A stretch of 64,000 nt of DNA from Parcubacteria group bacterium (GTDB lineage: Bacteria; Patescibacteriota; Minisyncoccia; Phycocordibacterales; Phycocordibacteraceae): the NCBI GenBank assembly GCA_028286615.1, contig JAQBRG010000003.1:13125-77124 (forward strand), read 5' to 3'. Within the stretch, counting starts at the first letter, position 1. Each line of letters opens with the position of its first letter. This document shows, piece after piece, positions 1 to 64,000 of the stretch. The notes beneath the pieces were generated by a model. It made no database searches. It worked only from the letters and a program-made list of their open reading frames with translations, and was not told the DNA's origin. A program made the position numbers and the translations under genes.

Positions 1-38
1 ACGCCCAATGTGGGCGTTTAATTCCAAGACTTATTTAA

Positions 39-122
39 GGTGCGCCGGGGAGGATTCGAACCTCCGAAGCCAGAGGCGGCACGTTTACAGCGTGCTTGTT
101 TTGACCACTTACCTACCGACGC
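39..122 (-). tRNA. tRNA-Tyr (anticodon GTA), class II with a long variable arm. The 3' end encodes discriminator A plus CC but not a full CCA.
   Basis: Read on the minus strand the sequence is GCGTCGG..GCACG-CTGTAAA-CGTGC..GGAGG-TTCGAAT-CCTCC-CCGGCGC-A-CC. The acceptor stem is 7 bp with one G-U pair. The anticodon stem is 5 bp with a 7-nt loop, U33, anticodon GTA and A37. The T-arm carries the canonical GGTTCGAATCC. A 13-nt variable arm with a small stem resembles bacterial tRNA-Tyr. The D-stem pairing is weak by my folding. Confidence 0.7.
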
Positions 123-897
123 ATGAAAAGTTTTCAAAGCGCTGCTGGTGCTTCGTGTTCGCAGGTTTTATTTCGCGAAAGAAGCGCTCAACGTCCTTGC
201 GTCGAGTCAAATACACTACCACTCCTGCACTGATCTCAGACGGTTTGTATTCTAGCTCAATTAGAATACGTCGTAAAGAAACTAGCATGGGCAAGGACAT
301 GTTAGTAAGGGAGATTTGTATACCGAACTTTAGCTTATATACTGACCCGTCTGTATCAAAGAAACCTTTAAGAAAGGCCACTTTCCATTCCTTTCTTTCA
401 AAAATCCACGAAGGGACATCAACTTGTGACGCAACTTTGTTATAAACCAAACCTTCCTTCTGTAGCCATCTAGTTAATTCTACTGATCCAATATAGACGT
501 TACGATAACCATCCTTTCGTACATTAATAGTTGCAGGCGTATTGAAGAGATGTTCCATTAACGAAGCTACGTACTCAACGTACGGAAGTTCCTTTGTACC
601 AAGCGTCACTGTTGCTTGAAAAGGAGACAAATGTCCGTCGCCCAACATAATACCCATGAACTCGGCTAAGAGAACAGAATACTTTGGGAGCACAATATTT
701 TGCTTCTTATTATTGTGTCTCGGCTTCTTATCTGGCGTACACCTAATTCCTAAGCGTCCCATTCGTGCATACAACGTGCTTTCCTTTAAATTTAAGGCAA
801 TAGCCACCTCTCCAAGGGATAAGTTCTGGATTTCATAGAGTTCTACAATTTCTTTTCTGTAGTTCTCCTCTTCTTTTGTGGTCCATCGATTTGGCAT
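109..897 (-). CDS. LAGLIDADG-family homing endonuclease with an N-terminal HTH (sigma-r4-like) domain. Its 3' end overlaps the tRNA-Tyr 5' end by about 14 nt.
   Basis: Two LAGLIDADG-type motifs are present, MGIMLGDGHL and LKGFFDTDGSV, about 100 aa apart. The N-terminus carries LSLGEVAIALNLKESTLYARMGRLGI, a helix-turn-helix. Confidence 0.75.
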   Translation of the reverse strand: MPNRWTTKEEENYRKEIVELYEIQNLSLGEVAIALNLKESTLYARMGRLGIRCTPDKKPRHNNKKQNIVLPKYSVLLAEFMGIMLGDGHLSPFQATVTLGTKELPYVEYVASLMEHLFNTPATINVRKDGYRNVYIGSVELTRWLQKEGLVYNKVASQVDVPSWIFERKEWKVAFLKGFFDTDGSVYKLKFGIQISLTNMSLPMLVSLRRILIELEYKPSEISAGVVVYLTRRKDVERFFREIKPANTKHQQRFENFSCVGR

Positions 898-965
898 CTA
901 TCCATACTGCCAAAAGTAAGGTGATGCAGCTGTCGATTTCTAATAAGAAACTGCTGAACTTATTA

Positions 966-2210
966 TTACTTCAATACCAATATCAAAACCTCTCGCTTCC
1001 CTCTCTTTACGAGTGCCAGACCGCTTACAAAGTCTTCTATTGAAAGCATCTGTTCGTTTGTAACGGTCTTACCATTTAGACTTATCCCATTTCCTTCAAT
1101 AAGGCGCTTTGCATCAGACTTTGAAGAAACCAAGGGACTGGTTGCGAGCACGTCAAGAACGCTTAGACCTTTTGTAACATCTGCCTTAAGTACTGGAATA
1201 TTTGGTGCCTCAGCAAGAATGGTGGCGTGTGCCAGTTGAGGCAATTCCTTGAGACTTCCTCCAAAGAGTGCGCTTGAAGCGGCTGCAGCGGTTGCTGCTG
1301 CAGCAGGGCCATGCACAGTCTCGGTTATAAGACGTGCAAGAGTCTCCTGCGCTTCACGAGCTCCAGGGTTTTCTTTGTGTGCTGCTATAAGAGTGTCTAT
1401 CTCGGCAATAGAAAGGAATGTGTAGTAACGGAAGTAGTTCTCAAGTCCTTCGTCTGGGAGTGTTAGCCAGAATTGGTAGAACTTAAATGGAGAAGTCTTC
1501 TTTGCATCAAGCCATACGGCATTGCCTTCAGACTTGCCAAACTTCTTTCCTGACGCATCCGTAACAATAGGACCGCAAAGTGCAAATGCTTCTTTTCCTA
1601 ACTTGCGGCGAATAAGCTCAACTCCCGAGAGAATGTTAGTCCATTGGTCAGAGCTTCCAATCTGGAGGTCTACCCCTTTCTTCTGGTACAGCTCAAGGAA
1701 GTCATAACCTTGAAGAAGCGAGTACGCGAACTCAGTGTATGAGATGCTTTCGTCTGGAGTTTCAAGACGGCGGCGTATGATATCTCGCTTGATAAGCTCG
1801 TTAACGGTGAAATGCTTGCCAATATCTCGAAGGAAGTCGACAAGATGCACTTTAAGGAGCCAGTCTGCGTTATCAACAACTGTTATCTTTGCGCCAACTA
1901 TTCGCTGCATCTGCTCTTTGAGCGCCTTCTTGTTCTTTGCTATAGCCTTACTGTCTAAAAGTACTCGCTCTCCTTTTTCTTTCGGGTCCCCGATCATGCC
2001 AGTACCTCCTCCAACAAGAAGGACAATCTTATGTCCGTCTGCAGCAAGACGCTTCATGGTTGTAAGTGGAACAAGGTGCCCTACGTGCATAGAGTCTGCT
2101 GTAGGGTCTACACCTAAATACACCGTCCTCTTCTTTTCAAGGATGGTTTCTATAGGCGCAGAGCTATGTTCTACGAGTCCACGGGCTTTGAGATCTTCAG
2201 CGAGGTTCAT
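966..2210 (-). CDS. tyrS: tyrosyl-tRNA synthetase
   Basis: The class I HIGH motif appears as (M)HVGHL and the KMSKS motif as KFGKS. Length is 414 aa and there is a C-terminal S4-like tail. Confidence 0.93.
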   Translation of the reverse strand: MNLAEDLKARGLVEHSSAPIETILEKKRTVYLGVDPTADSMHVGHLVPLTTMKRLAADGHKIVLLVGGGTGMIGDPKEKGERVLLDSKAIAKNKKALKEQMQRIVGAKITVVDNADWLLKVHLVDFLRDIGKHFTVNELIKRDIIRRRLETPDESISYTEFAYSLLQGYDFLELYQKKGVDLQIGSSDQWTNILSGVELIRRKLGKEAFALCGPIVTDASGKKFGKSEGNAVWLDAKKTSPFKFYQFWLTLPDEGLENYFRYYTFLSIAEIDTLIAAHKENPGAREAQETLARLITETVHGPAAAATAAAASSALFGGSLKELPQLAHATILAEAPNIPVLKADVTKGLSVLDVLATSPLVSSKSDAKRLIEGNGISLNGKTVTNEQMLSIEDFVSGLALVKRGKREVLILVLK

Positions 2211-2239
2211 GAGGCAAGTATAGCAGAATATGCTTAATC

Positions 2240-2872
2240 TTAGCCAAGATGAGCGTGGTCATTCCAGGTATATACCCACCATGGCCTGTCCTTGGTCTCG
2301 TCGTACTTAATTATGGTAAGACCCGTATTCTGCGTTCTAAAAGACCACATCATTCGGTCACACTCGTGAGCTGTTAATGCTTCGCCAAAGGTAACTTGCG
2401 CAATAAGTGCTCTTAGAAAGAACCCGTGAGTAACAACAAGAATATGTTCCTCAGGACGCTCCTCCAAATACTGCAATGCTTTTTGTGCACGTTCCTTTAA
2501 ATCATCAAAGTTCTCCTCGTCCGCGAATCGATATCCTGGAACAGTAAAGTTGGCTAGAATATTTTGCTCAGCGATAACAAAATCCTCGTGATCTTTAGGC
2601 TTATCGGTTTGAATGCTGGCTCTGCTTCGTTCAACAAACAATGGTGAGGTCTCAAGTGCCAAACCTGTGCGTTTAGCAACCGCTTCCGCTGTCTGCTCAG
2701 CTCGTAGCAAGGTACTAGCTACGATTGCTTGAACAGGAAGCCGTGAGGCTCTTTCTGCAAGAAACGCAGCTTGCTGCTGCCCTTTCTCCGTTAAGGCTGG
2801 TGCTTCCATCTCAGATATCATGCCTACATTAGCCTCACTCTCCCCATGCCGGATAAGGTATACGGTCTTCAT
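2240..2872 (-). CDS. histidine phosphatase family protein (phosphoglycerate mutase-like)
   Basis: The N-terminal RHGES catalytic motif is present (YLIRHGESEAN), with a later His (VVTHG). Confidence 0.8.
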   Translation of the reverse strand: MKTVYLIRHGESEANVGMISEMEAPALTEKGQQQAAFLAERASRLPVQAIVASTLLRAEQTAEAVAKRTGLALETSPLFVERSRASIQTDKPKDHEDFVIAEQNILANFTVPGYRFADEENFDDLKERAQKALQYLEERPEEHILVVTHGFFLRALIAQVTFGEALTAHECDRMMWSFRTQNTGLTIIKYDETKDRPWWVYTWNDHAHLG

Positions 2873-2874
2873 GC

Positions 2875-4539
2875 TTATACGGGCAGCTCAACAACGAATG
2901 TAGAACCTTTGCCTGCGCCCTCAGACTCTGCCCACACCTTTCCTTTGTGTGCCTCAATTATGTTCTTAACGATGTAGAGACCGAATCCAGTTGATTCAAC
3001 ATTAACTTTAGTTGATTCTTTGCCGTGTCCTCCCTCTGTAAAGAGATGGTGCATGTCCTCAGCAGTTATGCCCACGCCGGTGTCTTTAATATCGAAGTGT
3101 ATTTTTCCATCCTTCTGTGCAAGCGTTACGTCCACGCTTCCAGACGGTGTGTATTTAACTGAGTTGTCTATAAGGTTCTTGAATACGTTTACAAGCTGGC
3201 CGCGGTCCCCGGTAAACATAAGAGGTGCATCACCGGTATGAACATTAAGCGCAAGCCCTTTCTCATCGGCTACGCGTTTCTGCTCCGTAGCAATCTCATC
3301 TACAAGTGCCTTAAGGTCAAAGGACTCCATCTTGTATGAAACCTTTCCGCTCTTAATATTCGCAGCATTAAGAATCTCTTGAATGGTCTGAGTTCCCTTA
3401 GTGTCTGAGTTCAAACCTTCTTGAAGCATGGGGCGCATGGTATCGGGTACAGGTCCAAAGTCTCCATCAAGCACCATGGAGAAGATGTTTCGAGACTTAG
3501 CAACGAAGCCTTTGATTTGGTGCGTGATGAAGTGGATAAGAGTAACTTGCTGCTTGTTTGCCTGCTCAAGTTCTTTAGCAAGTTTTTCGATACGTTCACG
3601 CTGCTCAATCTCCCTTTTAACGCTTCGAAGTAACAAGTATCCCGCTGTAATAACGAACACAAGGGTAACGTATGTAATGTTGTGAGCTGTACCCACATCG
3701 TTGATCAGAAGAAGAGATCCAACCAGAAGAACTAGAGCCACAACCAGTATCTGTGCACCAAACACTTTAATATTAAAGAGTCGGAATCGAACCATGATGT
3801 ACGCAAGCATGCCTATGAATACAGGCACGCCAAATAGTCCATACTGCCCAATGGTCCAACTATAGTCTCCGAGAAAACTAAGGTCGCTAAAAAGGCTACC
3901 TATTATGTTTCCAAAGGCGAAGGATAGAAGAAAGAGGACAATTCCTGTTGAAGCTAATACAATCTGTTTTCTCTGGTCTCCAGGAGGAGTTTTCATGTGC
4001 CTACCAAACGCAAGCAATATTATCCAAATCGCAGATACGAATTCTAAGAAGAAACCGTAGTAGATCAGCGGACCTTCAACAGCATCCCTGTCACAACTGC
4101 TTAGATCGAAACCTGAAAGCGCGAGCATTGTTGGCGTGAGAACAATGATAGGAAGAAATGGGATAAAAATTAAAAGCTTCTTTTTAAAAGAAATGTCTTT
4201 CTTATCTATAAATACGTATACGAAATAGAGACTAAAAAGATACACAAGAGGCTCTGTGAGAATAGTGAGCGACCAGAAGAACATGGTAAATTCCGGTCTA
4301 TCCGTGGCCCATACGACCAAGTCAGAGAAGAGCCATGTGCCCAAACAAAGAGTTATAAGAAACAGAATTCTAGCCGCAAGCGACTTGCGATTCTTCATTA
4401 AAACAAAAAGTCCGAAACCAAGCGATACTACCAAGGCCGTTATGTGAGAATAATAGATCAAAGGATCAAAAACATTGCTTGAGAAAATCAAGAAACTAGG
4501 CCGCGCCCACTCACATGCTTGTATTACGTCAGAAATCAT
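2875..4539 (-). CDS. sensor histidine kinase with a polytopic N-terminal membrane domain and a C-terminal HATPase domain
   Basis: Multiple hydrophobic helices occupy the N-terminal 300 aa. An H-box region (ITHQIKGF) is followed by N, G1 and G2 boxes (NLIDNSVKY, DTGVGI, GTGFGLYIV). Confidence 0.85.
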   Translation of the reverse strand: MISDVIQACEWARPSFLIFSSNVFDPLIYYSHITALVVSLGFGLFVLMKNRKSLAARILFLITLCLGTWLFSDLVVWATDRPEFTMFFWSLTILTEPLVYLFSLYFVYVFIDKKDISFKKKLLIFIPFLPIIVLTPTMLALSGFDLSSCDRDAVEGPLIYYGFFLEFVSAIWIILLAFGRHMKTPPGDQRKQIVLASTGIVLFLLSFAFGNIIGSLFSDLSFLGDYSWTIGQYGLFGVPVFIGMLAYIMVRFRLFNIKVFGAQILVVALVLLVGSLLLINDVGTAHNITYVTLVFVITAGYLLLRSVKREIEQRERIEKLAKELEQANKQQVTLIHFITHQIKGFVAKSRNIFSMVLDGDFGPVPDTMRPMLQEGLNSDTKGTQTIQEILNAANIKSGKVSYKMESFDLKALVDEIATEQKRVADEKGLALNVHTGDAPLMFTGDRGQLVNVFKNLIDNSVKYTPSGSVDVTLAQKDGKIHFDIKDTGVGITAEDMHHLFTEGGHGKESTKVNVESTGFGLYIVKNIIEAHKGKVWAESEGAGKGSTFVVELPV

Positions 4540-4709
4540 ATTTGTACTTCAGGTGTGCTTGAGGCTTCCTCAGTATCTATTGTCTGTTCAGGCTCTGGTA
4601 GAAAAATGTCAAAATTTTGAATGACCACATACCTATAGTAAGTAACGCCGACAGAAGCCAGAATTACAAACGCAAACAACCAGAGAAATATCTTTGACTT
4701 CTTATCCAT
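4536..4709 (-). CDS. small (57 aa) single-TM protein, translationally coupled to the histidine kinase (ATGA stop/start overlap). It is not in the supplied ORF track.
   Basis: My manual translation gives MDKKSKIFLWLFAFVILASVGVTYYRYVVIQNF...PEVQI. It has a hydrophobic core, and its stop overlaps the HK start codon. Confidence 0.35.
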   Translation of the reverse strand: MDKKSKIFLWLFAFVILASVGVTYYRYVVIQNFDIFLPEPEQTIDTEEASSTPEVQI

Positions 4710-5199
4710 GCTTCTTGAGCTGATGGTAAGAATTATACACCCTCTGGAAATAGGTTGGCACGTAGGGCAGGTATTTCTTATACGTGGCTAAAGGTATGTG
4801 CTGAATTGAGCGTACAACAGGTCGGAAGCCTGGAACACTTTTCTTCTCGCCATTTTCCATTTCCCACAAGAGCGTCTCTTCAGTGATTGAGTAGTCGATT
4901 GTCACCTCCTCCCCTTTCTTTATATTTCTTAATGCAACAAAAGTAACCCTTCCTTTTATTCCCATATTTGGGTTACAGGAGTGATTCATATACAAAAAAG
5001 GATACGCAGGATCAATCCACGTATCTTTACCCACTCCTACCCAGTTGGGGCCTTCCTGAGCTGTGCTTTTGTCTTTCACGTGCCATTTTTTAAGTTTACC
5101 TTTAAGAATAAATATAATTTCTCCACGTTTAAAATTACGACTTGCGAATATACCCCTACCCTCGATGGAACTTTCTTTTACATAAATGTTCCGGGTCAT
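4702..5199 (-). CDS. SET-domain protein (putative lysine methyltransferase), paralog 1
   Basis: The SET signature NHSCNPN is present, followed by a downstream ...VTIDYS... motif, about 165 aa total, with a hydrophobic Tyr-rich C-terminus. Confidence 0.8.
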   Translation of the reverse strand: MTRNIYVKESSIEGRGIFASRNFKRGEIIFILKGKLKKWHVKDKSTAQEGPNWVGVGKDTWIDPAYPFLYMNHSCNPNMGIKGRVTFVALRNIKKGEEVTIDYSITEETLLWEMENGEKKSVPGFRPVVRSIQHIPLATYKKYLPYVPTYFQRVYNSYHQLKKHG

Positions 5200-5205
5200 G
5201 AGTAT

Positions 5206-5700
5206 TTAAGCTTGAACCAAGTCAGTACCCTGCTGATGCTTTAAGTATAGCTTTTTGAAATAGGTAGGCACATACGGTAAGTATTTCTTGAACTGCTCAT
5301 TGGGAATATATCGTATTGAGCGGATCACTTTGCGACAATTGGCTTCCCCACACGAACAAGGCATTTCCCAAAGATCATCTCCTTCGATAATTGAGTAGTC
5401 AACCGTGATCTCCTCGCCCTCTCTAATATCTTTGAGAGCAACCATGGTAACTGTGCCCTTTATTCCAGAATTTGGGTTACAAGAGTGGTTTAGATACTGG
5501 TTAGGTGCATTCGGGTCTATCCATTTGTTTTTTCCAATGCCAATCCAGTTAGGGTACGAAAGAGACTCCTCTTTAGAGGTAATGGCAAGGAATTTAGCCT
5601 CACCCTTTATGTGCTGTATAGTTTCTCCTTTCTTGATATCCTCTCCAGCCGTAACCCCCTGGCCATCAATCTTGCTAGTGCAAATATATATATGCTTCAT
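5206..5700 (-). CDS. SET-domain protein, paralog 2, with a post-SET Cys cluster
   Basis: NHSCNPN and ITVDYS are present, plus CSCGEANC (post-SET zinc cluster). It is collinear with and similar to the adjacent 4702..5199 protein. Confidence 0.8.
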   Translation of the reverse strand: MKHIYICTSKIDGQGVTAGEDIKKGETIQHIKGEAKFLAITSKEESLSYPNWIGIGKNKWIDPNAPNQYLNHSCNPNSGIKGTVTMVALKDIREGEEITVDYSIIEGDDLWEMPCSCGEANCRKVIRSIRYIPNEQFKKYLPYVPTYFKKLYLKHQQGTDLVQA

Positions 5701-5798
5701 AAGCCTTTGCTTTGATTATACTAGACTAATAATGGTAAAAAATGCAATCTTTGGTAATAAGTGTAAAAAGAGGTCTGCATCGCTGGAGCGAGCAGACC

Positions 5799-6380
5799 TC
5801 AAGTTTTTTGGAACTTTTTGTAGAGAACCAACACCAGGATGAGGCTGTGAGTTCCGAGATGCACTACAGGAAAGGCTAGCTCCCCTAAGTGGTTCAGACG
5901 CATCAGCACAACAACGAGGTGCAGAGCGTATGCGACGGACCAAACAGCCCATGGCAGCCAGTGTTCTTTATGCTTGTCTGCCAAGATGTCTCTGGCCATA
6001 GGCCTGAAAGACAGGACGGTGCTTGCTTGGTAGAGCAGGTTTGCAACAAGTGCGGTGGTGAAGAGCCAGAGGAAGGTGATGAAGGTATCCAATCCGAAGA
6101 TCAGCCAATCTTCTTTCTCTGGCTTATCGAGCCGCCCTTTTGCAAACAAGTACCCAACCATAATCATGCAGGCCATGGAACAGGTGAAAGGAAGAACTTC
6201 CTTAACCCAGTCCTCGGCAACGAACGCGTACGACAAGGCGTCCACGAACGCACCGAAAGCCCACATGACCCAAGAGCCGGCGCCTGCTTGTTTGGTTAGT
6301 TTGACGTAGAGGTAATACCCCAGTAATTGCGTCGCCCCGGCCAACAAGCCCAGGGCAACCGAAAAATGTTCGGTACCCAT
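5799..6380 (-). CDS. polytopic membrane protein of unknown function (locally GC-rich)
   Basis: There are 5-6 hydrophobic helices. GC is by eye higher than the flanks. No motif recognised. Confidence 0.5.
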   Translation of the reverse strand: MGTEHFSVALGLLAGATQLLGYYLYVKLTKQAGAGSWVMWAFGAFVDALSYAFVAEDWVKEVLPFTCSMACMIMVGYLFAKGRLDKPEKEDWLIFGLDTFITFLWLFTTALVANLLYQASTVLSFRPMARDILADKHKEHWLPWAVWSVAYALHLVVVLMRLNHLGELAFPVVHLGTHSLILVLVLYKKFQKT

Positions 6381-6533
6381 CAGGGCCTCCTATGGCTAGT
6401 GTTCAAATATCAAGCAATGAAGCTCTTTTACAGAGCTTTACATCACAACTGACGTGATTATAGCATATACTTGTTATTTTGCAAGTATATCTCTAGTTCG
6501 AAACTATAATAATAGTGGCATACTGTTTTAACT

Positions 6534-7394
6534 ATGACCACCGAATCTCTAGCAACCTATCCAGGAGTACAGAAAGTGTTGGAAGGTAGCGCTGCAGGTA
6601 AGGAGCTCTTGGTCATCGCTGGCATACATGGAAATGAGACATGCGGTATTGAAGCTATGCAAGCATTGCTTCCTACGCTCTCTGTCTCTGCAGGACGCGT
6701 AACATTTATACATGGAAATATGCAGGCCATAGAAAATAACGTTCGTTTTGTGGAACAAAATCTCAACCGGCTGTTTAGACCGTCTTCGGAACTCTCGGAA
6801 ACTCAGAAAAGCTCTTATGAGTACGTTCGCACGCAAGAACTCATGCCACTTATAGAACAGTCTGATGCAGTACTTGATATCCACTCTAGTGCAACAATCG
6901 GATCTCCCCCGTTTGTTATATGCGGGCGTCAAAATATTGATGAAGCCAAAAGACTTCCATTTCCTCTTATATCGTATGGGTGGGACGCTCTTGAACCTGG
7001 CGGTACTGATGATTACGCTTTAAGAAAGGGTGTAAGTGGCATTACCGTTGAGTGCGGTTTTCATAAAGACCCAGAGGCTGTTGTGCTTGCTCAAGAAGCC
7101 ATACGTGCATTTCTCTACCTGCATGGAGCTATTAATAGCTATGTATCAAACTTTACATCAGCCACGCCGCAAGAAATTGAAGTAATTTCAATACATCATA
7201 CAAAATCTGACTTCGTTCCTTCGAGAGTCTTTAAAGATTTTGAGGAAGTTGCAAAAGGTGACGTGATGGGAACAGATGGCAAGGACACAATACACGTACT
7301 TGAACCGGGTGTAGTTGTTTTTGTACGTACACGCACAAGTCCAAAGGAAGAGGCTTTTATTTTCGGGAAAATAGTACCACCAATGTCTATTTAA
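6534..7394 (+). CDS. succinylglutamate desuccinylase/aspartoacylase (AstE/AspA) family zinc hydrolase
   Basis: The GIHGNE(T)CG motif near the N-terminus is typical of the AstE/AspA metallo-carboxypeptidase-like fold. Later His/Glu residues are present. Confidence 0.7.
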   Translation: MTTESLATYPGVQKVLEGSAAGKELLVIAGIHGNETCGIEAMQALLPTLSVSAGRVTFIHGNMQAIENNVRFVEQNLNRLFRPSSELSETQKSSYEYVRTQELMPLIEQSDAVLDIHSSATIGSPPFVICGRQNIDEAKRLPFPLISYGWDALEPGGTDDYALRKGVSGITVECGFHKDPEAVVLAQEAIRAFLYLHGAINSYVSNFTSATPQEIEVISIHHTKSDFVPSRVFKDFEEVAKGDVMGTDGKDTIHVLEPGVVVFVRTRTSPKEEAFIFGKIVPPMSI

Positions 7395-7517
7395 AGAGTG
7401 TAAATACAAATGCTACTATTAATAACACACAACGCAGGGTTCATCTTCCAAAATTGTGCAGAGCAACAGAGGTGGAGGTCCCTTCCGTCTCGCTTTTGAA
7501 GTTAAGAAAATCGTAAC

Positions 7518-8516
7518 ATGTCAACAAATAAAATATCACAATCTCCTGCGCGTCTCGAACAAGGAGATCTTGTTCGAGTAATATCTTTTGGATTAAGCTT
7601 AAAAGGAGCATCTCTTTCTCAACGAGAAATTTGCAATATGAATCTGACCGCACTCGGTCTTCGTGTCTCTTTTGGTAAGCATATTGAATCAAGCGATGAG
7701 TTTGATACCTCCAGCGTTGCAGACCGAATAGAAGATTTACACGAAGCTTTGCTAGACCCTGAAGTCAAAATGATAATGTCTGGTTTGGGTGGCATGAACG
7801 CTGCACAAATTCTACAGTCAATAAACTGGGAGTTGTTGAGAGAAAACCCAAAGATATTTTGTGGATTTTCTGATATGGCGGTACTTGTAAATGCCATTTA
7901 CGCAAAAACAGGAATTGTAACTTATTACGGTCCTTTCTACGGCACTTTTGGAATGAAGAAGGGAGCTGAGTATATGTTGGAATCATTCCGATCTTGCATG
8001 CTGTCTGATGATCCGTTTGTTGTTAATCCCGCTCCTGATTGGAGTGATGATTGGTGGTGGGACGATCAAGAAAACAGAACTTTTGTTCTAAATACCGGAC
8101 CCCTTGTTATAAATGAAGGTGAAGCTCAGGGTAAGTTACTTGGCGGTCATATCACATCTCTAGCTACAATTTTCGGAACTGATTTTTGTCCAGACTTATC
8201 AAACGCTCTCCTTATGTTAGAGGAGAATAGTGAAATTAATCCAAGATCATTTGACCGTTTGCTTCAGTGCGTAATACTTCAAAAAGGCTTTGACAAAGTA
8301 AAGGCGATTTTGATTGGACGATTCACCACACCAACCAAAATAACTGACGAGATTCTAATAAAGATTATTCGCAGTCACCCTGAACTCTCTCAGATTCCAG
8401 TGGTTTCGAATCTGAGTTTTGGGCACACATACCCCCAATTCACTTTTCCGATAGGTGGTACTGGTCGGATAAATGCAAAAGAAAACAAAGTAACTTTTGA
8501 GATTCTTGATCATTAA
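7518..8516 (+). CDS. ldcA: LD-carboxypeptidase (peptidase S66, LdcA/MccF-like)
   Basis: The nucleophile motif GFSDMAVL is present, with C-terminal His/Glu in an LLGGHITSL...E context, about 330 aa. Confidence 0.8.
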   Translation: MSTNKISQSPARLEQGDLVRVISFGLSLKGASLSQREICNMNLTALGLRVSFGKHIESSDEFDTSSVADRIEDLHEALLDPEVKMIMSGLGGMNAAQILQSINWELLRENPKIFCGFSDMAVLVNAIYAKTGIVTYYGPFYGTFGMKKGAEYMLESFRSCMLSDDPFVVNPAPDWSDDWWWDDQENRTFVLNTGPLVINEGEAQGKLLGGHITSLATIFGTDFCPDLSNALLMLEENSEINPRSFDRLLQCVILQKGFDKVKAILIGRFTTPTKITDEILIKIIRSHPELSQIPVVSNLSFGHTYPQFTFPIGGTGRINAKENKVTFEILDH

Positions 8517-8529
8517 GACTTTATATTTT

Positions 8530-9948
8530 TTAAATATCAAGGTCTAAAAGTTCGGTCAGACTGTTTATGCTTAAGTACCTTGACTCATCCAAGTCTGAGA
8601 TGTTTTGTACACGCCATGAATTAGGATTCCTAAAATGAATTCCTCTAAGACCAGCCTGAAGTGCTGGCTCTATATCTGAACGTAAACTATTTCCTACCAC
8701 TAAAAATTCACCAGAATCAAGATTAAAATCGTACCTCAATCGCCCAAGCGAGCTTACATCTTTAGATTTTACGACGCAAAGTGCATGAAAGTATTCGGCT
8801 AATCCAGAGCGAGCAATTTTCTCAAACTGAATTGACAGTGGTCCTTGTGTATAGAGAACAAGTCCATCACCACGTTTCCATAGCTTTGATAGCACTGCAA
8901 TTGCATCGGCAGTCAAGGTTTCTGGCTGACTCCTTAGAGTAGGGATGATTGATTCAAATAACTCCGTGGGTCTGGGAATCAACTTTCCAGAAAGAAGGAG
9001 ATTCGCATAAATAGTCTCTAGAGAAATCTTAAAACCAGGCGCGCCAAAACCGTGCTCAAGTATTACTTTTTCCTCCATATCGTCTATCATCTGACGAACT
9101 TCTTGCTCAGTTATTTCCTGTAGGTAAGGAAGACAGTGTTCAATAAAATCATCAACTATTTTCATGTAAGCAATGTTGTCCTCCCATAGAGTGTCGTCAC
9201 CATCAATTATCCATGTTCTTCGAAAAGTCCCATCTAACGAAGCTGTTTTACAAAAGTAGTAATCCCCTTCTTCTGGGAAGACCGCTGGAATCGTGTGCTT
9301 GCCCTCAGAAAATTTACTGTAAAGATATCCAAAATTCTGCGGCGTAATCTCGCCAAGTAATTGCTCTGCGTTAACTGAAAAACCTGCCTCCTCAAAAGCA
9401 GTCAGTTTCTTTGGGTTGTTGCTAAGGAGAGAGATTTTTTTAATATCCATGTCCTTAAGGATTTTAAAAGCGAGCGAATAGATTCTACCGTCAGTTTCAA
9501 AAGCAAGCTTTTCATAAGCGCCGTAAGTGCTCAGAGACTGTGACTGCATGGTGTACATTCCTAAGTATTTTGAAAAGATACCTGCTCCACGCCCTTCTTG
9601 AAATAAATGAATCAGTACTCCATTTTCTTGTCTCAAAATATCAATCGAACGCAGGAGCTGGCTGCGACAGTCGCAATCAAAGCTTCCTAGTATGTCGCTG
9701 TTAGCGCATGACGAATGAAGTCTTATTGGAACTACACGGGAAGTGTTTAAAAATTCAGGTTCATTGAAGATTACAACCAATGCAGTTTGTTCCTTATCAG
9801 TGTAAATACAGGAATACACGAGACCATTGCTGGTAAAATGTCTAACAAATGGAGTTTTCGTAGTCTCTTCGTCGACTTGTATCGTCGGATCGTAGAGAGC
9901 GTTGTTTATTTGCTCTGTCCCAATATTAGTTTTTCGTGCCGATGTCAT
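8530..9948 (-). CDS. fusion protein: N-terminal GTP cyclohydrolase II (RibA)-like domain plus C-terminal HAD-superfamily hydrolase domain
   Basis: The RibA zinc site is present as RLHSSCANSDILGSFDCDCRSQL, with QEGRGAGI and LSNNPKKL (compare E. coli RVHSEC..CDCG, RQEGRNIGL, LTNNPKK). The C-terminal half carries HAD motif I, IIDGDDTLWED. Confidence 0.75.
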   Translation of the reverse strand: MTSARKTNIGTEQINNALYDPTIQVDEETTKTPFVRHFTSNGLVYSCIYTDKEQTALVVIFNEPEFLNTSRVVPIRLHSSCANSDILGSFDCDCRSQLLRSIDILRQENGVLIHLFQEGRGAGIFSKYLGMYTMQSQSLSTYGAYEKLAFETDGRIYSLAFKILKDMDIKKISLLSNNPKKLTAFEEAGFSVNAEQLLGEITPQNFGYLYSKFSEGKHTIPAVFPEEGDYYFCKTASLDGTFRRTWIIDGDDTLWEDNIAYMKIVDDFIEHCLPYLQEITEQEVRQMIDDMEEKVILEHGFGAPGFKISLETIYANLLLSGKLIPRPTELFESIIPTLRSQPETLTADAIAVLSKLWKRGDGLVLYTQGPLSIQFEKIARSGLAEYFHALCVVKSKDVSSLGRLRYDFNLDSGEFLVVGNSLRSDIEPALQAGLRGIHFRNPNSWRVQNISDLDESRYLSINSLTELLDLDI

Positions 9949-9965
9949 AAGTCTGAGTATAACTT

Positions 9966-12752
9966 TTATATCTCGTCTTTTATTAAGCTAAACCGAATGT
10001 TTCCTGTAGAAATTTCCGCAGTATGCACTCCATCAATAGACTTCTCCACTCTAATTCTATCTTTTGTTGAAAATCCTTCCTGTTTACGTGCTTCTGCAAC
10101 TGCGCGCATGAGAGCTCGCTCATCGCCCTCTGCAACAAGCTCCGGAGTGAGTTCAGTATCAAGTGCAAGTTTGTCAGAGTTTTGTACAACATTCTTAACA
10201 TTCACTTCTTCTGCGAGTATGGAGATAAGTTCATTAGAAATCTCACCGGGAATAAAAAGCTGTGCAAGCGGTTGTCGAACAACGATACCTGCTTTTTGTC
10301 GTAACATAAGTACCTCACTTGCCAGAGAGCGCACTCGAGACATCTCTGTTATTAGTAGCACGTCCTTTTTTTCAGACTTATCCCAAACAGAGTCAAGGGG
10401 CCACATCGAAAGATGTACACTTTCGGGATCATCAACGGTTTTCACGTTTTGATAGATCTCCTCAGCAATAAATGGTGCTGCAGGCGCCATAAGTATAGCT
10501 AGGGTATGTAGTGTGTATCGAAGTGTTGCAAGCGCAGCTGCCTTGTCTTCGCCATCGTCTTTAAAACGATCACGCGAACGACGTGTATACCATGCGGATA
10601 AATCATCAATTAAAAGTCCGAGTGGGCGTGTGGCCGCATGGAGTTCATAACGTTCGTACGCCCCAGTCACACCCTTCATGAGTTCGTTAATGCGTGCAAG
10701 TATCCAACGATCAAGAGGGTGAACGCTATTCGCGTGAGGCAAAGTTTTATTTTTATAAAGCTCATAAAACGTAAGCACGTTTCTTAAGCGTCCAATACTC
10801 TTCTTTGCCACCTCCTCCACTCCGCTCTCAGAAAATGCCAGATCCTCTGCCTGTACTACAGTTGAGGAAAGTAAATAAAGCCGAAGTGCATCGGCGCCAT
10901 ACTTTTCAACCATATCCATAGGGTCGGGATAATTTTGAAGACGCTTTGACATCTTCTTTCCGTCTTCCGCAAGTACGATTCCGTTCACAATAACGTTCTT
11001 AAATGCCGGCTTTCCAAATAAGCCACCTGATAGTACATGTAGATAATAAAACCAAGCACGAGTCTGGTCAGTACCTTCGGCGATAAATTGTGCTGGAAAT
11101 ACTGCGTCAAATTCGTCTTTGTTTTCAAAGGGATAGTGACGAGAAGCGTACGGCATGGATCCAGAGTCAAACCAGGTGTCCAAAACATCTGGTACTCGTT
11201 GCATAATGCCCCCACAGCTACAGGGTACTTTAATCTCATCTACGATATGCTTATGTAGATCACTCACTACCATGCCGCTCGCTGTCTCAAGTTCGCCGGC
11301 ACTGCCAAAGACACGTTTTTCTTTACAGGTATTACATATCCAAATAGGAATAACGCTAGCCCAAAAGCGCTGACGAGAAATGGACCAGTCCCGGGCATTT
11401 TCAAGCCATTTGCCAAAACGACCCTCCTTTATGTGTGCAGGCGACCAATTAATTTCCTTTGCGTTGTCTAATAGATTTTCCTTTAGCTTTACCACTGAAA
11501 TAAACCAGGATGAAGTAGCATAATTAAGAAGTGGTGTATCACAGCGCCAACAGTGAGGATACGCATGCATAATATTCTCTTTTGAGAAGAATAAATTATG
11601 CTCTTGAAGATATTTAAGAATAGCGATATCAGTACCAAGTCTAGTTTTGCTATCGTCAGACTTTGGGCGCACCTCCATTCCTGCGAAATCAACAACTTCT
11701 TCTTTCATTGTGCCATCAAAATTCACATGCTGTACGAAAGGTAGGTTCTCTTGCTTAAGAAGCTCCCAATCCTCAGCACCAAAGGCAGGTGCTTCATGCG
11801 CAATAGCTGTTCCGCTGTCTTCAGTTATAAAATCTGCAGCGTATACTTTCCAACCGTTCTCTCGGTTCTTCAAGTCTTGATCTTTATAGTAGTAGTCAAA
11901 AAGTGGCTTATATTTTTTGCCAACGAGTTCGCTGCCATGAAATAATCTTGACGGTGCGCCGAGGCCCAGAGTGATAGCCTGCTGAGCTCCTACAATTATA
12001 TTTTCACCATCTTTTTCATATAGACCATATTCAATATCATTTCCGACAGCAAGCGCGACATTCCCTGGCAAAGTCCATGGTGTCGTTGTCCAAGCGAGAA
12101 AATATGTACCCGGCTCGTCGACAGATTCAAACTTTACTGTAACTGCGATATCCTTAACGTCTTTGTATCCTTCTGCAACTTCTGTCTGTGCCAGAGTTGT
12201 CTCGCAACGAGGGCAAATATGCATGGAGCGATAGTCCTCATACACCAAACCTTTGTCATATATCTCTTTAAAAACCCACCACACGCTCTCCATGAATGAT
12301 TTATCCATGGTGCGATAAGCGTTTTTCATATCCACGAAACGTCCAATACGAGGAATTATCTTCTCCCACTCTTGAGCGTATGATAATACTCGCTCGCGGC
12401 AAAGTTCGTTAAATTTTGCAACACCAAATTCTTTTATGTCTCGTTTATGCTTGAAACCCAGCTCTTTCTCAACAATATTTTCTATTGGTAGTCCGTGACA
12501 ATCCCAACCCCAAATACGTGGCACATGGTATCCGCGCATAGTGAAATAACGCGGAATAGCGTCTTTAATTACACTCGCAACAATGTGGCCATAATGCGGC
12601 AAACCAGTCGCAAAAGGCGGACCATCATAAAAAATGAAATCACCTGAAGGCGCCGGTTTCTCAAGCGTTTTCTCAAAGATACGGTTCTTATTCCAAAAGT
12701 GCAGCACTACCTCTTCCCGCTTGGCGGTGTCGGTTTTTTTTGGATTCATCAT
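9966..12752 (-). CDS. ileS: isoleucyl-tRNA synthetase
   Basis: HIGH motif (PHYGHI), KMSKS (KMSKRL), the WCISRQR-like motif and an editing domain are present; 928 aa. Confidence 0.95.
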   Translation of the reverse strand: MMNPKKTDTAKREEVVLHFWNKNRIFEKTLEKPAPSGDFIFYDGPPFATGLPHYGHIVASVIKDAIPRYFTMRGYHVPRIWGWDCHGLPIENIVEKELGFKHKRDIKEFGVAKFNELCRERVLSYAQEWEKIIPRIGRFVDMKNAYRTMDKSFMESVWWVFKEIYDKGLVYEDYRSMHICPRCETTLAQTEVAEGYKDVKDIAVTVKFESVDEPGTYFLAWTTTPWTLPGNVALAVGNDIEYGLYEKDGENIIVGAQQAITLGLGAPSRLFHGSELVGKKYKPLFDYYYKDQDLKNRENGWKVYAADFITEDSGTAIAHEAPAFGAEDWELLKQENLPFVQHVNFDGTMKEEVVDFAGMEVRPKSDDSKTRLGTDIAILKYLQEHNLFFSKENIMHAYPHCWRCDTPLLNYATSSWFISVVKLKENLLDNAKEINWSPAHIKEGRFGKWLENARDWSISRQRFWASVIPIWICNTCKEKRVFGSAGELETASGMVVSDLHKHIVDEIKVPCSCGGIMQRVPDVLDTWFDSGSMPYASRHYPFENKDEFDAVFPAQFIAEGTDQTRAWFYYLHVLSGGLFGKPAFKNVIVNGIVLAEDGKKMSKRLQNYPDPMDMVEKYGADALRLYLLSSTVVQAEDLAFSESGVEEVAKKSIGRLRNVLTFYELYKNKTLPHANSVHPLDRWILARINELMKGVTGAYERYELHAATRPLGLLIDDLSAWYTRRSRDRFKDDGEDKAAALATLRYTLHTLAILMAPAAPFIAEEIYQNVKTVDDPESVHLSMWPLDSVWDKSEKKDVLLITEMSRVRSLASEVLMLRQKAGIVVRQPLAQLFIPGEISNELISILAEEVNVKNVVQNSDKLALDTELTPELVAEGDERALMRAVAEARKQEGFSTKDRIRVEKSIDGVHTAEISTGNIRFSLIKDEI

Positions 12753-13597
12753 ACGTTCAAATTATTCTCTGAGAATCCACAGCACAAATTACCTTTCTCT
12801 AGAGGTAATCCATTAAACCAAAGACGATGCATTTTCCTACCACTACCTGCCTCAAAAGCAGTTCTTGCATGTAAGACTGTTAAATTGTCTGTAATTAACA
12901 CTTGCTTTGATTTAAGATTAAAACTTACTAAATTTCTCTTGTCAGATAAGAAATTAGCCAATAAGTGAAATCCTTTTTGTATATCTTTATTCTCAGAAGC
13001 GGACGCAGCATCATCTGTCCGATATCGAATCGCTACCCGATTTTCTGAAAACTTTTTAAATACTGCTCCTGAGAAAGACTTGCCTGCACGAGTGATCGAA
13101 AGCGCATTTTCTTTATAAAGAGCCGCTAGAGCTTCTTTGTCACTAGACATTAGCAATTCGTGAAGTTTTTTTCCACTCGCAAGTTGAGTTATTCCGCCGC
13201 TCTCCGCGGGTGTCTGACACCTTAGAGCGACAATCCTTGGTGGATTTTCATCATACGAACCATCTGTGTGAAAGGTGTAAGCTCGTGATGAAATACCGGG
13301 ATATGGTGAAGTTTCATCAATTACAGCTACTTCCGCAATGCCTTGAACATCAGACCGGTCATGGCTCATTATTTCTCCAAAAATCTCTTTAAAACACAGT
13401 AGTTGTTCGTGTGGGGGCTCATTTTCCTCAAATTCAACAATAACTACTCCGTATGTATTTAATAGTTGGCAAATTTGCGAAGTAAAAGACAGGATTTCTC
13501 TAGAAGAAGGTACTGTAACAAGTAAGGCTTCAGGCGCAAGCTCTGAATCGAAGGCTTGTTTTGGCTGGTCTTCACATGTTTGGGAAAGCAAATCCAT
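12749..13597 (-). CDS. TauD/TfdA-family Fe(II)/2-oxoglutarate-dependent dioxygenase
   Basis: The H-x-D iron motif in FHTDGSY is present, with a later His and Arg (VLHARTAF), about 280 aa. Its stop overlaps the ileS start. Confidence 0.65.
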   Translation of the reverse strand: MDLLSQTCEDQPKQAFDSELAPEALLVTVPSSREILSFTSQICQLLNTYGVVIVEFEENEPPHEQLLCFKEIFGEIMSHDRSDVQGIAEVAVIDETSPYPGISSRAYTFHTDGSYDENPPRIVALRCQTPAESGGITQLASGKKLHELLMSSDKEALAALYKENALSITRAGKSFSGAVFKKFSENRVAIRYRTDDAASASENKDIQKGFHLLANFLSDKRNLVSFNLKSKQVLITDNLTVLHARTAFEAGSGRKMHRLWFNGLPLEKGNLCCGFSENNLNV

Positions 13598-13632
13598 ATT
13601 GTTTAACTAAAAATCAATTTCCTTTGAATACA

Positions 13633-14394
13633 CTAAATTTTACTCCAGGAAATAATATCCCCAACCTTAATGTTAAGTTTTTTAGCTCCTAAGTCTCGTG
13701 CCTGCCCTAGTTCAAATAACCCAAATGAACTACCAGTAAAAAATGCCCAAGCACCTGTCTCTAGAGACATCATGCGCTGTTCATAAACAGCTACAAACTT
13801 ATTGTTATTAATTACAACCTGGTAAGAATCTCCAGGTGATGCATCACCTAAGTCACCAACAAATTTCATCATTCCAAAATTATCAATATGCACAATAGTA
13901 CCAACTGCTAAATCGAGCCTTACGATGCCGCTAGGATCGATTGCTTCACCAAGCTCTGAGAGTGGTGTTCCTAGCGCCGCAGCAGCCGCAACTTTTGCAG
14001 TAACATATTTCCCAGCGAATGATACGAACTCACCGGCATTATACTTTGTAAGATCATAAAGTTCTGCACATCCAAAATCTCGTGTCAACCAATCAAAACT
14101 ACCCATATTTCTACCGATAAAGACAATGTTACGGTCCTTAGTTCGACCGACAACATTCATCGGCCTAACTTTTTCAGCATTTATAGTTGTCATTAAGACG
14201 CTATTTTCTGGATATGAGTCAGCCATAAGGCGAACAGCAAAGTTGGTATTTATAACTGAGAATTCTGGAGAAATGGGCGTAATTGGGGGTACTACTACAT
14301 CTGGCATTTTCTCAACCTCACGTGCAAGGACTGCATAGAGTTCACTCGCAGCTATGTCGGTACAGTCAGTAATGTTTACGAGATATTTTTTCAC
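13633..14394 (-). CDS. DUF62 / SAM hydroxide adenosyltransferase (fluorinase/chlorinase-like) family protein
   Basis: The C-terminal-domain signature HIDNFGM (compare HIDxFGN) is present, with a terminal GSSFGLFELGQ...VGD region resembling GSSGLLEIAVNQG..GD. The N-terminal DFG-type motif is degenerate (TDCTD). Confidence 0.55.
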   Translation of the reverse strand: MKKYLVNITDCTDIAASELYAVLAREVEKMPDVVVPPITPISPEFSVINTNFAVRLMADSYPENSVLMTTINAEKVRPMNVVGRTKDRNIVFIGRNMGSFDWLTRDFGCAELYDLTKYNAGEFVSFAGKYVTAKVAAAAALGTPLSELGEAIDPSGIVRLDLAVGTIVHIDNFGMMKFVGDLGDASPGDSYQVVINNNKFVAVYEQRMMSLETGAWAFFTGSSFGLFELGQARDLGAKKLNIKVGDIISWSKI

Positions 14395-14491
14395 TTAAAT
14401 ATAATACCATTATTCGACAAACCCGCAATTCTCATTCATTACCCTAATGAAGGCAGCAACAAGCTTCTTTCAAACTGTGCGCCTGCATCAT

Positions 14492-16282
14492 CTAAGATGC
14501 ATCAGTCAAAAAACTTCCTGCTTGAATACTCCATAACTTGTGATACAAACCACTCTTGTCGTCCAAGAGTTCAGTATGAGTTCCCTCAGCAGCAATCTTT
14601 CCTCCTTCAATAACAACAATACGATCCATAGTCATGATGGTTGAGAGACGGTGAGCAATAACAATAACTGTCTTCCCTTCCATAAGAACCTTAAGCGCAT
14701 CTTGGATTAGATGTTCTGACTCGGAGTCGAGACTCGAGGTTGCTTCGTCGAGTACGAGTATTGATGCATCCTTAAGAATTGCACGGGCTATAGCCACGCG
14801 CTGGCGTTCTCCTCCTGAAAGCTTCACGCCTCGTTCCCCTACGTGAGTATCGTACCCAAGAGGAAGTGAGGTTATGAACTCGTGACAATGCGCCTTCTTT
14901 GCGGCAGCAATAATCTCTTCTTCGGTAGCATCTGCTTTTCCGTAACTAATGTTCTCCCGGAGAGTTCGGTGGAAGAGTGCGGGTTCTTGAGGCACGAACG
15001 CAATAGCTTTGCGTAGACTTTCCTGAGTAACCTTGGTTATGTCCTGCCCATCAATCTGTATTGTGCCGCTTGTAGCGTCATAGAGACGTAATAGCAACTT
15101 CGTAATGGTGGACTTCCCAGCTCCAGAAGGGCCAACGAGAGCAATCTTCTCTCCGCCCTTAATTGCAAGGTTGAAATTGGAGAGCACGGGACGTTCAGGA
15201 TCAAAGAAGAAAGAGATATCGTTAAATGCCACTACTCGTTCAGAAACCTTAAGTTCCTTAGCATTAGGTACGTCGAGAATTGCATGCGGTGTCTCAATGA
15301 TATCTATCATTTCTGAGGCATCTGCGAAGGCATCATATAGACGTCGCATATTGCTGCCGATATTCCAAAGGCGTTCTATAAGCGCGATGATGTAGACCTG
15401 TATCAATACAAAGTCCCCTATGGTTATGCGCCCTTGTTCCCAAAGATATACAGACCCAACCAATAGGCCGATCTCAACCGCAATAGCTAGAAGACCTTGG
15501 ATAGCATAATTCCAGGCATCAGCATTCCAAGCGCGCATAGTAGCTGCTCGCCACTTTCCTACAATTTCAGCAAAGAAAGCTTGCTCCCTACCCTCAGCAG
15601 CGAACTGCATAACGGCTGAATGGTTCCCAATAGCATCAGAAAGTACACCGGTCATGCGGCTGTCCTGAGCAGCTCTTTCTACTTTGTACTCATGGCGCCA
15701 ACGGGTCATGAATATCTGAAGCGTAATAAATAGAATGGTCCAGATTAGCAATCCGGTTCCCAAGATAGGGTTTCGTAAGAAGAGCACAACAATAACACCA
15801 ATAGCAAATAGTGCCGTAGGAAAGAAGTTTAAAAGAAAACTATCAAGTACCTGTTCAAAGGAACGGGCGTAACGCGTAACGCGGCGAGTAAGCGTTCCGG
15901 TAAAGTTCGAGATAAAGAAGTCATGTGCATGTCCAAGTAGATACCCGAACCCTCTATTTGAGAGATCTGCCATTACCCTACTCTCTACACCCATAACAGA
16001 AACCATCTGTATTCTGCGTCCAAGCCAGCCAATGAGCGACATAAGACCGTACCCAATCAGTATAAAGAGAAGTGCGTGCACAATTTCCCCAGACGGAGTT
16101 GATTGCGAGATAGTATTTATGAACTCGCGCATGAACAGAGGTGCAGTAATACCTGACCCCTCAAGAAGCAGTGTGCCAAAGATAATACTCCCTAAAATAT
16201 AGGGGTATTTAATTGCTGCAGCGTAATAATCCCGCAGAACGGGCCATATACGAGCTACTTTCTTTTCTTGATCCGGCGGCAT
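14492..16282 (-). CDS. ABC transporter, fused permease/ATPase (MsbA-like exporter)
   Basis: Six TM helices are followed by Walker A (GPSGAGKST), the ABC signature (LSGGERQR) and Walker B (ILVLDEATS). Confidence 0.9.
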   Translation of the reverse strand: MPPDQEKKVARIWPVLRDYYAAAIKYPYILGSIIFGTLLLEGSGITAPLFMREFINTISQSTPSGEIVHALLFILIGYGLMSLIGWLGRRIQMVSVMGVESRVMADLSNRGFGYLLGHAHDFFISNFTGTLTRRVTRYARSFEQVLDSFLLNFFPTALFAIGVIVVLFLRNPILGTGLLIWTILFITLQIFMTRWRHEYKVERAAQDSRMTGVLSDAIGNHSAVMQFAAEGREQAFFAEIVGKWRAATMRAWNADAWNYAIQGLLAIAVEIGLLVGSVYLWEQGRITIGDFVLIQVYIIALIERLWNIGSNMRRLYDAFADASEMIDIIETPHAILDVPNAKELKVSERVVAFNDISFFFDPERPVLSNFNLAIKGGEKIALVGPSGAGKSTITKLLLRLYDATSGTIQIDGQDITKVTQESLRKAIAFVPQEPALFHRTLRENISYGKADATEEEIIAAAKKAHCHEFITSLPLGYDTHVGERGVKLSGGERQRVAIARAILKDASILVLDEATSSLDSESEHLIQDALKVLMEGKTVIVIAHRLSTIMTMDRIVVIEGGKIAAEGTHTELLDDKSGLYHKLWSIQAGSFLTDAS

Positions 16283-16329
16283 AAGCGTACATTATATCAT
16301 GAGCGCTTCATATTGCCCAAAAACGTGTT

Positions 16330-16857
16330 CTAGTGAATGAAGAGGAAGAGTCCGATGAGAGGAGCAATAAACCACCAGAAGAAGTATCCCTGAGGAGCAA
16401 AGAAGGTATCAAGAGGAGCTGGGAATGTATATATATTGCTGATATCGAACACGTGGTATCCAAGGGCAAGAAGAAACGCTGCGGTTAAGAACGAGAGCAT
16501 AAAGCGGGGCACTACAGAAAGTACTCCAAACCCGCTTCCAACTAATCTTTGTACGAAAAGATACGGCGCAATAGTTGCAGCTGCATACAGGACGATACTA
16601 ATAACCGCTTTCATCATGGTTGAGCCTCCTGCGCTGATTATCTTTTCCGTAAATGGAAAGACTATATAGATTGCGTAGCCAACATAAAGGCCAACAATAA
16701 GAGAGATGATGCCGCCCCTCCCTCCCTTGTAGGAAAAGAGGATCATGACAATGGTAAGCACGAGAAGTACCAAGAAGTTCCCTATCCAAAGAGAGGCACT
16801 GGAGATGCCTGTAGTTGTAAGGTTACTTACCTGCTCAGCAACCGTATTGATGTCCAT
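16330..16857 (-). CDS. membrane protein, unknown function
   Basis: Four or five hydrophobic helices; no motif recognised. Confidence 0.45.
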   Translation of the reverse strand: MDINTVAEQVSNLTTTGISSASLWIGNFLVLLVLTIVMILFSYKGGRGGIISLIVGLYVGYAIYIVFPFTEKIISAGGSTMMKAVISIVLYAAATIAPYLFVQRLVGSGFGVLSVVPRFMLSFLTAAFLLALGYHVFDISNIYTFPAPLDTFFAPQGYFFWWFIAPLIGLFLFIH

Positions 16858-17209
16858 AGATACAGTATGCCGTACTTAAAAACCTGTGCACTACCCCATA
16901 TAGGGATAGCTCATATTCTACTTATCTAAAATAAGAAAGGCTCTTACTATTTTGAACTTGGAGATGTAACAGGTAAAGAGTCATCAGCTATACTTTCTCA
17001 AATTCGATTTATAGACTGTAAACGTTTGCATGAGAAAATCTGTTCACTCGATACTAAAACATTTAGGAGACTCGTTTCTGATCTTATCGAGGTTAATTTC
17101 AATGAGTATCAGTAGGTAAATGTTCTCCGCCCGCTCTTTCGAGCGGGCGGCAGGCCGAAGCCGTTGTTGAACTTTGACAGTATATCAATGCTAATTCTAG
17201 AGTCAAGAA

Positions 17210-18292
17210 TTAGAGACCCTCAGCCTTCAATTCCTCGATAACTTTCTTCGCCTTTCCGGATAACTTCTTAGGGAGTGCAATAGTAAGGCGAATAAGAAGA
17301 TCTCCCTGTACGTTATCTACAGAGACGCCTCTGTTGCGCAGACGGAGTGTTTCTTCGGTTGTGGTCATGGCAGGAATCTTAACCTCGAGCTTCTTGCCTT
17401 CAACGGTCTCAATAGTTGTCGTAGTGCCAGTAAGTGCATCGGTAAGCTTCAGCGGCATGTGCATGATGAGATTCATACCCTCCTTACGGAATACCGGATG
17501 CGGCTTTACGTGTACTTTGATGTAGAGATCTCCTGAAGTGCCTCCCTTAACCGCTTCACCCATTCCTGGCATACGCATCATTTCTCCCCCATCAATACCT
17601 GCAGGGACATCGATGTTGATTTCTTCTTCCTTCTTAAGGATTCCATGTCCAGCACACGTTACGCATCGCTCCTTTGGAATCTTGCCTGTACCCTCACATG
17701 TCGGGCAAGCTCGAACGCTTGTGAATGCGCCAAGTGGAGAGTTGCGTGTCTCGCGAACCTTTCCGTTTCCGTTACAGGTCTTGCACGTATCCATCTCAGT
17801 ACCAGGCTTTGCCCCGCTTCCATTACAGGTGTCACATTTCCCTACCTTGGTTATAAGCACTTGGCGCTTGGTGCCGAGTATCGATTCTTTGAACGAAATC
17901 TCAATATCTATAGAAATATCTCGTCCGCGCTTTACTCGTCCTCGGCCCGAGCCTCCGAAGATATCTCCAAAGCCTTGGAAGAGATCGTTGATATCAAACT
18001 CCATGTTTCCGTTCTGGAAGCCGTTGAAGTCAAAACCTCCGAAGCCAGCAGCTCCGGCTCCTTGTCCCGCATTTCCCCCAAAGCTCTGTCCATACGAGTC
18101 ATACTCACGACGACGCTTGTCGTCATTCAAAATAGAATAGGCTTCAGTTATCTCCTTGAACTTAGCCTCATCCCCGCCTTTGTCGGGATGGTGCTTCTGA
18201 GCAAGCTTCCTGAAAGCTTTCTTTATATCGTCCTGAGTGGCTTTCTTGTCCACGCCGAGGATGTCGTAGTAGTTTTTAGCCATATCAATCAA
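17210..18292 (-). CDS. dnaJ: molecular chaperone DnaJ
   Basis: J-domain with HPD (YYDILGV..HHPDKGG), a Gly-rich linker, and four CxxCxGxG zinc-finger repeats. Confidence 0.95.
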   Translation of the reverse strand: MIDMAKNYYDILGVDKKATQDDIKKAFRKLAQKHHPDKGGDEAKFKEITEAYSILNDDKRRREYDSYGQSFGGNAGQGAGAAGFGGFDFNGFQNGNMEFDINDLFQGFGDIFGGSGRGRVKRGRDISIDIEISFKESILGTKRQVLITKVGKCDTCNGSGAKPGTEMDTCKTCNGNGKVRETRNSPLGAFTSVRACPTCEGTGKIPKERCVTCAGHGILKKEEEINIDVPAGIDGGEMMRMPGMGEAVKGGTSGDLYIKVHVKPHPVFRKEGMNLIMHMPLKLTDALTGTTTTIETVEGKKLEVKIPAMTTTEETLRLRNRGVSVDNVQGDLLIRLTIALPKKLSGKAKKVIEELKAEGL

Positions 18293-18349
18293 CTATACAC
18301 CTCAATATTTTATGCAGCAAAAGTATAGAAAGTGTGAAGAAAAAAGAGA

Positions 18350-18392
18350 AGAGCGATGTTTCATTTCTGAAGCATCGCTCTCTATCTTTTTT
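18350..18392 (-). terminator. bidirectional terminator-like hairpin between the 116-aa ORF and dnaJ
   Basis: agagcgaug ... caucgcucu, a 9-bp stem, with T-runs on both strands. Confidence 0.5.
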
Positions 18393-18406
18393 GAATCTCA
18401 GGGAGA

Positions 18407-18757
18407 CTAAGGCCCTGTTAGAAGTTTCATTGGCGGCGACGCTGGCAGCGACACCATGTCGTTTGCGGGCTGCGTGGATGAGCGAGCTCGAATATGCTTA
18501 CCCTCATCCTGTAGTTCTTTGATAACCCTCCTAATTTCGAAGTGGCTTGGAAACGTATAGAAGTGAGGGTCAGTGGATCCAAGGAAACACTGCAGCCTAA
18601 TCCAGAAGGGATGCCTCCTGTCAGCTCGAAGCTGCAACTCTCTCCGAACCTGCTCTGTAATCTGGCAAGTCCTGATTCTTTCACCGCGCCTTCTTTCTAG
18701 AATGGTGCGGACCAGTTTTTTAGTGCGTTGGTCTCGGTACCATTTGAAAAAGCCCAT
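18407..18757 (-). CDS. Arg-rich 116-aa hypothetical ORF occupying the dnaK-dnaJ spacer. It has terminator-like hairpins on both sides, so coding status is uncertain.
   Basis: The ORF lies between hairpin 18836..18859 (after dnaK) and hairpin 18350..18381 (before dnaJ). No motif recognised. Confidence 0.3.
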   Translation of the reverse strand: MGFFKWYRDQRTKKLVRTILERRRGERIRTCQITEQVRRELQLRADRRHPFWIRLQCFLGSTDPHFYTFPSHFEIRRVIKELQDEGKHIRARSSTQPANDMVSLPASPPMKLLTGP

Positions 18758-18833
18758 TTTTTCCTCCCGGGAACTAGAGCCACTAAAATAGTACTCCTAG
18801 TCTAGATTTTGGCTAGGGTGAATGAGTGTAAAG

Positions 18834-18866
18834 AAAACAGCCTGGGATGCCAGGCTGTTTTTATCG
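18834..18866 (-). terminator. rho-independent terminator directly after dnaK
   Basis: aacagccugg-cauc-ccaggcuguu, a 10-bp stem, followed by a T-rich run; palindromic, so active in both orientations. Confidence 0.7.
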
Positions 18867-20777
18867 CTATGCCTCTGGAGGTTTCTCCGTAAACTCAGCA
18901 TCTGTTGCTCCAGCTTCTGGAGGAGTCTCAGGATTTGGCTGAGCACCTGCTGCGGGCTGGTCTTTCATCATGGCTTCGCCAATCTTTGAGAGCGAAGTCG
19001 AGAGAGCTTCGGACGCAGACTTAATAGCTTCAATGCTATCTCCGTCCTTGGCTGTGCGTAGTGCAGCAATCTTTTCGTTCACCTCAGTTACAACCTCTGC
19101 AGGAGCTTTCTCTCCAGCGTCCTTAATTGCTTTCTCAGCAGTGTAAATCATCTGTTCAGCAATGTTCTTGCTCTCAACAAGCTCCTTTCGCTTGAGGTCT
19201 TCTGAAGCATGCGCTTCTGCGTCTGCTTTCATCTTTTCAATGTCTTCTTTAGAAAGTCCTGTTGAGCCCTCAATACGGATACTCTGCTCTTTGCCCGTTG
19301 TCTTCTCAAGAGCCTTAACGGTTAGGATGCCGTTCGCGTCTACGTCGAATGTAACTTCAACCTGAGGAAGGCCGCGAGGAGCTGGAGGAATGCCCTCAAG
19401 CATGAAGCGTCCAAGAGACTTGTTGTCTGCAGACATGGCGCGTTCTCCTTGAGTAATATGGATTTCTACACCGGTCTGGTTGTCTGCTGCAGTTGAGAAT
19501 GTCTGAGAGCGAGAGGTTGGCACCGCGGTGTTGCGTTCAATGAGCTTAGTTGCAACGCCTCCCATGGTCTCAATGGAAAGTGAAAGGGGGATAACATCAA
19601 CGAGAAGAATATCCTTTACGTCTCCCTGTAGAACTCCCGCCTGAATAGCAGCACCAATAGCCACAACCTCGTCTGGGTTTACATCCATGTGCGGATCCTT
19701 TCCAAAGAGTTTCTTAACCTCTTCCTGAATGCGAGGCATACGTGTCTGGCCACCAACGAGAATAACCTCGCCAATGTCGGCAGCTTTCATGCCTGAAGCT
19801 TCTAGAGCCCGCTTGGTTATGTCTATAGAACGAGTAACAAACTCTTCTGAAAGAGACTCGAGTGTTGCACGCGTGAGCTTAACAAGAAGGTGCTGTGGGT
19901 TGCCGCTTCCGTCTACGGTTATGAACGGAATGTTAACCTCAGTCTCGCTTGCTGTAGAGAGTTCGTGCTTTGCTTTCTCAGCCCCTTCATCAAGGCGCTG
20001 GAGCGCAAGAGGATCCTTGGTTACATCAAGTCCACTCTGCTTCTTAAACTCGTCAGCTATATAGCGAACAATCTTCTGATCTATATCGCGACCTCCCATG
20101 TGTGAGTCTCCATCGGTTGAACGAACTTCAATAGTTAGTTCTCCCGCGTCTCCGATAGCAACTTCAAGTACAGACACGTCGAAGGTTCCTCCTCCGAAGT
20201 CGTACACAACAATCTTCTCGTCTTTCTTTTTATTAAATCCGTATGCAAGAGCAGCGGCAGTTGGTTCGTTGATGATGCGCTTAACATCGAGCCCTGCAAC
20301 CTGCCCTGCGGCCTTAGTTGCTGCACGCTGTGCGTCGTTAAAGTATGCAGGAACGGTAATAACTGCTTCAGTTATTTTTTCTCCAAGCTTTGCCTCGGCA
20401 TCTGCCTTGAGCTTTGAAAGAATCATCGCTGACACTTCCTCAGGACGGTAGTCTTTGTCGCCAAGATGTACCTGTACGCCTCCGTCTGGGCCTGCCTTGA
20501 TCTCATACGGCACAACACCTTTATCGTTCTGAACTGCCTCATCCTTGAAGCTATGTCCCATGAAGCGCTTGATACCGTAGATAGTATTCTTCGGGTTCGT
20601 AACAGCCTGACGCTTTGCGAGCGTTCCAACGAGCCGCTCCCCGTTCTTAGCGATAGCAACAACAGACGGCGTAGTGCGCTGTCCTTCTGCGTTCTCTAGA
20701 ACGCGTGGTTCGCCTCCCTCCATGATTGCCATGGCGGAGTTTGTGGTACCGAGGTCAATGCCAAGAATCTTTGCCAT
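18867..20777 (-). CDS. dnaK: molecular chaperone DnaK (Hsp70)
   Basis: [25 protein letters not shown] and the other Hsp70 signatures are present, with a C-terminal EEVD-like acidic tail. Confidence 0.97.
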
Positions 20778-20868
20778 AAGGAAAAGTAAAACTAGTTAAT
20801 AAGAATTTAGAAATAGCCCTTCGCACCTGATGTATTCATTTTACTACTCTCGCGCCTAGGTTCAAGGG

Positions 20869-21417
20869 CTAGGCCTCAAAGTGCCCAACACGAACTTTGG
20901 CGGGACGGATAACCATATCCCCAGCCTTCCAGCCTGGTTGAAGGACGAGCGTAACCGCATCGTCCTCATCAGCTTCATGTACCACATCTTGTCCTAAGGC
21001 TTCGTGAAGAACAGGATCGAACTTTTCTCCTTTCTCCCCAAAAGATACAAGACCAAGTTCTTTTGCTGCAGTCTCAAGCTGTCTCGCAATGCCCTGGAAG
21101 CCCTCAGGAAGCTCGGTAGCGAGAGCTAGAGAGTCTAGTGCGGGCAGAATAGCCTTTATGGCTTTCATCTTGCCCAAATCAACTGCGCGTAGCTTGTCTT
21201 CCTCAAAGCGTTTGAGCGCATTTACATAGTCCGCCTTAGCACGCTGCCAACCGTCCATGTATTCCTGTCGCTCTTTCTTAACTTGGTCGAGTTCCTTCTT
21301 GAGCTTGGTTGACTTCGTGTCTGCACGGCTCTCAACAGAATCGAGTTCCTCTTCGCTCATGCCAGCCTCCTCGTGGCCGTCTTGTTCAATTGAAATGTCA
21401 TCCTCATCCATATGCAT
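20869..21417 (-). CDS. grpE: nucleotide exchange factor GrpE
   Basis: A coiled-coil N-terminus is followed by a C-terminal GrpE beta domain. It sits immediately upstream of dnaK. Confidence 0.85.
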   Translation of the reverse strand: MHMDEDDISIEQDGHEEAGMSEEELDSVESRADTKSTKLKKELDQVKKERQEYMDGWQRAKADYVNALKRFEEDKLRAVDLGKMKAIKAILPALDSLALATELPEGFQGIARQLETAAKELGLVSFGEKGEKFDPVLHEALGQDVVHEADEDDAVTLVLQPGWKAGDMVIRPAKVRVGHFEA

Positions 21418-21523
21418 TGAATATGCCTGAAGTGGAGGAGAGAGTCAAAGTCCCATGTAGTAGATCATAGTAAATAGAAAAAGGACGGCCACGCTCTTGC
21501 GTTAAGCCGTCCCTTCATGAGTC

Positions 21524-21817
21524 TTATCCGTTCCGGATCTTGTAGTAGATCCAGTTCCAGTCGGAACGCCGGATCACCTTGCGCACGTTCAGAGCCGGCG
21601 ACGCGTCGATCCAGCTGTCAGAACCGTACGGCTCCACCTGGATCCGGTAGGTGCCCCTAATGTCGATGACGAATGCACCGGCGCACTTCTTCGCGGCCTC
21701 CACGTAGGTGTAGCCGCACGGCCTATAAGGGCCGAGGTATCCGGGCCTGGCTTCTGCCGTGGACGCCGTCATGATGGTGACAGACATGCACAAGGCAAGC
21801 AACGTAAACGCACGCAT
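21524..21817 (-). CDS. small secreted protein (signal peptide), encoded in a distinctly GC-rich stretch
   Basis: The N-terminal signal peptide is MRAFTLLALCMSVTIMTASTAEA. Two Cys are present. Local GC is by eye about 60% against about 47% in the window overall. Confidence 0.45.
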   Translation of the reverse strand: MRAFTLLALCMSVTIMTASTAEARPGYLGPYRPCGYTYVEAAKKCAGAFVIDIRGTYRIQVEPYGSDSWIDASPALNVRKVIRRSDWNWIYYKIRNG

Positions 21818-21895
21818 CTAATCCTCGATTCGAAAGAGTTGAAACTTATATAAGTATACAGTCATTAATAGAAATGTCAAACTACTGCTCTTTTA

Positions 21896-22438
21896 TTAAA
21901 AGAAGCTTAAGATCCAGGAGATAAGAGAATTCCAGATCTGGATGATGCGCGAAGGTGTGTGCTCAGCCGTTGTGGTGGCTTCTGTGCTGGTAGCTGTAGT
22001 GGTGGCAGCAACCTCAACAGGGGCAACTACAGGCGCTGGTTTTTCGTATGCAGTGCAGTATCCAGGAGTTGGCTCGTTCATACAGGCACGCATCGTACAG
22101 ATGCTCTGGCCGTTAGGCCGTTTGCTGCAAGAGTTACAGCCATCGAACCACGCAATACAGCTTGCGGGCGGCTTGTACGGCTCAGTTGGTTTTATGGGGC
22201 CAGATTCTTTCTCGGTACACTCTCCATCATGAATATAGGTTCCCTTTTCAGCTCCAAGGGTGCAGCTGTTGCCGTACGTGTGATACATAGGGTAGCAAGG
22301 CGCGGCAAAGCACTGTACCTGCTGTGCTCCACAGACTGGTTGATACTGTTGAGTACACATTGTTTGTTCTTCAGCACGAACTAGCTGAGGGGCTACTATC
22401 GCCACCAGGAATGCGAGGGGAATAAGAATAGATTTCAT
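21896..22438 (-). CDS. secreted Cys-rich protein with a Kazal-like motif, a Thr/Ala-rich linker and a C-terminal hydrophobic anchor
   Basis: A signal peptide is present. QPVCG...TYGNSC resembles the Kazal PxCG...TYxNxC core. There are 15 Cys. A TTTATSTEATTTAE linker precedes a hydrophobic C-terminus. Confidence 0.55.
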   Translation of the reverse strand: MKSILIPLAFLVAIVAPQLVRAEEQTMCTQQYQPVCGAQQVQCFAAPCYPMYHTYGNSCTLGAEKGTYIHDGECTEKESGPIKPTEPYKPPASCIAWFDGCNSCSKRPNGQSICTMRACMNEPTPGYCTAYEKPAPVVAPVEVAATTTATSTEATTTAEHTPSRIIQIWNSLISWILSFF

Positions 22439-22534
22439 ATGTATAAGTATAGACGGTGTTTATTGCCAACTCTTACTAATACACTGTACTGACAATGTAT
22501 TGACACATGAATTCAGCTTATATAAACTGAGTGT

Positions 22535-22804
22535 ATGACAACCACAATTCAGCTTCGAATTGACGAGAAGATGAAAAAAGCTGCTCAATCAGTATTTGAA
22601 AAAATGGGCTTGGATCTCTCAAGTGGGGTGAAGCTATACCTAGCACAGGTTATACAGGAACAAGGCCTTCCATTTACTCCTCGCACCATAAACAGTCTTA
22701 CTCCTGCGTACGAAGCACGTCTTCTCTCTGAAGCGAAGTCTGCTAAGAAAAAAGGTACTTCTTATCGTTCCGCGAAAGCTGCGCTACAAGATATTTTGCC
22801 TTAG
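22535..22804 (+). CDS. dinJ: type II antitoxin, RelB/DinJ family
   Basis: The N-terminal ribbon-helix-helix sequence IQLRIDEKMKKAAQSVFEKMGLDLSSGVKLYLAQV...LPF closely resembles DinJ. It is followed 3 nt later by a YafQ-like toxin. Confidence 0.8.
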   Translation: MTTTIQLRIDEKMKKAAQSVFEKMGLDLSSGVKLYLAQVIQEQGLPFTPRTINSLTPAYEARLLSEAKSAKKKGTSYRSAKAALQDILP

Positions 22805-22807
22805 TCC

Positions 22808-23083
22808 ATGTATGAGCTTCGCTTCTCTCATCTTGCAAAGAAGTCACTGAAGAAACTTGCTCGAAGCGGTTCATTTGATGCAAAAGGTCTAGAAACAGCT
22901 CTTGACTGCTTTATTGCAGGTACAACTTTGCCGTCTAAATTCAAAGACCATCAACTCAAAGGGGACCTTTCAAGTTTTAGAGAATGCCATCTTGGCTTTG
23001 ATCTGCTTGTGAAGTACGAAAGAGACGAATCACTCAAGATGGTCATCATTGCAGACATAGGAACCCATAACAGTATCTTCTGA
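22808..23083 (+). CDS. yafQ: type II toxin, YafQ/RelE family mRNA interferase
   Basis: The motif DHQLKGDLSSFRECHLGFDLLVKY matches the YafQ DHKLTGxxxxxRDCHIxPDxLLIY pattern. Size is 91 aa. Confidence 0.8.
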   Translation: MYELRFSHLAKKSLKKLARSGSFDAKGLETALDCFIAGTTLPSKFKDHQLKGDLSSFRECHLGFDLLVKYERDESLKMVIIADIGTHNSIF

Positions 23084-23160
23084 TGTTGACAAATATACTT
23101 AAAAGTGTTAGTCTAAATAACACTGATCTTTAGCAACACTCATTCGCCAAAGGGTTTCCA

Positions 23161-23376
23161 ATGAAAATTCTTTACGCTACTCTCGCCTCGGTTCTGCTGC
23201 TCACCGCCTGCGGAGAAACAAACGAGAAGAAATGCTCACGTCTGTACGACCAAGCGGCTAAATACGAAGCATCCTTTCCTACGCCGGCCGGCCGGCACAT
23301 GCGTCGCAGCAGCCACCGTCTAACGAAGGAAGAGAGTGTGCAGTTCTGTCTCGCCGACCTGCAAGACAAGAACTGA
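23161..23376 (+). CDS. small lipoprotein
   Basis: A lipobox LLTAC follows the signal peptide. The 3' end is GC-rich. A terminator hairpin follows. Confidence 0.45.
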   Translation: MKILYATLASVLLLTACGETNEKKCSRLYDQAAKYEASFPTPAGRHMRRSSHRLTKEESVQFCLADLQDKN

Positions 23377-23381
23377 ATTCC

Positions 23382-23414
23382 GGGAGCATCTTAGCCAGAT
23401 GCTCCCTTGTTTTA
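23382..23414 (+). terminator. rho-independent terminator after the lipoprotein gene
   Basis: Stem gggagcat/atgctccc of 8 bp followed by ttgtttt. Confidence 0.6.
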
Positions 23415-23525
23415 TATAACTGAGTAAAAAGAATCCCAGACATAAACCTGGGGGGTTTCTTACAAGACTAATGCTTACGAAAGACTTACCATCCAAATTT
23501 TCTAACAGTAAGGTTTTATTGCTCA

Positions 23526-23560
23526 GTGTAAAACAAAAAGCAACAGTTTTAGCTGTTGCT
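23526..23560 (-). terminator. rho-independent terminator downstream of the HNH-AP2 gene
   Basis: On the minus strand: agcaacag-cuaaaa-cuguugcu followed by ttttgtttt. Confidence 0.6.
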
Positions 23561-23588
23561 TAGTTTGTGGCCACGTTGTCCCATTGCC

Positions 23589-24203
23589 TTAGAATACAGG
23601 TTCCACATCATTGTATGGCATGGCTTGAATGGCAGAGTCCTCAGGGAAATCTGCTTTGAGGTTTCGCAGATACCGATTGTACATTCGATACCCTTCCTCT
23701 TGATTCGGAGCAATTCCAACGTAGCGATTCTTGCCCTGCAGAACTATCCGAACTTCCCAGCGACTGCTAGTACGTACCCAGAGCACCCCTCTACGTGATG
23801 AGTATGTTATAAACGCTAGGTTTGATCGCCTGAAATCAAGCAAATGGTCGACTCTACAGACAGGGCCATCAAGCGACCTTCCCATGCGTTCCCATATTAT
23901 ATGGTTTAGAGTCATGCAGGACACTTCCCCAGCAACAGACCGTCGCCTTCGGATTTGAATACTTTGTTGTCTACTCTTGCCGCAGATATTTCCGCACCAA
24001 ATGTATTCTTTCATCACCTCCAGATCTTCAGGAGAGACGAGTACATACCACCCATACAGAGCGGACGGGTTTCGGTTTCTAAGACGACACGCAACAAAGG
24101 GACCTTTCTCGTCACTGCCTTTCACAAAATCACGCCCGATTGCTTGAGCATGAGTGAAGAGAGGCGTGAGCGGCTTCCCGTTAAGCATGACTGGTTTGGC
24201 CAT
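23589..24203 (-). CDS. HNH endonuclease with a C-terminal AP2 DNA-binding domain (phage/intron-type homing-endonuclease architecture)
   Basis: The HNH_3-type motif VDHLLDFRRSNL matches DHxxxxxxNRxxNL. A Cys pair is upstream (CGNICG). The AP2-like segment is WEVRIVLQGKNRYVGIAPNQEEGYRMYNRY. Confidence 0.7.
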   Translation of the reverse strand: MAKPVMLNGKPLTPLFTHAQAIGRDFVKGSDEKGPFVACRLRNRNPSALYGWYVLVSPEDLEVMKEYIWCGNICGKSRQQSIQIRRRRSVAGEVSCMTLNHIIWERMGRSLDGPVCRVDHLLDFRRSNLAFITYSSRRGVLWVRTSSRWEVRIVLQGKNRYVGIAPNQEEGYRMYNRYLRNLKADFPEDSAIQAMPYNDVEPVF

Positions 24204-24562
24204 CTGTCTCTCCCAAATAACAAATACAGCTGCGTGGAGTCTACAAGAAGGGTTGGGTAAGTCAATTTATGCGCCATTACTAATATCTATCTCCTAATTA
24301 CAAAAAGGACCGCATCCAAACCAAGGCTTGGATGCGGTGAGGAATTTGTGCATTCGATCATTCTAACGTCTTATTCATTAGACGCATGACGATTTCGGTC
24401 AAGTTTTGAAAAACTCGGCACAACACCGGTCGGCAGAAAGATGGGGGTAGACAGGAGGCGCACAAACCATCTCTCCTTGATGTTGCATGTAGGACAATCC
24501 GACGTATCTCTTCCTTGCGTCTTGCGCGCCTAGACTAATACTGTAACAAATAAATACTCTTT

Positions 24563-24602
24563 GTCAAAGAGAAACCCCGTCTTGAAACGGGGTCTTTCTC
24601 TT
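24563..24602 (-). terminator. terminator after rpsI (end of the ribosomal/rpoA operon)
   Basis: Stem ccccgt/acgggg with T-rich tracts on both sides, immediately after the rpsI stop. Confidence 0.6.
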
Positions 24603-24608
24603 ATAAAA

Positions 24609-25010
24609 CTAACGCTTGCTCCACTGAGGACGCTTGCGGGCCTTGAGAAGACCTGGCTTCTTTCGTTCCTTAGCACGAGGATCACGAGTGAGAAGTCCTG
24701 CAGCCTTGAGAGTCTTGCGGCTTCCCTCTTCTGCCTTCTCAACTGCGCGAGCAATAGCATGACGAACTGCCTGAGCCTGAGCTGAGATGCCACCACCCTG
24801 TACCTTTGCTTCTACAGCATAAGTATCTTTCCACTCTCCTGCGCGGAATACGTCGGTGGTAACTGACTCGCGCTCTGCGGTCTTGAAGTAGTCCTTAGCA
24901 GACACACCGTTAACCATAACGGAGGTCTTAGCTGCAGGAGTAAGCTTCACGCGAGCGCTCGCAGTCTTGCGGCGTCCGACAGCGACAGTGTAGTTGGTTG
25001 ATTCGGGCAT
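24609..25010 (-). CDS. rpsI: 30S ribosomal protein S9
   Basis: The C-terminus is ...ARKRPQWSKR and length is typical. Confidence 0.95.
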   Translation of the reverse strand: MPESTNYTVAVGRRKTASARVKLTPAAKTSVMVNGVSAKDYFKTAERESVTTDVFRAGEWKDTYAVEAKVQGGGISAQAQAVRHAIARAVEKAEEGSRKTLKAAGLLTRDPRAKERKKPGLLKARKRPQWSKR

Positions 25011-25028
25011 AGTAAATCTCGGGTGCTA

Positions 25029-25412
25029 TTAATCGACGAGCGTAAGACGCTTCATGCGCTCCTTGCGAAGCGAGTTGCGAGGGATCATACCGTCTACGGC
25101 TTTGCGCATAACCTCCCCGATGCCTTTCTTCTCGATAAGCATCTGCATGGTGGTGGTGATAAGACCTCCTGGGTACTGTGTGTAACGTGTGTAGGCTTTT
25201 CCAGCGATACGACGCTCGCTCATAAGAAGCTTTGATACGTTTACAACCTCAACTTCAACAGGAAGCACTTCGTTCTTCATAAAGTGAGGAGACTTCTTGC
25301 CTAGGAGTGCTGATGCAGCCTCAGAAGCAACACGGCCGAGGGACTGGCCCGCTGCATCGATGGTGTAGAGCGTACGCTCTCCTTTCTGAGTCTTAGTGAT
25401 GGTCATAGTCAT
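25029..25412 (-). CDS. rplM: 50S ribosomal protein L13 (start trimmed to an internal Met to avoid overlap with rplQ)
   Basis: L13-like sequence. The supplied ORF extends 5' into rplQ, so the true start is probably MTMTITKT. Confidence 0.9.
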   Translation of the reverse strand: MTMTITKTQKGERTLYTIDAAGQSLGRVASEAASALLGKKSPHFMKNEVLPVEVEVVNVSKLLMSERRIAGKAYTRYTQYPGGLITTTMQMLIEKKGIGEVMRKAVDGMIPRNSLRKERMKRLTLVD

Positions 25413-25413
25413 G

Positions 25414-25767
25414 TTATACGAAGGCGATGTACGCGGTCTTGCGTCCGTCTGTTGCGGTTGCTGCACGCTTTACGATACGAGTGTATCCTCCAGGACGTTC
25501 AACGTAGCGAGGAGCGATAGAAGCGAAAAGCTTCTTGGTAACCTCGTCATCGTTTCCAAGACGAGCTGATACCAGACGACGGTTCGCTACGCTATCAACG
25601 CGAGCGTGAGAAACAAGCTTCTCGATGATAGGTCGGAGTTCCTTGGCCTTGGCCTCGGTTGTTGAAATACGCTCGTGAATGATGAGCGAACGCATAAGGC
25701 CTCGCATAAGCGCAGTGCGCTGGTCATGCGAGCGTCCAAATGATCGTCCTTTATGTTGATGGCGCAT
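25414..25767 (-). CDS. rplQ: 50S ribosomal protein L17
   Basis: MRHQHKGRSFGR..., typical L17. Confidence 0.93.
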   Translation of the reverse strand: MRHQHKGRSFGRSHDQRTALMRGLMRSLIIHERISTTEAKAKELRPIIEKLVSHARVDSVANRRLVSARLGNDDEVTKKLFASIAPRYVERPGGYTRIVKRAATATDGRKTAYIAFV

Positions 25768-25803
25768 ACGTAGTTTTTAACACGAATCCTTACTATAGGC
25801 TAC

Positions 25804-26778
25804 TTATTCGCCTTTGAGCTCCAAACCGAGCTTGTCGAGGGCTTCAGCGATCTCAGTTACGGCCTTGTCGCCGATACCATCCATCTCCTTAAGCTGCGTG
25901 CCGGTCTTGCGAACGAGACCTGCTACAGACTTGATACCTCCCTCTTCTAGGGCGGCTGAGATGCGAGGGCTGAGCTCGAGTTCCTCAATCTTTACCTTAG
26001 CGGGATCCTTGCCCACTGCAGGCGCTACAACGGCCGCAGGCTTTGCCATACCAGCAATTGCAGGAATTGATACGTCATGAGTCTCGGTCTCCTCCTGGAA
26101 GCCAATTACAGACTTAAGCTGGTGGATCATGATCTCAATTGAGCGCTCAAGAGCCTCACGAGGTGTGATGGTTCCGTTGGTCTCAATAAGAAGGCGAAGA
26201 CGGTTGAAGTCTGTTCGGTCTCCAACGCGCATGTTCTCAACTTCGTAGTTGGCACGGCGAATAGGAGTGAACGTAGCATCAAGAGCGATAGTACCGATGT
26301 CTACCTTGTCGCGGGTAAGAACCTCGCGAGGTACGTAGCCAAGACCGCGCTCGATGGTTGCCTCAAGTTCAAAAGCGATCTTGCCAGAAACGTCAGCAAT
26401 GTGTGCTTCTGGGTTAGCAATACCAACCTGGGTTGGAAGCTGGAAATCTGCTGCAGTTACTTGCTTAGGACCTTTTACTGAAAGACGAATGGTCTGCGCC
26501 TCGTCTCCCTGAAGAGTGAAGTGTACGCGCTTAAGGTTAAGGAGAACCTCCATAACTGATTCGCGAACACCTTCCATGGTTGCGAATTCGTGCTGTACGC
26601 CCTCAATCTTTACAGACGTAACGGACGCTCCTGGAAGTGAGGAAAGAATAATACGGCGAAGCGAGTTTCCGAGTGTGTGACCGTATCCAGGGTATAGAGA
26701 ATCGATCTCATATACGCCCTGTACGCCCTCTTCAGAGACTACGCGAGGCTTAGACGGAAGTGTGATGTGGTGTTCCAT
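25804..26778 (-). CDS. rpoA: DNA-directed RNA polymerase alpha subunit
   Basis: N-terminal alpha-NTD, and a C-terminal alpha-CTD helix-hairpin-helix (GIGDKAVTEI). Confidence 0.95.
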   Translation of the reverse strand: MEHHITLPSKPRVVSEEGVQGVYEIDSLYPGYGHTLGNSLRRIILSSLPGASVTSVKIEGVQHEFATMEGVRESVMEVLLNLKRVHFTLQGDEAQTIRLSVKGPKQVTAADFQLPTQVGIANPEAHIADVSGKIAFELEATIERGLGYVPREVLTRDKVDIGTIALDATFTPIRRANYEVENMRVGDRTDFNRLRLLIETNGTITPREALERSIEIMIHQLKSVIGFQEETETHDVSIPAIAGMAKPAAVVAPAVGKDPAKVKIEELELSPRISAALEEGGIKSVAGLVRKTGTQLKEMDGIGDKAVTEIAEALDKLGLELKGE

Positions 26779-26828
26779 AACTCAATCAATGTTAACCAAA
26801 ATGTATAAAAGCACTGAGCACCTACGGA

Positions 26829-27446
26829 CTAACGGCTGTAGAACGAGAGCACCGTAACGAGATCTCCCGCTGGCTGCGCGCTTTCCATAGTAGGAACCTC
26901 TTGGAGGCTGCCTTCCATAGACTTCGCATTCCATGAGAGCCACGCAGGAAGCGTAGGACGCTCATTGAACTTCTCTGCGAAGTTCTCAAAGAGCCCTGCG
27001 CTCTTGCTACCGTCACGAACTGCAATCTTGTCTCCAGGACGCATAGCACGTGAAGGAATAGTTGTCTTAACTCCGTTCACGGTTATGTGGCCATGAGAGA
27101 CCATCTGACGAGCGCCACGTCGGCTCGGTGCAACACCGAGGCGGTACATAACGTTGTCGAGACGAAGCTCAAGATTGCGGTGAAGCACTTCGGTTGGAAT
27201 AGCTCCGTGAGTAGCAACGGCAGCACGCACGTATGCTGAGAACTGACGCTCAGAGATACCGTAGGTCATACGTACCTTCTGCTTCTCAAGAAGCTGCTTG
27301 CCGAATTCAGTCTGGTTACGACGTCCGCCAGAACGCTTGTTCTTTGCGGAACGCTCTTCAGCGAGTGCAAACTTCTGGCTCTGTGTCTTTGGGAAGACGC
27401 TTGCACCGAGACGCTTAGCTATTTTGTATTGTGGTCCAATTTTCAT
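26829..27446 (-). CDS. rpsD: 30S ribosomal protein S4
   Basis: An S4 domain is present, and the gene sits in the conserved rpsM-rpsK-rpsD-rpoA-rplQ order. Confidence 0.95.
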   Translation of the reverse strand: MKIGPQYKIAKRLGASVFPKTQSQKFALAEERSAKNKRSGGRRNQTEFGKQLLEKQKVRMTYGISERQFSAYVRAAVATHGAIPTEVLHRNLELRLDNVMYRLGVAPSRRGARQMVSHGHITVNGVKTTIPSRAMRPGDKIAVRDGSKSAGLFENFAEKFNERPTLPAWLSWNAKSMEGSLQEVPTMESAQPAGDLVTVLSFYSR

Positions 27447-27452
27447 ATGAGT

Positions 27453-27887
27453 TTATACGCGACGAGGCTTAGGGGGACGAGGTCCGTTATGTGGTACTGG
27501 AGTTGCGTCCTTGATTGAACGGATAGCAATACCCTTGCTTGAGAAGGCGCGAAGAGCAGACTCGCGTCCAGCTCCGATACCGCGAATAACAACTGAAGCT
27601 TCCTTGAGGCCGATTGCCATAGCCTTCTCACCGAGAAGCTCGCCAACCTTAGCCGCTGCATAAGGAGTTGATTTACGTGCGCCTGAGAAGCCAAGAGCTC
27701 CTGCAGAAGAAGACATGATTGCGTTTCCAGCATCGTCTGTAAGAACGGCCTTGGTGTTGTTGAAGGTAGCTTCAACATGGAGAATGCCGCGCTCGATGCG
27801 CTTCTTTGCAATCTTAGAAAGGGCACGCTCCTTGCGTCCCTGGTCGAGACCCTTTCCTGACTTCTTGATGATACGTTTCTTACCCAT
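27453..27887 (-). CDS. rpsK: 30S ribosomal protein S11
   Basis: The S11 signature and the conserved gene order. Confidence 0.95.
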   Translation of the reverse strand: MGKKRIIKKSGKGLDQGRKERALSKIAKKRIERGILHVEATFNNTKAVLTDDAGNAIMSSSAGALGFSGARKSTPYAAAKVGELLGEKAMAIGLKEASVVIRGIGAGRESALRAFSSKGIAIRSIKDATPVPHNGPRPPKPRRV

Positions 27888-27905
27888 AGGAAATTATATA
27901 AAGGA

Positions 27906-28286
27906 TTAGGTCTTCTCGAGCGTACGACGACCGCTACCCATAGTCTTGCGAGTGTTTCCACGAACAGTACGAGAGTTGGTCTTGGTGCGCTGATTGCGAA
28001 CTGGAAGACGGCGCTCGTGACGGATGCCACGTGCTGAACGAATATCCTTAAGGCGCTTGATGTTCTGTCCGATCTCACGGCGGAGCTCTCCTTCGATTGT
28101 GTATGCCTCAGCAAGAAGACGAATGCTCTGCTCTTCTTCTGGAGTTAGTTCACTTCCCTTCTTGGTCTCTGAAATCTTTGCTTCAGCAAGAATAAGACGA
28201 GAACGCATTGGACCGATGCCATAGATAAGAGGCAGCGCGTATAGGAGCTGCTTGTCATCTGGAAGGGTTACACCGGCGATACGCAT
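27906..28286 (-). CDS. rpsM: 30S ribosomal protein S13
   Basis: MRIAGVTLP..., typical S13. Confidence 0.95.
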   Translation of the reverse strand: MRIAGVTLPDDKQLLYALPLIYGIGPMRSRLILAEAKISETKKGSELTPEEEQSIRLLAEAYTIEGELRREIGQNIKRLKDIRSARGIRHERRLPVRNQRTKTNSRTVRGNTRKTMGSGRRTLEKT

Positions 28287-28314
28287 GTGAGAATAAACTT
28301 AAGTACTAAAATAA

Positions 28315-28431
28315 TTAGCCCTGACGTGCTTTACGACGAGGGTTGCGCTTGTTGATACGGTACAAACGACCGCGACGGCGGACGAGAATATCTCCAGGCT
28401 GCTGGACTTTAATTGAGGCGCGGACTTTCAT
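28315..28431 (-). CDS. rpmJ: 50S ribosomal protein L36. It is not in the ORF track, which lists only ORFs of at least 60 aa.
   Basis: My manual translation gives [38 protein letters not shown], which lacks the canonical Cys ribbon. It lies between infA and rpsM, as is conserved. Confidence 0.8.
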
Positions 28432-28449
28432 CGGGTTTATGATTTGGTG

Positions 28450-28668
28450 CTACGACAATCTACGAACGATACGTGCCCGGCCGCCATACGGATCGAGGAC
28501 CAACTCAACGTTGTCCCCAACCAGTACGCGTATACGGTGCAAACGCATCTTTCCAGCAAGGTAGGCGAGTAGAAGTTCCCCTGAAGGCATCCTTACTCGA
28601 AACAACGAGTTAGGAAGCACCTCTTCAACGGTGCCGGTGGTCGGCTCCTCAGCTCTCGTTTCCTCCAT
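28450..28668 (-). CDS. infA: translation initiation factor IF-1 (start at the internal Met MEETRAEE...)
   Basis: An S1-like OB fold is present (GTVEEVLPNSLFRVRMPSGELLLAYLAGKMR...). The position upstream of rpmJ is conserved. Confidence 0.85.
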   Translation of the reverse strand: MEETRAEEPTTGTVEEVLPNSLFRVRMPSGELLLAYLAGKMRLHRIRVLVGDNVELVLDPYGGRARIVRRLS

Positions 28669-28715
28669 GTGTAGCTTGGGTATAGTAGCAGGATTAAAAT
28701 ACAGCGTCAACCGTA

Positions 28716-29987
28716 TTACTGAGCATTTCCGGCCTCTTCTACCTCAACGGTGATTTTCTCCGGATTAGCGGGGAAAGAACCCTTCCAGAAAGGACGAAGA
28801 ACGAGCCTTGCGCGGTCCACTTCTGGGAAGCCTGTGAGAGCTACTTCAGCTGAATTACGGGTCTTTCCAGCCACTGCTGCAGCTATCTTAGTACCCTCTA
28901 CTTTCCATACAACGGTTGTGTTTCCTGACAGGGAGAAGGCAAATTCAGGCTGTCCAGCAGGTGAGGTGTTCACCGTAGGAGTGAGCTTGAGCTGGTCTAC
29001 CCTTGCCAGCACTACAGGCTGTCCTGAGTAGCTTCCAACGGTCTTGTAGGCTACCGACTTCGCAAGTGCTTCAGCTGGGAAGACTACGGCTGTTATGGAA
29101 CCCTTTACACGCACCTCAACTGTTCCGGTAGCACCAGCTATATCTGGCTGGGGCTCGTAGGTAGCGAATGTTGAGCCAGGTACGAGTACGTATCCGGCTG
29201 GAACTTTTTCTTTAACTGCGGTTTCAAGGTCTCCAACGAGAGTACCTTGGAGTGTTTGGGACTCCCGGTCCTTTGTTGCTTGGCTAACTGAAGGACGCGG
29301 ACCGGAGAAGCCACCCTGCATAGGATCTGCTGAACGCCCTGTTACCTGCGTAAAGGCAGCTGAGCCTGTAAGACCAGGAACCGTGAAGGTTGTAGGTCCT
29401 ACATTGTATTTGTCTCCAGCTTCGTCTGCGTAGACCGTAACGGAAAGACTTCCTGGAGTGCCGTTTTTAGCTGCTGGAACGGTTATAGAGTCACGAATAC
29501 GGAAGATTAAGCCGTCTGGAGTCTGGAAACGAGTGTTCTTTATAAGCTGCTGAGCTGCTGCCTGCTGGTTCGTAATAGTAATAGTTCCCTGTGCTGGCTG
29601 GTTAACAGTTTCGGTTGATTCAGCCTGAACTGAATTGCTTGCTACTTTGTCTACGGAAATAACTTCAAATGGAAGATCTCCCGCTGAAGCAGTTGCTATG
29701 AAGTCAGAAGTTATAGACACCTGGTTCATGGCAGGCGTTATAGAAACCTTGGCGCCTGAGAATGCGTATAGTGCCGCAGCTGATCCAATAACAACAACCA
29801 GAGCGATAATCGCGGTACCCAGTGGAAACTTCCTGCCTGAAGAAGGAGGACGTATTGGTGGAGGAACTGGTCGAGGAGGTTCGTTGCTGTAAACAGGCTG
29901 AGGCATGTCTACGGGCTGACCCATTTCACCCGTCATGGGGCGGCGACGTGATGGAGGTACGATGTCGTTCAAGCTTTTGTGCTGCAT
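28716..29987 (-). CDS. membrane-anchored protein: Pro-rich cytoplasmic N-terminus, single TM, large extracytoplasmic beta-rich domain; unknown function
   Basis: PPRPVPPPIRPP precedes a TM helix (AIIALVVVIGSAAALYAF). The remainder is Ser/Thr/Val-rich. Confidence 0.5.
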   Translation of the reverse strand: MQHKSLNDIVPPSRRRPMTGEMGQPVDMPQPVYSNEPPRPVPPPIRPPSSGRKFPLGTAIIALVVVIGSAAALYAFSGAKVSITPAMNQVSITSDFIATASAGDLPFEVISVDKVASNSVQAESTETVNQPAQGTITITNQQAAAQQLIKNTRFQTPDGLIFRIRDSITVPAAKNGTPGSLSVTVYADEAGDKYNVGPTTFTVPGLTGSAAFTQVTGRSADPMQGGFSGPRPSVSQATKDRESQTLQGTLVGDLETAVKEKVPAGYVLVPGSTFATYEPQPDIAGATGTVEVRVKGSITAVVFPAEALAKSVAYKTVGSYSGQPVVLARVDQLKLTPTVNTSPAGQPEFAFSLSGNTTVVWKVEGTKIAAAVAGKTRNSAEVALTGFPEVDRARLVLRPFWKGSFPANPEKITVEVEEAGNAQ

Positions 29988-30169
29988 ATGTAATTAAAAG
30001 TGTTCTAGAGGCGTTCCCCTAATGCTATAGAACTAGTATACCGAGCACGCTAAGCAGTGCAAAGCATGTCGAGCAAGTTGTGGGTATAAGTTATTGAGCT
30101 TCGGCTTGCTTACGAAAATGCAGAAATATGGGGCGCCGCTAGTTTCAAACGAAAGAATCGCATTACAAA

Positions 30170-30778
30170 TCAGCCTAGTAATTCTTCCAACGTACCATCA
30201 TCATTAACTTTTAAATGAACAACGATCTCGCCAATACCATCTGGAGAATCCCGTAGAGCGCCGATTATAGTGTTACTAAGTATTCTGAAGCGTTTATTGA
30301 AACTTTCATATGCTTCTCGAGAAACAGCGTTCTGTGACTCTAAGAAGTTTACCAGCCTAAAAAGTGGAGCAATGTCTATGAGAGCTTGTGCTCGTGGCGA
30401 CGCGCGACGTTCGTCTTTCGTCATAAACCTTGTTATTGCCCGTAATGATTCAAGATCATATTTGCTTTGAAAGCCCACAAATAACGCTTCAAGCTCTGCA
30501 ATTTTTTCCGCACAAAATTCTGGGCTTTCTTGTTTTCCGGGTTCTGGATGCCAGGACATCGCTTCTTCTGGGCTTCGCGGACCTGAAGAAGGATTGTTCT
30601 CGGGTGTAGGAAATTTATCAATTGTAGACATGGACTTATTGTACTTTAGACATGCAGGTATGTCTGGGACGATGTTGGAATCGAGCTTAATTTGACGAGC
30701 ATATTTTAATAATGCAATATCATCCTGGGTACTTTTGCCCTGTCTAACAAGGAGGTTCTCCCATGGAGCCCTCAACAT
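30170..30778 (-). CDS. hypothetical protein
   Basis: ORF only; no motif recognised. Confidence 0.35.
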   Translation of the reverse strand: MLRAPWENLLVRQGKSTQDDIALLKYARQIKLDSNIVPDIPACLKYNKSMSTIDKFPTPENNPSSGPRSPEEAMSWHPEPGKQESPEFCAEKIAELEALFVGFQSKYDLESLRAITRFMTKDERRASPRAQALIDIAPLFRLVNFLESQNAVSREAYESFNKRFRILSNTIIGALRDSPDGIGEIVVHLKVNDDGTLEELLG

Positions 30779-31182
30779 CTGAGAACAAGCTGGTTGATAG
30801 CTGGAAGCTGAATTTGGTTATCGGGTTTTCTCCCCCTCACGGCCTCGCACTTCCCGAAGGGTTCGTATACAAGAACGCGATCAAGAGCGTCATCGCCGAA
30901 ACACCCTGGTTGGTCAAAGAAGGCGGATCCCGGCCGGCCGAAATGGTCGTCGACAGGAAGTCGATGCACTACTCGGCGATGAGTATCTACTACAACATCT
31001 CCATCCAGGCAGAGTTAAAATCTTCCCAACTTCGCGCCCTTCGTCTATATCTGGCCGGATTGGTGAAGAAACTCGCCGAGGTGGATATCGAGCATGTGCA
31101 GGACGTTTTCGGTTATCTCGAAATGACCAGCACTCTTATAACTGAACCGAGCGTCAAAGTGTCCGCAGGACAACCGGGCTAG
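30763..31182 (+). CDS. hypothetical protein (locally GC-rich), followed by an intrinsic terminator
   Basis: ORF plus a downstream hairpin 31210..31233 with a T-tract. Confidence 0.4.
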   Translation: MEPSTSENKLVDSWKLNLVIGFSPPHGLALPEGFVYKNAIKSVIAETPWLVKEGGSRPAEMVVDRKSMHYSAMSIYYNISIQAELKSSQLRALRLYLAGLVKKLAEVDIEHVQDVFGYLEMTSTLITEPSVKVSAGQPG

Positions 31183-31209
31183 CCTGCCTAAGCAGGCAGA
31201 TAACGCTCC

Positions 31210-31247
31210 CCGCCACGTCGAAAGATGTGGCGGGTTTTACGTTTTAA
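31210..31247 (+). terminator. rho-independent terminator
   Basis: ccgccacguc-gaaa-gauguggcgg, a 10-bp stem with one G-U pair, followed by ttttacgtttt. Confidence 0.6.
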
Positions 31248-31325
31248 CGCTGGCAGTTTGGGGCGACTCTGAAACCCTCACACAAGAAGCCGCCCGCTGG
31301 GTATTCCAGGGGCGGCTTGAGATGG

Positions 31326-31670
31326 CTACTTCTGCTTGATAAGCATCAGTGGACGACCATCGGGATCTTGAACATACTGGAAGCGCATATCCGAGCTCTC
31401 CATGATTTCAGTTTTAGGAGTAATCTCGTACGTCGAGATAATTTTCAACGCCTCTTCAATCGAGTCCACTTCTATCATTAAGACGTCTGCGTTGAATTTC
31501 GTTGAAGCTTGGTAGATTTCAACCACGGCAGTATCTGACATGGGACCAAGCTCGTGGTGTACGGGTCCTCCATGCTGGTGTTCGTGTTCACTCAGACCTA
31601 GGTCTGCATAAAAGCGGGCTGTGATTTTCCGGTCACGAGCCCGGAAAATCATTCCTCTGACTTGTGCCAT
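31326..31670 (-). CDS. VOC (glyoxalase/bleomycin-resistance) family protein, tentative
   Basis: Size, a His-rich metal-binding-like segment (HEHQHGGPVHHE) and a beta-alpha-beta pattern; weak. Confidence 0.4.
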   Translation of the reverse strand: MAQVRGMIFRARDRKITARFYADLGLSEHEHQHGGPVHHELGPMSDTAVVEIYQASTKFNADVLMIEVDSIEEALKIISTYEITPKTEIMESSDMRFQYVQDPDGRPLMLIKQK

Positions 31671-31755
31671 TTCTTGTCTCCCACAAAAGAACGTTCTTAG
31701 AGACTAATACGATTGGCAATTAAGTCAAAATATTGCAGGCAGTCTAGGGTCGAAC

Positions 31756-32904
31756 CTAACTCAATTCCCCTTTAGGACGTTTCGTATGAAATAGCGCCAA
31801 CATGCTGAGATACAAGTCTCCTTCCGCAGTTCCTCGCGTTTGAACAAATGGAGCAAAGTGTTGAGGAGCAACCGGAATAACGCCAAGAGGCTCGTCTGAA
31901 AGCCAGAGGGAGCGGAGAGTGCTGCTATCTAGTAGCTTCTTTAGGAAGTCGCGGGCAAAAGGATCCGCAATAATAAACACCGTTCGAGGAAGTGGTTGGC
32001 GGCTGGAGAATTCTCCAAGCACATCTCGCAACTCCTCAATCCACTTTGCTTTGCTCTTAGCTATGCGCGCTGCCAACTTCGTATTTCGTTCCCTATCAAT
32101 TAACCCGCTTCCAAGAGAACTGGCAGTTTTTTCTCCATCGAGCGAAGAAAGTAAGTCGGTTAAACCTGTTGGTATAGAGGAGACACCCATAAGGAGTCCA
32201 CGCTTTATAAACGCGGCATCTGTAGACATGCCTGAGATATCAAGGACTATGTAATCTTTCTGGTGCGCAAAGACGTCTCTAAACACGGCGTACGCAACAG
32301 GAGCAAACGCCGTTATTGATACCGAGTGTGTATGGAAAGAGTGCCTGAGAGTTCGTTCAACTTCGTATTGCGCCTCTGTCTCAAGTGTTGAGGAAAGGAT
32401 AACCAAATCAGCTCGCTTAACCTTCTTTCCAAAGGGACTGGTTGTCTCGTATCCGTTAAGTACTGTTGCAACAACATCGCGTCCGGAAAGCGTACGTCCT
32501 TCTGGCAAAGGTTTAGAAGGAGCAGAAGCGGTTGCCATAAACTCATGCGAGAACATGAATGGTTTGTCTCGCTGCATGCTCTTAACTTCTATCTCGCTTT
32601 CCTGCCACGGCGCGCCTATGGAAGCCTCAATACGATGTATGTGTGCGTCTCCAACCTCCCGACGTAACGTAGGAGCACCTTCTGCAACCAAGAGTGCGCA
32701 TACTTCATGCAGAGCACGGATCATGGCGGGAAGAGGAGCCTCGCCTTCGTGCGGCAATACCGCAACCCGCGTTGCGTAATAGATAACGGGAGACTTCCCC
32801 TCAACCATATGCGCAAAGGCTCCACCAACAGTGGTGGCTCCAATATCAAAAAGCGCTACGGACTCAGAATTTTTCTTAAAGCGCTTAAAGGAAAAGAATT
32901 CCAT
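31756..32904 (-). CDS. actin-like ATPase (FtsA/PilM family)
   Basis: Phosphate-1-like ALFDIGATTVGGAF and phosphate-2-like YIVLDISGMSTDAAF motifs are present. Confidence 0.45.
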   Translation of the reverse strand: MEFFSFKRFKKNSESVALFDIGATTVGGAFAHMVEGKSPVIYYATRVAVLPHEGEAPLPAMIRALHEVCALLVAEGAPTLRREVGDAHIHRIEASIGAPWQESEIEVKSMQRDKPFMFSHEFMATASAPSKPLPEGRTLSGRDVVATVLNGYETTSPFGKKVKRADLVILSSTLETEAQYEVERTLRHSFHTHSVSITAFAPVAYAVFRDVFAHQKDYIVLDISGMSTDAAFIKRGLLMGVSSIPTGLTDLLSSLDGEKTASSLGSGLIDRERNTKLAARIAKSKAKWIEELRDVLGEFSSRQPLPRTVFIIADPFARDFLKKLLDSSTLRSLWLSDEPLGVIPVAPQHFAPFVQTRGTAEGDLYLSMLALFHTKRPKGELS

Positions 32905-32942
32905 GTGTGAAAAGTATACCCTTCACTTGGGTATCTTCCCTC

Positions 32943-34853
32943 CTATTTTACTAACACTGCCTTTATGCGACGAATGCCCGCGGCAACCGCTTCCTCTTTT
33001 TGAATCTTAAACGTACCTCCTTCGCGTATTTCGCTTGTGTTCGATACGTGTGGACCTCCACAGAATTCTAGAGAGAATGCATTGGGAATATCCGGAGATG
33101 CTTCTGTTGCGTGTACTGGACCAACTGAATACACAGACACCATATCTGGGTACTTAACACCGAACTCCATTTCGGCACCAAGTTTCTCAGCTTCTTCGCG
33201 TGGCATAACGGTACGAGTAACAGGAAGGTCTTGTTCAAGAGTTTCGTTCACAATCTTTTCAACTTCTGCCTTCTGCTCGTCTGTCATCTTTCCTGGAGAA
33301 GAGAAGTCTATACGCAAACGCTCTGAGGTTATGTTGCTGCCCCGCTGCTTAACTTCTGGGCCCAATACCAGCTGGAGGGCCTTAAGAAGGATGTGGTGCG
33401 TTGTGTGATACCTCACAGTCTGTTCTGCATGATCTGCTAGACCTCCGGCAAAGCGCTGCGCACCTCCTGCTCGGGACGTTTCCTGATGCTGCTCCATGAG
33501 CTTCATAACGGCAGTAAGATCTATTTCAATCTCTCGCTCGTTCGCAAGTTCTTCTGTCATCTCTACAGGGAATCCGTAGGTAGTAAAGAGGGTGAACACG
33601 TCTTCAGCGCTAACTTCCCGTTTAGCTGCTAGCTTCTCAAATTCTCGAAGACCTTGCTCAAGTGTCTTTCGAAAACGATCTTCTTCTTTCGCTAGTTCCT
33701 CTCGAATCTTTGTTGCGTGTTCTTTTACATGAGGATAGTGATCTGCATAAGCTTCTGCATATCCCTCGGCAACCTCAGGAAGAATGGCTTCTTTGATACC
33801 AAGTCTATCTGCTTCTCGAATAGCTCGGCGAATAAGACGACGAAGTACATACCCTGCTTCAGTATTTGAAGGCACAACGTCTTCAGCAAGCATGAAAGAA
33901 GCTGCTCGCATGTGATCGAGGATTATACGGAATGAGCGTGTTGCATCGGTTTCGTCATACTTCTTCCCAGAACGCTTTTCAATAACTACCCGTGCTGCAT
34001 CGAACACATCCAGCATGAATATATCTGGACCAACGGTTGCCATTGCGATACGTTCAAGACCTCCTCCGAAATCGATATTCTTTTTTGGTAGTTCTTCAAA
34101 TGCGCCGCTCTCGTTTTTCATGAACTGCATGAACACCGAATTCCCTATTTCTACAAAGCGTCCGCAATCACAGTTAGGGTGGCAGTGCTGTCCCCATTTA
34201 GGGTCGTGTGCTGTTCCAAAGTCATAGAAGATCTCTGAATCTGGACCGCCAGGTTCTCCTATGGGCATTTTTGCAGGCACTCCTGCGCGACTCCACCAAT
34301 TCTTGTCGGTATATGCAAAAACTCGCTCTCCTTCTTTCATGCCTCGATCATACCCAGCCTGCTCTGTGCCTATTGAAGCAAACTTGGCTTCAATTCCTTT
34401 TTCACTAAATAGACGCTGCCATATTTCAGCTGCTTCGGTGTCTACAGCAATACCTGCTTCAGGATCCCCTGCATACACAGTTGTGTATAGCTTCGTTGGA
34501 TCAATTCCAAATCCTGTTTCTGGACTCGTTAAGAACTCGAATATCCATGGAAGCTGCTCTTGTTTGAAATAGTCTCCGAAAGACCAGTTTCCAAGCATCT
34601 CAAAAAAGGTAGTGTGGCGATTGTCTCCAACCTCCTCAATATCTCCTGCACGAAAACTTAATTGAGAATTAACAACACGCTTTCCTTCAGGATGATCCTT
34701 CCCGAGAAAGTACGGCAAAAGCGGCTGCATGCCAGAAGAGGTAAAGAGCGTGGTCGGATCGTTTCCGGGTACGATTGGTGCGGTAGGTATGACCACATGC
34801 CCCCGCTCGGCATAGTATTGAAGAAAACGTTTACGGACTTCAGAAACGGTCAT
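32943..34853 (-). CDS. alaS: alanyl-tRNA synthetase, short form (catalytic plus editing domains, no C-Ala domain)
   Basis: Class II AlaRS motifs are present (FTSSGMQPLLPYF, HTTFFEMLGNWSFGDYFK). Editing-domain HxxxH (TTHHILLKALQ) and CGGPHV are present. Length is 636 aa. Confidence 0.9.
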   Translation of the reverse strand: MTVSEVRKRFLQYYAERGHVVIPTAPIVPGNDPTTLFTSSGMQPLLPYFLGKDHPEGKRVVNSQLSFRAGDIEEVGDNRHTTFFEMLGNWSFGDYFKQEQLPWIFEFLTSPETGFGIDPTKLYTTVYAGDPEAGIAVDTEAAEIWQRLFSEKGIEAKFASIGTEQAGYDRGMKEGERVFAYTDKNWWSRAGVPAKMPIGEPGGPDSEIFYDFGTAHDPKWGQHCHPNCDCGRFVEIGNSVFMQFMKNESGAFEELPKKNIDFGGGLERIAMATVGPDIFMLDVFDAARVVIEKRSGKKYDETDATRSFRIILDHMRAASFMLAEDVVPSNTEAGYVLRRLIRRAIREADRLGIKEAILPEVAEGYAEAYADHYPHVKEHATKIREELAKEEDRFRKTLEQGLREFEKLAAKREVSAEDVFTLFTTYGFPVEMTEELANEREIEIDLTAVMKLMEQHQETSRAGGAQRFAGGLADHAEQTVRYHTTHHILLKALQLVLGPEVKQRGSNITSERLRIDFSSPGKMTDEQKAEVEKIVNETLEQDLPVTRTVMPREEAEKLGAEMEFGVKYPDMVSVYSVGPVHATEASPDIPNAFSLEFCGGPHVSNTSEIREGGTFKIQKEEAVAAGIRRIKAVLVK

Positions 34854-34878
34854 GATTCTATGAAGATACCACGCAGCG

Positions 34879-36186
34879 CTACTTGATAAAACTTCCGGCC
34901 GCAGCTAGCGAGAGCTTTGAAAGAGGAATAAGTGCTGCCGCTTCTTTAATTTCAGAAAGCGTTAGGGCTCGTATCAGAGCTGGGTACTCATCAATATATG
35001 AAAGTGGCTTTCCTTCTCGGCCAATTTTGTGGAGAACTGCTGCCATGCCTTTGCTTGTTGAAAGACTAACAAGATAGGAACCGCTAATCTCGCTCTTTTT
35101 AAACTCAAGTGCTTCTTCAGTAATACCGTTCTTGAAGAAGAAGTTAATTTCCTTTCGTGTAGCAGCTACAGCTTTTTCGTACGTTGCTGGAGAAAACGTT
35201 GCCCATATACGGAACATTCCTTCAGTATTCTTTTCAAATCCTGTTGGCATGCAATATATGCCGTACGTATATCCATCTCGTTCACGGATAGTACGCATGA
35301 GATGTCCGCTTGAAAGACCTCTGCCTCCAAGCATGCTGCACACTGCCATGAAGGGCAGGAATTCCTTGCTGTCATAGGTAAGAGGTACTGCGACACCAAG
35401 ATAGGTATCTATATTCGCTTTATCCTTAATAGAAACTAACGTCTCTGAAGCGGAAGAGATCTTTTTGTTAGGGCGCTGAACGTCTTCTGTAAAAGTTCCT
35501 TCTGGAAGAAGCTTGAGTGCTTTTTCAACTGCTTTCTTTGCGTCTGAAGGGTGGATGTCGCCGGCAAGAGACATTACAAGGCCACGTTTTCCTAATGTCT
35601 TACGAAAAGATACGAGCTCGGCTCGAGTAACTTTTTCAGTATGCTTAATACAGATGTTTGTGGTCTCTGCGTAATTAACGTGATCGGGCGCATACACAGC
35701 TCGCATAAGTGCACCTCCTGCCTGAGTGCGTGTATCGGTAAGACTTTCCTTTAGGTTTCCAAACGCACGTTCCTTAGCCGCCTTGACTTCTGAAGCTGGA
35801 AATTCTGCACCAGCCAAACACTCAGCAATAATAGTAAGGAGCATCGTAACGTCTTCAGGGAAACATGAACCATAAAATGAAGTCCGATCAGCTCCTGGGA
35901 CAAAGTCCAACGACGCTCCTCTAGCTGCAAGAGTTTCTCTGAAAAAGTCCTTCCCTTTAGTTTTTGTTCCAGCATCAAAAATCTCTGATGCAATTCCCGG
36001 AACTTCTTTAGCAGAACCTGAAAGGGATGCCCAGCCGCCAAGAACACTTCCTTCAATAGAAACCAGATTTTTCGCTCCTGTAGGTGCAACAAACACACGT
36101 TCGCCATGAGCAAATTCGAATTCGGTAATACTTGAAGCGATAGGATTCATATTATTCGGCAGTATTAACAAACCATCCAACAACAC
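34879..36186 (-). CDS. M16-family peptidase, non-catalytic partner subunit (no HxxEH)
   Basis: An M16 fold-like sequence paired with the adjacent active M16 gene; lacks the zinc motif. Confidence 0.7.
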   Translation of the reverse strand: MLLDGLLILPNNMNPIASSITEFEFAHGERVFVAPTGAKNLVSIEGSVLGGWASLSGSAKEVPGIASEIFDAGTKTKGKDFFRETLAARGASLDFVPGADRTSFYGSCFPEDVTMLLTIIAECLAGAEFPASEVKAAKERAFGNLKESLTDTRTQAGGALMRAVYAPDHVNYAETTNICIKHTEKVTRAELVSFRKTLGKRGLVMSLAGDIHPSDAKKAVEKALKLLPEGTFTEDVQRPNKKISSASETLVSIKDKANIDTYLGVAVPLTYDSKEFLPFMAVCSMLGGRGLSSGHLMRTIRERDGYTYGIYCMPTGFEKNTEGMFRIWATFSPATYEKAVAATRKEINFFFKNGITEEALEFKKSEISGSYLVSLSTSKGMAAVLHKIGREGKPLSYIDEYPALIRALTLSEIKEAAALIPLSKLSLAAAGSFIK

Positions 36187-37459
36187 TGTTTTGGTCTTTA
36201 AAATAAGTCTTTGCGACCCGCTTCACATCTGCAGCTGTTACAGATTCAATGGCATCCGGAAGAGTTACGAACCGAGTCCAGTCTCCTGCTGCAAGATCTT
36301 CGTTAAGAGAAGCTAGTAATGCGTATGGGCCGTCTCTGCGACTTGCAACAAATGCACGCGCTGCTTGTTTTGCGCGCTTGAGTTCCGTGGTGGTTATGCC
36401 CTTGTCTGCAATAAGATCGTACTCTTTCTTAAGAAGTTGCTCAGCCTTTTCGTGAGAGGTTTTAGGAGCAAGCGTTATAAATGTTTCAAACAAGCTTGGA
36501 TCTTGGAACTGATTGCACATCACAGCGACTTCAGTTGCTAGAGCAGGTTCAACAAAACTCTTATAGAGTCTGCTGGTCTTGTCCTCATACAAAACAACCG
36601 CAAGAATAATAAGTGCAGGAATATCTGTGTGAGTTGCCTCTGGAATTTTATGAGCAAAACCAACCATGTTTACACCAGACCGCTCCACACGCACACGTCG
36701 CTGCCCTTCTTGCTTTGGTTCCTCGGTATACATCTTTGGATACCCGCCTTCTTTCCTAGAATGCTTTCCAAATTCTCGAGCAATATGCGCGAGCACCTCG
36801 TCTTCTTTAAAACTGCCGACAATTGTTACTGTTGCGTTGTCTGGCCAGTAAAAATCGTTATAGAATTGGTTTAAGCGTTCAATAGACACCCCTTCAATAT
36901 CGCTGCGCCAGCCAATTGTTGAATGATGGTACGGGTGTGCAATAAATGCTGCAGCCCACATCTCTTTATCCAAAGCTTCCATGGGAAGGTTCTCTCCACG
37001 CTCATACTCATTACGAACTATTGGCATTTCACTCTGTTTATCCTCTTCTGTTATGCGAGCCTTGCGCATACGGTCTGCTTCAATCTCAATAGCAAGAGGG
37101 AGAACGTCTCTAGGTATAACCTCGTAATAGTTTGTACGATCTAACCAAGTTGAAGCGTTTAGCAACGCTCCCTGTGACTCCATTAAATGCTCCATGTGCT
37201 TATGATTTTCTCTATTGAAATTCTCAGATCCCTTGAACATGAGATGCTCTAGTAGGTGTGTTGCTCCTGTATAGCCGGTTGCTTCGTTCTTTGAACCAAC
37301 ATGGTACGTAACCATGCAGCCTGCAACGGGCACTGAATCGTCTTTAACTAGAAGAATGCGTAGGCCGTTCTTCTCAAGAGCAAACTCCTTAATACCGCCC
37401 ATTTCCTGCACAAAAGAGACGCCTGGAGTGGAAGACTTCTTTGAAACCGTACGAGCCAT
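36152..37459 (-). CDS. M16-family zinc metallopeptidase (pitrilysin-like), catalytic subunit
   Basis: Inverted zinc motif HLLEHLMFKGS (HxxEH) and a downstream E. Confidence 0.85.
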   Translation of the reverse strand: MARTVSKKSSTPGVSFVQEMGGIKEFALEKNGLRILLVKDDSVPVAGCMVTYHVGSKNEATGYTGATHLLEHLMFKGSENFNRENHKHMEHLMESQGALLNASTWLDRTNYYEVIPRDVLPLAIEIEADRMRKARITEEDKQSEMPIVRNEYERGENLPMEALDKEMWAAAFIAHPYHHSTIGWRSDIEGVSIERLNQFYNDFYWPDNATVTIVGSFKEDEVLAHIAREFGKHSRKEGGYPKMYTEEPKQEGQRRVRVERSGVNMVGFAHKIPEATHTDIPALIILAVVLYEDKTSRLYKSFVEPALATEVAVMCNQFQDPSLFETFITLAPKTSHEKAEQLLKKEYDLIADKGITTTELKRAKQAARAFVASRRDGPYALLASLNEDLAAGDWTRFVTLPDAIESVTAADVKRVAKTYFKDQNSVVGWFVNTAE

Positions 37460-37497
37460 ATGTATTGAAGATACCAGCGGTTGATTAAGTCAGCAAA

Positions 37498-38166
37498 CTA
37501 AAGCCAATCAATCGGTTTCTCGTTGTGCTTTTCAAGATACGCATTGGTCTTGCTAAATGGTTTGCTGCCAAAGAATCCGTTACTTGCTGAGAATGGGGAT
37601 GGGTGTGCAGACTCAAGAACCAGATGTCTGGTTCTATCTATGTGCGCACCTTTTTGCTTGGCGTAGTTGCCCCAGAGTATAAACACAAGGTGTTCACGTT
37701 CGTCTGAAAGCTCTTTGATAACAGCATCGGTAAACTGTTCCCAACCGTGCCCTTGGTGCGAGTTTGCTGAGCCTGCACGTACTGTAAGAGTGGAATTAAG
37801 CAGAAGCACTCCTTGCTCAGCCCAACGAGTTAAATCCCCACTTTCGCTATTTGGCTTCTGCCCTATATCGCTTTCAATTTCTTTAAAAATGTTTTGGAGG
37901 GAGGGGGGATTTCGTACTCCATCAATAACAGAGAACGACAGTCCGTGTGCCTGGTGCGGATTAAAGTACGGGTCTTGTCCAAGAATAACAACCTTAACTT
38001 TGTTAAACGGACACAATTCAAAGGCTCTAAAGATATTCTTAGGGCTTGGGTATACTACGCCGTTCTTGTACTCCTTCTTAACGAAGTTCGTTAGATCTTG
38101 GAAATAACTTCTCTCGAATTCTCCTTTCAGATGCTTCTTCCACGAATCTTCTATCTTCACATCCAT
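37498..38166 (-). CDS. ung: uracil-DNA glycosylase, family 1
   Basis: VVILGQDPY...HGLSFSV and the C-terminal HPSPLSA-like motif (HPSPFSAS) are present. Confidence 0.9.
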   Translation of the reverse strand: MDVKIEDSWKKHLKGEFERSYFQDLTNFVKKEYKNGVVYPSPKNIFRAFELCPFNKVKVVILGQDPYFNPHQAHGLSFSVIDGVRNPPSLQNIFKEIESDIGQKPNSESGDLTRWAEQGVLLLNSTLTVRAGSANSHQGHGWEQFTDAVIKELSDEREHLVFILWGNYAKQKGAHIDRTRHLVLESAHPSPFSASNGFFGSKPFSKTNAYLEKHNEKPIDWL

Positions 38167-38169
38167 AGG

Positions 38170-38955
38170 CTATTTCTTAGCAGCTTTGTGAAGGGCTTGT
38201 AGCTTTTTGCCTGCAGCTTCGCGGTACGGGCAGAACTCGCAGCCTTTGCCTATTTCGGGAATGGCGTCTGAATCAAGAGCCGTTTTAATCTTTGGAAGAA
38301 TGTCATCTATCCAGTCAGTATTTCCTTCGCATTCAACGACTGTTACTTCAAAGTCGAGCTTCCCATCAAATGCTTCGTTCTCAGTACTTGCGTTAGCGTA
38401 TACAAAGTATCCCTTAGGAGAAACCGTAAACCCATTATTACGAAGCAACCATTGGTACACGCCCATCTGGCGCTTGTACTGCTCGTTCCAAGAGGAGTCG
38501 TCGAGCGTCTTTATGGTTCCGGGCTTTGAAGTTGATTTGTAATCTACAACCATAAGCTCGCCAGCGGGATTAACCCAAATGTCGTCAACGGCTCCTGAGA
38601 TAGTGAAGCCAGTTGGCTCGTGCTTGTACTCAACTCCCTCAAAGTTTTCCCGCCACGTATCCATCTTCTTATGCTGAAACGGCACCGCATCAATTCCATA
38701 TGCATCCATAAGCGGGTGCGCTGAACCAGCTGCACGATGTACATCAAATTCTTTCTTGAAGAGCGCATCAACGGCAATGTTGAGTGTAAAGGCAGGACCT
38801 CGAGGACGTGCGGTACCAAGCTTGTTATCTAAATAGAAACAACGAGGACATTCGTTGTAGAGCTCTATTTTTGAACGTGATAGACGCCACTTGGGTCCTC
38901 CGTAGTTCCAGTCTGGGCTGCGGTTAGGATTGTACTGCTTCTTAAAGTCGCTCAT
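38170..38955 (-). CDS. Cas4/RecB-like PD-(D/E)XK nuclease with an Fe-S cluster Cys ligand set (stand-alone; start trimmed to MSDFKKQ)
   Basis: An N-terminal Cys (ECPRCFY) and a C-terminal C..CxxC set (VECEGN...GCEFCPY) are present. The nuclease core is VVDYKS. No CRISPR array is nearby. Confidence 0.6.
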   Translation of the reverse strand: MSDFKKQYNPNRSPDWNYGGPKWRLSRSKIELYNECPRCFYLDNKLGTARPRGPAFTLNIAVDALFKKEFDVHRAAGSAHPLMDAYGIDAVPFQHKKMDTWRENFEGVEYKHEPTGFTISGAVDDIWVNPAGELMVVDYKSTSKPGTIKTLDDSSWNEQYKRQMGVYQWLLRNNGFTVSPKGYFVYANASTENEAFDGKLDFEVTVVECEGNTDWIDDILPKIKTALDSDAIPEIGKGCEFCPYREAAGKKLQALHKAAKK

Positions 38956-38971
38956 GCCCTTAGTATCTCGC

Positions 38972-39811
38972 TTATGCTGCTTTCTCGCAAAGCGTGGTTG
39001 CCTCAGCCAAAATACCGCCAACGCGCTCAGGAGTTATGCCAAGAGCCCTAAGAGCTTCTCGGTGCTCACGAATTTGTTGGCAGGTTACAAGTCCCTGATC
39101 TATGAGAAGACGCTTCTCAGATTTCTTGAGAAGCGTGAGAGCAGTTACTGGGTACAGACCACTTGCTACGATACGGTCATACAGACTGCCGTGATGTGGG
39201 TAGCTCCATCCAAGAAGATTAATGCCGGAGCAGGTAGCAAAATCTATCGCGTCACGAGTGAACTTGGTGTTTGTAATAAGAAAGCCGTGGTCAACACGTT
39301 TTGTTTCGACAGTCTCATTTGGCTTACACGCCCAAATATCATCAAGGCGAGCCTTCACGTACAAGGCAACCTTCACATCGGTCTTATAGCCTGGGTCATT
39401 ATGGTACTTGAGTTCCCCTGCTAGATACTCCCCGTTACGAGTCGCATATATATCAACCTCATGCGTTACGCATTTGCCTTGGATAATCTGCCGGTCTTTC
39501 ACGTCCCAACCTTCTGAACGAAAGAGCTCTGCAACAAAGTCTTCAAAAGGATGACCTGAGGGACCGAATTCAAAGAGCGCGCGACGAAGACTGTAGCGAG
39601 CTGCTGAAGGGCGGCTGTCACGTCGTAGCATTTGAAACGCACGCTTGTAGATATCGGTAGATTGCGCAGAATTTCCTAGAGAGGCTTCAATGGTTATGCG
39701 AATTCTGTTTGCGCTTCGTTCACTTGCGCCTGCTCGCACTAAGGAGTGTTCAAGCTTCGCTCCGTCAAAGATTTCAACCGACCCGTCTGTCTTAATAATC
39801 TCCTGATTCAT
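38972..39811 (-). CDS. ATP-cone domain fused to an Mrr-like restriction endonuclease (PD-(D/E)XK) domain
   Basis: N-terminal IIKTDGSVEIFDGAKLEHSLVRAGA is an ATP-cone. HEVDIY...AGELKYH matches a D-x(n)-ExK nuclease core. Confidence 0.65.
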   Translation of the reverse strand: MNQEIIKTDGSVEIFDGAKLEHSLVRAGASERSANRIRITIEASLGNSAQSTDIYKRAFQMLRRDSRPSAARYSLRRALFEFGPSGHPFEDFVAELFRSEGWDVKDRQIIQGKCVTHEVDIYATRNGEYLAGELKYHNDPGYKTDVKVALYVKARLDDIWACKPNETVETKRVDHGFLITNTKFTRDAIDFATCSGINLLGWSYPHHGSLYDRIVASGLYPVTALTLLKKSEKRLLIDQGLVTCQQIREHREALRALGITPERVGGILAEATTLCEKAA

Positions 39812-40861
39812 TTAGGAGATAATACCACCCCCGACACACACCTCTCCTTGGTACAGCACAAGAGACTGTCCAGAAGCAACCGATTCTTCAATTGCATTAG
39901 TTGGAATAAATTCCTTTAGGTCTTGAGAAAGGGTACCTGGAACACGGGGGCCGTGATACCGATACTGCGCTTCAAGCGTATCTGTGGAGTCTGAGAGCCA
40001 GTTTGTATCTCTAAGCTGTATAGAGGTTAGTGCATTTCCCTTCTTCTGTTCATGCGAGACCGTTAATACATTGTTCTTCAGATCTTTCTTTGTTACATAC
40101 CAAGGCCCTGCACCTGCTTTCTCAAGCGCTACGCGTTCGCCGAGGGTGTGCAGTACGGCTCCGGTATGCATACCAACTTCTTTCCCGTCTTCTGTAACAG
40201 CTTTTCCAGATTCGCTTCCCAGTTCTTCTTTTAGAAAGTCTTCAACCGATATCGACCCAAGGAAACAAATACCCTGGCTGTCCTTCTTCTCGGCAACTGG
40301 AAGATTGAACTTCTGCGCAAGCACTCGTGTCTCGCTTTTGGGAAGTCCTCCAACAGGGAAAAGTGTCCGAGCAATAACTTCTTTTGGTACAGCCCATAAA
40401 AAATAGCTCTGGTCTTTAGACTCATCAATTCCTCGCAGTAGCTTTCCTTCCCTCTGTTGTGCGTAATGTCCTGTTGCCAAGAAATCTGCATTATTCTTTT
40501 GTGCAAAGCGCCAGAACGCACCGAACTTAACTTCCCTGTTACACATAACGTCGGGATTGGGCGTTCGTCCTGCGGCATATTCTGATAGGAGATAATCTAT
40601 AACACCTTGCTTGTACTCAAGAGATGCATCAAGCGTATAAAAAGGTATCTGTAAGCGTGCTGCAACACGCATGGCGTCTCGTCTATCCGTTGCCCAGGTA
40701 CAGGGCATGCCAGGCGGATACCAGCCCTTTATAAAGACTCCGGTAACATTGGCTCCTGCTTGTTTAAGGAGTGCTGCTGAGACAGCAGAGTCCACACCTC
40801 CTGAAAGGCCAACAAATACTCGCTTTCCACGAATCGCATTCATACCCACTCGGTATACCAC
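39812..40861 (-). CDS. mnmA: tRNA-specific 2-thiouridylase MnmA
   Basis: PP-loop VGLSGGVDSAVSA, catalytic Cys residues, about 350 aa. Confidence 0.9.
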   Translation of the reverse strand: MVYRVGMNAIRGKRVFVGLSGGVDSAVSAALLKQAGANVTGVFIKGWYPPGMPCTWATDRRDAMRVAARLQIPFYTLDASLEYKQGVIDYLLSEYAAGRTPNPDVMCNREVKFGAFWRFAQKNNADFLATGHYAQQREGKLLRGIDESKDQSYFLWAVPKEVIARTLFPVGGLPKSETRVLAQKFNLPVAEKKDSQGICFLGSISVEDFLKEELGSESGKAVTEDGKEVGMHTGAVLHTLGERVALEKAGAGPWYVTKKDLKNNVLTVSHEQKKGNALTSIQLRDTNWLSDSTDTLEAQYRYHGPRVPGTLSQDLKEFIPTNAIEESVASGQSLVLYQGEVCVGGGIIS

Positions 40862-42259
40862 TTAGGTTGGAAGGTTGGTAGGTGCTTCCTTGGTTGCGGA
40901 CGGAATACGAGCAAGCGAAGGAGCCGCAACGCCAGCGCTTGGAATGTGGAAGAGTGTCGCAAGCTCTTCAGCATTTAGCATGAAATATGGAAGTACATAG
41001 GGCACGTGGAAGTGCGAGCGGCGTCGGAACGCATCAACTAATTGGTGCTGCAGGTGAGCACGGTGATGTCCCTTTTTATCCTCCCACGGATAATCTCCGA
41101 AAATGGAGTCCCAACGAGCAGTCTTAAAGCCATTGAAGCCCTCCATATTTCTCCATAGACCAATGAGCTGGCTAACCATAGTTCCCTGGAAAGAGCCCTC
41201 GGGAGCCGTGTAGATAGATCGGATAGCCACATCAAATATGGGCCTGTATACCTTGTTTTCAATAGCCGCAATACCTTCAATCTGCCCTTTAGTTGGATTA
41301 GGAAATCCCTCCGTCTCTATAACCTTGCCGGTTAGGGGGTCCGTATACGTGCTTTTCTTAACTGCGCCTTGTCGAATGCTATCAATTATTTCTCCCGCCT
41401 CGCTTTCAATAGTGTACTTCTTTCCGTCAGATGTCTTTCGTCCCGCATATTTCTCGTTTTTGCTCAATCTGAAAAGTATCTGCACCCAGAACTGTTCTTT
41501 AGGTCCGATGCCTCCGAGTGTTTCGATGATTTGTGAGAGAGAGTCAATTTGTTCTTCCGGCTTAGACAGCGGAGCGTCAGGCTTCATGAAAGAAGGGTAC
41601 GTTTTAATCGGCTTGGCATCCTCGCTTCTTAGTATGTGTTCGCAGCCCCACATCTGCATAGGAGCGTGTGTTGGGTCTGTCATGAGTGTGTAATCTATAG
41701 CCTCTATAACTTCGAGTTCCGGGTACTGCGCGTAGAGCGCGCTCTCAACAGCACGACGGTATCCTTCACGAGTCCATATATAGAAGTGCACTCTCCCTCC
41801 AAGAGAAACAATTTCCAAAGACCACCACGGTCTCACCTGTCCCTGTACCAATCTCTTGTACCAAGTTGATTCTCCGGGGCCTATATGGAGATTAGTAAAG
41901 AAGGTCTCCATGGCTAGTGGCGACTTGCGTACATCTCGCGGTATACGTAGTTCAAGCAATACATTCTTCTGCTTCGCTATATAGCCCAACCGGTTAGTAT
42001 CAACCCATCGTTCCCACGCGAAGGTTACAAGGATAAGAGGCATCCATATAGGGGCCAGGAAGAAGGCTAGCTCAAAGTTCCTAATTGATTGGGCAGGAGA
42101 GATGAAAAAGAAGATCAGAATAAGTATCGGAAAGGCTATAAGAAATGGTTTGGCTGAGAAAGCTACACCCTGTTCATGGGCACCATGGAAAAAGCCATCG
42201 ATCTTATCGAAGAATGGAAGTGGTGAGCTGGGGCCGTGGCCTCCTCCTGACATACTCAA
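40862..42259 (-). CDS. hypothetical membrane-anchored protein (2 N-terminal TM helices, large soluble domain)
   Basis: ORF plus hydropathy only. Confidence 0.45.
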   Translation of the reverse strand: MSMSGGGHGPSSPLPFFDKIDGFFHGAHEQGVAFSAKPFLIAFPILILIFFFISPAQSIRNFELAFFLAPIWMPLILVTFAWERWVDTNRLGYIAKQKNVLLELRIPRDVRKSPLAMETFFTNLHIGPGESTWYKRLVQGQVRPWWSLEIVSLGGRVHFYIWTREGYRRAVESALYAQYPELEVIEAIDYTLMTDPTHAPMQMWGCEHILRSEDAKPIKTYPSFMKPDAPLSKPEEQIDSLSQIIETLGGIGPKEQFWVQILFRLSKNEKYAGRKTSDGKKYTIESEAGEIIDSIRQGAVKKSTYTDPLTGKVIETEGFPNPTKGQIEGIAAIENKVYRPIFDVAIRSIYTAPEGSFQGTMVSQLIGLWRNMEGFNGFKTARWDSIFGDYPWEDKKGHHRAHLQHQLVDAFRRRSHFHVPYVLPYFMLNAEELATLFHIPSAGVAAPSLARIPSATKEAPTNLPT

Positions 42260-42320
42260 AGTATAGCAATAGAAAAGAAGAAGACCCGCGTGTAGCGGGT
42301 CTTCTTCTGTGTACTTCGTA

Positions 42321-43427
42321 TTAAACGGGGGTGTAGGTTCCGTCCTTCATTCGCTTAAAGTAGCGAGGGTCGTTAAGGTTCACGAGAATGGTGTTGTCCT
42401 TCACGTAGCGAACCTTCTTAACCTGCTCAATAACATCTTCGCGGGTAAGAGGCTTAGCCTTAAGTACGTTCTTGATAACGTCACGAACAACGCCAGGCTG
42501 GTATCCCCATTCCGCAAGAGCGTAGAGACCGCGTCCAACGAGTACGAAACGAGAGTCCTTGATGAGCTCGTTATGCGTAGTTGCAACGTGTGCCTTCTTT
42601 GAGAACATGGTGCCGATAGCCTTAGCCACGTCAACGAAGTGCATAGGCTCTCCCTTCTGCTTAATAACGAGGTATGCGTAGTCACGGATACCCTTGGTAC
42701 GGATAGCAGGAGAATGTGCACGTCCCCACTCAGAAAGAGGGTTGCTTGAGATGGTCTTTGAAATTGAAAGCCAACGCTTAAGAATCTCTTCGTTCTGATA
42801 TGCAGAGTTAACGGTCTTAAGCTCGTCGAGGAAACGGTTGATTATGTCTCCCTCTGAAAGCACCTCAGCGTCATCAAGAGAGTGGTAGAGACGTGTAAGG
42901 GCGGTATGCACTGCTTCAGCAGTCTTGTGATCCACGTGCCAACGAGCATAGAAGTCGTCAGTCTCGCGCTCACGGAAGAATGCGCTTCCAACAACGAGAA
43001 GGAAACGGAAACGGTTGCGAGCCTTCTCATCAACAGCAAGTCCGGCTAGAAGCGTGTCTTCTGGAATAACTGCACCGAGAGATTCAACATAGGTACGAAG
43101 TTCGTCAAAAGCTCCCTGTGACTCTTTGAATGCCTTTCCGTTACGGACAGCATCAATGCCAGCAGCCTCGATCTGGCGAACACGCTCACGCGTGATGCTC
43201 CAACGCTCGCCGATAGCCTCAAGAGTTTCGCGAGTAGCGCTAGTGCCTAGGCCGAAGCGGAAGACAAGAACCTCGCGAGCACGCTCAGGTACGTCAGAAA
43301 GAAGCTTCTTAACGAGAGCAGTGTTATCGAAAGAAAGCTTCACTGAAACCACCTTCTTTGTAGGCATTTTCTTTGAACGTGTAGGTGCTGCTTTCTTGGC
43401 AGCTTTGGCGGTCTTTTTCTGTACCAT
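42321..43427 (-). CDS. DNA-binding protein with a sigma-70 region-4-like HTH and a C-terminal HARE-HTH-like domain
   Basis: A Lys-rich N-terminus is followed by VLVFRFGL..ETLEAIGERWSITRERVRQIEA (sigma r4). The C-terminal FVLVGRGLYALAEW resembles HARE-HTH. Confidence 0.5.
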   Translation of the reverse strand: MVQKKTAKAAKKAAPTRSKKMPTKKVVSVKLSFDNTALVKKLLSDVPERAREVLVFRFGLGTSATRETLEAIGERWSITRERVRQIEAAGIDAVRNGKAFKESQGAFDELRTYVESLGAVIPEDTLLAGLAVDEKARNRFRFLLVVGSAFFRERETDDFYARWHVDHKTAEAVHTALTRLYHSLDDAEVLSEGDIINRFLDELKTVNSAYQNEEILKRWLSISKTISSNPLSEWGRAHSPAIRTKGIRDYAYLVIKQKGEPMHFVDVAKAIGTMFSKKAHVATTHNELIKDSRFVLVGRGLYALAEWGYQPGVVRDVIKNVLKAKPLTREDVIEQVKKVRYVKDNTILVNLNDPRYFKRMKDGTYTPV

Positions 43428-43487
43428 AAATGTTGTTAAATAAGTGTGGTATTGTTATACCAAATCCTGGTAAATGAGTCAAATGTT

Positions 43488-46343
43488 CTAATTTAAGCCC
43501 GTAACTACAAGGTTTAATGTACGGCCTGGTACGTATATAACCCTCGAAAGAGTCCCTTCATGAAGCATTTTCTCAACCGAAGGGAGTACGCTCGCGGACG
43601 CCAAAGCATCTTCTTCGCTAGCTTCTCGAGCAACTACAATCTCCCCTTTTCGTTTCCCATTTACTTGTACTGATACTGTCACCTCACTCTCTTCTATAAC
43701 CAGAGATTCTGGCCACATCTGAGCATGCACGCTACCCTCTCCCCCCACCTTTTCATATAGGTGCTCAGCAAGGTGCGGCGCGAACGGAGCGAGCATACGC
43801 AAGAGGTCAAGATACGCAGCACGAGGCACTGGCTTCACTGCTTCCATTTCTCGAACCAAGACCATGAGTGCAGATACGGCTGTATTAAGTTTGAACCGTT
43901 CCGTATCAGCTCCGGCTTTTTGTCCGGCTTGTGCAACATGCTTGGCAAGTTCTGGAGACACATCTACATCTTCAACTTTCTCAGAAAGTATATTTACACG
44001 ATCGAGGAAGCGGCGCATACCCTCAACTCCATCCAGATTCCATGGATAGCTGCCTGCTTCGTTATACGGACCGATAAAAGCGAGATACATGCGTACAGCA
44101 TCAGCTCCGTATTTAGTAACAAACTCGTCTGGATTAACTGTATTGCCTTTGGACTTCGACATTTTCTGTCCGTCTGGACCAAGAATTATGCCGCGATTAA
44201 AACGTTCAGCAAAAGGTTCTGGAGTTGGAACGAGCGCAAGATCGTAGAGTGCCTTATGGAAGAAGCGAGAGTATAGAAGGTGCATGGTTGTGTGTTCGCT
44301 TCCTCCTGAGTACCGGTTAATAGGTAGCCACTTCTTAAGCATGGACTGGTCTGAGAAGTCGTGACTATCTTCAGGATCTAGGTAGCGCAAGAAGTACCAA
44401 GAAGAATCAACGAAGGTATCGAGTGTGTCGTATTCAGGAGTCCATCCCTCTCCGAAGATGCGTGTTACGCGATCTTTAAGCTCCTGCGAAGAAGTAAGAG
44501 GCGAGCTCCCGTTAGGTTTGAAACCTACATCCGTAGGCAAGAGCCATGGAAGATGTTCTTGGGGAATAGCATGAGGAGTGCCTTCTGGATCGTACACGAT
44601 TGGCATCGGGCAGCCCCAATACCGCTGGCGAGAAACGAGCCAGTCTCTGATACGGAAGTTAGTTACCCTCTCTCCGTTAACTGCTTCGACAATATCCCAC
44701 ATGGCTTCTTCGTTATTTCTCCCTGAGAAATCTCCAGAGTTAACAAGGGTGCCATTGCCGGTATACGCGGCTTCTTTGCCTGACAGACGCTCAATAATGG
44801 TGTCCATCTCGGCATGTGAGAATCTCTCGCGGGTAAGATCTTCTTTCTTAACCCATAGAGTTGTGTGCTGTGCTGCCTCCTCTGTAGCAACTTCCTTTCT
44901 TGCGTCACTCTTTAATTCAAAAAGAATGGTTGCTGCTTCAGTTATGCGGTTTACATCTTTATGCGACGCAAAGAAAAGAGCCTCGGTTGGTCCTCCAAGC
45001 GTGCGTACGTAGGTGAGATCTGAATACCCTGTTTCTTCAAGAATTTCCCTTCGTGCTGCTTCAACTAGATCCTCTCCGTCTTCAACTCCGCCGGTTATAA
45101 AAGTTGTCCAGCCCTGCTTTGGCCACTCAAGAGCGAGGTATTCATCTGTAGCAGAGTTGTGCACAATACCGATTATTATCTTTCGCTTTACCAATTCTTT
45201 CCCTTCAATGTGCGGATTATTCTCATCTGTAAAACTTGGTATGACCACATGCTGTATCGTGAGTCCGTACTTTCGAGCAAAGGCGAAGTCCCTCTCGTCA
45301 TGCGCTGGTACTGCCATAACAGACCCTGTTCCATACGAAGCGAGTACATAATCTGCAGCGAATACTGGAATGAGTTCTTGGTTGGCTGGATTAACTGCCA
45401 TAACACCTTCAAGCTTCACACCGGTCTTCTCTTTGTTCTCAAGTCGCTCTCGCTCAGTCTTCTTGCTGGTGTTGTCTACGTATTCAGAAACTTTCTTTGT
45501 GTTTGTAACAGGAAGCTTAGCAACGAGAGGGTGTTCAGGAGCAAGCACTACATATGTAGCACCATATATAGTGTCAGGTCGGGTTGTAAATACTTCTATC
45601 GTTTCTTCAAGTTGAGTGCCGTCAGCTGTTTGAAGTGCAAAGGTAAGCTTCGCTCCTTCGGACTCTCCAATCCAGGCTCTTTGCGCTTCCTTTATATCTT
45701 CACGCCAAGGAAGCGGTTCAAGGTCTTCAAGAAGGCGTTTCGCATACTGTGTTATCTTCAAAAACCATTGTGTAAGAAGCTTCTCTTCGACTTCTGTGCC
45801 GCAGCGCTCACACCTCCCATCGTTCACCTGCTCGTTCGCTAGTACGGTTTGATCTTTCGGACACCATTTAACCGCAGCTTCTCGGTGTTCTGCGAGTCCT
45901 TGCTCAAAGAGTTTCGTGAACAGCCATTGCGTCCACTGGTAATACGAAGGCTCGCAGGTAACAACCTCTTTGCTCCAATCAAACGAGGCACCTATGCTTT
46001 TCAACTGGGTACGCATCTGTTCCATGTTCTTGTACGTCCATTCCCTTGGACTAAGACCGTGCTTAATTGCCGCGTTCTCCGCAGGAAGACCGAACGCATC
46101 GAATCCAATCGGAAAGAGTACGTTCTTCCCCTTCATGCGCATGTAACGCGCAAAGATATCGGTTATGCCGAACGCGTACCAGTGTCCGATATGTAGATCT
46201 CCAGAAGGATACGGGAACTCAATAAGGAGATAGTACGGATCCTTTTCAGTGTCTGACAGGTCAGTAGTGTAAAGATCGAGCTCTGCCCACTTCTGCTGGG
46301 CAGCCTGCTCAATTGCTTTATGTTCGTACCGCTCTTTAGCCAT
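43488..46343 (-). CDS. leuS: leucyl-tRNA synthetase carrying an inserted NUDIX-hydrolase-box domain between the editing domain and the catalytic-core resumption
   Basis: HIGH (DLHIGH), KMSKS and AVPAHDERDFAFA (editing) are present. Between that and VNSGDFSG...RIRDWLVSRQRYWG lie about 170 extra aa. These contain a perfect NUDIX box: GGVEDGEDLVEAARREILEETGY (Gx5Ex7REUxEExGU). Confidence 0.9.
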   Translation of the reverse strand: MAKERYEHKAIEQAAQQKWAELDLYTTDLSDTEKDPYYLLIEFPYPSGDLHIGHWYAFGITDIFARYMRMKGKNVLFPIGFDAFGLPAENAAIKHGLSPREWTYKNMEQMRTQLKSIGASFDWSKEVVTCEPSYYQWTQWLFTKLFEQGLAEHREAAVKWCPKDQTVLANEQVNDGRCERCGTEVEEKLLTQWFLKITQYAKRLLEDLEPLPWREDIKEAQRAWIGESEGAKLTFALQTADGTQLEETIEVFTTRPDTIYGATYVVLAPEHPLVAKLPVTNTKKVSEYVDNTSKKTERERLENKEKTGVKLEGVMAVNPANQELIPVFAADYVLASYGTGSVMAVPAHDERDFAFARKYGLTIQHVVIPSFTDENNPHIEGKELVKRKIIIGIVHNSATDEYLALEWPKQGWTTFITGGVEDGEDLVEAARREILEETGYSDLTYVRTLGGPTEALFFASHKDVNRITEAATILFELKSDARKEVATEEAAQHTTLWVKKEDLTRERFSHAEMDTIIERLSGKEAAYTGNGTLVNSGDFSGRNNEEAMWDIVEAVNGERVTNFRIRDWLVSRQRYWGCPMPIVYDPEGTPHAIPQEHLPWLLPTDVGFKPNGSSPLTSSQELKDRVTRIFGEGWTPEYDTLDTFVDSSWYFLRYLDPEDSHDFSDQSMLKKWLPINRYSGGSEHTTMHLLYSRFFHKALYDLALVPTPEPFAERFNRGIILGPDGQKMSKSKGNTVNPDEFVTKYGADAVRMYLAFIGPYNEAGSYPWNLDGVEGMRRFLDRVNILSEKVEDVDVSPELAKHVAQAGQKAGADTERFKLNTAVSALMVLVREMEAVKPVPRAAYLDLLRMLAPFAPHLAEHLYEKVGGEGSVHAQMWPESLVIEESEVTVSVQVNGKRKGEIVVAREASEEDALASASVLPSVEKMLHEGTLSRVIYVPGRTLNLVVTGLN

Positions 46344-46357
46344 ACAGGTATGTACGA

Positions 46358-47335
46358 CTAGAGTGGCTTAGGGTACGCCGGGTAGCGTTCTGGATCGATA
46401 GTGCGAGTAAAGCACTTCTCACCACTTTCATGCTGCCAGTTTTCATCCACACCTCCTATACCGGTTGTGTAGGCAACATCTCGTCCATAAGCTCCCTGGC
46501 CTGCAGTGTCCTTCGTGGGCATGTTAAAGGTTGCGCAGAGACTGAAGGTAGTTGGACCTGTTACTTCATATCGATACGAAGTACCAGATTGAGGGTCGTT
46601 TGGAATGCTGTTTCCTGAGAGAGGGTCAGCAAGTTCGCCCAGAGTCTTCGGAAGAGCTTGTTTCTGCTGCCAGTAATTAACTACCTGGTACTGGATGTTC
46701 TGAAGGTCGCCAACCTTTTGCTCGTCATATCGGAGCGCTCGCATGTCTGTTGGAGTGCCGATGATAAAGAATCCACAGACAATTGAAACAATGGCGAGAA
46801 CGATAACACCCACACCTACGGCATTAGCCCTCTTCCCGTTCTCAATCCAATACCCCTTCATGTCAGCTAGGAAGTGCATGAACACGCCAAGAGCAACAAG
46901 AAGTACTACAGCAACCTTAAGACCAAAGCGTATGGTTATCTCTCCTCCAAGGAAGGTGTTAATGAGTGTAACGAGATCTATAAGGATAGATACCGTAGCA
47001 ATGAAAAGCGTAAGACCGAGTGCCCAACGGCGTATCCAGATATTTGCCTTGCCTGGCTCCTTGTTAATTGAGAGACGGATGAGGTGAAGAAGCACAACCA
47101 TAGTTGGCACAAGCACGATAAGTGCTGCCATAGCGAAACGTACTGAACCTCCATACGGATCTCCGTATGATGCAAGGTTGTCTGGGAACGCGTAATTAAT
47201 GTACTCAAATAAAAGAGTGATAAGGGAGGTAATGCTGCCGTAAAGAGCGATGAGTGCCCCGGCCCAGAGGAAGAAATCTTTAGGAGTAGTGCGAGACGAG
47301 TGCGATACAGGTGCAGCAGCGGGTGTGTTTTCCAT
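46358..47335 (-). CDS. polytopic membrane protein, unknown function
   Basis: Seven or eight hydrophobic helices plus a C-terminal soluble domain. Confidence 0.45.
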   Translation of the reverse strand: MENTPAAAPVSHSSRTTPKDFFLWAGALIALYGSITSLITLLFEYINYAFPDNLASYGDPYGGSVRFAMAALIVLVPTMVVLLHLIRLSINKEPGKANIWIRRWALGLTLFIATVSILIDLVTLINTFLGGEITIRFGLKVAVVLLVALGVFMHFLADMKGYWIENGKRANAVGVGVIVLAIVSIVCGFFIIGTPTDMRALRYDEQKVGDLQNIQYQVVNYWQQKQALPKTLGELADPLSGNSIPNDPQSGTSYRYEVTGPTTFSLCATFNMPTKDTAGQGAYGRDVAYTTGIGGVDENWQHESGEKCFTRTIDPERYPAYPKPL

Positions 47336-47369
47336 ATCGCCGGATTATACCACAAAATAAGAGTGTGGT

Positions 47370-47858
47370 ATGTTCCTTACAGATGAAAGGGGGCCTATAA
47401 TGCTTGGCCGGATTCTAATTGAAAACAAGGACGGTACTCGCTGGATATACGTGCCTGAGGCACACATCCAGTTCTGGGTACCTGCCGGAGGCAGACTTGG
47501 TCTTATTCTATGTGCGTTCAGAACCGACGGGTACCACCGCAACAACGGAAACCCGATCCCGGTAACTCAATGGCTTGAGGAGAATTGCCAGTTCACCACA
47601 AAAGTTGATGTGCCCGACGACATTGTTGAGTTCGCCGTACAAAGTGAGCGAGAACGTCATGAGTCGGTTGAGGGTATCGAGGAATTGTTCCTAGATATGA
47701 TCGATCGCAAGGTTGAACGCCCTTCGCACAAAGACCTTAAGACGCTACTCGAGGTACTTGGAGAAAATACTTCAGACCAAGAGGAGCTTGACCGTATTGA
47801 GTTTGAAATAGCCAAGAGAGCGAAGGCTCTGCTAACTGACAACAGGGGTCTGCAATGA
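47370..47858 (+). CDS. hypothetical protein
   Basis: ORF only, with an acidic C-terminus. A hairpin lies downstream at 47893..47925. Confidence 0.35.
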   Translation: MFLTDERGPIMLGRILIENKDGTRWIYVPEAHIQFWVPAGGRLGLILCAFRTDGYHRNNGNPIPVTQWLEENCQFTTKVDVPDDIVEFAVQSERERHESVEGIEELFLDMIDRKVERPSHKDLKTLLEVLGENTSDQEELDRIEFEIAKRAKALLTDNRGLQ

Positions 47859-47929
47859 CTCCTGTTTTGTTCAAATACCATACTGAAACAGCCTGGGCCA
47901 CGACGGAAAAACCTGTCGTGGCCCAAATT

Positions 47930-48265
47930 TTATGCGTGTCCCTGTGAAGGAACGACGCTAAGATATAAAGTTTCTGCAATTTTTGAAGCCTCCTTTATCT
48001 GCTTGCGTGTCATCCCTTTGAGATTGGGTAGGAACACGTAAGAATCTAAATGCGCATAAAAACTCAATGAGTGGTTCTCGATGATGCCTGGCGTGCTTGC
48101 GTATCCATTCTCAACTGCAGCACAGGCTCGATGAAACCTTGTCTGAGCTTCCTTTTCAGTTTCCCCCACAATCATCGAGCCGGGTAACAAAGTTTCGTCA
48201 TGCGCGTAGAACAGGCCATAAGCGCCATGCTCTATTTTCATTTCTAACTCCTGTACAACCTGCAA
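47930..48265 (-). CDS. hypothetical protein
   Basis: ORF only. Confidence 0.3.
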   Translation of the reverse strand: MQVVQELEMKIEHGAYGLFYAHDETLLPGSMIVGETEKEAQTRFHRACAAVENGYASTPGIIENHSLSFYAHLDSYVFLPNLKGMTRKQIKEASKIAETLYLSVVPSQGHA

Positions 48266-48297
48266 TAAGGCTATCAGAGGAGTAGAGTCCGGGCAAT

Positions 48298-49395
48298 CTA
48301 ACTATGTAAGAACACCATCACGTCCCCATCATTCACAATATAGGTCTTCCCTTCAGTACGAATATCTCCCTTGTCTCGAGCCGCGCTCCAAGACCCGTTC
48401 TTGAGGAGAGTATCCCAGCCAACAACTTCGGCACGAATAAACTTATCTTTGAAATCGTTATGTATTGCGGCACCGGCTTCAGGAGCCGCGGCACCGCGCT
48501 TAACAGTCCACGCACGAGATTCTTTGGGACCTGTTGTGAAGAATGTGATGAGGCCTAGGGTTTCGTATGCTCCGCGAATAAGTGCCTCAAGGCCATCTAT
48601 CTGTACTCCTAGTTCTGAACGGAACATACTCTTGTCGTCTTCTGCCACGTCATTTAGTTCGTGTTCGGTACGGGCATCAACCTCTACATACGGAGAACCA
48701 AGAGACTTAACAAGCTCGTACGCTGCGTCAGCTCGTCCATCGTTTGCCTCAGAAAGGTTATGTCCTCCAGACTTTCCATTAAAGGAAAAGAGCATGGGTT
48801 TAAGAGTGAGGAGGTTGAGCGATTTGATTATCTTTGCTTCTTCTTCCGTAAGGTCTGCGGTACGGGCGAGATTGCCTGCAAGAAGAGTATGCTCGATCTT
48901 TGCGAGAACAGCATCCTCAGCAACGGCTTCTTTCTTATTCGAACGCACATCTCCTGAAAGTCGTTCGCGCCTTCCGTTAACAGACTGCTGGTCTGCAAGA
49001 ATAAGCTCGATGTTTATAACTTCAATATCTCGAACTGGATCAACCTCTCCATGTACGTGAATAACATCTGGATCGTCAAAGAATCGAACCATATGAAGAA
49101 TGGCATCAACCTCGCGGATATGTGTAAGGAATTGATTGCCCAGACCCTCTCCCTCAGAAGCACCTTTCACAAGTCCTGCAATGTCTACAAACTCGATAGC
49201 CGCAGGAATGGTCTTCTCAGACTTTGAGAGCTCGGCAAGTTTTGTAAGGCGCTCGTCAGGAACACCGACCACGCCGACAGAGGGGTCTATGGTACAGAAC
49301 GGGTAATTCTCGGCTGGAACCGAGGCTTTGGTGAGTGCATTAAAAAGCGTGGACTTCCCCACGTTTGGCAATCCGACGATTCCTATTTTCAACAT
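48298..49395 (-). CDS. ychF: ribosome-binding ATPase YchF (Obg family)
   Basis: GIVGLPNVGKSTLFNALT G1 motif, about 365 aa with a C-terminal TGS domain. Confidence 0.9.
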   Translation of the reverse strand: MLKIGIVGLPNVGKSTLFNALTKASVPAENYPFCTIDPSVGVVGVPDERLTKLAELSKSEKTIPAAIEFVDIAGLVKGASEGEGLGNQFLTHIREVDAILHMVRFFDDPDVIHVHGEVDPVRDIEVINIELILADQQSVNGRRERLSGDVRSNKKEAVAEDAVLAKIEHTLLAGNLARTADLTEEEAKIIKSLNLLTLKPMLFSFNGKSGGHNLSEANDGRADAAYELVKSLGSPYVEVDARTEHELNDVAEDDKSMFRSELGVQIDGLEALIRGAYETLGLITFFTTGPKESRAWTVKRGAAAPEAGAAIHNDFKDKFIRAEVVGWDTLLKNGSWSAARDKGDIRTEGKTYIVNDGDVMVFLHS

Positions 49396-49452
49396 ATTCT
49401 TACCCTAACGAATAAAGGACAAAAAGGAAAGGAAACTGTATCAAGCTACTAC

Positions 49453-50037
49453 CTATGCAGCACGCTTAGCGAAATCGCTCACTTTCTTAAGCCATCTAAT
49501 CTTCTTTGGCTCGGGAGTATTCTCAGAGCGTCCAAACGAAGTTACTTGGGTGCGCAGTCCAGCGAATTCTAGGAGTGAGCGCTTTATAGAAGCAGAATAA
49601 TCTCCGAAGGCTAGCCAATCTAGGAATGGAGGATTCCCGCAGGTTATGAATACGTGAGCTGTACGTCCTTTGAGGAGCGCATCCCAGCCAAACTTGTTCT
49701 TCCACATGCGAAAGGCGAAGCGAGGCAGGAACATACGATCCCACATACCTTTAAGCATTGCGGGCATGCCGCCCCACCAGTTTGGATAACAGAGAACAAA
49801 GTGTTCGCTCCAAGAGAGATTCTCCTGAACAGTCTTAAGATCCTGCTCAAGTTCTTGAATTGCTCTATACCCTTTGTGCAAGGTTGGATCAAAAGAGAGA
49901 TCAAAGATGTTTGTGCGACGCACCTCGTGTCCAGCCGCTTTTGCTGCAGCCTCATAGGTATCAGCAATTTGGCGAGACAAGGGTTCGGGACCAGAGTCCG
50001 GATGCCCGAGAAGAATAAATATCTTTTTAGACTTCAT
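49453..50037 (-). CDS. flavodoxin-like NAD(P)H-dependent oxidoreductase (NQO/KefF-like)
   Basis: KIFILLGHPDSG... N-terminal flavodoxin_2 pattern. Confidence 0.7.
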   Translation of the reverse strand: MKSKKIFILLGHPDSGPEPLSRQIADTYEAAAKAAGHEVRRTNIFDLSFDPTLHKGYRAIQELEQDLKTVQENLSWSEHFVLCYPNWWGGMPAMLKGMWDRMFLPRFAFRMWKNKFGWDALLKGRTAHVFITCGNPPFLDWLAFGDYSASIKRSLLEFAGLRTQVTSFGRSENTPEPKKIRWLKKVSDFAKRAA

Positions 50038-50038
50038 A

Positions 50039-50269
50039 TTACTTCTGCATCAAAGATGCGAGTTCGGTACGGTACTTCTTCATAACCTCCATAGTTGCCT
50101 TCATCTGAGGTTCCCCTCCCTTGGTTCTGCGTTCAACTTCTTCGCCTATTTTCTTAAAGAGTTCTGGGTCTTTTTGTACTAGCGTCATTATCTGTTCACG
50201 CTGCTCCTCAGGAACATCTTTCATCTTCCACTTCATAGCCTGCTTGAGCAGGAAATCTTGAATAGCCAT
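50039..50269 (-). CDS. small hypothetical helical protein (76 aa)
   Basis: ORF only. Confidence 0.3.
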   Translation of the reverse strand: MAIQDFLLKQAMKWKMKDVPEEQREQIMTLVQKDPELFKKIGEEVERRTKGGEPQMKATMEVMKKYRTELASLMQK

Positions 50270-50351
50270 ATAAATAGATTATATCATTTGTATATAACAA
50301 CAGCCTGTCTCAAGGAAAGACAGACTGTTGAGTGCAAATTGACCTAGCTTA

Positions 50352-50596
50352 TTATAGGAGCACGGTTGTCTGGTTTCCAGACACTTCAGCAATGCCTCCC
50401 TCGATAGCGATTGTGGTGTCTTCGCCTTCTAGAGATTTAATACGTGCCTCTCCAACTCGTAGAGGAGTTACAAAAGCTTCATGTCCACTCATAACCGTAA
50501 ACACACCCTCCGCCCCGGGAAGCGTTACAGAAAGAGCCTCTCCGTCAAAGAGATTCTCGCCAATCTTTGCAATGGTTAAGTGGAAGGTCTTTGCCA

Positions 50597-50597
<1 letters not shown>
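50352..50597 (-). CDS. atpC: F1 ATP synthase epsilon subunit (beta-sandwich domain only)
   Basis: Position after atpD. The sequence is MAKTFHLTIAKIGENLFDGEALSVTLPGAEGVFTVMSGHEAFVTPL. Confidence 0.8.
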
Positions 50598-51982
<1,385 letters not shown>

Positions 51983-52891
51983 CTACGTTGCTAATGCTTC
52001 CCTTCCGCTCACGATCTCAGACACTTCTCTTGTAATAGCGGCCTGACGAACCTTGTTATACACACGCGTCAGATCCTCAGTAACCTTCTTTGAGTTGTCT
52101 GATGCATTCTTCATGGCAACCATACGTGCCGAATGCTCAGACGCCTTGGCTTCTAGCAGCATATGGTAAAGAGCTACAGACACAAGTCGGGGTACCAAAA
52201 TACCAAGCACGTCGTCGTCTCCCGGCTCAACCTCGTATGCAGCAGGTGCCTCTCCCTCCTCTATCTCGCTCCACTTTCCTTTTACAGGAATAATACCGCC
52301 AACAATATCCTTAAGTGCAGGAAGAGAGAGCGGAAGCAGACGACGCATGGTTGGAATCTGCTCGAAGGTAGACTTGAAGTTGCTGTATACCGCTACAACC
52401 TTATTAAATTCCTTTGAAAGGAATCCCTCGGTTATCTCAGCAGTTATTTCTTCCATAACTGAAAGCGTTACATCGTCACTCTTGTTCTCAATTGCCTTGC
52501 GTACTTCATACTCCCGGCGCTTGAAGAATTCTTCTCCTTTCTTGCCGTACGCGAAGATAACAACGTCTTCTTTGTTACGTCCTTCGATTGCTTCAACAGC
52601 TCGTTTAATAACTCCTGAGTTAAGAGCTCCCGCAAGTCCCTTGTCGCTTGTTATAACAACAAGAGCGAGCTTGCCGTTCTCGCGGTGCTCGGCAAGAGGA
52701 TGTCCCGTACCATGCTTAGTCGCAGAAAGACGAGAAAGAATGGAGATGGCGGCACGAGCATACGAGCGCCCAGCAAAGGCGGTAATCTGTGTCTTACGCA
52801 TCTTAACGGCAGACACCGCTTCCATGGCGCGTGTCACTTTGTGCATGCGCTCAGTTGCCTTGATCTTCGTTTTGATATCTTTAAGTGCCAT
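51983..52891 (-). CDS. atpG: F1 ATP synthase gamma subunit
   Basis: The gamma-subunit termini are conserved and the gene lies between atpA and atpD. Confidence 0.9.
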   Translation of the reverse strand: MALKDIKTKIKATERMHKVTRAMEAVSAVKMRKTQITAFAGRSYARAAISILSRLSATKHGTGHPLAEHRENGKLALVVITSDKGLAGALNSGVIKRAVEAIEGRNKEDVVIFAYGKKGEEFFKRREYEVRKAIENKSDDVTLSVMEEITAEITEGFLSKEFNKVVAVYSNFKSTFEQIPTMRRLLPLSLPALKDIVGGIIPVKGKWSEIEEGEAPAAYEVEPGDDDVLGILVPRLVSVALYHMLLEAKASEHSARMVAMKNASDNSKKVTEDLTRVYNKVRQAAITREVSEIVSGREALAT

Positions 52892-52893
52892 AG

Positions 52894-53229
52894 CTATTTC
52901 TTTTCAGCAACGATATATCTGCATCCCTCTAGTCCAACTTTCGCTGAGTGCAGGATATGTGCAGGTATAAGTATCGAGTCTCCTTTTTCTAGAACTGAGT
53001 TCCTTCCATCCATATCTATATCAATTCTTCCATCAAGAATCTTGAGAAGTGTTTCGTGCTCATCCACATGCATAGGGTCTTCTTCGTTGGGAACAGCGTC
53101 CCAGATAAAAACATTCCCATACTCATCTCCGAAGCGATTCATCTCTGTTTTCTCCTCAGGACGTGCTTCGGAAATCCCGCCTTGCTGAGGTTCTGGTACT
53201 TGTTCTAGTTTTCGAAGGCCTTCGCTCAT
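52894..53229 (-). CDS. small cupin-domain protein inserted between atpA and atpG
   Basis: A beta-barrel-like sequence with His/Glu residues (HVDEHE...H). It is tightly packed within the atp operon. Confidence 0.5.
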   Translation of the reverse strand: MSEGLRKLEQVPEPQQGGISEARPEEKTEMNRFGDEYGNVFIWDAVPNEEDPMHVDEHETLLKILDGRIDIDMDGRNSVLEKGDSILIPAHILHSAKVGLEGCRYIVAEKK

Positions 53230-53234
53230 GGTTC

Positions 53235-54788
53235 TTATTCAGCAGTACGCTCAACAAACTTCTCAAGCACAGCACGAAGGTCCTTCTCGGTTGATTCTCC
53301 AATCTCTCGAGTTGTACGAATAGCAGCGAGTACGCCAACCGCCTCTCGATTAAGGAAGTCCTGAAGACGTTCCTCAGCTGCGGCAGTTTCCATAGGCGCG
53401 AACGTGTCGAAGTATCCGTTCACCGCGGCGAAGATCACAGCTGCTTCCATCTCGAACGCGAGCGGCTTGCCATTAGGCTGCTTGAGCATCTCTGTCATGC
53501 GCTGTCCGCTATCAATCTGCTTCTTGGTGTTCGCATCGAGATCTGAAGAAAACTGCATGAAGGCTTCGAGTTCACGGAACTGAGCAAGCTCGAGCTTAAT
53601 CTTTCCAGACACTTTCTTCATGGCCTTGGTCTGTGCGGCAGAACCCACGCGAGACACCGACACACCTACGTTAATAGCGGGGCGAAGACCTTTGTTGAAG
53701 AGATCGGTCTCAAGGAAGATCTGTCCGTCCGTAATAGAAATTACGTTCGTTGGAATGTAGGCAGAAATGTCATTCTCCTGCGTCTCGATAATAGGAAGTG
53801 CGGTTATAGAACCTCCACCCTTTTCCTTAGAAAGTTTTGCAGCACGCTCAAGAAGACGTGAGTGCAAGTAGAACACGTCTCCAGGGTATGCTTCGCGGCC
53901 TGGTGGGCGACGAAGAAGAAGAGACATCTGACGGTATGCAACGGCCTGCTTTGAAAGATCGTCGTATACAACGAGCACGTCCTTACCTTGCTCCATGAAA
54001 TGCTCGGCGATAGCAGCCCCTGCAAACGGTGCGAGGAACTGAATAGCAGCAGGAGCAGATGCAGGAGCGGTTACCACAATGGTGTAGTCCATAGCACCCG
54101 CTTCAGTGAGCTGGCCTACAATACGTGCAGTCTTACTCTCCTTCTGTCCAATAGCTACGTATACACAAATAGGACGGGTCTTAGAGTCTTCAGACTTCTG
54201 GTTGAGGATGGTGTCGATAGCAACCGTAGTCTTTCCTGTGCCACGGTCTCCAATGATGAGCTGGCGCTGTCCACGACCAATCGGTGTCATGGCATCGATT
54301 GCCTTGATACCAGTGTGAAGCGGCGTGTTAACAGGAGAGCGATCCATAACGCCGTATGCCTCGCTTTCAATAGGACGCATGGTTGAAGCGCCTGTTGGTC
54401 CTTTGCCGTCAACAGCTTCTCCAAGCGGATTAAGTACGCGACCAACGAGTGAGTCTCCTACGGGGATGGAAAGTAGGCGACCAAGACGACGCACGAGCAT
54501 TCCTTCATATACTTTTGAAGAATCTCCAAGAATAACGGCACGAACACCGTCCTCTTCGAGGTTAAGCACGAGACCATATACAGGAGCAGCATCCTTAAGC
54601 GCTTCTTCAAGAGAACGGTCGAATGTTGGATCGAAGAGCACCATCTCCGTCATGATCGCGCCTTCAAGGCCGTCGATCTCTGCGATACCGTCACCGGTTG
54701 CGCGTACGATGCCTGTTTCAGCAGCGTTCTCTTTCGCGGGACTGAATCCTGCGATCTCGTTCTCGATACGTTTGATGATGCTCTCCAT
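53235..54788 (-). CDS. atpA: F1 ATP synthase alpha subunit (start trimmed to [10 protein letters not shown])
   Basis: Walker A GDRGTGKT is present. The supplied ORF extends 29 codons into atpH. Confidence 0.95.
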
Positions 54789-54790
54789 AC

Positions 54791-55156
54791 TTAGTTCGTA
54801 ATCTTCTGGTAAATCTGAATAAGGGTGCTCTTGGCGGAATGGTCTATAAGCTTGCTTCCTGTACGTGCTCGCCAACCACGTAACAGGCTAGGGTTCACCG
54901 TTACTTCTTCTGCTTCAATGCCGGCTAGAGAAGCTGCTTTTCGCGCATGAGCTTTCTCAGCATCGCTTGCAACCTCAAGAGTTGGTGCGAGTTTCTTTGT
55001 GCGTGCTTCCTCATGCTTCAGTTGTCGCAATATGCCCGGAAGCAATTTGATACGTCCCTCGGCTTTCAAGTGCGCGACAAGCGAATCAGCAAGAATCTTC
55101 TGGTTTTCACCTTTCTTCGATAGCTCGATTATTGCCTGTGCGTACTCTTTTTCCAT
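54791..55156 (-). CDS. atpH: ATP synthase delta (OSCP) subunit, short form
   Basis: Position between atpF and atpA. OSCP C-terminal-like sequence. Confidence 0.65.
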
Positions 55157-55160
55157 GAGA

Positions 55161-55610
55161 CTATGCCTTGCCCTCCTCTACTGCTTTTCCTGCGGCAAGA
55201 ATAGCAAGACGTGCAATCTCGTTCTCGCTGTCTCGAAGTATCTTTGCCGCTGTTTCTTTTGCGCGGGCATCTGCATCTGCGGCAATTGCTGCAGAACGCG
55301 CTTCGGCTTCTTTAACAATGCGAGACTTCTCAGCGGTTGCCGCGTCACGAGCTGAGGCAACGATGCCTTCAGCTTCAGTTTCTGCGCCCTTAACAACTGT
55401 TGAAGCTTCTTCGTCTGCGCTTGCGAGCTTCTTGGTTGCCTCTTCAGCATCAAGGACTCCCTGCGCAACCTTTCGGCGTCGCTCGTCCATTGTTTTCATA
55501 ACCGGCTTATACAAAAGCCAGGTTAGGGCAACAAAGAGTATGCCGAAGTTAATAAGCTGCGCGAGAAGCAGCTTGCCGTTAATACCGAAGGCTTCGAAAA
55601 GTTGGTCCAT
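55161..55610 (-). CDS. atpF: Fo ATP synthase b subunit
   Basis: An N-terminal TM helix then a long charged helix (AEEA-rich). Confidence 0.8.
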   Translation of the reverse strand: MDQLFEAFGINGKLLLAQLINFGILFVALTWLLYKPVMKTMDERRRKVAQGVLDAEEATKKLASADEEASTVVKGAETEAEGIVASARDAATAEKSRIVKEAEARSAAIAADADARAKETAAKILRDSENEIARLAILAAGKAVEEGKA

Positions 55611-55631
55611 AGATAAGGCCCGTGTGGCTGG

Positions 55632-55883
<252 letters not shown>

Positions 55884-55921
55884 TTATTAATGCTCCATCC
55901 CGGAGCCACATCGAAACAAGG

Positions 55922-56680
55922 CTAATGCGCCTCGTTCCCATGCGGTTCCATGACGGCGAGCTTGATGAAGAACAGAGTCAACATCGCGAACACTACGGCC
56001 TGAATGAACCCAACAAAGACCTCAAAGGCCATAAGGGGTACCGGCAGCAGGTACGCGAAGAAGAACCCTGCAACCAGGATCATCACCTCGCCAGCAAAAA
56101 TGTTTCCGAAGAGACGGAACGAGAAGGAGATGAGACGACCCAGGTTCGAAATGATCTCAATGAGACCAACCACGAAGTTAACCGGTGAGCTAAAATTAAC
56201 ATATTTCCCGGCGTATTTAAAGAAACCGAGGACTACGATTCCTGTCACCTCAATCGTTATGAACGCGATAATAGCTAGAGCTAGAGTCATGTTGAGGTCT
56301 GCCGCAGGCGCGCGAAGAAGCGGTACTAATTCCTCTCCATTGTTGAAGAGCACAGAGCCAACTCCCGGTATGAATGCCATCTCGTTAGCAACCAAGACGA
56401 AGAGGAAGATCGTCATGATGAGCGGGAAGAACTTGCGAGCGAGCTTCTCGTTCTCAAGTGTTTCAGTCATGTATCCGAGCACCCCTTCAAATAGCCACTC
56501 AACCGCAGCCTGGAACTTGCCGGGGATAAGGGCGAGCTTCTGGCGGAAAAAGAAGGCGAATCCAATCAATACCACAAGAACAATCCACGTCATGAGGAGA
56601 GAATTGGTAATAGGAAGACCCAGGAAGGTTCCTAGTTGTTCAGCCTTAAGCACCACGTGAATACCGCTTTCGTGCTCCAT
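55922..56680 (-). CDS. atpB: Fo ATP synthase a subunit
   Basis: Polytopic, with the conserved Arg in ...SFSFRLFGNIFAGE. Confidence 0.85.
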   Translation of the reverse strand: MEHESGIHVVLKAEQLGTFLGLPITNSLLMTWIVLVVLIGFAFFFRQKLALIPGKFQAAVEWLFEGVLGYMTETLENEKLARKFFPLIMTIFLFVLVANEMAFIPGVGSVLFNNGEELVPLLRAPAADLNMTLALAIIAFITIEVTGIVVLGFFKYAGKYVNFSSPVNFVVGLIEIISNLGRLISFSFRLFGNIFAGEVMILVAGFFFAYLLPVPLMAFEVFVGFIQAVVFAMLTLFFIKLAVMEPHGNEAH

Positions 56681-56813
56681 ATCTATACGAAAAATAGACC
56701 CCTGTGGGCCATACCCTTATGCATTACTAGCATTCTACCAGAGCCTGGAGATTGGGTAAATGTAAAGGCTCCGTGGGAGACAGAGTCTCTACACGGAGCC
56801 TTATGGGCCCGCT

Positions 56814-56999
56814 TTACTGTTTAAGCGAATTAATTGAGTCAAGCAAATGCTTGCCGGTCCACATGATGGTATAACACACGGCCAACAGACCGAAGCTCGC
56901 TGCAACACCCAAGGGTATATTGTTATGCGTTCCAACAGTAACAAGAGCCCCTACGACTGAAAGGTATATAACTATTATTCCAATCTGAATGGTATTCAT
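56814..56999 (-). CDS. small 2-TM membrane protein upstream of the atp operon (AtpI/AtpZ-like position)
   Basis: 61 aa, two hydrophobic helices. Confidence 0.3.
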   Translation of the reverse strand: MNTIQIGIIVIYLSVVGALVTVGTHNNIPLGVAASFGLLAVCYTIMWTGKHLLDSINSLKQ

Positions 57000-57069
57000 T
57001 TAGCCACTCCATCTCTTTAGAATGAATCCTAAGAAAACAATAGCAGATTTATTATAAATTGTCAATACT

Positions 57070-57630
57070 CTACTTCCCTTCCTTCAACGCCTCCAAATCT
57101 GCCAGCACCCTCTGCACATCCTTGCTCAACTGCTCAAGAGCTTCAACCTTGGTTAACTTCTTCGCTGCCTTGTCTGCAGCAAGTGTAGCGGTCTCCTCCT
57201 CGCTCAGTTCCTCCACATCCTCCTGAATCTCGTCGATGTCCTCGGAGATCTCTTCAATATCCTCTTGAATCTCTCCCATATCCTCTCCAAGCTCTTCAAC
57301 GTCTTCCTGAATCTCGTCGATGTCCTCCTCAACCTCGCGCAAACTCTCCGTATGTCGGTTAACGGTTATCTGAATGAAGATGGCTAGATAGATCGCTTCA
57401 AGAGAAAGAATGGTTGTAAGGATAAGGAGCATCAAAGACCATTCCAATATTCCAAAGAGAGCAAGCGAGAAGAACGCCGCAAATGCGACGGTATGAATGA
57501 GAAGCGACTGAACTGAACCTATTGAGGCGATAACGCGCTCTATGGCCGTCGGGTCGATAGTTGCTTTGGGCTTCTTATCGCGCGGCATATCTTCTGACCC
57601 TACCACTGTTGTCCTTGGAGTGTCCACCAA
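57070..57630 (-). CDS. DUF1003-like membrane protein with a C-terminal acidic tandem-repeat tail
   Basis: The TM core LTTILSLEAIYLAIFIQITVNRHTESLRE resembles the DUF1003 ...VSLEAIFLSTFVMISQNRQ... region. It is followed by 13-aa repeats of EDIDEIQEDVEEL. Confidence 0.55.
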   Translation of the reverse strand: MVDTPRTTVVGSEDMPRDKKPKATIDPTAIERVIASIGSVQSLLIHTVAFAAFFSLALFGILEWSLMLLILTTILSLEAIYLAIFIQITVNRHTESLREVEEDIDEIQEDVEELGEDMGEIQEDIEEISEDIDEIQEDVEELSEEETATLAADKAAKKLTKVEALEQLSKDVQRVLADLEALKEGK

Positions 57631-57709
57631 TTACTCACACCATGCGGTGCATATCCTTTCATTTCACTTTATACTATTAGTAGTGCCCAACAATCTCCCC
57701 ACGACACTA

Positions 57710-58741
57710 ATGCCGCATCCGCGGTACCCGAAGAAGAAACCGTTTGCAAAAGCTGCAACGAGTCTTAAGACGTACTCGCCACTTGTTGGTGCCGTTGCTG
57801 TGCTCGCTATCTCTTTCTTCTCTCTCCCAAGCATTGTTGCCATGGACATCGAGCATGAGGCGGAGAAAGCATCAAAGCCCGCGTTCCCCGTGAGCGTTGA
57901 TCCACTTCACAAGTTAATAACCGAGAGTCCTGAGGTTGAGGCCTTGCTTGCAGACGACACCGCTCTTTCTGCTTCAGCTATTAATGCTGGGAGCATTCTT
58001 TCTTGGATAGCGAGTGCCATTTCCCTTTCCCCTGCGTATAAGCAAGTTGCAGGAAGCGATACTGCAATTGTAACTATCAAGCCAGGGTATAGAGAGGAGG
58101 AAGTTGCTCAAGCGTTTGGAAGCGCGCTTGGCTGGACTGCTGCTGAGAAGAAGTCTTTCCTTGATCAAGTACACAGCACGCCCCCCAGCCTTTCTGAAGG
58201 AGAGTTTGTTCCAGGTTCGTATGTTGTTGAAGGGCTCGCATCAGCTGAAGACATACAGGCAATTCTTAACGAACGATTCTCAAAAGATATTCTTGCTCGC
58301 TATGGCACAACGACAGAAGCAGTGCTTCCGCTTGAAGACGCTCTGACTATTGCTTCCATGCTTGAACGCGAGACACGAAACCCAGCTGAGATGCGTCTTA
58401 TATCTGGCATCATCTGGAACCGTCTATGGAGCGGCATGAACCTGCAGATAGATGCAACGCTTCAGTACGCCAAAGCAACCCAAACAACCTCTAAGAGTTG
58501 GTGGCCTAAGGTGGTGCCAGACGACAAGTACGTAAAGTCTCCGTACAACACCTATAAATACAAAGGTCTTCCTCCAGGACCTATATCAAACCCCTCAACA
58601 GCCGCTCTTCTGGCAGCTCTCAATCCAAAGGCAACGGACTGTATCTTTTACTTCCACGACAAGAACGGACACTTCACCTGCTCCAAGACGTACAAGGAAC
58701 ACGTAGCCGCCCTCAAGAAAGCGTACGGACAAGGAAAGTAG
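57710..58741 (+). CDS. mltG: endolytic murein transglycosylase MltG (YceG family); start trimmed to MPHPRYP
   Basis: An N-terminal TM helix, then the YceG signatures LERETRNPAE, LQIDATLQYA and SPYNTYKYKGLPPGPISNPSTAALLAALNP. Confidence 0.85.
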   Translation: MPHPRYPKKKPFAKAATSLKTYSPLVGAVAVLAISFFSLPSIVAMDIEHEAEKASKPAFPVSVDPLHKLITESPEVEALLADDTALSASAINAGSILSWIASAISLSPAYKQVAGSDTAIVTIKPGYREEEVAQAFGSALGWTAAEKKSFLDQVHSTPPSLSEGEFVPGSYVVEGLASAEDIQAILNERFSKDILARYGTTTEAVLPLEDALTIASMLERETRNPAEMRLISGIIWNRLWSGMNLQIDATLQYAKATQTTSKSWWPKVVPDDKYVKSPYNTYKYKGLPPGPISNPSTAALLAALNPKATDCIFYFHDKNGHFTCSKTYKEHVAALKKAYGQGK

Positions 58742-58748
58742 CGGAGAG

Positions 58749-59153
58749 CTACATTGCGAAGAACTTAATAGCAAGGAGATACGAACCTCCCGCAGCAAGT
58801 GCAGATACCACAACTCCCCACATAAGATCTACGATCGAGACAATGCCTGGCCAGTTGGTTAGGGTTGCCCAGTTCGTGAAGTCATAGGAAGCGTATACGG
58901 CAAGCCCCAGAAAACCCCCGAGAAGCATGGCCTTAAGAAGCGAGCGAGCTTCAAGAGCCGGAGCAACAGCAAAGTATGCAAGAGCAAAACAGAAGATTAT
59001 GTAGAACGCGAGAGCCGCGGGCCACACTACGCTAGGAGAAAGCAGGTTCCCCATTTGTTCTCGATAGAAGCTGTGCGCAAGAAGACCAATCCATAGCAAA
59101 TCTAGGAGGAAAATAACCGGGAATGCGAGTGCCGCGAGGATGGTTGTTTGCAT
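58749..59153 (-). CDS. 4-TM membrane protein (DUF2177-like)
   Basis: Hydropathy and size. Confidence 0.45.
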   Translation of the reverse strand: MQTTILAALAFPVIFLLDLLWIGLLAHSFYREQMGNLLSPSVVWPAALAFYIIFCFALAYFAVAPALEARSLLKAMLLGGFLGLAVYASYDFTNWATLTNWPGIVSIVDLMWGVVVSALAAGGSYLLAIKFFAM

Positions 59154-59269
59154 ATGTCATAAAGTATACATGCAATATCCAGCAAGACATCAGATTTTCA
59201 CTACTCCTCAATACGAATGCAACCTGTCCATATTGACCGCGTATTTCATCTGCGAGAAAATAGAATTAT

Positions 59270-59569
59270 ATGGATGCTGTCGAGAAAAAAATTGATGATT
59301 TAGCCGGCATGTTTGCTCGAGGTTTTTCTGAGCTGAGAGAAGACTTTAATACGTTTAGAGAAGAGATACACGAAGATATGGATACTTTAAAGGAGGAGAT
59401 GCATGGAGACATGGACACTCTTCGAGAGGAGATGCATGGAGACATGCGCATCTTAAAAGAAGACGTGAAGATTATTCTTGATAAGCACACTCATGCAGTT
59501 CACAAGGACTATGACGGACTTGCTACACGGGTTAAAGATTTAGAGGTATATACAGGAATATATAAGTAA
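59270..59569 (+). CDS. small protein built from 11-aa tandem repeats (EEMHGDMDTLR type)
   Basis: Three 33-bp DNA repeats at 59360..59458 encode EEIHEDMDTLK / EEMHGDMDTLR / EEMHGDMRILK. Confidence 0.45.
   Translation: MDAVEKKIDDLAGMFARGFSELREDFNTFREEIHEDMDTLKEEMHGDMDTLREEMHGDMRILKEDVKIILDKHTHAVHKDYDGLATRVKDLEVYTGIYK
59360..59458 (+). repeat. 3 x 33-bp in-frame tandem repeat
   Basis: gaagagatacacgaagatatggatactttaaag / gaggagatgcatggagacatggacactcttcga / gaggagatgcatggagacatgcgcatcttaaaa. Confidence 0.8.
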
Positions 59570-59628
59570 ATCTAGACTAAAGCCTCATGGCCAGTCGCGG
59601 AGTCTATAAAGAGTAGCGGTAGCAATTC

Positions 59629-59820
59629 CTACAAACTGCTTACGTCCTTATTCAACTCTTCTAACGTGTTGTTAAGCTGTTTCAGAAGCTCAAGATACTT
59701 CTCTGGATCACTGTCCTTCAGCGAAAGGAGTTCCTCGTTTACTTTCGTAAATATGTCTTCTTGCTCCTCTTTCGTTAGTTCTCCCGTCTTAACCTTCTCC
59801 ATTAATTCCTGTAGTTCCAT
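59629..59820 (-). CDS. small acidic helical protein (63 aa)
   Basis: ORF only. Confidence 0.3.
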   Translation of the reverse strand: MELQELMEKVKTGELTKEEQEDIFTKVNEELLSLKDSDPEKYLELLKQLNNTLEELNKDVSSL

Positions 59821-59848
59821 ATATCTAGTTTAGGTTGAGGTAAAGGGT

Positions 59849-60458
59849 TTAAGACGCGTAAAGAGCCTTCTCTTGAGAACGCTTTTTAAGCCACGCGAGC
59901 GTAGCGCCCAAAGCACCAATGGCTGTAGCGGCGGTAGCAATAGCTAATCCTCCATTTGCCATGTCCTGACCAATAGTCTGCCATTGATTTGTAAGCGCTT
60001 CCTGCATATCCATAGCAGCATCTAACGTCCTGCCCTTCTCAGCTGCAAATGCGCCTCCAAGAACTGTTGCAAGGCCTCCTGACAAACCAAGCATAAAGGT
60101 CATGTGGAGCGCGTGCTTAGTTTTTTCATATGCAGCGTCTATCTTTGCACGCGTAAGGAGCGATGTAGATTTGGATTCCTCTTGTGCTGGACTAGCTAGG
60201 CGAGACTCGGCTTCCTGCATGATCTCGCTGTTCTGCTGAAGATTTACACCTAGTCTCTGTTCTTCTGCTGCCACCTCTTCCATAACCTCAGCGTGACGTT
60301 CTGGCGTTAAAGCAGCTGGTTCCGAAGTTTCTGCTGCAATCTCAGTATTGCTATCCAGGTTCTCAATGGCAGCCTGTGCTTCTGATATTTCTTGTGGATT
60401 TAATGCGCGAGCTTCTCCGTCAGGAACAGAATCGAACTTTGGTGTACTTTCGCTCATA
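59849..60458 (-). CDS. protein with an acidic N-terminal region and C-terminal glycine-zipper hydrophobic segments (start probably MSESTPKF)
   Basis: GLSGGLATVLGGAFAA and GGLAIATAATAIGALGATLAWL GxxxG-type zippers are present. Confidence 0.4.
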
Positions 60459-60719
60459 TATATTGGGTTATGTAGAAAGACTATCATGATTCCTTCAGAA
60501 TCAACTCTTTGGTAGGACGTCTGGGGATAGTACAAAACCTCCAAAAAGTGGTTTTTAAAGCTTCTAATTTTGATGGTCATTGGTGCACCTCCCTCATCCA
60601 ATCGCAGCCTATACATTTCCTTAGGCTAGTTGATTCGTGGAATGGTCTGAAGGGTTGAAATTGCCCTTCGGAGCCTAGAGACTCTCGGAGATTAGAACCT
60701 ATACCTTCGAATGTTTTCT

Positions 60720-61298
60720 TTATCCATTCGTTCTGGAGGATAGACGAAGCGATTCAGGTAGATACTGATCGATTTCAGCATCAGACCAGGTAAACTGCTC
60801 ACCGCCAGGTGTGCCAGCCGTGTTCAAGCGCGTTTGAGCCTCGATATATTCCTTAGGACCAGTTTGAGGGGCGAGGTCGGATATGACTTGATATTCCGCT
60901 TGCAACGAATCGCGCCGCGCAGACACAGCATCTTGGGTTGCTCTGTCGTTCATAATATCAACGATCAGGGAGCGGTACTTGTCTCTCAACTGCATGTATT
61001 TCAAGGCGGAATTCTTGTGCGAGACCGCGATCTGGTCAAAGTTAAAGGTCAACTGAACGATGAGGAAGAGAATCTCAAATGATGCAACGGCTGAGCCGAT
61101 ATAAGAGAAAACAAAATTTGAAGGGTTCCCCACCTGTAAAAGCAGCATAAGTAGCGCAACAGCGGTGATTCCGATGTTTGCAATCTTTACATGCTTACCC
61201 CATTTACCCGCATTCTCAGCAGCAACCTCCTGCACCTTGTGCGAAAAGACGCTATTTGCGAACGACTGCCTAACGATTGAAAGATTTCTGGTATCCAT
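60720..61298 (-). CDS. SLATT-like 2TM effector protein (start probably MDTRNLS, directly after the nucleotidyltransferase stop)
   Basis: A short N-terminal region is followed by two TM helices (IANIGITAVALLMLLLQV; FVFSYIGSAVASFEILFLIVQLTF), then a helical C-terminal domain. It is operonic with the upstream CD-NTase-like gene. Confidence 0.55.
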   Translation of the reverse strand: MDTRNLSIVRQSFANSVFSHKVQEVAAENAGKWGKHVKIANIGITAVALLMLLLQVGNPSNFVFSYIGSAVASFEILFLIVQLTFNFDQIAVSHKNSALKYMQLRDKYRSLIVDIMNDRATQDAVSARRDSLQAEYQVISDLAPQTGPKEYIEAQTRLNTAGTPGGEQFTWSDAEIDQYLPESLRLSSRTNG

Positions 61299-61300
61299 AA

Positions 61301-62644
61301 TTATCCGATGGGAACGAAAACGTGTCCGGTGGCCACGCATTGTCCATTCTTAATCATATAGCATTCGACATAGTGTTCGCCATGGTAAAGAGTGCTTTCC
61401 TTCTTTGTCTCAGTTCCGTTATCATCTGTTATCTCACCACGCAAAGCGCCTAGGTTATTCGCTTCATTGCCGAAGTTTCTAACCTTCCACTTCACACTAT
61501 ACGGCGGCGGAACATTGTGAGAGGTAATCTGGAAGACTAGACTGGCGCTTTTTTGGATACGAAAACCGCGAATCTGAAATTCGCTAAGGAGCCAGTGATT
61601 CTTGCGCCAACCTTTCTGATTGACATTCACATCCACCGTGACCGAATACGTCGGATTAATGACGGTAGGAATTCCATATGTACGGTCAAGGAACTCCTCA
61701 CCAAACGAAGGGAACAAGGTCTGTAGTTTTGCGACAATCTGATGGAAGGAAACAGTGAGCGACTTAGTCACTTCAGCAGAAGGGAAATTATCGCCGAATA
61801 CCTTCCTCCATTCCATGGAGGCTTCGGGTAAATCTCCATTATTATCGAAATCTAGAGCTTTAGCCGCGCGCGCGCCGGCGGTCTCAACTCGACTCTGCCA
61901 TGCGTTACCGAGACTGATAGCTTCACCTGAAGCAGTGATGACAGTTCCATTCACACGAGTTAGCAAATACTCGAAAAATCCGTTCACGAGAATGGCGTAT
62001 CCTTTCCCCGATATCGCATCTCCTAGGGAGTCCAGATACTGCACAACCAACACCTCGATTACAAAGGACTTAATTGGAACACCGCAGTGGTCGGCCCACT
62101 TCTTGCAGAAGCGAACCAGGTCGAGCGTCTTACCTGTTTTCTTACTTGAGTCACGAATGTACTGCATCTCCCGTACCGGATCGTAGATTTGCCATGAGCC
62201 ACCATTCTCCGTGTCGGGAATCCGGAATGTGCCATCGACAAGTTTCCATGCCGGCAGGAGTTCGACGTTATGGGTGTTGTCTGCGAACTCGATAACCACC
62301 ACTTTACCGAAGGCCTTTATGACTTCGGTTGTCGTATACGTGCTCTTCAGGGCTGAGCGAATCTCTTGAAGAAGTTGCGATTGCTTATTCCCTGCGAGCG
62401 AATCGAATCGCTTAAATTCAGTTGCAGGCATTTGAAAGAGGATGTCGATATCTCGAGGAGGTCGAATATACGTTGCCTTTCCGTAGGAGCCGACAAGGAG
62501 TTTGGTTGAGCCGTCGTATGTCGTGTTCGGATAATAAGCATCATGCAATGCCTTAGAAACGCCGTTATATTTGCGTCGAGCATCTTCCTCTTGAACATCA
62601 GTTAGCCTGATGGTCTCTAGGAATTTCTTGAAGAGCGATTCCAT
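61301..62644 (-). CDS. SMODS/CD-NTase-type (cGAS/DncV-like) nucleotidyltransferase with a roughly 150-aa C-terminal beta-rich extension (possibly an AGS-C-type sensor)
   Basis: The pol-beta-type NTase motif VGSYGKATYIRPPRDIDILF (GS...DxD) is present, with a downstream acidic residue in VVVIEFADNTHNVELLP. The N-terminal helix is typical of the fold. Confidence 0.65.
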   Translation of the reverse strand: MESLFKKFLETIRLTDVQEEDARRKYNGVSKALHDAYYPNTTYDGSTKLLVGSYGKATYIRPPRDIDILFQMPATEFKRFDSLAGNKQSQLLQEIRSALKSTYTTTEVIKAFGKVVVIEFADNTHNVELLPAWKLVDGTFRIPDTENGGSWQIYDPVREMQYIRDSSKKTGKTLDLVRFCKKWADHCGVPIKSFVIEVLVVQYLDSLGDAISGKGYAILVNGFFEYLLTRVNGTVITASGEAISLGNAWQSRVETAGARAAKALDFDNNGDLPEASMEWRKVFGDNFPSAEVTKSLTVSFHQIVAKLQTLFPSFGEEFLDRTYGIPTVINPTYSVTVDVNVNQKGWRKNHWLLSEFQIRGFRIQKSASLVFQITSHNVPPPYSVKWKVRNFGNEANNLGALRGEITDDNGTETKKESTLYHGEHYVECYMIKNGQCVATGHVFVPIG

Positions 62645-63039
62645 GGCGTCTTCATTTTACGCCTCCTCGTGGTAGACGGCTACCTACCTGTTTTTAGGTT
62701 CTAAGTATCGTAGGGTTCCGGGAATATTAGAACCTTTAACGAATAAGGAAGTAAAACACGAAAACTCCCTTTCAAGAGTTTCGTGAACGAATGTGGACTC
62801 CCTTAGAGTTAATATGAACCAAATAATACCTGAATTGAAGCTCTACATGGACCTAATGATGTTTGAGCGAGAGTTGACCGCTAGAATTTAATAGATATCG
62901 TATTTATCGCATTATCGTTTTGTACCCCCCGGGGGGTGCCCGTAGGCCATTTTTCTTACCCCCAGCCTTACGGGATTAGGCTAATTTAAATATCTGTCAT
63001 AAAACCATTTGAGAGTTTTAAGCTAGTTCCACATTAAAT

Positions 63040-63453
63040 TCACTCTCCTTTCTTTAGTACCAGAGTTTGAAATTTCAGCCAAACATCTTCACTTGAGCCA
63101 TCGATGATCCTTTTCAGACACCAGCTGTAAGGAAATATGACACTGTCATCAGATAGAAAGTAGGGGAAAGAATCTTTACCTGACTCCTCCGAATCTCTTT
63201 GCCAATATCCTTTTTCAAGATTCCTTTCAATAACTGAAATAACATAAGCTGCAAACTCTAGAGCGATACCTCTTACCCCCTCTTCTTGCTTATCTTTTTT
63301 ATAGTCCTTATGAATTACACCCAAAATAACTTCTATTTGTTTTACTGACTCTATCGAGAAATCCAATTTAATATTACTTCCCGCGGCAATTTGAATTGCT
63401 AGGTCGGTAAGTTCATTTTGAAGTTTTGAGAGCTTAGCGGCGGTCGTTTTCAT
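63040..63453 (-). CDS. hypothetical protein in an AT-rich island (start probably MKTTAAK)
   Basis: ORF only; by eye well below the window average in GC. Confidence 0.35.
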   Translation of the reverse strand: MKTTAAKLSKLQNELTDLAIQIAAGSNIKLDFSIESVKQIEVILGVIHKDYKKDKQEEGVRGIALEFAAYVISVIERNLEKGYWQRDSEESGKDSFPYFLSDDSVIFPYSWCLKRIIDGSSEDVWLKFQTLVLKKGE

Positions 63454-63479
63454 TACTTTATACTTAAACAACGAAGATG

Positions 63480-63758
63480 TTAAATATTTATAAGTCCACA
63501 AATATTAAGAAGTGAAGCTATACCTATTAAAATAAAGACCACTCCTATCATTCGAGAGAAAAAGAACATGGACGGCTTACCCATTTCCTTTGCCTGCTTC
63601 TTAAAAAGAATGAAATGGGTTTTTCTGTAAAGAGATTCTAAACCTTTAATATTTCCTGCGACAAATTGGCGAGTGAAAAATGCTGCAAATACACCTAGAA
63701 CCAGAGCTCCAGCTGACCAGAAAATATTGTAGACTGTTACAATATTCTCCATTATCAA
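63480..63758 (-). CDS. small 2-TM membrane protein in the AT-rich island
   Basis: Two hydrophobic helices. Confidence 0.35.
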   Translation of the reverse strand: MIMENIVTVYNIFWSAGALVLGVFAAFFTRQFVAGNIKGLESLYRKTHFILFKKQAKEMGKPSMFFFSRMIGVVFILIGIASLLNICGLINI

Positions 63759-63762
63759 TCCA

Positions 63763-64000
63763 CAACCTCTTCTCTATAATCTTCAGCAAGACATTCAAAT
63801 GTCCCCTCTTTCATAAAGAAGGCATAATGTTTCAAACTCGGATTACTTAATTCAGTTTTTTCTCCCTGGATATAAAATTGATTTAAATATTCTAAAGGAG
63901 CATTTTTAATTTCATAGAAGGAATGCCACTCAATTTCTGGGTAATCATTAATATTCCAAAAGCCATCATTATATTTATAGTAGCCCTCGTCATTAGGGGA
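63763..64000 (-). CDS. 3' fragment of a CDS running off the window end (AT-rich island)
   Basis: An open frame on the minus strand to the window edge, ending ...FECLAEDYREEVVD*. Confidence 0.3.

Follow-up and report, generated by a model that had tools for sequence, protein, structure and literature searches.

Layout of the locus

The right-hand end of the window, as we call the whole 64-kb stretch of DNA analysed here, carries three small minus-strand genes next to a type I CBASS operon. Read in the direction of transcription, these genes (imm1, gene 2 and imm2) are followed by a non-coding spacer, a CD-NTase gene and the gene of a SLATT_4 effector (Table 1). A preliminary description of this DNA had listed the same three open reading frames (ORFs), one of them incomplete at the window end and another encoding a two-transmembrane (2-TM) peptide. 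Both details hold: the incomplete ORF has its stop at 63755, and the 90-aa product of gene 2 contains two hydrophobic segments (residues ~4-32 and ~60-90). The genes are packed tightly: gene 2 starts 2 nt past the imm1 stop and ends 26 nt ahead of the imm2 ATG.

The window cuts through imm1, and the missing part is supplied by a metagenome contig (L001) that is 100% identical to the window across a 1401-nt overlap and adds 7.8 kb past its end. On this contig imm1 is complete, with 137 codons (JWN64_228; L001 7672..8085, reaching window-equivalent position 64168), and the three small genes come after the gene of a YD/RHS-repeat protein of more than 2552 aa, whose stop codon lies 11 nt ahead of the imm1 start. 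The length of this protein is a lower bound, its N-terminus being cut by the end of L001.

Table 1. Features at the right-hand end of the window, ordered by position (strand "." denotes features given without a strand)
Feature	Position	Strand	Basis or remark
SLATT_4 two-transmembrane effector of CBASS	60720..61298	-	Pfam, PADLOC
CD-NTase (SMODS + AGS-C), type I CBASS	61301..62644	-	Pfam, PADLOC; outside the AT-rich island
Shine-Dalgarno-like GAGGAGG (62668..62662) and 12-codon upstream ORF MKTPWNRSSRNS with stop (62655..62617)	62617..62668	-	read from the sequence
Non-coding spacer, 395 nt, GC 0.408	62645..63039	.	separates the Rhs-immunity string from the CBASS operon
Perfect 9-bp inverted repeat AGGTTCTAA(N22)TTAGAACCT	62696..62735	.	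between the terminator-like hairpin and the CD-NTase ribosome-binding region
Terminator-like hairpin (62757..62785) with U-tract UUUUACUU	62751..62785	-	sequence, fold
Perfect 12-nt palindrome CCCCCCGGGGGG (C6G6)	62925..62936	.	unique as a sequence
Imperfect inverted repeat CCCGTAGG(N19)CCTTACGGG	62939..62974	.	adjoins the palindrome
imm2, 137 aa (JWN64_226)	63040..63453	-	ORF
Gene 2, 90-aa 2-TM protein (JWN64_227, MDB5264656.1)	63480..63752	-	ORF, two hydrophobic segments
imm1, 3' part, 81 codons and stop	63755..64000	-	translation; gene cut by the window end

Base composition

Base composition falls in two steps, from 0.478 GC in the CD-NTase gene, which is similar to the rest of the genome, through 0.408 in the spacer to 0.351 across the small genes (63040..64000); the neighbourhood ahead of the drop lies at ~0.47-0.50. 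The drop that had been noticed in the preliminary description is therefore real, while the single abrupt break placed at 62645 resolves into these two steps. Among all 960-nt sliding windows of the 64 kb (mean GC 0.468, sd 0.033), the segment with the small genes is the minimum (z = -3.6), and the lowest value elsewhere is 0.385. Codon usage is likewise non-uniform, with a GC3 of 0.24-0.33 in the three small genes against ~0.44 in the long ORFs of the window; imm1 itself has a GC of 0.319 and a GC3 of 0.239. The AT-richness of the island exceeds chance, while the palindrome and repeats found there are unremarkable for the window.

The low-GC stretch is short. On L001 it extends for only ~1.15-1.3 kb and begins exactly at the Rhs stop codon, GC returning to 0.46-0.50 within the upstream Rhs gene. 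The predicted immunity genes are AT-rich in each host examined (GC 0.28-0.38), which fits the classical picture of an Rhs element, in which an extension and a downstream ORF, both AT-rich, come after a GC-rich core (as quoted in PMC11083783).

The Rhs protein and its C-terminal tip

The giant protein encoded upstream of imm1 matches the Pfam domains SpvB, FG-GAP and RHS_repeat, the last in 6 stretches, and the NCBIfam Rhs_assc_core end weakly, under its cut-off. The core end reads ...NNPISQKDPNGR (DPNGR) and is followed by a 188-aa C-terminal tip (L001 7094..7660); the same core end bears different tips in three other loci (L009, L012 and L013). With its RHS repeats and a core that ends in a DPxG-type motif before a variable tip, the locus is, to judge by these signatures, an Rhs/YD-repeat polymorphic toxin.

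The GC of the tip itself (0.455) is not markedly low, and a search at E <= 1e-3 gives it 836 relatives among cluster representatives. In the best-scoring 150 of these 836, the match lies at, or at most ~20 residues from, the C-terminus of proteins of 89-2370 aa. RHS repeats were present in 7 of the 8 longer carriers scanned, and the tip also terminates hemagglutinin-repeat (CdiA-type) proteins on plasmids. Two orphan modules (P0003 and P0004) combine it with fragments of an Rhs core. The C-terminal 188 aa thus appear to be a mobile toxin module carried on many differing proteins. In a predicted structure, made from the P0004 tip, which is 54% identical to the window genome's own, the last ~110-120 aa model as a ParB/sulfiredoxin fold. 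An alignment of 27 tips contains an invariant N and R (N-x-R-S; NTR in most members) and a near-invariant N-terminal Ser. The tip matches none of the curated toxin families, and searches of PDB sequences with the tip, imm1 and imm2, singly or as profiles, gave no match.

The small genes behind the toxin

In two further lineages, L002-L007 and L008, orphan copies of this tip are followed, 1 nt past their stop, by homologues of imm1 (39-42% identity). Counting the present locus, imm1 follows this one tip in three lineages, and we therefore predict that the two form a cognate toxin-immunity pair. The imm1 product has no match in Pfam, PADLOC, NCBIfam, PHROG or the sequences of the PDB. A more distant tip in Duffyella, at the end of a CdiA protein, is followed by an ORF that was considered as a further imm1 homologue and rejected (hhalign probability 0.6%); this unrelated ORF and imm1 have in common a short '[KR]H[YF]..F..E.TF..LA' motif.

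A different partnership emerges for imm2, of which 20 homologues were found. In three lineages (L009; L010/L011/L012; L013/L014/L015) they stand 1-20 nt behind genes for Rhs proteins whose tips are of the Tox-REase-7 type; both of the tips scanned match the Pfam model (E = 2e-22 and 3e-24). A tblastn search with these two tips returned only noise from the 64-kb window and from L001, so that imm2, whose relatives partner a toxin absent from both, is apparently an orphan immunity gene on the scale of this locus. Its DNA is 85% identical to the L009 copy, and the similarity extends from ~2 nt before the ATG to 2 nt past the stop. No Pfam model, including Imm23, Imm54 and HEAT, matched the window protein or its relatives P0006 and P0024 (at E <= 0.1-0.5). 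The AlphaFold model of imm2 is helical (pLDDT 90.6), with 3hlz, the structure of the uncharacterised BT_1490, as its sole neighbour in the PDB. Given the missing matches to known Tox-REase-7 immunity models and this isolated helical model, imm2 probably represents an additional, unannotated family.

Gene 2, co-oriented between the two, is more elusive. Its product forms a singleton cluster among a 15-billion-protein collection, has no match in the fetched loci or on plasmids, and matches Pfam at sub-threshold level only. By inference, it may act as another orphan immunity protein or in an accessory role; a more remote reading makes it a membrane immunity or accessory protein new to the Rhs systems of CPR bacteria. 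The gene might also not be expressed.

The preliminary description had proposed a toxin/immunity module, and this proposal fares well: the small genes include the predicted immunity genes of an Rhs locus, and the putative toxin is encoded by the end of the giant gene that lies past the window edge. The roles suggested for imm1, imm2 and the tip are read solely from gene context.

The spacer

The spacer was at first described as a leader of the island. In the direction of transcription it comes after the small genes and before the CD-NTase gene, which makes it a trailer of the island and a leader of the CBASS operon. By blastn it resembles neither the fetched loci nor the rest of the window nor phages, and tblastn with all fetched-locus ORFs, together with blastn, found only noise and no pseudogene remnant or dispersed repeat. 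Rfam returned nothing even at E <= 10, and the spacer as a whole is of no excess stability (folding z = -1.0 and -0.8 on the two strands). Among the loci fetched, there is no homologous spacer or leader that could be examined for covariation. A consensus scan found no sigma-70-like promoter on the gene strand of the spacer.

All three repeats that had been picked out earlier are present, the palindrome 2 nt from where it had been placed, the 9-bp inverted repeat with its 22-nt loop. The palindrome had been called unusual, which it is not: the window contains 27 perfect 12-nt palindromes, against 16.5 +/- 4.4 in shuffles, one other of which is all-GC. Its segment is no more stably folded than shuffled sequence (z = +0.4), no U-tract lies downstream of it on either strand, and no role can be demonstrated for this C6G6 palindrome. 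The adjoining imperfect repeat is similarly inconspicuous in its folding (z = +0.46 and +0.35), has no U-tract, and is not conserved 3' of imm2 in L009. Its loop contains a G5 run, which offers the C6 run of the palindrome an alternative pairing partner. In L009, the sequence that follows imm2 has only 'GGGGTAA' in common with the window spacer, and a likeness between the two in G-runs and C-runs was dismissed as chance.

Two other elements fold better than shuffles. The terminator-like hairpin, with a 10-bp stem, one bulge and a 4-8-nt loop by fold (-12.4 kcal/mol, z = -2.0), lies ~255 nt past the imm2 stop and ~107 nt ahead of the CD-NTase ATG. It was not listed by a consensus terminator scan, an omission for which the bulge is probably responsible. 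As one hairpin with a short U-tract, it is a candidate end of the Rhs-immunity transcript. The CBASS operon may use the 9-bp repeat (gene-strand z = -3.1) as an operator or as a hairpin in its 5' UTR; the window holds ~20 distinct perfect hairpin repeats of at least 9 bp.

At the CD-NTase end of the spacer, a 12-codon upstream ORF starts 6 nt after the Shine-Dalgarno-like GAGGAGG and runs, in a different frame, across the CD-NTase ATG (62644). Its start is bracketed by a hairpin, GGCGU(N9)ACGCC.

Accessory nature of the block

The Rhs gene, the small genes and the CBASS operon lie side by side in a variable hot spot that extends from DUF2177 presumably to ddl-uvrC-uvrA. In ~25 syntenic relatives, in which the order atp-DUF948-YceG-DUF2177 is conserved, all of these genes are absent at this position, and the block is therefore accessory. 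The suggestion that the island was acquired horizontally agrees with this comparison, as it does with the atypical GC3 and with the imm2 similarity to L009 that is confined to the ORF.

Interpretation

We consider it very probable that, in this Parcubacteria/Paceibacteria MAG, the AT-rich island forms the immunity-gene tail behind an Rhs (YD-repeat) polymorphic toxin. The ParB/sulfiredoxin-like tip of the giant Rhs protein would presumably be delivered into neighbouring cells, and imm1 would neutralise it within the producer cell, presumably by binding. From its side, imm2 may protect against Tox-REase-7 nuclease tips on Rhs proteins of competing relatives, with gene 2 tightly packed between the two. 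The low GC and GC3 would then mirror a cassette-like horizontal exchange of immunity genes. The spacer most likely contains the end of the Rhs-immunity transcript together with the promoter and 5' UTR of the CBASS operon.

Since the small genes are on the same strand as the CD-NTase gene and immediately upstream of it, and since one product has two transmembrane segments, as many CBASS effectors do, they might instead be accessory or regulatory parts of the CBASS operon (a sensor, a regulator or a second effector), with the spacer internal to it. We regard this as extremely improbable. None of the three genes matches a defence family in PADLOC or Pfam, their composition is sharply unlike that of the CBASS genes, and the 395-nt spacer with its terminator-like hairpin intervenes. 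A CD-NTase or SLATT gene occurs in 0 of 15 other loci with imm1 or imm2 homologues, whereas an Rhs toxin tip lies directly upstream in 13 of them (L016 and L061 have no adjacent toxin). The CD-NTase has no relatives in genome contigs and only 30-43% identical ones in metagenome contigs; the three distant ones found are without an AGS-C domain and have different neighbouring ORFs, which were not directly compared with the small genes. Context thus appears largely to refute an accessory role in CBASS. Small, tightly packed, AT-rich genes that include a 2-TM peptide would also suit a self-contained toxin-antitoxin or bacteriocin-like module independent of Rhs, for instance a 2-TM toxin with flanking antitoxins. 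This too is scarcely credible, because homologues of imm1 and imm2 are found directly behind Rhs tips without the 2-TM gene, and no toxin-antitoxin, bacteriocin or holin family is matched.

An abrupt low-GC block that is missing from syntenic relatives could be the remnant of a phage or integrative element, with the spacer palindrome as an att boundary, and both a phage origin and an integration boundary had been raised in the preliminary description. Neither survives well, and we judge such a remnant very improbable: the best PHROG match has E = 0.27, there is no DNA match in 50,697 phage records, a search for flanking direct repeats found none, there is no tRNA within 60 kb of the site (the sole tRNA of the window is at 39..122), and neither an integrase nor a transposase is among the genes scanned in L001 or at the window end. 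The start of the low-GC block exactly at the Rhs stop is, moreover, what is expected of an immunity cassette. It had been proposed as well that the spacer is a regulatory RNA, and a structured one (a small RNA, a riboswitch-like leader or an attenuator) built around the palindrome and repeats would account for a long non-coding stretch ahead of a defence operon, for the two local hairpins that beat shuffles, for the alternative pairings open to the G5 and C6 runs, and for a short ORF, preceded by a strong Shine-Dalgarno sequence, that overlaps the CD-NTase start. We find it very improbable, given a region that neither matches Rfam nor folds well as a whole on either strand, a palindrome segment no better than shuffles, similar palindromes and hairpins throughout the window, and no homologous leader among the fetched loci to lend covariation support. 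A long shot, finally, is that the spacer regulates the CBASS operon in cis as a functional leader: the U-tract hairpin would stop read-through from the Rhs-immunity transcript, the 9-bp repeat would act as an operator or 5'-UTR switch, and the upstream ORF would gate CD-NTase translation by coupling. To our knowledge, no CBASS operon has been described as being controlled by a leader peptide in this way.

Returning to the immunity-gene tail of an Rhs locus, a striking anomaly of composition is thereby explained by a well-understood architecture, and no exotic reading is needed. The current understanding of how Rhs toxin-immunity systems work is unchanged by it. What the locus adds is a small-genome CPR bacterium that keeps an Rhs toxin, presumably an interbacterial weapon, together with a predicted cognate immunity gene, an apparent orphan immunity gene directed at the toxins of rivals and an adjacent anti-phage CBASS, as well as three families missed by the curated libraries: the widespread ParB/sulfiredoxin-like tip, with its 836 cluster representatives, imm1 and imm2. 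All three could enter the annotation resources for toxins and immunity proteins.

Comparison with known systems

Several elements of the locus have described counterparts. Rho-independent terminators have a U-rich tract after the hairpin, as does the candidate in the spacer, although here the stem is bulged and the U-tract UUUUACUU is short. For toxins, a possible parallel to the tip is the Tox-ParB/Tox-ParBL1 group of ParB/sulfiredoxin-like C-terminal toxin domains, with the published signature '[ST] ... [NT][RT][RT]' (Zhang et al. 2012, PMC3482391); the Ser and N-x-R of the tip resemble this signature, in a comparison by description only. The immunity families known for Tox-REase-7 are Imm23, Imm54 and HEAT-repeat proteins (same source), which occupy the same place directly behind a Tox-REase-7 tip as the imm2 homologues do, whereas imm2 matches none of their Pfam models.

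Orphan toxin-tip/immunity modules and arrays of immunity genes are established in Rhs, CDI and T6SS loci (PMC3150448, PMC5361080, PMC3482391). As in the T6SS of Vibrio cholerae (PMC5361080) and the orphan cdiA-CT/cdiI and rhs-CT/rhsI modules (PMC3150448), imm2 is found without a cognate toxin, downstream of a resident pair. Unlike those arrays, the present one has no orphan toxin-tip fragment and is short, with two predicted immunity genes and the 2-TM gene.

The overall plan is that of Rhs/YD-repeat loci of the RhsA-RhsI type (work of Koskiniemi, Poole and Hayes; Zhang et al. 2012, PMC3482391; Poole et al. 2011, PMC3150448). These share with the present locus a giant RHS protein whose core ends in DPxG[RE] before a variable tip, tips that recur on CdiA-type scaffolds, an immunity ORF a few nt past the toxin stop, and a low-GC immunity region behind a higher-GC core. 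They differ from it in host, which here is a CPR bacterium, and in the N-terminal part of the protein, which here is SpvB/FG-GAP (Tc-toxin-like) and not PAAR/VgrG-linked, its extreme N-terminus lying beyond L001. The tip and immunity protein here also fall outside curated families, and in contrast to classical Rhs of E. coli the toxin tip is not strongly AT-rich. These differences aside, the locus is an ordinary polymorphic-toxin architecture furnished with unannotated families.

A predicted immunity tail behind an Rhs toxin gene

The AT-rich block of small genes running from about 62645 to the end of the window, among whose possible origins the preliminary description had named a toxin/immunity module, is most probably the AT-rich immunity tail of an Rhs toxin locus. 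Its layout is typical of polymorphic toxins, with a putative resident immunity gene (imm1), a putative orphan immunity gene (imm2) and one small gene encoding a protein with two hydrophobic segments (the 2-TM gene). All three short minus-strand ORFs described earlier are present, including the 2-TM gene and the one running off the window. A search for exact copies of the 90-aa 2-TM protein retrieved a 15.4-kb metagenome contig, L001, whose 1401-nt overlap with the window shows 100% identity throughout and which adds 7.8 kb beyond the window end; the locus tags are JWN64_226-228 in the 'Parcubacteria group bacterium' MAG. On one strand of L001, a giant ORF of more than 2552 aa (a lower bound, the ORF being truncated by the contig end) is followed after 11 nt by imm1, after a further 2 nt by the 2-TM gene and after 26 nt by imm2, and then by a 395-nt spacer, the CD-NTase gene and the SLATT_4 effector gene. 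About 180 nt separate the window end from the toxin gene, whose stop lies at window-equivalent position 64180.

The giant gene is of the Rhs polymorphic-toxin kind: its product combines an SpvB-like region, FG-GAP repeats, two Ig-like domains and six RHS-repeat matches with a closing Rhs core ('...NNPISQKDPNGR') that bears a 188-aa tip. When 1.84 billion cluster representatives were scanned in full by HMMER, with a 54%-identical copy of the tip domain from protein P0004 as query, 836 relatives of the tip appeared at E <= 1e-3. Among the best 150 of these, which are proteins of 89-2370 aa, the matching segment is placed at the C-terminus or no more than about 20 residues from it, and RHS repeats occur in 7 of the 8 longer relatives scanned. 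Plasmid copies form the C-terminal end of hemagglutinin-repeat (CdiA-type) proteins in Duffyella gerundensis and Burkholderia ambifaria. A position at the ends of varied RHS and CdiA-type carriers is what characterises a mobile polymorphic-toxin domain (Zhang et al. 2012, PMC3482391). It represents a large toxin-domain family without curated annotation, with a ParB/sulfiredoxin-like fold in the model and a conserved N-x-R-S motif.

Coordinates of features in the window and in related loci
Feature	Position	Strand	Remarks
Acidic-repeat protein	57070..57630	minus	186 aa; repeat EDIDEIQEDVEELGEDMGEIQEDIEEISEDIDEIQEDVEEL
ORF downstream of CBASS effector	59849..60616	minus	255 aa (202 aa as called)
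Type I CBASS	60720..62644	minus	CD-NTase (SMODS + AGS-C) and SLATT_4 2-TM effector
Upstream ORF	62617..62668	minus	Shine-Dalgarno-like GAGGAGG, 6 nt, then 12 codons (MKTPWNRSSRNS*)
Inverted repeat	62696..62735		9 bp, 22-nt loop
Bulged hairpin	62757..62785	minus (gene strand)	10 bp, then UUUUACUU; -12.4 kcal/mol, z = -2.0
C6G6 palindrome	62925..62936		CCCCCCGGGGGG; perfect, 12 nt
Imperfect inverted repeat	62939..62974
imm2	63040..63453	minus	137 aa
2-TM gene	63480..63752	minus	90 aa, two hydrophobic segments
imm1	stop at 63755	minus	truncated by window end; 137 aa in L001
Rhs C-terminal tip	L001 7094..7660		window-equivalent 64180..64746, beyond window end
Immunity-type gene	L003 2749..3036
Immunity-type gene	L008 4857..5198
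imm1-like ORF	L061 3989..4420		143 aa

Predicted resident and orphan immunity genes

imm1 is the predicted cognate immunity gene of the tip, on the standard argument that the same toxin-immunity pairing recurs in three lineages. Nearest to the tip are P0003 and P0004, two orphan modules that begin with an Rhs core fragment and end with the same toxin domain, and each is followed after 1 nt by a 142-aa protein 39-42% identical to imm1. The module in locus L008 lies behind another full-length Rhs gene and that gene's own immunity-type gene, and the one in L003 within an array including an Imm33-family gene. The further immunity-type genes beside these orphan copies (Imm33, DUF6572) mark these loci as arrays of the poly-immunity or orphan-module type, carried by other CPR genomes. 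No curated family matched imm1 in searches that included PADLOC and PHROG. A lone ORF on plasmid C, a megaplasmid of Sinorhizobium americanum (NZ_CP013110.1 470951..471382), is 27% identical to imm1, has the invariant residues in common and adjoins no toxin gene; it is possibly a further orphan immunity gene, in a host remote from the CPR.

To judge from its homologues, 20 in number, imm2 is a predicted orphan immunity gene at the locus seen in the window and L001. In L009, L010/L011/L012 and L013/L014/L015 a homologue stands 1-20 nt behind an Rhs protein, the tips of which are unlike the resident tip, are conserved among themselves and match Pfam Tox-REase-7 in L009 (E = 2e-22) and L013 (E = 3e-24). 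No trace of a Tox-REase-7 toxin was found in the window or L001. The immunity families linked earlier to Tox-REase-7 are Imm23, Imm54 and HEAT; imm2 matches none of them in a profile search. Its model is confident (pLDDT 90.6) and helical, with the uncharacterised BT_1490 (3hlz) as sole PDB neighbour. Over the ORF alone, with limits about 2 nt ahead of the ATG and 2 nt past the stop, the DNA of imm2 shares 85% identity with the L009 copy; the flanking DNA cannot be aligned, and the Rhs cores show only patchy identity of about 70-74%. In these alignments imm2 behaves as a cassette of its own. Both orphan immunity genes and immunity arrays have ample precedent (PMC3150448, PMC5361080).

The 2-TM protein is a singleton with no relatives in protein clusters, the fetched loci or plasmids. 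The close spacing of its gene with imm1 and imm2 suggests co-transcription, and we would only tentatively regard it as a further immunity or accessory protein.

A variable locus

A scan with the neighbouring YceG protein gathered 40 loci from related MAGs, and about 25 of them (Patescibacteria MAGs; L020-L056) keep the order atpA-atpF-atpE-atpB ... DUF948-YceG-DUF2177 seen at 53235..59153. At this place, none of the syntenic relatives carries a CD-NTase, SLATT, imm1, 2-TM, imm2 or Rhs gene, and the three small ORFs between CBASS and DUF2177 are also missing; the stretch from DUF2177 to ddl-uvrC-uvrA is different in each. As a result, the Rhs locus, its immunity tail and CBASS can be assigned to a shared variable hot spot, which in this genome holds the three small ORFs, type I CBASS, the immunity genes and the Rhs gene. 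This absence, together with atypical GC3, supports the suggested reading of the block as horizontally acquired or accessory.

The 255-aa ORF directly downstream of the CBASS effector has no family match, is missing from all syntenic relatives and may be part of the variable block. The 186-aa acidic-repeat protein, with a sub-threshold DUF948 match, is conserved beside YceG in the relatives. The CBASS itself resides in a CPR/Parcubacteria MAG; its closest CD-NTase relatives in a metagenome scan are only 30-43% identical, the two closest being ORFs of only 306-307 aa, which leaves no room for the C-terminal AGS-C domain.

Phage derivation, or an integration boundary at the edge of the island, had also been proposed, and a phage or integrative-element remnant has no supporting feature: the genes scanned in L001 and at the window end include no integrase, no tRNA lies nearby, a search for direct repeats flanking the island found none, and nothing resembles phage sequence. 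That the small genes are accessory to the adjoining CBASS is rejected on context, with a CD-NTase gene in 0 of the 15 other loci that hold imm1 or imm2 homologues and no PADLOC matches for the small genes. The genomic contexts of the same homologues contradict a stand-alone TA or bacteriocin module. The preferred reading is the immunity tail of an Rhs locus.

The spacer before the CD-NTase gene

The non-coding spacer (62645..63039) was formerly taken for the leader of the island, but it follows the small genes on their 3' side and precedes the CD-NTase gene on its 5' side, which makes it the trailer. A structured or regulatory RNA finds no support here: no Rfam family matches even at E <= 10, whole-spacer folding has no excess stability over shuffles (z = -1.0 and -0.8 on the two strands), and neither the fetched loci nor the phage collection nor the remainder of the window has anything similar. 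The palindrome and both inverted repeats are indeed present but not unusual for this window, in which 27 perfect 12-nt palindromes were counted, against 16.5 +/- 4.4 in shuffles, along with about 20 different hairpin repeats that are perfect over at least 9 bp. The palindrome segment folds no better than shuffles (z = +0.4). The palindrome and the adjoining imperfect repeat lack a U-tract, excess stability and conservation, and no function is assigned to either.

The bulged hairpin, about 107 nt before the CD-NTase ATG, is a plausible terminator of the Rhs-immunity transcript, and the 9-bp inverted repeat (z = -3.1 on the gene strand) could be an operator or 5'-UTR hairpin of CBASS. The CD-NTase ATG (62644) has no Shine-Dalgarno sequence at normal spacing and is overlapped, out of frame, by the 12-codon upstream ORF, the start of which is flanked by a 5-bp hairpin, GGCGU(N9)ACGCC. 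Together with the strong GAGGAGG, these elements could provide translational coupling or a leader peptide for CBASS, and this predicted arrangement is the sole element that could prove more interesting.

Composition and comparison with classical Rhs elements

Sliding-window and codon-position analyses agree that the reported compositional drop is real. GC falls from 0.478 in the CD-NTase gene to 0.408 in the spacer and 0.351 in 63040..64000, the lowest value that any 960-nt window of the 64 kb shows (z = -3.6); the windows average 0.468, with an sd of 0.033, and elsewhere go no lower than 0.385. GC3 is 0.24-0.33 in the three small genes versus about 0.44 in the window's long ORFs, so the low-GC bias is not solely an amino-acid effect. 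The 7-14 kb region of the window, also mildly low in GC (about 0.40), consists of ordinary housekeeping genes. On L001, low GC is restricted to about 7500..9000, beginning where the giant gene ends. Immunity genes are AT-rich in every host examined, whatever the GC of the adjacent toxin gene (0.287 beside 0.40 in L003, 0.280 beside 0.43 in L008, 0.311 beside 0.43-0.46 in L013 and 0.382 beside 0.45 in L009).

What is new here is membership only: the tip, imm1 and imm2 are unannotated families, in a CPR host. In the classical description, as quoted in PMC11083783, Rhs elements comprise a GC-rich core, an AT-rich extension and an AT-rich downstream ORF. The AT-rich immunity genes agree with that description, whereas the tip differs from it in that its GC is only slightly lowered (0.455).
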